Origin: Escherichia coli
GTDB taxonomy: Bacteria; Pseudomonadota; Gammaproteobacteria; Enterobacterales; Enterobacteriaceae
Strand: one strand, 5' to 3'
Length of the DNA stretch: 64,000 nt
Assembly (NCBI RefSeq): GCF_030384885.1
Contig: NZ_CP128613.1
This document shows positions 1 to 64,000 of the stretch, piece by piece. The notes beneath the pieces were generated by a model. It was given only the letters and a program-made list of their open reading frames with translations. It did no database searches and was not told the origin of the DNA. The position numbers were made by a program, and so were the translations under genes. How positions within the stretch are numbered: the stretch's first letter is position 1; the number at the start of each line of letters is the position of its first letter.

Positions 1-435
1 GGCGATCCTTTTGTCAGCACGCCGCTCATCTCGAGGATCATCGCCAGCAGTTTGACCATCGATCCGCCGATGATCGCCGGGATCAGCGGTGACATGGTGC
101 CGATCAGCGCATCCAGGATCCCCGCACCAATGCGACGTAGCGTGAGTTTGGGTTTCCCCACGGGCTGCGTGGGCTGCATATCTCCAGGTAACAAGCTGAC
201 AACTTCCTGAAAAGCCTGCGAAACCGTATTACCGATAATCACCTGACACTGGTTGTCACTACGTACCACACCGAGCACGCCGGAGATAGTTTTTAACGTC
301 GGGCTGTCGATCAGTGCATCATCTTTGATAACAAAGCGCAAACGCGTCATACAGTGCGTGACTGCCGAGATGTTATCAACGCCGCCCAGTGCCGCTATCA
401 CCGAGCGTGCCAGCGCCGCATAATTTTTGGCCATC
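1..435 (-). CDS. ascF: PTS beta-glucoside (arbutin/salicin/cellobiose) EIIBC component, 5' part only; gene continues beyond window start
   Basis: Reverse-strand translation from ATG at complement 433..435 gives MAKNYAALARSVIAALGGVDNISAVTHCMTRLRF..., the PTS EIIB phospho-cysteine motif (C-x-TRLR); divergent to ascG as in the known asc locus. Confidence 0.7.
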
Positions 436-693
436 GGATTTTATCCTGTTATCAGTAGGGTAGAGGTAGTTGTTATCAGTCGACGTGACGGGAAATTGCC
501 GATGCTGAAACGGAATTAAGAAACCGGTTTCACAAAATCATGAATAGTTGATACTGATTAAGCAAGAGGGTTAATTGCTCATTTTTTATATTTGTGAAAC
601 CGGTCACCTGAATATTTTTCCCGCTGCTTGCGCAAGGACAATCAGCCAACGGTGCAGTACACTGCGTTGATTGCGTGTTAAGGGATGAAAATG

Positions 694-1704
694 ATGACGA
701 CAATGCTGGAAGTGGCGAAGCGCGCCGGGGTTTCAAAAGCGACCGTTTCCCGCGTGCTTTCAGGTAATGGCTACGTCAGCCAGGAAACTAAAGATCGCGT
801 GTTTCAGGCGGTGGAAGAGAGCGGCTACCGCCCAAATTTGCTGGCGCGCAATCTGTCAGCGAAGAGTACCCAGACGCTGGGGCTGGTAGTGACCAACACG
901 CTTTACCACGGCATTTATTTTAGTGAATTACTGTTTCATACCGCGAGAATGGCGGAAGAGAAAGGGCGTCAGCTGCTATTGGCAGATGGCAAACATAGCG
1001 CCGAAGAAGAACGCCAGGCGATTCAGTATCTACTGGATCTGCGCTGCGACGCCATTATGATTTACCCGCGCTTTTTAAGCGTGGATGAGATTGATGACAT
1101 CATTGATGCGCACAGTCAGCCGATAATGGTGCTCAATCGACGCCTGCGCAAAAACAGCAGCCATAGTGTCTGGTGCGATCATAAACAGACCAGCTTTAAC
1201 GCCGTGGCAGAGTTGATAAACGCCGGACATCAGGAGATTGCTTTCCTTACCGGTTCGATGGATTCCCCCACCAGCATTGAACGCCTTGCCGGATATAAAG
1301 ACGCGCTGGCGCAGCATAGTATTGCACTCAATGAAAAACTTATCGTCAACGGTAAATGGACGCCTGCCAGCGGGGCCGAAGGGGTAGAAACGTTGCTCGA
1401 ACGTGGGGCTAAATTTAGCGCGTTAGTTGCCAGTAACGACGATATGGCGATAGGTGCGATGAAAGCGTTGCATGACCGTGGTGTAGCGGTGCCGGGGCAA
1501 GTATCGGTTATTGGATTTGATGATATCGCAATTGCCCCCTACACCGTTCCGGCGCTCTCCAGCGTAAAAATTCCGGTGACTGAGATGATTCAGGAAATAA
1601 TTGGGCGGCTGATATTTATGCTCGATGGTGGTGCTTATACACCGCCGAAAACCTTCAGCGGAAAACTGATCCGCCGCGACTCCCTCATTGCTCTTTCGCG
1701 ATAA
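694..1704 (+). CDS. ascG: LacI-family repressor of the asc operon
   Basis: ORF track 685..1704; N-terminal HTH (MTTMLEVAKRAGVSKATVSRVLSG) and periplasmic-binding-like sugar domain; start refined to the MTTML methionine. Confidence 0.85.
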   Translation: MTTMLEVAKRAGVSKATVSRVLSGNGYVSQETKDRVFQAVEESGYRPNLLARNLSAKSTQTLGLVVTNTLYHGIYFSELLFHTARMAEEKGRQLLLADGKHSAEEERQAIQYLLDLRCDAIMIYPRFLSVDEIDDIIDAHSQPIMVLNRRLRKNSSHSVWCDHKQTSFNAVAELINAGHQEIAFLTGSMDSPTSIERLAGYKDALAQHSIALNEKLIVNGKWTPASGAEGVETLLERGAKFSALVASNDDMAIGAMKALHDRGVAVPGQVSVIGFDDIAIAPYTVPALSSVKIPVTEMIQEIIGRLIFMLDGGAYTPPKTFSGKLIRRDSLIALSR

Positions 1705-1852
1705 GCATTGTCATCACATGTCATCGTCACTAGTGTCGATGACATCGTTTATTCTGCATTGCAGAATTTAATTTCTTTAAATAACAATCAATTAAAAGTT
1801 GGCATGATTTGTGAATGTATCGGCGCATTAACTGTCATTGCTGGAGAATTTG

Positions 1853-2380
1853 ATGAACCGTTTCATCATTGCTGACGCGAGTAAATGTATTGGTTGTCGT
1901 ACCTGTGAAGTGGCGTGCGTGGTTTCTCATCAGGAGAATCAGGACTGTGCATCGCTGACCCCGGAAACTTTTTTACCGCGAATCCATGTCATTAAAGGTG
2001 TGAACATTTCCACGGCGACAGTCTGCCGTCAGTGTGAAGATGCACCGTGCGCTAACGTCTGCCCGAATGGTGCTATCAGCCGTGATAAAGGGTTTGTTCA
2101 TGTCATGCAGGAACGTTGCATTGGTTGCAAAACCTGCGTTGTGGCTTGCCCGTATGGTGCGATGGAAGTGGTAGTGCGTCCGGTGATTCGCAACAGCGGC
2201 GCAGGGCTTAACGTACGCGCTGACAAAGCCGAAGCTAATAAATGCGACCTCTGTAACCATCGTGAAGACGGCCCGGCCTGTATGGCTGCTTGCCCGACCC
2301 ATGCGCTGATTTGTGTCGATCGTAATAAACTTGAACAACTGAGCGCAGAAAAACGCCGCCGCACGGCGCTGATGTTCTAA
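1853..2380 (+). CDS. hydN: 4Fe-4S ferredoxin-type electron transfer protein
   Basis: Multiple CxxCxxCxxxCP ferredoxin motifs in track ORF 1838..2380; start refined to [12 protein letters not shown]; position upstream of hypF. Confidence 0.85.
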
Positions 2381-2532
2381 AAATCTTACAGAACTGTTCT
2401 GGCATCAAAGGAATTCCCGGAAATATTCGTAGAATACGGAGCGGGCGGTATCGCCAACCTGTGACTACCGGATGCGACGCGGTCGTGTCCGGCTGGGCGG
2501 GTTACGCAATTCATGATGGCGGGAATAACTCA

Positions 2533-4785
2533 ATGGCAAAAAACACATCTTGCGGTGTCCAACTGCGTATTCGTGGCAAAGTGCAGGGCGTCGGTTTTCG
2601 TCCATTTGTCTGGCAACTGGCACAGCAATTAAATCTTCACGGCGATGTCTGTAATGACGGCGATGGCGTGGAAGTCCGGTTGCTGGAAGATCCGGAAACG
2701 TTTCTTGTTCAATTGCATCAGGATTGTCCGCCGCTGGCGCGTATTGATAGCGTCGAATGTGAGCCGTTTATCTGGATGCAGCCGCCCACTGAGTTCACCA
2801 TCCGCCAGAGCGCGGGCGGCGTCATGAATACGCAAATTGTTCCCGATGCCGCGACTTGTCCTGCCTGTCTTGCCGAAATGAATACCCCAGGCGAACGGCG
2901 TTATCGTTATCCGTTTATCAACTGTACCCACTGCGGCCCGCGTTTCACCATTATTCGCGCGATGCCTTACGACCGTCCGTTTACCGTGATGGCGGCGTTT
3001 CCGCTATGTCCGGCCTGCGATAAAGAATATCGCGACCCGCTCGATCGTCGCTTTCACGCCCAGCCGGTGGCCTGCCCGGAGTGTGGCCCACATCTTGAAT
3101 GGCTAAGTCATGGTGAACATGCGAAACAAGAGGCGGCATTACAGGCGGCTATCGCTCAGTTAAAAATGGGCAACATTGTCGCTATCAAAGGGATTGGCGG
3201 ATTTCATCTCGCCTGCGATGCGCGTAACAGTAACGCGGTGGCGACACTACGGGCGCGCAAACATCGCCCGGCGAAACCGCTGGCGGTTATGTTGCCAACG
3301 GCAGAAGGTTTGCCCGACGCTGCCCGTCAGTTGCTCACCACGCCCGCCGCGCCGATTGTACTGGTGGATAAAATATATGTTCCGGAACTTTGTGACGATA
3401 TCGCCCCTGGCCTTAACGAAGTCGGGGTGATGTTGCCTGCGAATCCGCTCCAGCATTTGCTGTTACAGGAACTGCAATGCCCGCTGGTGATGACCTCCGG
3501 CAACCTGAGCGGTAAACCACCGGCTATCAGCAACGAACAGGCGCTGGAGGACTTGCAGGACATTGCCGACGGATTCTTGATTCATAACCGCGACATCGTG
3601 CAGCGGATGGATGATTCAGTGGTGCGCGAAAGTGGCGAAATGTTGCGCCGCTCGCGGGGGTATGTACCGGATGCGCTGGCTTTGCCTCTGGGCTTTAAAA
3701 ATATTCCTCCTGTGCTGTGTCTCGGTGCGGATCTGAAAAATACCTTCTGTCTGGTGCGTGGTGAACAGGCGGTGTTGAGTCAACATTTGGGCGATTTAAG
3801 TGACGATGGCATTCAGATGCAGTGGCGCGAAGCGTTGCGCCTGATGCAAAACATCTACGATTTTACTCCACAGTTTGTGGTGCATGATGCGCATCCGGGC
3901 TATGTCTCCAGCCAGTGGGCGCGTGAAATGAATCTGCCGACGCAAACGGTGCTGCATCACCATGCCCACGCGGCGGCGTGTCTGGCAGAACATCACTGGC
4001 CGCTGGATGGCGGTGATGTCATTGCGTTGACGCTCGACGGTATTGGTATGGGGGAGAACAGCGCTTTATGGGGCGGCGAGTGCCTGCGGGTGAACTATCG
4101 CGAATGCCAGCACCTGGGCGGCTTGCCAGCGGTGGCGCTTGCTGGGGGCGATTTGGCGGCGAAGCAGCCGTGGCGTAACCTGCTGGCGCAGTGCCTGCGC
4201 TTTGTGCCGGAGTGGCAGAATTACCCTGAAACGGTAAGTGTGCAACAGCAAAACTGGAGCGTGCTGGCGCGGGCCATTGAGCGTGGAATTAACGCGCCGC
4301 TGGCGTCATCGTGTGGGCGTTTGTTCGATGCTGTGGCGGCGGCACTGGGCTGTGCGCCAGCCACGTTAAGTTATGAAGGTGAAGCGGCTTGCGCCCTTGA
4401 GGCGCTGGCGGCTTCGTGCCAGGGAGTGACGCATCCGGTGACGATGCCGCTGGTGGACAATCAACTGGATCTCGCCACTTTCTGGCAGCAGTGGCTGAAC
4501 TGGCAGGCTCCGGTTAATCAACGCGCGTGGGCATTTCATGATGCGCTGGCGCAGGGTTTTGCCGCGTTGATGCGTGAGCAGGCCACGATGCGTGGTATCA
4601 CTACGCTGGTATTTAGCGGCGGGGTTATTCATAACCGTTTGCTGCGTGCACGTCTGGCGCATTATCTTGCTGATTTTACGTTGCTCTTCCCGCAGAGTTT
4701 ACCTGCGGGGGATGGCGGGTTGTCTCTGGGGCAGGGGGTTATTGTTGCGGCCCGTTGGGTGGCGGGTGAAGTCCAGAATGGATAA
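2533..4785 (+). CDS. hypF: Carbamoyltransferase HypF, [NiFe]-hydrogenase maturation
   Basis: Track ORF 2461..4785; acylphosphatase-like N-terminus ([10 protein letters not shown]), two Zn-finger CxxC pairs, YrdC and Kae1-like domains; start refined to [15 protein letters not shown]. Confidence 0.9.
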
Positions 4786-4807
4786 ACGTGTTGCATTTGG
4801 GCGCAGT

Positions 4808-4893
4808 GCCGGATGCGGCGTGAACGCCTTATCCGGCCTACACATGCGCTCCCCGTAGGTCGGATAAGACGCGCCAGCGTCGCATCCGACATT
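4808..4893. repeat. REP/BIME-type extragenic palindromes between hypF and norW
   Basis: gccggatgcggcgtgaacgccttatccggcctac and inverted partner gtaggtcggataagacgcgccagcgtcgcatccgac read directly. Confidence 0.8.
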
Positions 4894-4911
4894 TTGGGCA
4901 CAGTAGTCCGC

Positions 4912-6045
4912 CTACATCGGCAAGGTTTTCAATAATCCAAACGCCTCTTTCATCCGATCCTCACTGACTACAAAGGCGCGAAGCTGGTCGGCATCGTCAA
5001 CGCCGCGCGCCACCATTCCCTGGCTTTCGGTACAAATCTGCCAGCGCAAATCCCGACGCTGGGTTTCCCCTGCCAGATGCAGCGGTAATTCCGGCGTTTT
5101 GATTTTCACCAGCATCGCCGGTAGTTTCAGCGGTGCGTTTCCACCGAGCAAGTTCTTCGCCAGCACCATCGCGCTAAGTTGAATCGGCTGCAGGAACGGC
5201 AATACCTGACCATTAATTTCTGCGCAATCGCCCAGCGCGTAAATATCGGCATTACTGGTTTGCAGATAACTATCGACGCAAACGCCGCGATTAATCGTCA
5301 GCCCGGCGCGTCGTGCCAGGGCGGTTTCCGGGCGCAGTCCGGTGGCGGCAATTACCGCATCCACTTCGGTGCTGCGCTGGCGGTCCAGCGTTGCCAGAAT
5401 GCCAGAATTCGTTTTTTCCAGCCCCTGCAACTGAGATTTCAACAGCAGATGAACGCCCATCTCCGTCAACCGATGCTGTAAGCGACTGCTTACTTCCGGT
5501 GGCATTAACGACGCCAGAATACTGGCAGCGTTGTCGATTAGCGTGACCGCTTTGCCTGCCCGACAAAAATCCATCGCCAGTTCGCTACCAATCAAACCAC
5601 CGCCTACAATCAACACCCGTCGGGCATCCCGCAGTTGTGTTTCACAGGCGCGATACTCTTGCTGACTATTTAACGTCAGCATTAACTCACGCCCAGGCAC
5701 CGGCGGGACAAAGGCGTTGGCACCGGTTGCCAGCACTAGCTTGTCGTATTGCCACTGATTATTCTGGCTTTTCACCACATGGGCTTCGGCATCGATATCC
5801 GTCACCCAGGTGTGCGGAAACAGGCGCAGATTAAACTGCTCGGCAAATTCACCCGCCGTCTGGCGGGTAAGGTCGTCGGCACGTTGCCCCTGACTGATCA
5901 CATGGCTAAGATCAGGTTTGTTGTACTCATCCATGCTGTCGGCGGCAATCAGGGTCAATGGAATACCGGTATCCTGTTTACGAATATTTTTCACCAGTTG
6001 GCGGGCGGCGAAGCCTGAACCAATGATCACAATGCCGTTGCTCAT
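4912..6045 (-). CDS. norW: NADH:flavorubredoxin reductase
   Basis: Track ORF 377 aa, [22 protein letters not shown] Rossmann motif; 4-nt overlap with norV. Confidence 0.9.
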
Positions 6046-7481
6046 TTTGCCTCCGATGCCAGTTCGTCAAAGACGTCTTTGCCGATGGAGCATTCCGGGC
6101 ACAGGAAGTTATCCGGGACTTCACTCCACGGCGTGCCTGGCGCAACGTCCTGCATTGGCTCGCCTTTTGCCGGATCGTAAATCCACTGGCAGACACTGCA
6201 CTGCATCCGCGGACCGAGATCAGCCGTCGTGGCGGCACAGGTTTCTTCTTTAACCACCGTATTCACCGTGCTTTGCGGCAGCGGCGAAAGCGCCCACTGA
6301 CGGGCAATTTCACGACCGTGTTCACGGCATAACTCCAGCGCGTCCTGGTCCGGTCGCCATTTGGCTTTCAGGCTAAGCGACATTTCGAAACCTGCATCCT
6401 GCAGGCGTGTGGAAAGACGATCCACCGCACCGCCGCTCCAGCCGTGAGAGCCGAAAGCACTGGCGCGTTTGTTACGGAAGCGTAATCCGGTCATCTCCTC
6501 CACCAGCCCGGCGATTTTCGGCATCATCACGTTATTCATCGTCGAAGTGCCAACCAGCACGCCTTTTGAGCGGAAGACATTGGTCAGGATTTCGTTTTTA
6601 TCGCTTCGGGCGACGTTGAAAATTTTCACCGCTACGCGCGGGTCGGTTTCCGCAATCCCCTGGGCGATAGCGTCAGCCATCATGCGGGTGTTATTCGACA
6701 TGGTGTCGTAGAAAATGGTGATTCTGTCTTCCTGATAATCCGCCGCCCATTTCAGGTACAGCTCGACAATTTGCGTCGGGTTATCGCGCCACACCACACC
6801 GTGAGAGGTGGCAATCATATCGACCGGCAAGTTAAAGCCCAGGATCTCGGTGATTTTCGGCGTTACCAGGCGGCTGAACGGTGTCAGGATATTGGCGTAG
6901 TAACGCTGGCACTGCTCGAAAAGCTCGGTCTGATCCACTTCATCGTTGAACAGATGCTCGTCGCAGTAGTGCTGACCGAAAGCATCGTTACTGAACAGCA
7001 CCGCGTCGCCCGTCAGGTAAGTCATCATGCTGTCCGGCCAGTGCAGCATTGGCGTTTCGACAAAAATGAGCTGTTTGCCGTTGCCGATATCCAGCGTGTC
7101 GCCGGTTTTCACCACGTTGAAATTCCACTCTGGATGATGGTGATGACCATTTATTGAGTCGATAGCGTTGGCAGTACAATAGATCGGCGTATCGGGAATT
7201 TGCGCCATCAGTTCGGTCAGCGCCCCGGCGTGGTCCTCTTCAGCATGGTTAATCACGATGTAATCGATATCCGCCAGATCGATTTCATTACGCAGGTTCT
7301 GCACAAATTCGCGGCTGAATTTATGGTCGACGGTGTCGATCAGCACGTTTTTTTCTTCGCGAATGAGGTAGCTGTTGTAGCTGCTGCCGCGCAGCGTTTT
7401 ATATTCTGTACCGTGAAAATCACGCACTTCCCAGTCACGTTGACCAACCCAATGAATGTTATTTTTCACCACAATAGACAT
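6042..7481 (-). CDS. norV: Anaerobic nitric oxide reductase flavorubredoxin
   Basis: Track ORF 479 aa; metallo-beta-lactamase-like and flavodoxin domains with C-terminal rubredoxin CxxC...CPxC. Confidence 0.9.
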
Positions 7482-7528
7482 AGCAACCTCAATTTATTCA
7501 GCGTGTTCTAAAAAGATGTCTTGTTAAT

Positions 7529-7544
7529 TGCAGATTGCGTGCCA
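7529..7544 (-). promoter_or_regulatory. Sigma-54 (-24/-12) promoter of norVW
   Basis: Reverse complement reads TGGCAC-gcaat-cTGCA, matching the GG-N10-GC sigma-54 consensus upstream of norV. Confidence 0.75.
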
Positions 7545-7599
7545 GTTTTTTATCTAATTGTTTTTAATATATAAATTAATTTATGCTCATTAATGAGTA

Positions 7600-7655
7600 G
7601 TCAAAATGACTATCAATCAAATGGTCGATATGACAATATCTATAGTCAAATTGAC
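7600..7655. promoter_or_regulatory. Three NorR enhancer-binding sites (GT-N7-AC)
   Basis: gtcaaaatgac (7600..7610), gtcgatatgac (7624..7634), gtcaaattgac (7645..7655) in the norR-norV divergent intergenic region. Confidence 0.8.
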
Positions 7656-7667
7656 AGTGAGGCAAAG

Positions 7668-9182
7668 ATGAGTTTTTCCGTTGATGTGCTGGCGAATATC
7701 GCCATCGAATTGCAGCGTGGGATTGGTCATCAGGATCGTTTTCAGCGCCTGATCACCACGTTGCGTCAGGTGCTGGAGTGCGATGCGTCTGCGTTGCTAC
7801 GTTACGACTCGCGGCAGTTTATTCCGCTTGCCATCGACGGACTGGCGAAGGATGTACTCGGTAGACGCTTTGCCCTGGAAGGGCATCCGCGGCTGGAAGC
7901 GATAGCCCGCGCCGGGGACGTGGTGCGTTTTCCCGCAGACAGCGAATTGCCCGATCCCTATGACGGTTTGATTCCAGGGCAGGAGAGTCTGAAGGTTCAC
8001 GCCTGCGTTGGTCTGCCGTTATTTGCCGGACAAAACCTGATCGGTGCATTGACACTCGACGGGATGCAGCCCGATCAGTTCGATGTTTTCAGCGACGAAG
8101 AGTTACGGCTGATTGCCGCGCTGGCGGCGGGAGCGTTAAGCAATGCGTTGCTGATTGAACAGCTGGAAAGTCAGAATATGCTGCCGGGCGATGCCGCGCC
8201 GTTTGAAGCGCTGAAAGAGACGCAGATGATCGGCCTGTCGCCAGGCATGACGCAATTGAAAAAAGAGATTGAGATTGTGGCGGCGTCCGATCTCAACGTC
8301 CTAATCAGTGGTGAGACGGGAACGGGTAAGGAGCTGGTGGCGAAAGCGATTCATGAAGCCTCGCCACGGGCGGTGAATCCGTTAGTCTATCTCAACTGTG
8401 CCGCACTGCCGGAAAGTGTGGCGGAAAGTGAGTTGTTTGGGCATGTGAAAGGGGCGTTTACTGGCGCTATCAGTAACCGCAGTGGGAAGTTTGAAATGGC
8501 GGATAACGGCACGCTGTTTCTGGATGAGATCGGCGAGTTGTCGTTGGCATTGCAGGCCAAGCTGCTGAGGGTATTGCAGTATGGCGATATTCAGCGCGTT
8601 GGCGATGACCGTAGTTTGCGGGTCGATGTGCGCGTGCTGGCGGCGACTAACCGCGACTTGCGCGAAGAGGTGCTGGCAGGGCGATTTCGTGCCGACTTGT
8701 TTCATCGCCTGAGTGTGTTTCCGCTTTCGGTGCCGCCGCTGCGTGAGCGGGGTGATGACGTCATTCTGCTGGCGGGGTATTACTGCGAACAGTGCCGCCT
8801 GCGGTTGGGGCTTTCCCGCGTGGTGTTAAGTTCCGGGGCGCGGAATTTATTGCAACATTATAGTTTTCCGGGAAACGTGCGTGAACTGGAACATGCTATT
8901 CACCGGGCGGTAGTGCTGGCGAGAGCGACCCGCAGCGGCGATGAAGTGATTCTTGAGGCGCAACATTTTGCTTTTCCTGAGGTGACGTTGCCGCCGCCAG
9001 AAGCGGCGGCGGTGCCTATTGTTAAGCAAAACCTGCGTGAAGCGACAGAAGCGTTCCAGCGTAAAACCATTCGCCAGGCACTGGCACAAAATCATCACAA
9101 CTGGGCTGCCAGCGCACGGATGCTGGAAACCGACGTCGCCAACTTGCATCGGTTGGCGAAACGTCTGGGGCTGAAAGATTAA
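7668..9182 (+). CDS. norR: Sigma-54-dependent NO-responsive transcriptional activator
   Basis: Track ORF 7593..9182; GAF domain, AAA+ sigma-54 activator domain (GETGTGKE Walker A, GAFTGA motif), C-terminal HTH; start refined to [14 protein letters not shown]. Confidence 0.9.
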
Positions 9183-10144
9183 ATAATCCCGGCCTGATAG
9201 AAATCCTGCAGGTTAATCGCGCCGACGAGTTTGCCGTTTTCATCTACCACCGGTGCGGCGGTGATTTTGCGTTTCATCAGAACTTCTTTGGCGTCGATGG
9301 CGCGGCTTTGCGCCTGTAATGTGGTGCCGCCTGTCGTCATCGCTTCATTAACTGGCGTGGTGAGTGCGCCGCCGCCAACCAGCCAGCGACGTAAATCCCC
9401 GTCGGTAAAGACGCCTTTCACCAGCCGTTGATCGTCGCACACGGCTACCAGTCCCAGACCGGTGCGACTAAGTTCCAGCATCGCATCCATCACGCTGGCG
9501 GTTAACGCCACCTGCGGGATGGCGTCATCACGGCGCATCAGATGATGCACTTTGTTCAGCAAGCGAGCGCCCAGAGCCCCAGCTGGGTGGGAGCGGGCAA
9601 AATCTTCTTCATTAAATCCGCGCGCCTGCATGACCGCCATCGCCAGCGCGTCGCCCATCATCAGGGTATTGACGGTGCTGGAGGTCGGCGCAAGATGCAT
9701 CGGGCAGGCTTCGCGTTCTACAGAGATATCCAGCACCGCTTTCGCCGCCAGGCCCAGCGGTGATGTCGGTTTACCGGTCATCGCCAGCAGCGCGATAGAT
9801 TTGTCTTCTAGACGCGGAATAATCAGATCCAGTTCCTTTGCGCCACCGGAGTAAGAGATAAACAGCATCACATCGCGGCTTTCAATCATCCCCAGATCGC
9901 CGTGCAGTGCTTCTGCCGGATGGACAAAAAAAGCAGGCGTGCCGGTACTGGCAAGCGTTGCGGCGATTTTCTTACCAATGTGGCCCGATTTGCCAATTCC
10001 CGAAACCACCACTTTGCCTTCGCAGTGCAGGATGATATTGGCGGCGCGAACAAAATCATCGCCCAGACGTTCTGGTAAACGGCTTGCTTCCTGCAACTCC
10101 AGCATTAACGTCTGACGTCCCGCGTTCAGTAGTGCTTCACTCAT
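9179..10144 (-). CDS. gutQ: D-arabinose-5-phosphate isomerase (SIS plus tandem CBS domains)
   Basis: Track ORF 321 aa; SIS motif [13 protein letters not shown]; position after srlR. Confidence 0.85.
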
Positions 10145-10910
10145 TGCTCTCTCCGGTTATGATCACATCGATCCCTTTCTCTTCCAGCGCCTGACGAAAC
10201 GCCGGATCGATACCTGCGTCGGTAATTAGCTTATCGACGCTTTCAAGACTGCAAACTACGTTGGGGCTTTTACGGCCAAACTTTGATGAGTCCGCCATCA
10301 AAATCACTTCGCGCGCGGCATTACACATCGCTTTACTGACGGTATAGACCTCGTTGAAGGTGGTTACGCCTGCATTGAGATCGATGCCATCGGTGCCCAT
10401 AAACAATTTATCGAAGCTGAAATGTTCGAAGGCGTTCTCTGCCAGCTGCCCGTGAAATGAGGCCGATTTTTTACGAAATGTGCCGCCTGGCATCAGGATA
10501 GTTTGTTCGTTATCCAGTTCGGATAGCGCATTGACGATGTGCAGGCTGTTGGTCATCACCGTGATGTTATTAAAGCGCGAGAGCAGAGGCACCATCTGTA
10601 ATACGGTACTGCCAGCATCAAGAATGATTGAATCGCCATCATGAATAAAACTGACGGCAGCTTCTGCAATCAGCTCTTTCTTGTGGGTGTTGATGAGCGT
10701 TTTATGATCGATAGGTGGATCGGATTCCTCTTTATTTAACACCACGCCGCCATAGGTACGAATGACGGTTCCAGCATGTTCCAGAATGACCAGATCTTTG
10801 CGAATGGTTGTGCCTGTGGTGTCAAAGTATTGCGCCAATTCTTCAACCGAGCATTTCCCCTGCTTTTGCAGATACTCCAGAATGGCGGCCTGACGCTGAC
10901 GAGGTTTCAT
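10137..10910 (-). CDS. srlR: DeoR-family glucitol operon repressor
   Basis: Track ORF 257 aa with N-terminal DeoR HTH; operon context. Confidence 0.85.
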
Positions 10911-10976
10911 GGGCGTGATTACCTGATTTAGGTTTCAAAATGATAACTTCGCAAGCTAGTAACATTCACAACGAAA

Positions 10977-11336
10977 TTATCCACGTTTCAGTTTAAGCGC
11001 CAATGATAGAGCATTCTGTGATAGTGGATCATGGGGAAAGATCACATCGGGCTGTAAATCAGCAGAATGCATGCCTGTAATTGCGGGAATTTTTTGCGGT
11101 CGGGCGAAGACGGTCAGTCCTTTCATAAACAAGGTGTCGACGATGCGTTGCTGATCGTCCAGCGCGATGGCGACCACGACCCGCGGTTTAAAGCGCCCGC
11201 TGGAACGGCCCACGCCAACCCGCCCTTGCTGGCATAGTGTGTCGAAGGCACGGTTAAAACGAGAAATTTGCCAACCGCCTAAGGCCAGTTGCGCACACCA
11301 GGCGATAACGGCGACGGTGATGAGTGCGGATACCAT
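10977..11336 (-). CDS. gutM: Glucitol operon activator
   Basis: Track ORF 119 aa with N-terminal membrane anchor; between srlD and srlR. Confidence 0.8.
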   Translation of the reverse strand: MVSALITVAVIAWCAQLALGGWQISRFNRAFDTLCQQGRVGVGRSSGRFKPRVVVAIALDDQQRIVDTLFMKGLTVFARPQKIPAITGMHSADLQPDVIFPHDPLSQNALSLALKLKRG

Positions 11337-11370
11337 AACTTTTCCTTAATGTAGTGGCGGAAGTCCTGTA

Positions 11371-11435
11371 TGCCTGATGAGCGTAGCGCATCAGGCATTT
11401 TATTAGTCTCGCGGAGATCCTTAACGGATCTCCGC
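11371..11435. repeat. REP-like palindrome plus a stem-loop between srlD and gutM
   Basis: tgcctgatgagcgtagcgcatcaggca palindrome and gcggagatcc-ttaa-cggatctccgc hairpin read directly. Confidence 0.6.
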
Positions 11436-11441
11436 TGTTAA

Positions 11442-12596
<1,155 letters not shown>

Positions 12597-12606
12597 GTTT
12601 CAGCCT

Positions 12607-14144
<1,538 letters not shown>

Positions 14145-14381
14145 TTATTGTTTTATTACCAAACGGCAACCTAATCTAATCAGATTGAAAGATTTAAAAG
14201 TGTTATTTTGATCGCAAAATGAAAGATAAATATTTTAACTTGAAAGTTTAAATGAAAGGATAGCGAGGAGAATGAGTTGAGTTATGTAAAGTCCGTATCG
14301 GGCGGTGACTACCGCTTCCTTGTGCGGGGCGTGATGCTTTACCATACTTGCCCCTGGTTGAATCTGTTAAATGGACCCCTC

Positions 14382-15467
14382 ATGTTCAAGCGTCGTTATG
14401 TAACATTGCTTCCCCTTTTTGTGTTGCTTGCCGCCTGTAGCAGCAAGCCAAAACCTACTGAGACTGAAACGACCACCGGAACGCCGTCTGGCGGCTTCCT
14501 GCTTGAGCCGCAGCACAATGTGATGCAGATGGGCGGTGACTTCGCTAACAACCCGAATGCCCAGCAGTTCATCGACAAAATGGTGAGCAAACACGGTTTC
14601 AATCGTCAGCAGTTGCAGGAAATTCTCTCCCAGGCGAAACGTCTGGATTCGGTATTGCGGCTGATGGATAACCAGGCACCAACCACATCGGTGAAGCCGC
14701 CATCAGGTCCGAACGGCGCATGGCTGCGTTATCGCAAAAAATTTATTACGCCGGACAACGTGCAAAACGGCGTGGTTTTCTGGAATCAGTATGAAGATGC
14801 GCTGAATCGTGCGTGGCAAGTGTATGGCGTACCGCCAGAAATTATCGTCGGGATTATCGGCGTTGAAACCCGTTGGGGGCGCGTGATGGGGAAAACCCGT
14901 ATCCTCGATGCGCTGGCAACGTTGTCATTTAACTACCCACGCCGCGCGGAGTATTTCTCTGGTGAGCTGGAAACCTTCTTGCTGATGGCGCGCGACGAGC
15001 AGGACGATCCGCTCAATCTGAAAGGCTCGTTTGCCGGTGCGATGGGCTACGGTCAGTTTATGCCATCGTCTTATAAACAATATGCAGTGGATTTTAGCGG
15101 CGACGGGCATATCAACCTGTGGGATCCGGTTGATGCCATCGGTAGTGTGGCGAACTATTTTAAAGCGCACGGCTGGGTGAAAGGTGATCAGGTTGCGGTG
15201 ATGGCAAACGGTCAGGCTCCAGGCTTACCGAATGGCTTCAAAACCAAGTACAGCATTTCACAACTTGCTGCAGCTGGACTAACGCCACAGCAGCCGCTGG
15301 GCAATCATCAGCAGGCCAGCTTACTGCGCCTGGATGTTGGCACCGGTTACCAGTACTGGTACGGTTTGCCGAACTTCTACACTATCACCCGTTACAATCA
15401 CAGCACCCATTACGCAATGGCCGTCTGGCAGTTAGGACAAGCCGTGGCACTGGCGCGCGTTCAGTAA
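14382..15467 (+). CDS. mltB: Membrane-bound lytic murein transglycosylase B (lipoprotein)
   Basis: Track ORF 14277..15467; start refined to MFKRRYVTLLPLFVLLAACSS, which carries a lipobox (LAAC). Confidence 0.85.
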   Translation: MFKRRYVTLLPLFVLLAACSSKPKPTETETTTGTPSGGFLLEPQHNVMQMGGDFANNPNAQQFIDKMVSKHGFNRQQLQEILSQAKRLDSVLRLMDNQAPTTSVKPPSGPNGAWLRYRKKFITPDNVQNGVVFWNQYEDALNRAWQVYGVPPEIIVGIIGVETRWGRVMGKTRILDALATLSFNYPRRAEYFSGELETFLLMARDEQDDPLNLKGSFAGAMGYGQFMPSSYKQYAVDFSGDGHINLWDPVDAIGSVANYFKAHGWVKGDQVAVMANGQAPGLPNGFKTKYSISQLAAAGLTPQQPLGNHQQASLLRLDVGTGYQYWYGLPNFYTITRYNHSTHYAMAVWQLGQAVALARVQ

Positions 15468-15611
15468 CTCTTTGCAAGAGGGGGGCGTGAGCTTCCCTCT
15501 GGCTAATCAGCTTTTTTCTGAATCCTCCTCGTAAAATTGCAACGCCAACACCATCTTCCTGACGAAAGTGCTATCTTGTCCGGCATAAATTTTTGACTGA
15601 CAGAGGTTGTG

Positions 15612-16109
15612 ATGACTGACAGTGAACTGATGCAGTTAAGCGAACAGGTTGGGCAGGCGCTGAAAGCCCGTGGCGCAACCGTAACAACTGCTGAGTCTTG
15701 TACCGGCGGTTGGGTAGCGAAAGTGATTACCGATATTGCCGGTAGCTCCGCCTGGTTTGAACGCGGATTTGTCACCTACAGTAACGAAGCGAAAGCGCAA
15801 ATGATCGGTGTACGCGAAGAGACGCTGGCGCAGCATGGCGCGGTGAGCGAGCCTGTCGTGGTGGAAATGGCGATAGGCGCACTGAAAGCGGCTCGTGCTG
15901 ATTATGCCGTGTCTATTAGTGGTATCGCCGGGCCGGATGGCGGCAGTGAAGAGAAGCCTGTCGGCACCGTCTGGTTTGCTTTTGCCACTGCCCGTGGTGA
16001 AGGCATTACCCGGCGGGAATGCTTCAGCGGTGACCGTGATGCGGTGCGTCGTCAGGCTACTGCGTATGCATTGCAAACCTTGTGGCAACAATTTCTACAA
16101 AACACTTGA
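15612..16109 (+). CDS. pncC: NMN amidohydrolase, CinA C-terminal domain family
   Basis: Track ORF 166 aa (MTDSELMQLSEQ...); immediately upstream of recA. Confidence 0.8.
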   Translation: MTDSELMQLSEQVGQALKARGATVTTAESCTGGWVAKVITDIAGSSAWFERGFVTYSNEAKAQMIGVREETLAQHGAVSEPVVVEMAIGALKAARADYAVSISGIAGPDGGSEEKPVGTVWFAFATARGEGITRRECFSGDRDAVRRQATAYALQTLWQQFLQNT

Positions 16110-17250
<1,141 letters not shown>

Positions 17251-17270
17251 TCGTCTTGTTTGATACACAA

Positions 17271-17299
17271 GGGTCGCATCTGCGGCCCTTTTGCTTTTT
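17271..17299 (+). terminator. Intrinsic terminator after recA
   Basis: gggtcgcatctgcggccc stem-loop followed by ttttgcttttt. Confidence 0.7.
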
Positions 17300-17317
17300 A
17301 AGTTGTAAGGATATGCC

Positions 17318-17818
17318 ATGACAGAATCAACGTCCCGTCGCCCGGCATATGCTCGCCTGTTGGATCGTGCGGTACGCATTCTGGCGGTGCGCGATCACAG
17401 TGAGCAAGAACTGCGACGTAAACTCGCGGCACCGATTATGGGCAAAAATGGCCCGGAAGAGATTGATGCCACGGCAGAAGATTACGAGCGCGTTATCGCC
17501 TGGTGCCATGAACATGGCTATCTCGATGACAGCCGATTTGTTGCGCGCTTTATCGCCAGCCGTAGCCGCAAAGGTTATGGTCCTGCGCGTATTCGTCAGG
17601 AACTGAATCAGAAAGGTATTTCCCGCGAAGCGACAGAAAAAGCGATGCGTGAATGTGACATCGACTGGTGCGCACTGGCGCGCGATCAGGCGACGCGAAA
17701 ATATGGCGAACCTTTGCCAACTGTCTTTTCAGAAAAAGTTAAGATCCAGCGTTTTCTGCTCTATCGCGGCTATCTGATGGAGGATATCCAGGATATTTGG
17801 CGAAATTTTGCCGACTGA
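17318..17818 (+). CDS. recX: RecA regulator RecX
   Basis: Track ORF 166 aa immediately downstream of recA. Confidence 0.9.
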
Positions 17819-17945
17819 ACGCATACGGTATTTTACTTCCCAGTCAAGAAAACTTATCTTATTCCCACTTTTCAGTTACCAGCCCAGCGGTTAAGACACG
17901 CTGTCGCTGGTGGCGATATTTCGTTAGCTTGATTTCAGGATAATT

Positions 17946-20576
17946 ATGAGCAAGAGCACCGCTGAGATCCGTCAGGCGTTTCTCGACTTTTTCCATAGTA
18001 AGGGACATCAGGTAGTTGCCAGCAGCTCCCTGGTACCCCATAACGACCCAACTTTGTTGTTTACCAACGCCGGGATGAACCAGTTCAAGGATGTGTTCCT
18101 TGGGCTCGACAAGCGTAATTATTCCCGCGCTACCACTTCCCAACGCTGCGTGCGTGCGGGTGGTAAACACAACGACCTGGAAAACGTCGGTTACACCGCG
18201 CGTCACCATACCTTCTTCGAAATGCTGGGCAACTTCAGCTTCGGCGACTATTTCAAACACGATGCTATTCAGTTTGCATGGGAACTGCTGACCAGCGAAA
18301 AATGGTTTGCCCTGCCGAAAGAGCGTCTGTGGGTTACCGTCTATGAAAGCGACGACGAAGCCTACGAAATCTGGGAAAAAGAAGTAGGGATCCCGCGCGA
18401 ACGTATTATTCGCATCGGCGATAACAAAGGTGCACCATACGCATCTGACAACTTCTGGCAGATGGGTGACACTGGTCCGTGTGGCCCGTGCACCGAAATC
18501 TTTTACGATCACGGCGACCACATTTGGGGTGGCCCTCCGGGAAGTCCGGAAGAAGACGGCGACCGTTACATTGAGATTTGGAACATCGTCTTCATGCAGT
18601 TCAACCGCCAGGCAGATGGCACGATGGAACCGCTGCCGAAGCCGTCTGTAGATACCGGTATGGGTCTGGAGCGTATTGCTGCGGTGCTGCAACACGTTAA
18701 CTCTAACTATGACATCGACCTGTTCCGCACGCTGATCCAGGCGGTAGCGAAAGTCACTGGCGCGACCGATCTGAGCAATAAATCGCTGCGCGTAATCGCT
18801 GACCACATTCGTTCTTGTGCGTTCCTGATCGCGGATGGCGTAATGCCGTCCAATGAAAACCGTGGTTATGTACTGCGTCGTATCATTCGTCGCGCAGTGC
18901 GTCACGGTAATATGCTGGGCGCGAAAGAAACCTTCTTCTACAAACTGGTTGGTCCGCTGATCGACGTTATGGGCTCTGCGGGTGAAGACCTGAAACGCCA
19001 GCAGGCACAGGTTGAGCAGGTGCTGAAGACTGAAGAAGAACAGTTTGCCCGCACTCTGGAGCGCGGTCTGGCGCTGCTGGACGAAGAGCTGGCGAAACTT
19101 TCTGGCGATACGCTGGATGGCGAAACTGCTTTCCGTCTGTACGACACCTACGGTTTCCCGGTTGACCTGACGGCTGATGTTTGTCGTGAACGCAACATCA
19201 AAGTTGACGAAGCTGGTTTTGAAGCAGCAATGGAAGAGCAGCGTCGTCGTGCGCGCGAAGCCAGCGGCTTTGGTGCCGATTACAACGCAATGATCCGTGT
19301 TGACAGTGCATCTGAATTTAAAGGCTATGACCATCTGGAACTGAACGGCAAAGTGACCGCGCTGTTTGTTGATGGTAAAGCGGTTGATGCCATTAATGCA
19401 GGCCAGGAAGCGGTAGTCGTGCTGGATCAAACGCCATTCTATGCGGAATCTGGCGGTCAGGTTGGCGATAAAGGCGAACTGAAAGGCGTTAACTTCTCCT
19501 TTGCGGTGGAAGATACGCAGAAATACGGCCAGGCGATTGGTCACATCGGTAAACTTGCTGCGGGTTCTCTGAAAGTGGGCGACGCGGTGCAGGCTGATGT
19601 TGATGAGGCTCGTCGCGCTCGTATTCGTCTGAATCACTCCGCAACGCACCTGATGCACGCTGCGCTGCGCCAGGTTCTGGGTACTCATGTATCGCAGAAA
19701 GGTTCATTGGTTAACGACAAAGTGCTGCGCTTCGACTTTTCACACAACGAAGCGATGAAACCAGAAGAGATTCGTGCAGTCGAAGACCTGGTGAACGCGC
19801 AGATTCGCCGTAACTTGCCGATCGAAACCAACATCATGGATCTCGAAGCGGCGAAAGCGAAAGGTGCGATGGCGCTGTTTGGCGAGAAGTATGATGAGCG
19901 CGTACGCGTGCTGAGCATGGGCGATTTCTCCACCGAGCTGTGTGGCGGTACTCACGCAAGCCGCACCGGTGATATTGGTCTGTTCCGCATCATCTCTGAA
20001 TCGGGTACTGCTGCAGGTGTTCGTCGTATCGAAGCGGTAACCGGAGAAGGCGCTATCGCCACCGTTCATGCAGACAGCGATCGCTTAAGCGAAGTCGCAC
20101 ATCTGTTGAAAGGCGATAGCAATAATCTGGCTGATAAAGTGCGCTCAGTACTGGAGCGTACGCGTCAGCTGGAAAAAGAGTTACAACAGCTTAAAGAACA
20201 AGCTGCCGCACAGGAGAGCGCAAATCTTTCCAGTAAGGCAATTGATGTTAATGGTGTTAAGCTGTTGGTTAGCAAGCTTAGCGGTGTTGAGCCGAAAATG
20301 TTGCGTACCATGGTTGACGATTTAAAAAATCAGCTGGGGTCGACAATTATCGTGCTGGCAACGGTAGCCGAAGGTAAGGTTTCTCTGATTGCAGGCGTAT
20401 CTAAGGACGTCACAGATCGTGTGAAAGCAGGGGAACTGATTGGTATGGTCGCTCAGCAGGTGGGCGGCAAGGGTGGTGGACGTCCTGACATGGCGCAAGC
20501 CGGTGGTACGGATGCTGCGGCCTTACCTGCAGCGTTAGCCAGTGTGAAAGGCTGGGTCAGCGCGAAATTGCAATAA
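17946..20576 (+). CDS. alaS: Alanine--tRNA ligase
   Basis: Track ORF 876 aa; class II aaRS motifs, editing domain and C-terminal DHHA1-like region. Confidence 0.97.
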
Positions 20577-20810
20577 TATAAGCGTCAGGCAATGCCGTGG
20601 ACTCGCTTCACGGCATTCGCATTAACGCTATCGACAACGATAAAGTCAGGTTGAAGTTGTGTATATCGGCTAAACTTAGGTTTAACAGAATGTAATGCCA
20701 TGACTGCTTACATGTAATGTGTTTGTCATTGCTTACTTTTTGGCGTTATATGATGGATAATGCCGGGATACAGAGAGACCCGACTCTTTTAATCTTTCAA
20801 GGAGCAAAGA

Positions 20811-20996
20811 ATGCTGATTCTGACTCGTCGAGTTGGTGAGACCCTCATGATTGGGGATGAGGTCACCGTGACAGTTTTAGGGGTAAAGGGCAACCAGGTA
20901 CGTATTGGCGTAAATGCCCCGAAGGAAGTTTCTGTTCACCGTGAAGAGATCTACCAGCGTATCCAGGCTGAAAAATCCCAGCAGTCCAGTTACTAA
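20811..20996 (+). CDS. csrA: Carbon storage regulator, RNA-binding global regulator
   Basis: Track ORF 61 aa [48 protein letters not shown]. Confidence 0.97.
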
Positions 20997-21310
20997 TCTT
21001 TCCGCGTCTCATCTTTATCGGTGAGACGCACCCTCAAAATTCCTCCTTCACTCCATTGTTTTTTCGCTTTACTCCCGTTCATTCAACTTTAGTCTCCATT
21101 TTTTGCATTACTGCTATCTGTCAGACCTCCGTTTTTCTGTTGATAAAACACTCTTTTTGACGTTTTTACAGACTAATTGAGCGTGAAGTGTGCAAGCGAT
21201 AAAAGTGTGGGAAAAATTGTTTGACTTATAAGTCTCAGAAAGTAATATGTGCGCCACGCAGCGACGATGAGCGATAAACAAGTTCTTCGAAGCACTCGTA
21301 AGAGGCGTGT

Positions 21311-21403
21311 GGTGAGGTGGCCGAGAGGCTGAAGGCGCTCCCCTGCTAAGGGAGTATGCGGTCAAAAGCTGCATCCGGGGTTCGAATCCCCGCCTCACCG
21401 CCA
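21311..21403 (+). tRNA. serV: tRNA-Ser (anticodon GCU)
   Basis: ggtgaggtggccgagaggctgaaggcgctcccctgctaagggagt...ggttcgaatccccgcctcaccgcca: long variable arm, GCT anticodon, terminal CCA. Confidence 0.9.
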
Positions 21404-21406
21404 TTT

Positions 21407-21483
21407 GCATCCGTAGCTCAGCTGGATAGAGTACTCGGCTACGAACCGAGCGGTCGGAGGTTCGAATCCTCCCGGATGCACCA
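21407..21483 (+). tRNA. argV: tRNA-Arg (anticodon ACG), copy 1
   Basis: gcatccgtagctcagctggatagagtactcggctacgaaccgagcggtcggaggttcgaatcctcccggatgcacca, 77 nt, ACG anticodon. Confidence 0.9.
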
Positions 21484-21682
21484 TATTCTCCGAAATCTTC
21501 AGCGATGAAGGTGTCGAAGAGGTGGCGGTACTAACCGCAAGCACCAGGGAGGATAACGTTGCTTTAGCAACGGGCCGAAGGGCGAGCCGTAAGGCGAGTA
21601 ATCCTCCCGGATGCACCATCTCTTACTTGATACGGCTTTAGTAGCGGTATCAAAAAATCTGCAGTAAAGTAAGTTTCCCGAT

Positions 21683-21759
21683 GCATCCGTAGCTCAGCTG
21701 GATAGAGTACTCGGCTACGAACCGAGCGGTCGGAGGTTCGAATCCTCCCGGATGCACCA
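21683..21759 (+). tRNA. argY: tRNA-Arg (anticodon ACG), copy 2
   Basis: Identical 77-nt sequence to copy 1. Confidence 0.9.
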
Positions 21760-21956
21760 TATTCTACGAAATCTTCAGCGATGAAGGTGTCGAAGAGGTG
21801 GCGGTACTAACCGCAAGCACTAGGGAGGATAACGTTGCTTTAGCAACGGCCAGAAGGGCGAGCCGCAAGGCGAGTAATCCTCCCGGATGCACCATCTCTT
21901 ACTTGATATGGCTTTAGTAGCGATATCAATATCAGCAGTAAAATAAATTTCCCGAT

Positions 21957-22033
21957 GCATCCGTAGCTCAGCTGGATAGAGTACTCGGCTACGAACCGAG
22001 CGGTCGGAGGTTCGAATCCTCCCGGATGCACCA
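21957..22033 (+). tRNA. argZ: tRNA-Arg (anticodon ACG), copy 3
   Basis: Identical 77-nt sequence to copy 1. Confidence 0.9.
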
Positions 22034-22231
22034 TATTCTACGAAATCTTCAGCAATGAAGATATCGAAGAGGTAGCGGAATTAACCGCAAGCACCAGGAA
22101 GGATAACGTTGCTTTAGCAACGGCCCGAAGGGCGAGCCGCAAGGCGAGTAATCCTCCCGGATGCACCATCTCTTATTTGATATGGCTTTAGTAGCGGTAT
22201 CAATATCAGCAATAAAGTAAGTTCTCCCGAT

Positions 22232-22308
22232 GCATCCGTAGCTCAGCTGGATAGAGTACTCGGCTACGAACCGAGCGGTCGGAGGTTCGAATCCTCCCGG
22301 ATGCACCA
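22232..22308 (+). tRNA. argQ: tRNA-Arg (anticodon ACG), copy 4
   Basis: Identical 77-nt sequence to copy 1. Confidence 0.9.
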
Positions 22309-22588
22309 TATTCTCCGTAATCTTCAGCGATGATGGCATGGAAGAGGCGATGGTAATCACCGTCTGCTCCAGGGAGGATAACGTTGCGGCAGCAACGGCC
22401 CGAAGGGCGAACGCCAGTGAGTCATCCTCCCGGATGCACCATCTTCTCCAAAAAATCCCCTTCAAAAATATTTCATTTCTAAATAACTATTTTATCCATT
22501 TCCTGAATATTCTTCTCCTTCGCCATCAGCGACAAAATCAAGCAATTACGCTAAAGTAGCGTCATATTTTTCGACTTGCGAGAAGACC

Positions 22589-23155
22589 ATGTACGAGCGT
22601 TATGCAGGTTTAATTTTTGATATGGATGGCACAATCCTGGATACGGAGCCTACGCACCGTAAAGCGTGGCGCGAAGTATTAGGGCACTACGGTCTTCAAT
22701 ACGATGTTCAGGCGATGATTGCGCTTAATGGCTCGCCCACGTGGCGCATTGCTCAGGCGATTATTGAGCTTAATCAGGCCGATCTCGATCCCCATGCATT
22801 AGCCCGCGAGAAAACCGATGCCGTAAGAAGCATGTTGCTCGATAGCGTCGAACCACTCCCCCTTGTTGAAGTGGTGAAAAGCTGGCACGGACGTCGACCA
22901 ATGGCTGTAGGAACGGGGAGTGAAAGCGCCATCGCTGAGGCACTGCTAACGCACCTGGGATTACGCCGTTATTTTGACGCCGTCGTTGCTGCCGATCACG
23001 TCAAACATCATAAACCTGCGCCAGACACATTTTTGTTGTGCGCGCAGCGTATGGGCGTGCAACCAACGCAGTGTGTGGTCTTTGAAGATGCCGATTTCGG
23101 TATTCAGGCGGCCCGTGCTGCAGGCATGGACGCTGTGGATGTTCGCTTGCTGTGA
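22589..23155 (+). CDS. yqaB: HAD-superfamily sugar phosphatase (fructose-1-phosphate phosphatase-like)
   Basis: Track ORF 188 aa; HAD motif I FDMDGT near the N-terminus. Confidence 0.8.
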   Translation: MYERYAGLIFDMDGTILDTEPTHRKAWREVLGHYGLQYDVQAMIALNGSPTWRIAQAIIELNQADLDPHALAREKTDAVRSMLLDSVEPLPLVEVVKSWHGRRPMAVGTGSESAIAEALLTHLGLRRYFDAVVAADHVKHHKPAPDTFLLCAQRMGVQPTQCVVFEDADFGIQAARAAGMDAVDVRLL

Positions 23156-23580
23156 GTGAAGCTTTATCGCTTTTCTCGTTGTTTGCCAGTAGTTTCCTCA
23201 GCGCTACACTATTACCCGGTAATTCCGAAGTCGTGCTGGTTGCAATGTTGCTTTCCGGGGTAAGTCATCCCTGGGTTTTAGTTTTAACAGCAACAATGGG
23301 TAATAGCCTTGGAGGGTTAACTAACGTTATCCTTGGGCGTTTCTTTCCATTGCGTAAAACATCGCGCTGGCAAGAGAAAGCTACTGGTTGGCTGAAACGC
23401 TATGGTGCAGTCACGCTATTATTAAGCTGGATGCCCGTGGTTGGCGATTTACTGTGTCTGTTAGCGGGATGGATGCGCATCTCCTGGGGGCCAGTAATCT
23501 TTTTTTTGTGCCTTGGTAAAGCGTTACGTTATGTTGCAGTTGCAGCAGCGACCGTTCAGGGCATGATATGGTGGCACTAA
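23152..23580 (+). CDS. yqaA: Inner membrane protein, DedA/SNARE-associated-like
   Basis: Track ORF 142 aa, hydrophobic; 4-nt overlap with yqaB. Confidence 0.75.
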   Translation: MSEALSLFSLFASSFLSATLLPGNSEVVLVAMLLSGVSHPWVLVLTATMGNSLGGLTNVILGRFFPLRKTSRWQEKATGWLKRYGAVTLLLSWMPVVGDLLCLLAGWMRISWGPVIFFLCLGKALRYVAVAAATVQGMIWWH

Positions 23581-23625
23581 TTGTAGGCCTGCACACATGG
23601 TCACCATTACAGTTATGCTAATTAA

Positions 23626-25209
<1,584 letters not shown>

Positions 25210-25216
25210 CAGAAAA

Positions 25217-25290
25217 GAAAAAGGCCACTCGTGAGTGGCCAAAATTTCATCTCTGAATTCAGGGATGATGATAACAAATGCGCGTCTTTC
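25217..25290 (-). ncRNA. micA: MicA (SraD) small regulatory RNA
   Basis: Minus-strand reading gaaagacgcgcatttgttatcatcatccctgaattcagagatgaaattttggccactcacgagtggcctttttc matches the MicA sequence I recall, ending in a ggccactcacgagtggcc hairpin plus U-run; lies between gshA and luxS. Confidence 0.8.
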
Positions 25291-25358
25291 ATATACTCAG
25301 ACTCGCCTGGGAAGAAAGAGTTCAGAAAATTTTTAAAAAAATTACCGGAGGTGGCTAA

Positions 25359-25874
25359 ATGCCGTTGTTAGATAGCTTCACAGTCGATCATACCCGGATG
25401 GAAGCGCCTGCAGTTCGGGTGGCGAAAACAATGAACACCCCGCATGGCGACGCAATCACCGTGTTCGATCTGCGCTTCTGCGTGCCGAACAAAGAAGTGA
25501 TGCCAGAAAGAGGGATCCATACCCTGGAGCACCTGTTTGCTGGTTTTATGCGTAACCATCTGAACGGTAATGGCGTTGAGATTATCGATATCTCGCCAAT
25601 GGGCTGCCGCACCGGTTTTTATATGAGTCTGATTGGTACGCCAGATGAGCAGCGTGTCGCTGATGCCTGGAAAGCGGCAATGGAGGACGTGCTGAAAGTG
25701 CAGGATCAGAATCAGATCCCGGAACTGAACGTCTACCAGTGTGGTACTTATCAGATGCATTCGTTGCAGGAAGCGCAGGATATTGCGCGTAATATCCTGG
25801 AACGTGACGTACGCATCAACAGCAACGAAGAGTTGGCGCTGCCGAAAGAAAAGTTGCAGGAATTGCACATCTAG
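25359..25874 (+). CDS. luxS: S-ribosylhomocysteine lyase (AI-2 synthesis)
   Basis: Track ORF 171 aa; metal-binding HTLEH motif. Confidence 0.95.
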
Positions 25875-25887
25875 TCAATTGAAGAGG

Positions 25888-25918
25888 CCGGGCAGGTGAT
25901 ATCACCGCCCGGTTTTTA
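25888..25918 (+). terminator. Intrinsic terminator of luxS
   Basis: ccgggcaggtgat/atcaccgcccgg stem followed by tttttatt; the stop codon of the convergent minus-strand gene lies inside the T-tract. Confidence 0.75.
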
Positions 25919-27031
25919 TTACCTGTCAGTCACCCGATATTCCACGCTATGTGCTTCATCAGGTTGAGGAACTTCCAGCCTTGAGGCCATCCGCATCACG
26001 ACCGCTTCAGGAACGGCATACTCGCGCCTGGCATTTTGCTGCTTCCATTGCGCCCATGGCACTTCCAGATAAACGATTTTTACTCGTGCGCCGTAAGCCG
26101 TAAACAGACTGATGAGCTGGCTACGCAGTTGGCGGGTAATGTTCGTTGCATTCCAGATGAACGGCTTTTTCTGGCGTAAAAAAACGCGCGCCTCTTCTTT
26201 TGCCTGTTGCACAATACGCCCGGTCGCGGTTTTGTCGTCCGGGCTGGCATTGATTCGCCGCCGCATATCATCAAGGCTGATAACGTCCATTCCCTGGCAC
26301 TGTTCACTGATATAGCGATCTTTGCCCATACCCGGTAAGCCACACAGCAAAATGACCTCAAAAGGTTCAGCCTCCCAGGGAACAAAATCAGGAGAACTTT
26401 GTTCATGGGTCAGATAATGCCAGCGTGCGGAATCAGACACGAACGAGCGCACTTTTCCCCAACACTGTTGCTCCTGGCAAAATAGCTCGAACAGATCGAT
26501 GCGTTCCAGCATTGATTGCTGATCATGACAATGGCGACCAAGCAGATCGGCACGAGCAAGCAAAGCGAGCAGACGCGTGTCGATACGCATTGCAGCCGTG
26601 AGCAGCAAACGCTCCGGTTCCGGACGTTCTAGTAACCATAGCGGTAACCCATGCAGACGCACCAGTGCAACAATTTGCTCGCGTAGCACGAACGGCGTCG
26701 GGATATCGCGCCATAAAATTTGTCGGGCCGTCAATTCACCCCGACGAGCATGACCAGGAGACTGAATACGTCCGTTTTCCTGCACGGTAGTACTGCGCTT
26801 TTCAACGTCATGCAATAACGCCGCCGCCCATAAAATTTCCTGCTGCTGAGCGGGGAGTTGCTGGAACTCTGGCAGAGCCACGAGTGCATTCAGCACCATT
26901 TCAGTATGCACACCAACGTCGCCTTCACCATGATGCTCCGGGTCTTGCGGCGTATTATGCATATCCTCAACCCAGCTAAAACGCTGGCGTAGCGTCGACC
27001 AGCGTTTGTCGTCGGTAAGTTGCCAAATCAT
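25919..27031 (-). CDS. HD phosphohydrolase fused to a P-loop polynucleotide-kinase-like domain (HD-Pnk-like end-healing enzyme)
   Basis: Track ORF 370 aa: N-terminal HD signature ([10 protein letters not shown] ... LLHDVEK); C-terminal P-loop CGLPGMGKD followed by DDMRRR, the Asp/Arg arrangement seen in T4 Pnk-type 5'-OH kinases; ATGA overlap with the upstream ligase-like gene. Confidence 0.6.
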
Positions 27032-27735
27032 GACTGTTCTCCATAAGCGAACTCATGGGCCATCCGCGCCCGTCGCCAGTGGCGTTTCCAGTGCTCGGTG
27101 GTTTTGACATGATTTTTGCGTACATACTTGAAGACGTTATGCGAAAAGTCAGCGACGGAAAACGCATCACTATTCCGGCTGACAATGCCTTCCAGCGTAC
27201 AGGGTTGTCCGGTTTGCGTATCCCAGGGATCGAACGCACCGCGCGCATTGGTCAGCGCCAGAAAATCACGTTGCCAGCTTTTTTCATCATTCCCCGGCTG
27301 CGGGCCGGAGATTTCGGGAACGCAGGGGAAATCAAACAGAGCGGCGTAAAACTGCACCTCTTCCCAGCTCAGCCACATATCCTGGCAGCGAACGGCAAAC
27401 AGATAAAAATCCTGCTCCAGGGCGCGATATTCAATCGAATGAACGGCATAAAGATTTTCACCAAACAACTCCAGATCGCCGAGATCGTTTTTCAGCAGTT
27501 GCCAGCGTTGGCGAATTTTATAGGTCCATGCCGATTGTGTAGGCGCGGCATGGGAACGGGCAAACACGCCGTAGCGGTTAAGGCAGTTATTTTCACCGTC
27601 GAGTTTTTCAGTATGTACCAACTGCGAAATTGCCTGCATATCTTGCCAGTAACTGGCGTTAATGCGGTCATCGCTGGTGGTGCCAGGGGAGAAGGGGTAA
27701 TGCCAGGTTCTCCCGTATTTACGTTGGGTATTCAT
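27028..27735 (-). CDS. ATP-dependent RNA/polynucleotide ligase-like nucleotidyltransferase, Rnl2-like motif I
   Basis: Track ORF 235 aa: motif I TEKLDGEN (K-x-D-G-x-N), then [12 protein letters not shown] (motif III-like), EGIVSRN (motif IV-like), [10 protein letters not shown] (motif V-like) in canonical order. Confidence 0.6.
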
Positions 27736-27951
27736 AATAATCCATTATTTTTTGTGTAATAAACGTACGCCCGCGAGGGTGCGAGTTATGGGGTTAAAAA
27801 AAATGTGAGTATCACCCGCGAAAGCGAGGGCGAAGAAAAAAGAGAATTAACAACCTGAGCGAATGCTCAGAACCGGTTAATGGTGAATGGAAGAGTTTGG
27901 AGCGGCGAAAAGATACACCGTTTGAGATGATAAAACAACCGTTTACAGAAT

Positions 27952-27982
27952 GAGCAAATAAAAAGGGAGCCGCAGCTCCCTT
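27952..27982 (-). terminator. Intrinsic terminator of emrB
   Basis: On the minus strand, gggagctgcggctccc hairpin followed by a U-run (plus strand aaataaaaagggagccgcagctccc). Confidence 0.7.
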
Positions 27983-27990
27983 TAACAACC

Positions 27991-29529
27991 TTAGTGCGCA
28001 CCGCCTCCGCCGCCACCTGCGCCAAATGGCGGTTTAGCAAACCACACCAGCCCCAGCAGGACGAGGAATATCCCGGCTGACATCCAGAAGATCTCATTGG
28101 CGGAAATAATCAGCCCCTGATTAGTGATCTGCTGGGCAATCCAGCCTGATGCCTGTTGTTGCGTCATCCCCAGCCCTTCCAGTTGGCTGTACATCGCCTG
28201 AGCGTTCGGGTTAAACGGGTTTACCGACTCGGTTAACTGTGCGTGGTGCATCGACTCGCGGTTAGTCCACATGGTGGTGGTGATGGATGTGCCGATAGAC
28301 CCCGCCAGCGTTCGCGTAAAGTTAGAGAGGCTCGATGCCGCCGCCAGTCGCTCCGGTGGCAAACCAGACAGCGTAATGGTGGTCAGCGGCATAAAGAAGC
28401 AGGCCACCGCGAAGCCCTGGATAAACTGCGGCCAGGCCGACGCGCCAAAATCCATCCCCGGTTCAAAGGTATAAGCACGCCAGTAGAAGCAGACGGCATA
28501 CATGATAAAGCTGAAGGTTACCAGTCGCCGCATATCCAGTTTATGCGCGAAGCGGCCGATAATCGGCGACAGGATCACCGGAATAATCCCTACCGGCGCA
28601 GAGGCAAGCCCCGCCCAGGTTGCTGTATAGCCGTAGACTTCTTGCAATAACTGCGGCAGCAGAACAATCGCGCCGAAGTAGAGCATATACGCGAGGCTGA
28701 TACACAAGCAGCCGATGGTGAAGTTGCGCGATTTAAACAACGACAGATCCACTATCGGATTATCGTCGGTCAGCTCCCAGACAATCAGGAAGCAGATAGC
28801 CACCACCGCCACCACGGTGAGGATGATTATTTCCTGCGATGAGAACCAGTCCAGCTCTTTACCGCGGTCGAGCATAATCTGCAGGCTGCCGATACCAATC
28901 ACCAGCAGTGCCAGCCCCACGGCATCAATCCGCCGCCGTTCGGTGCGGGTTTCGCGTCCGCGCAGGGTTTGCAGTGTCATCAACACCACCGCCACGCCAA
29001 TCGGCACGTTGATGAAGAATATCCAGCCCCAGTGGTAATTATCGCTGATATAACCGCCGAGGATCGGGCCGCAAATTGGCGCGACAATCACCGTCATCGA
29101 CCACAACGCCAGCGCGATCGAGCGTTTTGCTGGCGGGTAGTTATTCAGCAATAGACTTTGCGAAAGCGGGATCAACGGCCCGGCGACAATTCCCTGAATC
29201 ACGCGGAAGAAGATCAGCATATTCAGGCTGCTGGAGACACCACACGCCCACGACGCAATAGCAAAGGCGATGGTCGACCAGAGGAACAGCTTCACTTCCC
29301 CAACGCGCTTTGCCAGCCAGCCGGTAAGCGGGATCGAGATGGCATTCGCCACCCCGAAAGAAGTGATTACCCACGTTCCCTGGCTGAGCGATGAGCCCAG
29401 ATTCCCGGCGATAGTGGGGATCGCCACGTTAGCAATGGTGGAGTCCAGCACCTGCATGAATGTCGCCAGTGACAGCGCAATCGTCATAATGACCAGTTGC
29501 GCGCCTTCCAGCGGTTTTTGCTGTTGCAT
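27991..29529 (-). CDS. emrB: Multidrug efflux MFS transporter (DHA2 family)
   Basis: Track ORF 27991..29538; 14-TMS-type MFS; start refined to MQQQKPLEGAQLVIM. Confidence 0.9.
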   Translation of the reverse strand: MQQQKPLEGAQLVIMTIALSLATFMQVLDSTIANVAIPTIAGNLGSSLSQGTWVITSFGVANAISIPLTGWLAKRVGEVKLFLWSTIAFAIASWACGVSSSLNMLIFFRVIQGIVAGPLIPLSQSLLLNNYPPAKRSIALALWSMTVIVAPICGPILGGYISDNYHWGWIFFINVPIGVAVVLMTLQTLRGRETRTERRRIDAVGLALLVIGIGSLQIMLDRGKELDWFSSQEIIILTVVAVVAICFLIVWELTDDNPIVDLSLFKSRNFTIGCLCISLAYMLYFGAIVLLPQLLQEVYGYTATWAGLASAPVGIIPVILSPIIGRFAHKLDMRRLVTFSFIMYAVCFYWRAYTFEPGMDFGASAWPQFIQGFAVACFFMPLTTITLSGLPPERLAAASSLSNFTRTLAGSIGTSITTTMWTNRESMHHAQLTESVNPFNPNAQAMYSQLEGLGMTQQQASGWIAQQITNQGLIISANEIFWMSAGIFLVLLGLVWFAKPPFGAGGGGGGAH

Positions 29530-29545
29530 CACACGCACCTCTGGA

Positions 29546-30718
29546 TTAGCCAGCGTTAGCTTTTACGATATCGTCGATCAGTTTATTGACAGGTGCCAGG
29601 CTGATTTCACGCGCGGTGCTTACCGCGACCGGTGTGGAACGTACTTTATTTGCCAGTACCTGACCGTCACGGTTAGTGGTATTGACGCTCACCAGCGTGG
29701 ATAAACCGATACGCAGCGGGTATTGCTCCAGCTGTTTCTGGTCCAGTTCAATACGAACAGGCAGACGCTGAACGACTTTGATCCAGTTACCGGTGGCGTT
29801 TTGCGCCGGAAGCAGCGAGAACGCGCTACCTGTGCCCATATCCAGACCAACCACTTTACCGGTGTATTTCACATCATCGCCGTAAATATCGGTGGTGATG
29901 GTGACCGGCTGACCGATGCGCATATTGGCAATCTGCGTTTCTTTAAAGTTGGCATCCACCCACATATTGGTGGCTGGAACGACCGCCATCAGCGGCGTCG
30001 TTGGGCTAATTTGCGCGCCAGGCTGTACTGCGCGGCGGGAGACATAACCGGTCATCGGACTGACAATACGGGTACGCTCCAGCGCCAGCCAGGCGTTACG
30101 TACTTCGGTGGCAGCCTGTTGCACGGCAGGCTGATCTTCCAGTTTAGTCCCCAGAATCATCGCCTGATTGGCATTGTATTGTTGAATGGCGACATCCAGT
30201 TGCGCCTGGGCACTGGTCACCGCGTCGCGGGCGTGTTGCAGCTCTTCGCGACCAATCAGGTTGGCATTGCCCAGCGGCACACGGCGGTTGTAGTCGCTTT
30301 GTGCTTTCGCGAGGGCGATTTTCTGCACCTCAATATTCGCCTGCAACTGTTTGCTGTTAATCATCAGCTGGTGGGTTTGGCGCACGCTGGAAGCCAGTGC
30401 CGTTTTGGCTTTTTCAAACGCCTGGCGAGCATCTGTCGGGTCGAGAGTGACCAGCACATCGCCTTCTTTTACAAAATCGGTGTTATCGGCCCAGACTTTC
30501 GTCACGCTGCCAGACACCTGAGACATAATTTGAATCTGATTCCCTGCCACATATGCGTCATCGGTTTCTTCGAAATGACGCAGTACCAAAAACCAATAAA
30601 TCCCTATCGCTACGGCAATAATTATAAAGAGCAAGGTGAGAAGGAGGAGCAGACGCTTACGTTTGCCGCTCTTCTTTACCGGTTGCTGCGGGGTTTGAGT
30701 CTCCGCATTTGCGCTCAT
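29546..30718 (-). CDS. emrA: Multidrug efflux periplasmic adaptor (HlyD family)
   Basis: Track ORF 29546..30730; single N-terminal TM segment then coiled-coil/beta-barrel; start refined to MSANAETQTPQQP. Confidence 0.9.
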   Translation of the reverse strand: MSANAETQTPQQPVKKSGKRKRLLLLLTLLFIIIAVAIGIYWFLVLRHFEETDDAYVAGNQIQIMSQVSGSVTKVWADNTDFVKEGDVLVTLDPTDARQAFEKAKTALASSVRQTHQLMINSKQLQANIEVQKIALAKAQSDYNRRVPLGNANLIGREELQHARDAVTSAQAQLDVAIQQYNANQAMILGTKLEDQPAVQQAATEVRNAWLALERTRIVSPMTGYVSRRAVQPGAQISPTTPLMAVVPATNMWVDANFKETQIANMRIGQPVTITTDIYGDDVKYTGKVVGLDMGTGSAFSLLPAQNATGNWIKVVQRLPVRIELDQKQLEQYPLRIGLSTLVSVNTTNRDGQVLANKVRSTPVAVSTAREISLAPVNKLIDDIVKANAG

Positions 30719-30844
30719 ATTGTTCTCCACGATCTTCTTAACTCATCGGCTGAGCCGACCTGCTTGCCAAAAAGGCCAGCATGTTGCGATGCTGGCCAGT
30801 CATTTTTTCTTTTATAAATCTGGATTTTTGAGCGAGATGACGCG

Positions 30845-31375
30845 TTAGCTCATCGCTTCGAGAACCACACCGTCTTGTTCCATCTGGTCGAGACGGGAGA
30901 GCAATTTGCGGGTGATTTGCTCGAGCTGATCTTTTTCTGTTGTGCTGAGCGCGGACCAGAGTTGATGCAGGCAGTTATGCTGCGGTGGTAAAACCTCGCG
31001 CAAAAACTCGTGACCTTTTTCCGTTAATTGCAGATGCAGGCAGCGGCGATCGTTATCGCTTTCACGACGTTCGATCCAACCGCGTTTTTCCAGTTCATCG
31101 GCAATACGCGTCGCGTTGGTACGGGATGATCCAAGAGCACAACTCAATTCAGAAGGCTGAATACTGTGGTTTTCCTGAGACTCCAGCGTAATCAACGCCA
31201 TAAACAACGTCTCGTTAATCCCCTGAGCCTTCAGCATTTTATTGCGGTTCTCCAGCAGCTTGCTTTGCATGTGCATGCAAAGACGAGTCAGAAGGATCTC
31301 CTGATAAGGAAAATCTTCGTGGCGGCTGGCGCGAAATTTTAGCATTTGTTCAATGGGCGTAAACGAACTATCCAT
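30845..31375 (-). CDS. mprA: MarR-family repressor of emrAB
   Basis: Track ORF 176 aa with winged-helix region; upstream of emrA. Confidence 0.9.
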
Positions 31376-31465
31376 TTGGGTATGACCTCATTAATTTCAG
31401 CCGATATAGTAACGACAGTGACAAATAAAGTAAATGTATTGTTTTAGAAAAATGATTCTTGTGGG

Positions 31466-31801
31466 TTATATAATCGCCATCACTTTCCAGGCGAGCCCAT
31501 AGGCCAGCGCACTAAGCAGTGTTGGGATGATAATGCTGCGTGTTTTATAGAAACTGGCACCCAGTACCGCGAAGCCGACCAGAGTGGGCACGAAACGGCG
31601 TGTATCGTGCATCACTTCTGGTGCGGTAGAGACAACCAGCAGAGCGCATATCGAGGCGATGCCAATGGTGTCGAGCAAAATACCTACCGCGCCACGTTTG
31701 GTTGGGCGGGCATTACCCACACGCAGGCGCAGCGGCAAATAGCGGAAGCAATAATTCGCCGCGCCAACCAGTAACCCAAGCAGCAGAACCTCATAGCTCA
31801 T
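31466..31801 (-). CDS. ygaH: Branched-chain amino acid (valine) exporter small subunit, AzlD-like
   Basis: Track ORF 111 aa, hydrophobic; overlaps ygaZ. Confidence 0.8.
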
Positions 31802-32528
31802 CGGGCGCTCCTTGCCAGAATGCCTGGATTAACGCAGTGAGGCAGCCACAGACAATGCCTGCCAGAATGGCGACGGGAATAGAAAATAGCGTTACGCCTG
31901 CAAGGGCACCAACTAACGCTGCGGTAACGCAAAGAGATTGTTTGCGCTGGAAAGAGGCGAGCAGGAAACTCATAAAGAGTGCCGGAAGCATAAAACCTAA
32001 TGCTGCTTCAACGGCGGGATATCCTTGCAGCAAGCCGCTGCCGGAGAATGCCCCTATTACCGTACCAAATACCCACGATGACCATGAACTGAAGGCAATG
32101 CCGATCATCCAGTTCTCGCTCCAGCGGCGATTATTGCGTACCAGTTTTGCGGTTGCGGCGGCAAAAACCTCATCCGTCAGGCCAAACGCCCACAGGGCAG
32201 TTTTCGATTTTTGCAGACGCTGAATAATACGGCTACGCAGTGACGGGCCATACAAAACATGGCGAACATCCATTGCCATGACGGTCAGTGCAGCAACCCA
32301 CAAACTACTCCCGGCTGCCAGCATCGCGGTAATGACGAACTGGCTCGCGCCTGCATAAATGATGCAGGAGAAAAAAACGCTTTCGAGAGGAGAGAATCCC
32401 AGACGGGTCGCATTCAGACCAAACGCAAAGGCCACCGGAATATAACTAATAACAATCGGTAAACTGTCTTTGCATCCTTCCATGAAGGTCGCCGAACCAG
32501 GAGCAGGCTGTGGAGTAGGGCTTTCCAT
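31791..32528 (-). CDS. ygaZ: Branched-chain amino acid (valine) exporter large subunit, AzlC-like
   Basis: Track ORF 245 aa, hydrophobic; operon with ygaH. Confidence 0.8.
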
Positions 32529-32651
32529 AGAGTGTACGCTTAACGATTGTTAATATTATAAATAGACTGAATGAATATCTTAACCTTATCAGACTGATGG
32601 GCTTCTTAACACCCTTATAAGTGTAAAGCCACGAAAACGGTTGCTGATTGC

Positions 32652-33836
32652 TTAAATTGCGGCTTCCTGACGATGAAAACCTCGCCACCAGACCAGTAAG
32701 TTAACCAGGGCAATCGTCGCGCCAGCCAGACAAACGCCAGCCCAACCGCCATGTTGCCAGGCTGAGGCTGAAATTAGCGAACCGGCGGCACCGCCAATGA
32801 AGTAGCTGGTCATGTAACCTGCGGTCAGGCGATTACGCGCATCAGGGTGTATTCGATAAATTACCGTCTGGTTAGTGATATGCACGCCCTGCACGGTGAG
32901 ATCCAGCACCAGGATGCCGATAATCAAGGCCAGTACGGAAGTGTGTCCAAACCAGATAGCCAGCCATGAAAGTAACAGCAGCAGCAGGCCGAAAGTTGTG
33001 GTGAGGTGTGATTTGCCCTTATCGGCAAAACCGCCCGCCGGACGAGCGCCCAACGCTCCGGCAGCTCCCGCGAGTCCAAACAGACCAATTACGCCATCGC
33101 TGTAATTAAAAGGCGGAGCGGCGAGCAAAAAGGCCATTGAGGTCCAGAGAATGCTGAAGTTGGCAAAGGTCAGGCAGCCCAGCAACGCGCGGGTGCGCAG
33201 AATTTTATCGCTGATAAACATGCTGAAAACGGAACCAAGCAACTGTGGGTAGTTGAGGTGGGTTTCTGATTTCATTTGTGGCAGACCACGCCATAATGCC
33301 AGCGCCATCAGTGCCATTAACACCGAGGCAACCCAAAAGACGGTGCGCCAGCCGCCGAGGTTTGCCAGCAACCCGGCAACGGTTCGTGCCAGCAAGATCC
33401 CCAACAGCAGCCCGCTCATAATGGTGCCGACCACTTTGCCGCGTTTGTCCGGTGAAGCCAGCGTCGCTGCCAGCGGAACCAGAATTTGTGCCACGACCGA
33501 GAATAAACCGGTTAATGCCGTACCGAGGATCATCATCGCCAGCGACTGACTGCTGGCGGTAATCAACATACCGCCCGCTGCCAGTAAGGTCATCGAGACA
33601 ATCAGGCGGCGGCGTTCAAACATATCACCGAGGGGAACAAGAAACAGCAGACCTGCGGCATAGCCCAACTGCGCGGCGGTAACAATAAAGCCCGCCGAAC
33701 TGGCGGAAAGGGAAAAGTTACGCGCGATGGTGTCGAGTAATGGCTGGGCGTAATAGTTACTGGCTACCGCCAGACCGGTGGCGATAGACATCAGCACGAT
33801 CAGTGCCGGGCTAAGCTCATGATTAGGTTTAGTCAT
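32652..33836 (-). CDS. ygaY: MFS transporter, apparently intact
   Basis: Track ORF 394 aa uninterrupted, 12-TMS-like; position between ygaZ and proX. Confidence 0.7.
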   Translation of the reverse strand: MTKPNHELSPALIVLMSIATGLAVASNYYAQPLLDTIARNFSLSASSAGFIVTAAQLGYAAGLLFLVPLGDMFERRRLIVSMTLLAAGGMLITASSQSLAMMILGTALTGLFSVVAQILVPLAATLASPDKRGKVVGTIMSGLLLGILLARTVAGLLANLGGWRTVFWVASVLMALMALALWRGLPQMKSETHLNYPQLLGSVFSMFISDKILRTRALLGCLTFANFSILWTSMAFLLAAPPFNYSDGVIGLFGLAGAAGALGARPAGGFADKGKSHLTTTFGLLLLLLSWLAIWFGHTSVLALIIGILVLDLTVQGVHITNQTVIYRIHPDARNRLTAGYMTSYFIGGAAGSLISASAWQHGGWAGVCLAGATIALVNLLVWWRGFHRQEAAI

Positions 33837-33939
33837 TATTTTTGTTCATCAGGTGATGATTAAGCTGGAAATCAATAATAGCGGATGTTGATGAATATGG
33901 GATGAAAGATAGATTGTTGAAATGTGCGGTGTGGTTTGC

Positions 33940-34018
33940 AGGCATGATAAGACGCGGCCGCGTCGCATCAGGCATTGTGTACAGAGCGGCGGATGAGGCA
34001 AAAGCGCCTTATCCGCCC
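33940..34018. repeat. REP/BIME palindromic elements between ygaY and proX
   Basis: gcatgataagacgcggccgcgtcgcatcaggc and ggcggatgaggcaaaagcgccttatccgccc. Confidence 0.75.
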
Positions 34019-34027
34019 GAATAAAAA

Positions 34028-35020
34028 TTACTTCTGCGCTGCCAGCGCCTCATTCACCCAGCCATCGAACTGCTGCTGGTGGGCTTTGATCCAGCCATCA
34101 ACGTGGCCCTGGATATCGCCTTCTGAGGCTTTGCCGTCATGCATGATGGCGTTCTGGGCGTTAATGTCTGCCACCGGCAACTGCATAATGGCAAATAGTT
34201 TGGCTGCCGCCGGGTTTTTCTCGGCCCAGGCTTTGTTGGCAACGATATGCATGGTGCTGACCGGGAAGCCATAATTCGCACCATTCGGCAGTTTAGTGTC
34301 GGCGTTTTTATCGCCCGGCAGTGCGGAGAACGGCACCTGCAACCAGACGACATCTTTGCCCGGCTTCAGTTCGTTACTCACCCAGTACGGCGTCCAGGTG
34401 TAGTAAAACACCGGCTTACCCTCTTTGTAACGACTGATGGTGTCAGCCATCATCGCTGCGTAGTTCCCCTGATTATGCGTCACGGTATTGGTCAGTTCAT
34501 ACGCTGCAAGCTGGTGGTTGATCGCACCTTCGCAGCCCCAGCCTGGGTTACAGCCAGTCAAATCTGCTTTACCGTCGCCGTTGGTATCGAACAGTTTGGC
34601 GATCTTCGGATCTTTCAGTTGCGCGATGTTGGTGATTTTGTACTGGTCGGCGGTTTTCTTATCGATCAGGTAACCCTGTGCCGCGCCGTTAACGAATACC
34701 CCTTCACGATAAAATTTCTTATCGCCACCGGCAGCTTCGTACATGTTGTCATGCAGCGGCGTCCAGTTCACGGCGGTGAAGGTTGCATCGCCGGAAGCAA
34801 GTGAGGTGTAGCCAACGTTGTAATCCACTTCGCTGGGTTTATTGACGGTATAACCTAATTTCTCCAGCGCGCGGCTGACCAGCAGCGTCTGGAAAGTTTC
34901 TTCGGTGATGGTGCTCTGAACCGGATTAACAGTAATGCCTTTGCCCGGCAGGTCGGCAGCAAAAGTTTGTGTAGAGATAAGCGTGGCAAACGCTGTCGCA
35001 AAAAGTACGCTATGTCGCAT
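34028..35020 (-). CDS. proX: Glycine betaine/proline ABC transporter periplasmic binding protein
   Basis: Track ORF 34028..35062; start refined to [21 protein letters not shown] (signal peptide). Confidence 0.9.
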
Positions 35021-35077
35021 TGTTATTCCTTTTTTTGGCAGGGTGATAATGCCCGGCGTCACCGGGCAAGTGCAGAG

Positions 35078-36142
35078 TTACTTAATGAATGGGCGGGTCA
35101 GCAGACCGACAGGGCCAGTGGTGTACCAGCGACGGTTGCCGCGACTGCGTGAGTCGCGCCCAACGGCCTGCGTCAGGCGGTCGAGGATAATGGCGAGGAT
35201 CACAATCCCGACGCCGCCAACGGTGGCAAGGCCCATATCCAGACGACCGATACCGCGTAGTACCATCTGACCCAGCCCGCCGACGGCAATCATCGAGGCG
35301 ATGACCACCATAGAAAGGGCCAGCATCAGCGTCTGGTTAACGCCCGCCATTATGGTCGGCATCGCCAGCGGTAACTGAACTTTGAACAGCATTTGACGCG
35401 GGCTGGCACCGAATGAGCGCGAGGCTTCAATTAAATCCGCCGGAACCTGATTAATACCAAGAATCGTCAGACGGATAATCGGCGGCAGAGCAAAGATTAT
35501 AGTCACCACTACGCCCGGCACGTTGCCGATACCAAACAGCATGACGATTGGCACCAGATAAACAAACGCTGGCGTGGTCTGCATGGCATCAAGCAGTGGA
35601 CGAATAATTTTCGCCGCTCGCGGACTTCTCGCGAGCCAGATCCCCAACGGCAAACCTATGACGATACAGAACAGCAGGGCGGTTAACACCAGCGCCAGGG
35701 TAACCATGGCCTGCGACCAGGCACCGATTGCGCCGATGGCAATCAGCGAAACCAGCGTCGCCACGCCCATTCCGACCCCGGAAATCTGCCAGGCGATGAG
35801 AGCGAAAACGATAATCGCCACCGGCGCGGGCATACCCAGCAGCAATTGCTGGAAACCGTTGAGGATGTAATCGACCGGAACGCGCACGCCCTGAAAGACG
35901 GGACGAAAATGGGTAACGACCCAGTCGATCCCTTCAGTGACCCAACTGTCGAGCGGGATCAGCGTTTTATGGAACGGATCGAGAATATTAAAATGTTCGA
36001 CATTTGGCGCAGGCGTACTGGTCAGCCAGTCAGCGCCACCGCCGTCAGTCGGTGCAGTCGCCGGTGTACCCCAGGCGTCTGCGGATTGTGCAGCACTGTC
36101 CGCCGCTGGCGTGGTATCCCACGGATTATTTTGATCAGCCAT
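35078..36142 (-). CDS. proW: Glycine betaine/proline ABC transporter permease
   Basis: Track ORF 354 aa with hydrophobic permease core. Confidence 0.9.
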
Positions 36143-37337
36143 TATTTACCCCCTCACGATCTAAAGCGCGCAGCAGCATTCCTTTCGAAATGATGCCGAC
36201 ATACTGTTGGTCCTCGTCGACCACGGGCACCGCACAGGGCGCTTGTCCGACATGAGAGAGCAACTCGCTAAGAGGCGTTTGCGCATCGACTGCTAATGGT
36301 GCATCAATCAGCGCCGCATCAAGACCTTGCTGCTGCGTTAACGCGGTTTTAAGCGAATCGATAGACACAGCGCCGACAAACTTATTACCGCGTTCGATAA
36401 CGTAGCCATATTCGCGGTCTTCATCCTGCAATAATTTCAATGCCGAACGTGGGCCGAAGCCAGGGGTTTTACGAATTAAGCCATTCGGTGTCCGACGGGC
36501 AATATCTTTCGCACTGAATACCTGACTAATATCAACGCCACGGAAGAAGGTACGGACATAATCATTCGCCGGATTATTGAGAATTTCATCCGGTGTGCCA
36601 ACCTGCACCACTTCACCATTTTGCATAATGGCAATTCGGTCGCCAATACGCATAGCTTCGTCGAGATCGTGAGAAATAAAGACAATGGTACGTTGATGTT
36701 TCGCCTGTAATTTTACCAGCTCATCCTGCATCTCAGTGCGAATTAATGGATCAAGCGCCGAGAAGGCTTCGTCCATTAATAATATATCCGGATTAATTGC
36801 TAATGCGCGTGCTAATCCGACGCGTTGACGCATCCCACCAGAGAGCTCGTCCGGGTAGCTATGGGCATAATTTTCCAGCCCGACCTGACGCAGTGCATCA
36901 AGGGCTTTTTCCCGACGTTCTTCGGCATTAATTCCGGCCAATTCCATACCGAATGCAGTATTGTCCAGCACGGTCATATGCGGCATTAAGGCAAAGGACT
37001 GGAAGACCATCGCAATCTTTTTTCTGCGCACCTCACGGAGTTCGGCGTCGGATATTTTGGCAATATCCACACCATCAATCAGCACTTGCCCGCGGGTGGG
37101 TTCAATCAGGCGATTGAGAAGGCGTACCATTGTGGATTTACCCGAACCGGATAATCCCATGATGACAAATATCTCGCCTTCTTCAATGGCCAGACTGGCG
37201 TCTTTTACGCCAAGCGATAGCCCGGTTTTTTCCAGAATTTGTTCTTTTGAAAGTCCTTGTTCGATATATTTGAACGCTCGCTGAGGATGCTCGCCAAATA
37301 TTTTATAGAGATTTTTAATTTCTAATTTAATTGCCAT
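36135..37337 (-). CDS. proV: Glycine betaine/proline ABC transporter ATPase with tandem CBS domains
   Basis: Track ORF 400 aa; Walker [10 protein letters not shown] and ABC signature LSGGMRQR. Confidence 0.95.
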
Positions 37338-37557
37338 GCAATAGAAAGATTCCTGTTATTTGTTTATGTCGATACATTACCCAATGGAAATAGTCACTTT
37401 TTTCTACCCTAACATACTGAGAATCTGAGGCAACCCCTGATGGTAAATGTGGCATGAATATTGATGCGAGCAAATCGCCGGAATTTCCCGTGATATAAGG
37501 GCTGAGAGCGAATCGAGAAAAGTTGATATTTTTTGTCATAGATAGCGAAAAAACGCC

Positions 37558-37589
37558 TGAATATTGTGGTTTCAGGCGAATAATGCAAC
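37558..37589 (-). terminator. Intrinsic terminator downstream of nrdF, within the proU upstream region
   Basis: On the minus strand, cgcctgaaaccacaatattcaggcg hairpin followed by UUUUUU. Confidence 0.6.
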
Positions 37590-37692
37590 AGAGTATCAGT
37601 GTAGATCACCACAAAATATTTGCGTGATAAAAAGCTATTTGGCAGGAATTATTTCCCTACTGTGGTTGGTGATATTTTTGAAAATAACACAC

Positions 37693-38661
<969 letters not shown>

Positions 38662-40806
38662 TTAAAGCGCGCAGGAGACGCAGCCTTCAATTTCAGTACC
38701 TTCCAGCGCCATCTGACGCAGGCGGATGTAGTAGAGCGTTTTGATACCTTTGCGCCAGGCGTAAATCTGCGCTTTGTTGATATCGCGAGTGGTGGCGGTA
38801 TCGGGGAAAAACAGTGTCAGCGACAGCCCCTGATCGACATGGCGAGTCGCTTCGGCGTAGGTGTCGATGATCTTTGCTGCGCCGATTTCGTAAGCGTCCT
38901 GATACAGCGCCAGATTCTCGTTAGTCATAAACGGGGCAGGGTAGTAAACGCGTCCTGTTTTGCCCTCTTTGCGTATCTCTACTTTCGCCACAATCGGATG
39001 AATACTCGACGTGGCATGGTTGATATAAGAGATGGAACCGGTTGGCGGCACCGCCTGGAGATTTTGGTTGTATATGCCATAGCGCATCACGTCGTCGCGC
39101 AGCTGCGCCCACATCTCACGGGTAGGTAACGTAATACCGCTGCGGGCAAACAGTTCGCCAACTTTCGCCGTTTTCGGCTGCCAGTTCCCTTGCAGATATT
39201 GGCTGAAATATTCACCATTGGCATAGCGTGACTGTTTGAACCCGGCGAAGGTTTCACTGCGTTCGCGCGCCAGCAACATCGAGGTACGCAGTGCGTGCCA
39301 GGTGATGGTATAGAAATAGAGATTGGTGAAATCCAGTGCTTCCGGCGAACCATAGGCGATGCCTTCTCGCGCCAGATAACCGTGTAAATTCATCTGCCCC
39401 AGACCGATAGCGTGTGAGGCGGCATTTCCGGCTTCGATGGACGGCACGCTGCGAATATGACTCATATCTGACACCGCAGTTAAACCGCGCACGGCGATCT
39501 CTACCGTGCGGGCAAAGTCGGGGGAATCCATGGTGTGGGCAATATTCAACGAACCTAAATTGCAGGAAATATCATGGCCTGTGCGGGCATAGTCGAGATT
39601 CTCGTCATACTCTGAGGCGCTGTTAACCTGTAAAATTTCTGAGCAGAGATTGCTCATATTTATGCGCCCGGCGATAGGGTTAGCACGGTTAACCGTGTCT
39701 TCATACATGATGTAGGGATAGCCGGACTCAAACTGGATTTCTGCCAGTCGCTGGAAGAAATCACGGGCGTTGATGTATTTTTTGCGGATTCGCTCATCGG
39801 CAACCAGTTCGTCATAGTGTTCACTGATGGCGATATCGGCAAACGGCTTGCCATAAACACGCTCAACGTCATAGGGCGAAAACAGTGCCATCTGCGCATT
39901 CTCTTTTGCCAGATGGAAGGTGATATCCGGGATAACCACGCCCAGCGACAGCGCTTTAATGCGGATTTTCTCGTCGGCATTTTCCCGCTTTGTATCGAGA
40001 AAACGCAGAATATCGGGATGATGGGCATGTAAATAGACTGCGCCAGCACCCTGACGAGCGCCGAGCTGGTTGGCATAGGAAAATGCGTCCTCCAGCATTT
40101 TCATCACCGGAATCACGCCAGAAGATTGATTTTCAATACGTTTAATTGGCGCGCCCGCTTCCCGCAGATTCGACAGCAAAAATGCCACGCCGCCGCCGCG
40201 TTTCGACAGTTGTAGTGCGGAATTTACCGCCCGGCCAATCGACTCCATATTGTCTTCAATACGCAGCAAAAAACAGGAAACCAGTTCGCCGCGCTGCCGC
40301 TTACCGCAGTTGAGGAATGTCGGTGTTGCAGGCTGAAAGCGTCCTGACAGCATCTCATCGGTCAGTTGCGTAGCCAGTGTTTTATCGCCTTGTGCCAGCG
40401 TCAGCGCCACCATCGTGACTCGATCGGCAAAATCTTCCAGATAATGCTTACCGTCGAATGTCTTCAACGTATAGCTGGTGTAAAACTTCCATGCTCCGAG
40501 GAATGTCTGAAAACGAAAACCGCTGGCGTGTGCGTGGGCAAACAGCGTAATGACAAAATCGCGAGAGTAGCGGTTGAGGACGTTTTCATCATAGTAACCT
40601 TCGTTGACCAGCCAGTTCAGGCGCTGCTGCTGGCTACTGAAGGTCACACTGTTCGGACGCACATGTGTCGCCATAAAGGCGTCAACGGCCTGGCGATCTT
40701 TATCGAACTGAATGCGACCTGCGCTATCGTAAAGGTTAAGCATCGCATTCAGAGCGTGGTAATCCATCGTTTCCTGCGTCAGGCGTTCTGCGGTTGTCGT
40801 TGCCAA
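38662..40806 (-). CDS. nrdE: Class Ib ribonucleotide reductase alpha subunit
   Basis: Track ORF 714 aa; C-terminal CVSCAL redox cysteines. Confidence 0.95.
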
Positions 40807-41189
40807 AATTCGGTTACTCCTTTACGAACGTTTTCGATATCGCTTTGCGTACCCATGAGTTCAAAGCGGTACAGCCACGGCACGCCGCATTTCCGGGCAA
40901 TCACATCTCCGGCGCGGCCATACGCCTCACCAAAGTTGCGATTACCCGAAGCAATAACGCCGCGAAGCAACGCCCGGTTATGCTCGTCGTTTAAAAAGCG
41001 AATGACCTGTCGTGGCACCGCGCCAGCTGTACCGCCGCCGCCGTAAGAGGGCACGATCAGGATGTAAGGCTCGTCTACCTGAATCCGTTCCCGCTCATTG
41101 AGCGGGATGCGCACCGCGGGCAGCCCTAAACGTTCGATAAAACGCTGCGTATTTTCGGAGCTGCTGGAAAAGTAGACGAGCTGGCTCAT
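40779..41189 (-). CDS. nrdI: Flavodoxin-like NrdI
   Basis: Track ORF 136 aa; overlaps nrdE start. Confidence 0.95.
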
Positions 41190-41431
41190 GCACTGGCCGC
41201 GTGTGGCGCTGAATGCAGACGATTGATCATGTCCGGGCGGAAACCAGACCAGCTAAGATCGCCTGCAATCACTACCGGCAACTGACGAAAGCCCTGAGCA
41301 CGTAACGCTTCCGCCGCTTCAGGAACGCGATCGACATTAATCATTTCAAAATCAAAGCCCCGGTTTTCCATCGCCCGTTTGGTGGCGTGGCACTGAACGC
41401 AATCGTTACGAGTGTAAATAGTAATGCGCAT
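41186..41431 (-). CDS. nrdH: Glutaredoxin-like protein NrdH
   Basis: Track ORF 81 aa with CVQC redox motif. Confidence 0.95.
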
Positions 41432-41639
41432 GATTCGTATTTCCGTTTAAAATGAAGATACGGCGCGATGATACGCGTCGGGTTGTCTCTCTGCTGATAC
41501 AGAGATACTAGATGTAGTTGAAAAAAGATTCAACCATACAAGATATGGGAATTTTAGATTGATTACACCACCGATGAATGGCTCAACGGGGTAGGGGATT
41601 TTGTGTTTTTTTGCCGGGCGATTGCCCGGCATCAGGAAG

Positions 41640-42071
41640 TTACATCCGCATGGAAACGGCCAGGCGGTTAAAGCAATTCATCAGCCCGATGGCAAATGTT
41701 AAGTCGCTGATTTCTGCTGCGCTGAAATGCTCAAGCAAAGGCTGATAAACGTCGTCCTCCGCATGGGTTCGGGCAATATCGGTCACCGATTCCGCCCATG
41801 CCAGCGCCGCCCGCTCGCGATCGTCAAAATGATGGCTTACGCGCCAGCCTGCCAGGGCATCCAGCTTATGCTGCGGCACACCGGATTTGCGTAATGCTTT
41901 GCTGTGCATCTCCAGACAAAATGCGCAACCATTGATTTGCGAGACGCGCAAATAAACTAACTCCATCAGCGTAGTTTCCAGCGTGCTATTTTCCAGCGCC
42001 GTTTTGGCCTGCACCAGCGCGTTATATACCGTTGGGCTAAGTTCGTAGTAAGGCTGACGTAATGTAGTCAT
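41640..42071 (-). CDS. Carboxymuconolactone decarboxylase / AhpD-like family protein
   Basis: Track ORF 143 aa with the AhpD-core C-x-x-C-x-x-x-H motif (NGCAFCLEMH). Confidence 0.65.
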   Translation of the reverse strand: MTTLRQPYYELSPTVYNALVQAKTALENSTLETTLMELVYLRVSQINGCAFCLEMHSKALRKSGVPQHKLDALAGWRVSHHFDDRERAALAWAESVTDIARTHAEDDVYQPLLEHFSAAEISDLTFAIGLMNCFNRLAVSMRM

Positions 42072-42158
42072 ACAGTTTCTCCTCTTATTAACGCCCGCAA
42101 TGTAGCACTATAATGGACTGCTAAAGAGAGCCATAAATTACCTAAAAAAGCAGACCAT

Positions 42159-43493
42159 ATGCCGCGCTATCAGGATATCGCCCGTCAGTTAAAAACGGCT
42201 ATTGAGCAAGGGGAACTGAAACCCGGCGCAAGGCTACCTTCAAGTCGTACCTGGTCGCAGGAACTGGGGGTGTCTCGATCCACTGTCGAAAATGCGTATG
42301 CTGAGCTGGTGGCGCAAGGATGGCTGATCAGGCGGGGACAGGCTGGCACATTTGTCAGTGAGCAGATATATCCGCAACAATCTACTGTACAAGTTGTGGC
42401 TTTTGCCGGTGAAAGTCAGCAACCGTTGCCATTTCAAATGGGATTACCCGCACTCGATCTCTTTCCGCGAGAGCTGTGGGCGCGGGTGATGGGGCGTCGC
42501 CTTCGTACCCAGACGCGCTTTGATTTGGCGTTAGGCGATGTCTGCGGTGAGGCGGCGTTGCGTGAGGCAATAGTTGATTACTTACGCGTTTCACGTGGGA
42601 TTGATTGTCAGCCAGAGCAGGTCTTTATCACTCACGGTTATGCGGCCTCAATGGCTTTAATTCTGCACGCGCTGGCGAAACCGGGAAACGGGATGTGGAT
42701 GGAAGATCCCGGCTTTCCACTGATTCGCCCGATTGTCACTCGCCACGGTGTGGAAATTTTGCCTGTGCCGGTTGATGACAACGGACTGGATATCACAAGA
42801 GGAATACAAAATTATCCTGATGCGTGTTTTGCCCTGATAACACCAGCACACCAAAGCCCGCTGGGTGTGGCGCTCTCTTTAGCGCGCAGGCATCAGATAC
42901 TGGAATGGGCAGAGCGTAGTCAGGCATGGATTATTGAAGATGATTATGACAGTGAGTTTCGCTATCACGGTAAGCCGTTACCGGCGTTAAAAAGTCTCGA
43001 TGCACCGCAGCGGGTAATTTATGCCGGAACATTCAGCAAAGCACTATTTCCTGCATTGCGCTGTGCGTGGCTGGTGGTGCCGGTGAAGCAAATTGCACAA
43101 TTCCGCCACCAGGCGTCACTGGCTCCATGTGCGGTACCTGTTCTATGGCAGAACACACTGGCAGACTTTCTTCGCGAGGGGCATTTCTGGCGGCATCTGA
43201 AGAAAATGCGTCAGCATTATGCTCAACGTCGGCAATGGATTGAGCAAGCGTTGACGCAGCAGGGATTTCAGGTTGTGCCGCAGAAAGGTGGTATCCAGAT
43301 GGTGATCAGAATGATGGGCGATGATATTGCCCATGCGCGTAAAGCCAATGCTGCAGGCCTTGCGGTGCAGGCACTTAGCGACTGGCGTATCCGCTCAAGT
43401 GGGGAAGGTGGATTACTTCTCTCTTTTACCAATATCGTTAACGAAGGTATGGCGCGACAGGTAGCACAACAATTACGTAAAGCCTTAAGCTAA
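42159..43493 (+). CDS. MocR-type transcriptional regulator (GntR HTH fused to PLP-dependent aminotransferase-like domain)
   Basis: Track ORF 444 aa: N-terminal GntR-like HTH (SSRTWSQELGVSRSTVENAYAELVAQGWL) and fold-type I aminotransferase domain with candidate PLP lysine in YAGTFSKALFP; divergent from the CMD gene across an 87-bp spacer. Confidence 0.7.
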   Translation: MPRYQDIARQLKTAIEQGELKPGARLPSSRTWSQELGVSRSTVENAYAELVAQGWLIRRGQAGTFVSEQIYPQQSTVQVVAFAGESQQPLPFQMGLPALDLFPRELWARVMGRRLRTQTRFDLALGDVCGEAALREAIVDYLRVSRGIDCQPEQVFITHGYAASMALILHALAKPGNGMWMEDPGFPLIRPIVTRHGVEILPVPVDDNGLDITRGIQNYPDACFALITPAHQSPLGVALSLARRHQILEWAERSQAWIIEDDYDSEFRYHGKPLPALKSLDAPQRVIYAGTFSKALFPALRCAWLVVPVKQIAQFRHQASLAPCAVPVLWQNTLADFLREGHFWRHLKKMRQHYAQRRQWIEQALTQQGFQVVPQKGGIQMVIRMMGDDIAHARKANAAGLAVQALSDWRIRSSGEGGLLLSFTNIVNEGMARQVAQQLRKALS

Positions 43494-43517
43494 AAAACCC
43501 CGAAATCAGGCTTCGGG
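43491..43517 (-). terminator. Intrinsic terminator of ygaM (weakly bidirectional)
   Basis: ccccgaaatcaggcttcgggg hairpin flanked by an A6 run on the plus strand (U-run on the minus transcript). Confidence 0.65.
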
Positions 43518-43549
43518 GTCAAAGACGCGTATTTATTATCATTGTTGCA

Positions 43550-43879
43550 CTACGATTTGCGCATGCTTAACAGTGCGCCGATAAAAATACCTACCGCAGC
43601 TGCTGTACCCACGCTACACCAGGGTCTTTCACGAACAAAAGAATCCGCGCAGCCAACGGCATCGCGCGCGGCTTGCTGGACGCGAGTACGACCATGCATT
43701 CGCGCTCTGGTTTCTTTCAGTAGAGCCTGCGCTTTACTACGAGCGGCTTCGGCTTCCCCTTTGGCGTCGCTGCCCCAGGACTTCAATACAGACTCGAGAC
43801 TGTCAGCCAATTGATTGACATCATTCTGGATATCCTGCACGCCATCATCAACGTCGTTGCGGTTCGGTCGGTTAAACAT
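43550..43879 (-). CDS. ygaM: DUF883 (ElaB/YqjD-type) ribosome- and membrane-associated stress protein
   Basis: Track ORF 43550..43891; C-terminal TM anchor AAAVGIFIGALLSM; start refined to MFNRPNRND. Confidence 0.8.
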   Translation of the reverse strand: MFNRPNRNDVDDGVQDIQNDVNQLADSLESVLKSWGSDAKGEAEAARSKAQALLKETRARMHGRTRVQQAARDAVGCADSFVRERPWCSVGTAAAVGIFIGALLSMRKS

Positions 43880-44030
43880 ATGATCCCCCATTAGAATTCG
43901 ATGTAATTTTCAGTGTAGACCATAATTTTCTTAACTGAGGTTCATCGCGGCTTTATGGACTTTTCTGAAAGCGTTGTGAATGCGCAATCAGGTAAGGTAG
44001 GACCGCAGTTGATAATAACGAGGATCAAAT

Positions 44031-44375
44031 ATGTATTTACGACCAGACGAGGTGGCGCGCGTACTTGAAAAAGTCGGTTTTACTGTCGATGTGGTAACCC
44101 AGAAAGCTTATGGCTACCGCCGTGGGGAAAATTATGTCTATGTTAATCGCGAAGCGCGAATGGGACGTACCGCCCTGGTGATTCATCCAACATTAAAAGA
44201 ACGTAGTTCAACACTGGCTGAACCCGCTTCCGATATTAAAACGTGCGACCATTACCAGCAATTTCCGCTCTATTTAGCGGGTGAACGTCATGAGCATTAC
44301 GGTATCCCACATGGCTTTAGTTCGCGTGTTGCGCTTGAACGTTATTTGAATGGTTTATTTGGCGAAGCCAGTTAA
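44031..44375 (+). CDS. ygaC: Uncharacterized cytoplasmic protein (DUF2002)
   Basis: Track ORF 114 aa; conserved neighbor of alaE and ygaM. Confidence 0.75.
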
Positions 44376-44411
44376 AGACGCGACTGGCGATGCCAGTCGC
44401 GAAAAGAAGGG

Positions 44412-44861
44412 TCAGGCTTTTACCTGCTGGTAACGGCTGACTTTAAACAGTCGGCGGCAATAATCGAGGAAGTAGCCATAAACCGCCCCCATCAACATCG
44501 AAACAACGATGTTTGAACTGACCGCCGCCATAATCTGATGCCAGTCTGCGCCCACCACTAACAAGATCGCCACATACACCGGTGACTGGAACGTCACATA
44601 CGCCAGGATATCCGCCAGATTTTTTACCCAGCCCGACGGACTAACTTTGCGTGCCGCGCGCATAAACAGATCGCGGTACATACCGTATGGCCATGCAATT
44701 AAGATGTTTACCGGAATCGCTACCAATCTGGAATAAATAGACTGTTCGAAGCTCATTCCGGAGAGGAAAACTTCAATACACATGTTCACGACAGAACAGT
44801 AAACAACCATCGCGAACGTATCTGCAACTGCATGACGCAAGCGTGACTGCGGTGAGAACAT
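44412..44861 (-). CDS. alaE: L-alanine exporter
   Basis: Track ORF 149 aa with four hydrophobic segments; upstream of stpA. Confidence 0.8.
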
Positions 44862-45528
44862 GCTAATGCTCCTTAATAAAAGCGTAATGGGACGTTAATA
44901 GAGATGAAAGCAGTGGATCTCATTGCCATCTGCATTTTCGCATAGCGTATATCGCTGGCTATGACTAATCAATTAGTGAAAAATTTTTATTTAATCTGTT
45001 TTTGTAGATAAAATATTCCGTAGCGGCGCGTTTTTTGTACATTGTGGATTTTTACATGCTGATATGATTTATTTTCAATTAAATCAATTAGATATGCACG
45101 TATCTTTATTTTCACTAATGAAAGTTTGGGGGTGAGGTAACGCTATAAGCGTAGAGAGTTCGGTGTATGCAGTGACTGGGTCATTTTCAGCATTTTTTAT
45201 GCCAGACAATGTACATTAACAGCAGAAAGCACCAGTGAGTGATGTTTATTTTTATTCGTATATATTGCATTTTTATTCGATTTGGTTTTATCAGGCTTGC
45301 GGGATTAGCGAGCGGCGAGCGCCGCTCTGTTCACCAATAACCGAAATTACTCATCAAATTGGCTAATATATAATCTTGAAATTATTCTGAGAGTTTCAGA
45401 AAATAACAGCTGAAATAATCTCGTGCAGGACTGTAAATAGATTAAATTTTGTGGAAATATAATAAGTGATCGCTTACACTACGCGACGAAATACTTTTTT
45501 GTTTTGGCGTTAAAAGGTTTTCTTTATT

Positions 45529-45933
45529 ATGTCCGTAATGTTACAAAGTTTAAATAACATTCGCACTCTCCGTGCGATGGCTCGCGAATTCTCCATTGAC
45601 GTTCTTGAAGAAATGCTCGAAAAATTCAGGGTTGTCACTAAAGAAAGACGTGAAGAAGAAGAACAGCAGCAGCGTGAACTGGCAGAGCGCCAGGAAAAAA
45701 TTAGCACCTGGCTGGAGCTGATGAAAGCTGACGGAATTAATCCGGAAGAGTTACTGGGTAATAGCTCTGCTGCTGCACCACGCGCTGGTAAAAAACGCCA
45801 GCCGCGTCCGGCAAAATATAAATTCACCGATGTTAACGGTGAAACTAAAACCTGGACCGGTCAGGGCCGTACACCGAAGCCAATCGCTCAGGCGCTGGCA
45901 GAAGGTAAATCTCTCGACGATTTCCTGATCTAA
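45529..45933 (+). CDS. stpA: H-NS paralog, DNA-binding nucleoid protein and RNA chaperone
   Basis: Track ORF 134 aa [33 protein letters not shown] ... TWTGQGRTP (H-NS family DNA-binding loop). Confidence 0.95.
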
Positions 45934-45979
45934 TTACTGAGGCCGGATGTCGCTGCTATGGCGCGTCCGGCGTCGCTTC

Positions 45980-46504
45980 TCAAGCTTGTTGGTTCCACGG
46001 CATCTTATCTAACAACCTTGCCATCCCACAAAAACCGCTAATTCCTGCAAACAGTAACCCGGCACCAACAAAGCCACTTAATAAGAAGAAACCACTATTT
46101 ACGGTATAACCCAGTACAACGCCGATTAATATTAAACCACCCGCGGCGATCTGCACCTGGCGCATTAACGGCAAGGGTTGAGACTTATTTACCGCAACTG
46201 GCAATCCTGCTTTTTTCCAGCCATCAATCCCATCTTCGAGTAAAAAGATTTCTGCGGGTGCGGCAATCGCTGCTAATTTATCGGCGTTATTACTGGTGCG
46301 TTTACCTGCCTGGCAGTGGAATATAATTTGCTCGCGACGTAATTTAGCCGGAAGACCTGACTGTTCGAGCACGGATAATGGAGCCAGATCTGCTTCAGGA
46401 ATATGTTCACGAAGATATTCATCAGCATCACGAATATCGATTAACTTTGCGCCGCGTGCGATTAATTCTTGTGCATCATGCGGCGAAATGGTTGTCAAAG
46501 CCAT
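45980..46504 (-). CDS. ygaP: Rhodanese-domain inner membrane sulfurtransferase
   Basis: Track ORF 174 aa; rhodanese active-site loop CQAGKRT and C-terminal TM helices. Confidence 0.85.
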
Positions 46505-46513
46505 AGTGACTCC

Positions 46514-46813
46514 TTACGGACAATAGACATTTTTCAGGGTGGCGATAATGGCATTTACCGCCTCATTTTTAATGGAATATAGAATGCGTTGGGCATCCCG
46601 TTGGCTGTCGAGAAGCCCTTCGTCTCGCATACGAGCGAGATGCTGTGATGTCGCAGAGGCACTCAATCCGGTAATGCGCGTCAGCTCTCCCGCGCTGGTG
46701 CCGGGTGAACCGCTAAGCATGCACAGAATCAGCAACCGTTTGGGGTGGCTCATTGCTTTCAGTAAGGCTGCTGCCTGTTCGGCACTGGCCTGTAATTGCG
46801 CGAGTTCAGTCAT
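46514..46813 (-). CDS. ygaV: ArsR/SmtB-family transcriptional repressor
   Basis: Track ORF 99 aa with winged HTH; operon with ygaP. Confidence 0.85.
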   Translation of the reverse strand: MTELAQLQASAEQAAALLKAMSHPKRLLILCMLSGSPGTSAGELTRITGLSASATSQHLARMRDEGLLDSQRDAQRILYSIKNEAVNAIIATLKNVYCP

Positions 46814-46995
46814 AGTTATTTAAGTGTTTTCTAAATTAAGAAAACTCTAAACTAAAAATACAACATATGCCAGCATCAGCCGCGTAAATGAGAGTAAAAG
46901 CGTAAGCTGAAACTGGCAGGCTCCGCTAAAATTACTACGCTTAAGAGATAAAATCTCTTTTTAAACAATGAGTAATTTTCTTATAGGGAGTACAT

Positions 46996-47154
46996 ATGGG
47001 TTTTTGGAGAATCGTCATCACCATCATTCTGCCGCCGCTCGGCGTGCTGCTCGGTAAAGGGTTCGGTTGGGCGTTCATTATTAATATTCTGCTGACACTG
47101 CTTGGGTATATCCCCGGTTTGATTCACGCATTCTGGGTGCAAACCCGCGATTAA
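46996..47154 (+). CDS. yqaE: Small Pmp3/UPF0057-family membrane protein (52 aa; not in ORF track because under 60 aa)
   Basis: Translated by eye: MGFWRIVITIILPPLGVLLGKGFGWAFIINILLTLLGYIPGLIHAFWVQTRD, stop TAA at 47152..47154. Confidence 0.8.
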   Translation: MGFWRIVITIILPPLGVLLGKGFGWAFIINILLTLLGYIPGLIHAFWVQTRD

Positions 47155-47237
47155 ACCTGTCCTCACCCCCGCGGCGTTAACGCGCCGCGTTCCTCTGCTA
47201 CACTTTCTGAGTGTTTCCGTTAACGAATGAGGTAGCT

Positions 47238-47687
47238 ATGGGTCTGTTCAATTTTGTGAAAGATGCCGGAGAAAAACTCTGGGACGCGGTTACAGGTCAG
47301 CACGATAAAGACGATCAGGCGAAAAAGGTGCAGGAGCATCTGAATAAAACCGGTATACCTGATGCCGATAAAGTGAACATTCAAATTGCCGACGGCAAAG
47401 CGACGGTCACTGGTGACGGCTTAAGTCAGGAGGCGAAGGAGAAAATCCTTGTTGCGGTGGGGAATATTTCCGGTATTGCCAGTGTCGATGATCAGGTGAA
47501 AACGGCGACACCAGCCACTGCCAGCCAGTTTTATACCGTTAAGTCTGGCGATACTCTGAGTGCCATTTCCAAACAGGTCTACGGTAACGCCAATCTGTAC
47601 AATAAAATCTTCGAAGCGAATAAACCGATGCTGAAAAGCCCGGATAAAATTTACCCGGGGCAGGTGTTGCGTATTCCTGAAGAGTAG
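47238..47687 (+). CDS. kbp: Potassium-binding protein with BON and LysM domains
   Basis: Track ORF 47211..47687; start refined to [16 protein letters not shown]-terminal LysM ([18 protein letters not shown]). Confidence 0.85.
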
Positions 47688-48350
47688 TTAATTGCCAGCC
47701 ATCGCCTGCTGGATAATGGGAATTGGCGTCAGTAAATGTTGGCGCATTAACTCACTGGCGCGCGCGGTATCTCGCGCCAGTACCGCCGCTGTCAGGGTCT
47801 GGTGCTGATCGTGTTTATCCTCCAGCATTTCTACCGAAAGCACTGTTCGCCGCAGCCAGATAAATCGATAACGCGCCGCCAGATCAAACAACCGTTCACG
47901 CATTTGCAGCAAATAGTGAGAACCACAGCCCGCCACAATTGCAGTATGAAACGCCTGATGACGCAGATCCCACTCATCAAGCATTTTCTCACTGGCGTCA
48001 CAGGCCTCAAGCTTACTGAGCAGATGCGCCTTCGCAAGAACGTCAGCCTCCCACTCATCGCCACCGCGGGCAATCGCCAGACTCACCAGCATCGCTTCCA
48101 TATTGGCGCGGGCGTCGAAAATATCGAGCAGCTCCTGCTCTGACATAGAAGCCACCCGATACCCTTTTTGATTCACCACCGTGACCAGTCGTTCTGCTAC
48201 CAGTTGCGAAAGCGCTTCCCGCAACGGCCCAACGCCAAGTGCATAACGCGATGTCAGCAAACTCATCCGTAATTTTTCATCCGGTTGAAAATTACCGCGA
48301 ATAATATCGTTCTTCAGCCAGCGATAGCCATCCAGAGACGTAATGGTCAT
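47688..48350 (-). CDS. csiR: GntR/FadR-family regulator of the csiD-gab operon
   Basis: Track ORF 47688..48368; N-terminal GntR HTH, FCD-type C-terminus; start uncertain (MTITSLDG chosen). Confidence 0.8.
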   Translation of the reverse strand: MTITSLDGYRWLKNDIIRGNFQPDEKLRMSLLTSRYALGVGPLREALSQLVAERLVTVVNQKGYRVASMSEQELLDIFDARANMEAMLVSLAIARGGDEWEADVLAKAHLLSKLEACDASEKMLDEWDLRHQAFHTAIVAGCGSHYLLQMRERLFDLAARYRFIWLRRTVLSVEMLEDKHDQHQTLTAAVLARDTARASELMRQHLLTPIPIIQQAMAGN

Positions 48351-48370
48351 GGTGTGACTCCTGATCATTA

Positions 48371-49771
48371 TTAGCGCGTATTATGAACGGGTGTTTTTTG
48401 CCACAATACCAGTTTTTTCCAGCGCGCCATAATCGGCACGGTACAGATTATCCCTATCGCTAATAAACCGGTGGAGATCACTTCTAACTGTTGCGCCGGG
48501 CGGAATAGCATCACTACCAACACAAAGGTAATAAAGCCGATTACCAGCCAGGTGAGCCACGGATAAAGCCACATCCGCAGGCGAATTTCGCTTCCTTCTG
48601 CTCGCAGAATTTTGCGCATCCGCAATTGTGAAACGGCGATGACTAAATAAACCAGCAGGGCGATAGCGCCGGAGCTGTCGATCAGAAATTTAAACACTTT
48701 CGCAGGCGCGTAATAGTTAACCACCACCGTTAAAAATGCCGCGCCGGTGGAGAGTAATACCGCCACATACGGGGTTTTACTGCGGTTGATTTTACCCATT
48801 ACCGCGGGAGCATCACCGCGACGGCTTAAGGAGTAGAGCATTCTGGAAGCGGTATACAGCGCCGAGTTCAGGCAACTGGTTACGGAAAGTAATATCACGC
48901 AGTCCATGATTAATTTCGCATGGGGAATATTGAGCAATTCCAGAACCGAGCGATAAGATCCAACGGCTTTCAGCCCCGGCATATTCCACGGTATTAATGC
49001 CACGACGACAAAAATAGAGCACAAATAGAAGATAGAAATACGCCAGATAACCGAGTTGGTGGCGCGGACAATATGTTTTTCCGGCGTGTCGGATTCCGCG
49101 GCGGCAATGGTGACAATTTCTGCGCCCATAAACGAGAACATGGTGATCAACATCGCGCTTAATACCGCACCGAAGCCATTGGGCATAAAGCCGCCGCTAT
49201 CCCACAATCTTGAGATCCCGCTCACTTCGGCATAAGGGTAAAAACCGCTAATTGCGACTGCACCAAGGAAAATAAAAGCCAGGATAGCGATGACTTTGCA
49301 CAGCGCCAGCCAGAACTCAAATTCGCCGTAGTTTTTAACGCTTAATAAATTACTGCCAGTTAAGGCGAGGGTAATGACGAGGGAAAATAACCAGATGGGA
49401 ATGCCTGGAACCCACGAGTGCAGGATCATGGCGGCGATGTTGGCTTCCAGCGGGATAACCAGTACCCAAAACCACCAGTACAGCCAGCCGATGGTATAAC
49501 CCGCCCAACGGCCAATAGCTTTATCGGCATAGGTGGAAAACGAACCCGTGTCGGGCGTGGCAACCGCCATTTCCGCCAGCATCCGCATAATCATAACTAC
49601 CAGTAATCCGGCGAACAAATAGGCCAGCAATACCGCCGGGCCCGCTTCGGCGATGGCGACGCTGGAACCAACAAACAGACTTGCGCCGATAACACCTGCA
49701 ATAGACAACATGGTGACGTGGCGTGACTTCAGCCCGCCGCCTAACTCATGTGGTTGTGATGATTGCCCCAT
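48371..49771 (-). CDS. gabP: Gamma-aminobutyrate permease (APC family)
   Basis: Track ORF 48371..49834; start refined to MGQSSQPHELGGGLKSRHVTMLSIAG. Confidence 0.9.
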   Translation of the reverse strand: MGQSSQPHELGGGLKSRHVTMLSIAGVIGASLFVGSSVAIAEAGPAVLLAYLFAGLLVVMIMRMLAEMAVATPDTGSFSTYADKAIGRWAGYTIGWLYWWFWVLVIPLEANIAAMILHSWVPGIPIWLFSLVITLALTGSNLLSVKNYGEFEFWLALCKVIAILAFIFLGAVAISGFYPYAEVSGISRLWDSGGFMPNGFGAVLSAMLITMFSFMGAEIVTIAAAESDTPEKHIVRATNSVIWRISIFYLCSIFVVVALIPWNMPGLKAVGSYRSVLELLNIPHAKLIMDCVILLSVTSCLNSALYTASRMLYSLSRRGDAPAVMGKINRSKTPYVAVLLSTGAAFLTVVVNYYAPAKVFKFLIDSSGAIALLVYLVIAVSQLRMRKILRAEGSEIRLRMWLYPWLTWLVIGFITFVLVVMLFRPAQQLEVISTGLLAIGIICTVPIMARWKKLVLWQKTPVHNTR

Positions 49772-49860
49772 CCTGAATCCTCTCGAAAGTGTGACACTTG
49801 GGAGAGCGGCCCGACATTTCCCGCGTCGGGTCACGCGTTTAATTGTTATTGGTTCTTTTT

Positions 49861-64000: not shown

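Follow-up and report, generated by a model that had tools for sequence, protein, structure and literature searches.

The alaE–stpA intergenic region

The window analyzed here, a stretch of 64,000 nucleotides from Escherichia coli, carries two divergently oriented genes: alaE (149 aa), which starts on the minus strand with the ATG at 44859-44861, and stpA (134 aa), which starts on the plus strand with an ATG from 45529 in the window's list of open reading frames (ORFs). These start codons place the gap between them at exactly 44862-45528, confirming the 667 bp of the original prediction. The flanking proteins are annotated as AlaE and StpA in the record of a near-identical strain, and the gene names are therefore right. 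In an approximately 50-kb annotation from E. coli 2013C-4282, no wider gap separates two intact protein-coding genes, and the sole comparable gaps lie beside a tRNA-Ile gene at an island junction.

The G+C content of the gap is 0.346, compared with 0.505 for the whole window. Across the 64 kb, 2.5% of 667-bp windows are equally AT-rich, and those outside the gap are located at approximately 56981-60600, close to an island of tRNA-Ile and pseudogenes. The gap includes 21 runs of at least four A or T bases, in line with its earlier description as strongly AT-rich with multiple A/T tracts. The longest ORF inside it has 43 aa, so that the reported lack of any ORF of 60 aa or more also stands. The features discussed below are as follows, in window positions:

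44862-45528, no strand: entire divergent alaE–stpA intergenic region, 667 bp, 34.6% G+C
44862-44937, minus: predicted alaE 5' leader, ~76 nt, with its start placed from the conserved -10 element
44873-44935, minus: 20-codon leader ORF whose end falls in the alaE Shine-Dalgarno sequence; not considered a gene
44944-44972, minus: putative alaE core promoter, -35 TTGATT (44972-44967), 17-bp spacer, -10 TACGCT (44949-44944)
44975-45040, no strand: AT-rich blocks 5' of the alaE promoter, AAATTTTTATTT at 44981-44992 and TTTTTGTAGATAAAAT at 44999-45014
45051-45079, plus: hexamers TTTACA-17-TTCAAT (TTTAAT in K-12), assigned in silico in a SELEX study (PMC3946193)
45118-45090, minus: hexamers GTGAAA-17-TCTAAT, assigned in silico in the same study (PMC3946193)
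45101-45400, no strand: AT-rich variable central spacer, 92.0% identity to K-12
45310-45327, no strand: G+C-rich hairpin GAGCGGCGAGCGCCGCTC, 7 bp plus tetraloop, no T run on either strand
45410-45480, plus: zone of three overlapping stpA promoter candidates, from hexamer matches and alignment
45434-45439 (-10), plus: stpA promoter candidate 1, CTGAAA-18-TAAATA, in agreement with a Salmonella reporter from -83
45458-45463, plus: stpA promoter candidate 2, a perfect TATAAT that overlaps the TGG element in Escherichia
45452-45457 and 45475-45480, plus: stpA promoter candidate 3, TGGAAA-17-TACACT (TGGnnn-17-TAnnnT)
45446-45528, plus: predicted 5' leader of stpA, between 42 and 83 nt long according to which start is used, with GCGTTAAAAG at 45507-45516

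Conservation of the gap in K-12 and across Enterobacteriaceae

The gap is orthologous to the stpA-alaE region of E. coli K-12 (2798496-2799163, NC_000913.3), which has the same flanking genes in the same orientation and a length of 668 bp, compared with 667 bp in the window. Overall identity between the two is 94.6% and is not uniform: the alaE-proximal 239 bp are 95.4% identical, the central 300 bp 92.0% (24 differences) and the stpA-proximal 128 bp 99.2%, with the flanking genes at 96-99%.

To place the region in a broader context, we scanned for AlaE using one genome per species, which yielded 80 loci, and stpA lies divergently upstream of alaE in 58 of them. These 58 species include members of Escherichia, Salmonella, Citrobacter, Enterobacter, Klebsiella, Raoultella, Lelliottia, Leclercia, Trabulsiella, and Yokenella. 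In the resulting set of 60 sequences, which includes the window and K-12 and of which 53 are from outside Escherichia, the gap measures 475-789 bp (median 588), with a G+C content of 31-43% (median 35%) in surrounding 5.4-kb loci of 47-56%. The low G+C content of the gap is thus kept in relatives, and since both ranges hold across 58 species, length and composition are conserved traits of this region. The divergent arrangement is accompanied by conserved promoter architectures at both ends, and alignment with the other genera limits sequence conservation to these two ends.

The alaE side

The Shine-Dalgarno sequence of alaE, AAGGAG, is the reverse complement of 44869-44874 and belongs to a block that is invariant in 24 genera. 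Further upstream, all 60 sequences have a TTGnnn-17-TAnnnT arrangement, and its -10 element ends 73-85 nt from the ATG in every sequence except that of Citrobacter amalonaticus. Judging from this -10 element, alaE transcription probably starts near 44937. In C. amalonaticus, some 130 bp of G+C-rich sequence are inserted immediately 5' of the Shine-Dalgarno sequence; the insertion, which resembles a small repeat element, shifts the promoter from ~82 to ~211 nt off the ATG.

In the alaE leader, RNAalifold applied to 24 genera recovered just one stem, an invariant five-pair helix between the Shine-Dalgarno sequence and codons 2-3, with no covarying pairs. The pairing of GGAGC with GUUCU (44850-44874, minus strand) is available in 24 of 24 genera aligned, its positions being either invariant or subject to G-C/G-U wobble changes only. 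A palindrome at 44942-44958, ATAGCGTATATCGCTAT, was considered as an RNA hairpin because of apparent covariation between genera, and was rejected since it overlaps the conserved alaE -10 region and RNAalifold predicts no pairs there.

Upstream of the promoter, strongly conserved AT-rich blocks lie at 44975-45040. In 10-nt bins, the 53 non-Escherichia sequences average 0.97 identity to the window at 44982-44991 and 0.81 at 45002-45011. The second block (44999-45014) reads TTTTTGTCGATAAAAT in most genera, with the general form TTTTTGT(A/C)GATAAAAT. A block 5' of alaE reads TCGATAAAAT in most genera and TAGATAAAAT in Escherichia; relative to the published high-affinity H-NS motif TCGATAAATT, the former matches at 9 of 10 positions and the Escherichia form at 8 of 10. 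The AT-rich blocks are probable Lrp and/or H-NS sites; in K-12, Lrp ChIP peaks are reported at the alaE promoter (PMC10127797).

Two repeats connect this part of the gap with more distal positions. An exact 10-nt direct repeat, AATCAATTAG, occurs at 44967-44976 and 45082-45091, and an 11-nt inverted repeat, ATTAGTGAAAA and TTTTCACTAAT, at 44972-44982 and 45109-45119. The first copy of the direct repeat includes the putative alaE -35 element (TTGATT, minus strand). The second coincides with a genus-wide conserved AAATCA block at 45081-45086 and may therefore represent a further binding site or an alaE-directed promoter located upstream.

The stpA side

Three overlapping promoter candidates precede stpA. 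The TGGnnn-17-TAnnnT arrangement to which candidate 3 belongs occurs 43-51 nt ahead of the ATG in 49 of the 60 sequences, and in Escherichia its TGG element is positioned just 3' of the CTGAAA-18-TAAATA of candidate 1. The perfect TATAAT at 45458, a first guess at the stpA promoter, was set aside as such on finding it conserved only in Escherichia, Salmonella and some Citrobacter, and is retained as a candidate.

In Salmonella, an stpA reporter begins at position -83 (PMC5137417), which suggests that the leader measures about 83 nt and that transcription starts near 45446 in the window. The small RNA (sRNA) SdsR represses Salmonella stpA by pairing at, and protecting, positions -22 to -13 (Fröhlich et al., PMC5137417). 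These positions correspond to GCGTTAAAAG at 45507-45516, which is conserved in Escherichia, Salmonella, and Citrobacter. RNAalifold detected no conserved structure in the stpA leader across 24 genera (0 pairs).

The proposed central spacer

The center of the gap is the fastest-evolving part of the locus relative to K-12. Over 45101-45400, 34-87% of the sequences from other genera are gapped and identity to the window is 0.04-0.39. Approximately 45290-45400 is largely an Escherichia-only insertion, which is single-copy in E. coli and is therefore not a REP- or MITE-type repeat element; a repeat search of the gap returned only short AT-rich two-copy matches. The one G+C-rich hairpin of this segment (45310-45327) is perfect in the window and has two stem mismatches in K-12 (GAGCAGAGAGCGCCGCTC), is absent outside Escherichia, and drew no terminator call. 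In nearly all 58 species the G+C content of the center is below that of its own 5.4-kb locus (median 0.40, compared with 0.51).

One explanation, possible though in our judgment doubtful, is that the central 300 bp are functionless neutral filler, partly an Escherichia-specific insertion, and that the length of the gap is incidental. The rapid divergence of the center (92% identity to K-12, mostly gapped in other genera), the degraded hairpin in K-12, and the existence of at least one strain with IS1 inserted in the gap and of another strain without the alaE-proximal half are in keeping with this explanation. However, all 58 species hold at least 475 bp between the two genes, and Lrp bridging and H-NS filaments require extended DNA (PMC10127797). 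The length kept in 58 of 58 species, together with the depressed G+C content of the center, suggests selection on composition and spacing.

Search for a hidden RNA or small protein

The original prediction had raised the possibility that the gap is long enough to hide an sRNA or a small protein, and the searches described here lend this no support. We observed no gene-like signal between 44862 and 45528. At permissive thresholds, the best Rfam match in the gap has an E-value of 6.3 (CRISPR-DR63), which is at chance level, and a chance match to Pseudomon-groES lies outside the gap. A tRNA/tmRNA scan of the gap found none, and there are no terminator-like sites inside it. Promoter-like sites number three, where shuffled sequences lead one to expect 3.0. 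In 100-nt sliding folds on both strands, z-scores never fell below -2.1.

A residual version of the idea is that the product is restricted to certain lineages or conditions, such as a cryptic central transcript that appears when silencing by H-NS, StpA or Lrp is lifted, or translation of the 20-codon leader ORF specific to E. coli and E. albertii, which would modulate alaE translation; we regard this as very unlikely. An unannotated sRNA gene, transcribed for instance from the TTTACA-17-TTCAAT hexamers at 45051-45079, is highly improbable. The gap is long enough to accommodate one, and cryptic promoters are frequent in AT-rich DNA bound by H-NS. In addition, the region gave an RNA polymerase holoenzyme peak in genomic SELEX, to which hexamers in the middle of the gap were assigned (PMC3946193). 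We placed the hexamers of that study on the window by eye and confirmed the plus-strand pair and the AAATCA block by a position search. They are not conserved outside E. coli in the genus alignment, and the candidate region is unconstrained. An sRNA gene with its own promoter and Rho-independent terminator would be expected to leave traces that we did not find, the only G+C-rich hairpin being unconserved and lacking a T run; nor did Rfam, folding, RNAalifold or the alignment reveal a known family or a conserved sequence or structure. Published K-12 data point the same way: Term-seq under three conditions has no curated 3' end within 2798243-2800533, and none within 2798500-2799099 (PMC7815308), and the tables of RIL-seq-based sRNA predictions that were searched include no candidate from the alaE-stpA gap.

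That the gap encodes a small protein, most plausibly the 20-codon ORF in the alaE leader as a means of coupling or gating alaE translation, is highly improbable. This ORF lies on the alaE strand and overlaps the alaE ribosome-binding site. Besides the window, only K-12, E. albertii and one Escherichia sp. have it intact; three other Escherichia lineages interrupt it with a stop codon, and 0 of 53 sequences from other genera keep it whole. Its comparison with E. albertii shows 10 non-synonymous codon changes and one synonymous change, with no sign of purifying selection, and the predicted mRNA 5' end would be only about 2 nt away from its ATG, which has no Shine-Dalgarno sequence. The ribosome-profiling supplement of Stringer et al., against which the small-ORF idea was checked, has no entry under the alaE or stpA names or at nearby coordinates. 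Among the 20 ORFs of at least 10 codons that overlap the gap, only one is intact in all six other Escherichia sequences, and it extends over the start of stpA, which is itself conserved; the ORFs of 42-43 aa are broken even within Escherichia.

Regulation of alaE and stpA

Very probably, then, 44862-45528 is the known shared regulatory DNA of the divergent genes alaE and stpA, with no signal of a hidden gene. As the orthologue of the published K-12 stpA-alaE region, it is already known and ordinary.

In K-12, Ziegler et al. present the stpA-alaE region as an example of double Lrp ChIP peaks (PMC10127797). Lrp represses alaE slightly in minimal medium and activates it strongly when leucine, isoleucine, and valine are supplied, and removal of the partner peak in ygaP causes a more than five-fold loss of Lrp activation of stpA (PMC10127797). 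Atomic force microscopy in the same study demonstrated that Lrp bridges stpA-alaE DNA and that leucine abolishes the bridging (PMC10127797). The genomic SELEX survey of Shimada et al. reports the stpA-alaE spacer as an RpoD holoenzyme peak flagged "HNS" (PMC3946193), and stpA is summarized elsewhere as being controlled by Lrp, by H-NS (silencing), by osmotic shock, and by temperature (PMC4668568). The earlier description of the gap as an H-NS/StpA-bound promoter region is accordingly apt as regards the promoters and H-NS, and leaves out alaE and Lrp, the best-documented binder.

The window's own sequence adds little to these observations. Matches to the Lrp consensus (YAGHAWATTWTDCTR) and to the H-NS consensus (TCGATAAATT or TCGWTWAATT) are not above those in dinucleotide shuffles, and Fourier power of AA/TT at 10-11 bp does not exceed that of dinucleotide shuffles (P = 0.63 for the whole gap, 0.14-0.45 for parts of it). 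Consequently, sequence alone is no proof of binding or curvature. The "curved" promoter region proposed earlier does not emerge from the A/T phasing (P = 0.14-0.63), which leaves curvature unproven and would be compatible with curvature that is measured physically. Binding of Lrp and H-NS to the window's allele may be expected from published experiments on the K-12 orthologue; the evidence for Lrp, H-NS, and SdsR comes from K-12 or Salmonella, and the central segment of the window differs from K-12 by 8%.

Other members of the same regulatory networks offer points of comparison. The ilvIH operon is Lrp-controlled with an extended upstream region, similar to stpA-alaE. Likewise, the Lrp targets dadAX and oppA share with stpA-alaE AT-rich upstream DNA, multiple Lrp peaks, and modulation by leucine (PMC10127797). 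In contrast to ilvIH, dadAX, and oppA, a single region is shared here by two divergent genes, and its partner site for Lrp is located more than 1 kb away, inside ygaP. The H-NS-silenced proU, bgl, and hns regions resemble the alaE-stpA gap in having low G+C relative to the genome; unlike that comparison set, the gap belongs to the core genome and was not horizontally acquired.

In the model that we favor, the gap would act as shared regulatory DNA for alaE, which encodes an L-alanine exporter, and stpA, which encodes an H-NS paralogue, the two being transcribed divergently, each from a core promoter followed by a short mRNA leader at its own end of the gap. Lrp oligomers may bind the conserved AT-rich blocks 5' of the alaE promoter and sequences 5' of stpA. 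As in K-12, these oligomers would bridge to the second site in ygaP, leading to activation of stpA in minimal medium, and, in the presence of leucine, would turn slight repression of alaE into activation. H-NS would also occupy the AT-rich DNA and silence stpA. The central ~300 bp would be a spacer of which length and AT-richness are kept and sequence is not, probably providing a low-specificity binding surface and appropriate spacing for nucleoid proteins. Finally, the stpA leader would offer a pairing site for the sRNA SdsR. The promoter hexamers, the transcription starts, the assignment of blocks to proteins and the role of the central spacer are proposals of this model.

This locus is well established as a model of DNA bridging by Lrp and of the control of stpA and alaE by H-NS and Lrp. 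To this, the conservation pattern observed here adds a map of the conserved core promoters, of the near-invariant AT-rich blocks 5' of alaE, and of an unconstrained center with maintained length and composition. The map indicates no new element and could guide the choice of bases for mutating Lrp and H-NS binding.

Occurrence in E. coli and the allele of the window

The gap is present as a single copy in 5419 of 5426 complete E. coli genomes. Among the 20 records listed, none has an annotated feature inside the gap except for the IS1 insertion in strain PK8277, and the K-12 MG1655 equivalent (2798496-2799163) has no feature annotated. The gap of the window is 99.8% identical to that of E. coli 2013C-4282, and 45280-45400 is 100% identical. 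Identity to the window reaches at least 99% in just 15 of the 5419 complete genomes, while 5385 fall at 90-95%, so that the allele of the window is a rare one and stems from a divergent lineage of E. coli. AlaE of the window is 98.66% identical to the K-12 protein and 97.99% identical to that of E. albertii, with about equal scores; its identity to AlaE of the E. coli genome chosen by the species scan is 95.3%, below the E. albertii match.

Two natural variants were noted in the pair PK8277/QL57EC (records NZ_CP080133.1 and NZ_CP172108.1). PK8277 has IS1A inserted inside the alaE-stpA gap, and in QL57EC the megablast match spans query positions 327-667 only, leaving the alaE-proximal half unmatched. 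These strains could reveal dispensable parts of the region.

The window also differs from K-12 in gene content elsewhere. At ~41640-43493, between nrdH and ygaM, it holds two genes absent from K-12, where nrdH directly follows ygaM; their products are a carboxymuconolactone decarboxylase family protein and, divergently encoded, a PLP-dependent aminotransferase family protein. Similarly, at ~25919-27735, from luxS to emrB, there is a gene pair annotated as "ATP-binding protein" and "RNA ligase family protein", which is presumably missing from this position in K-12 and could be an inserted accessory or defense-type module.
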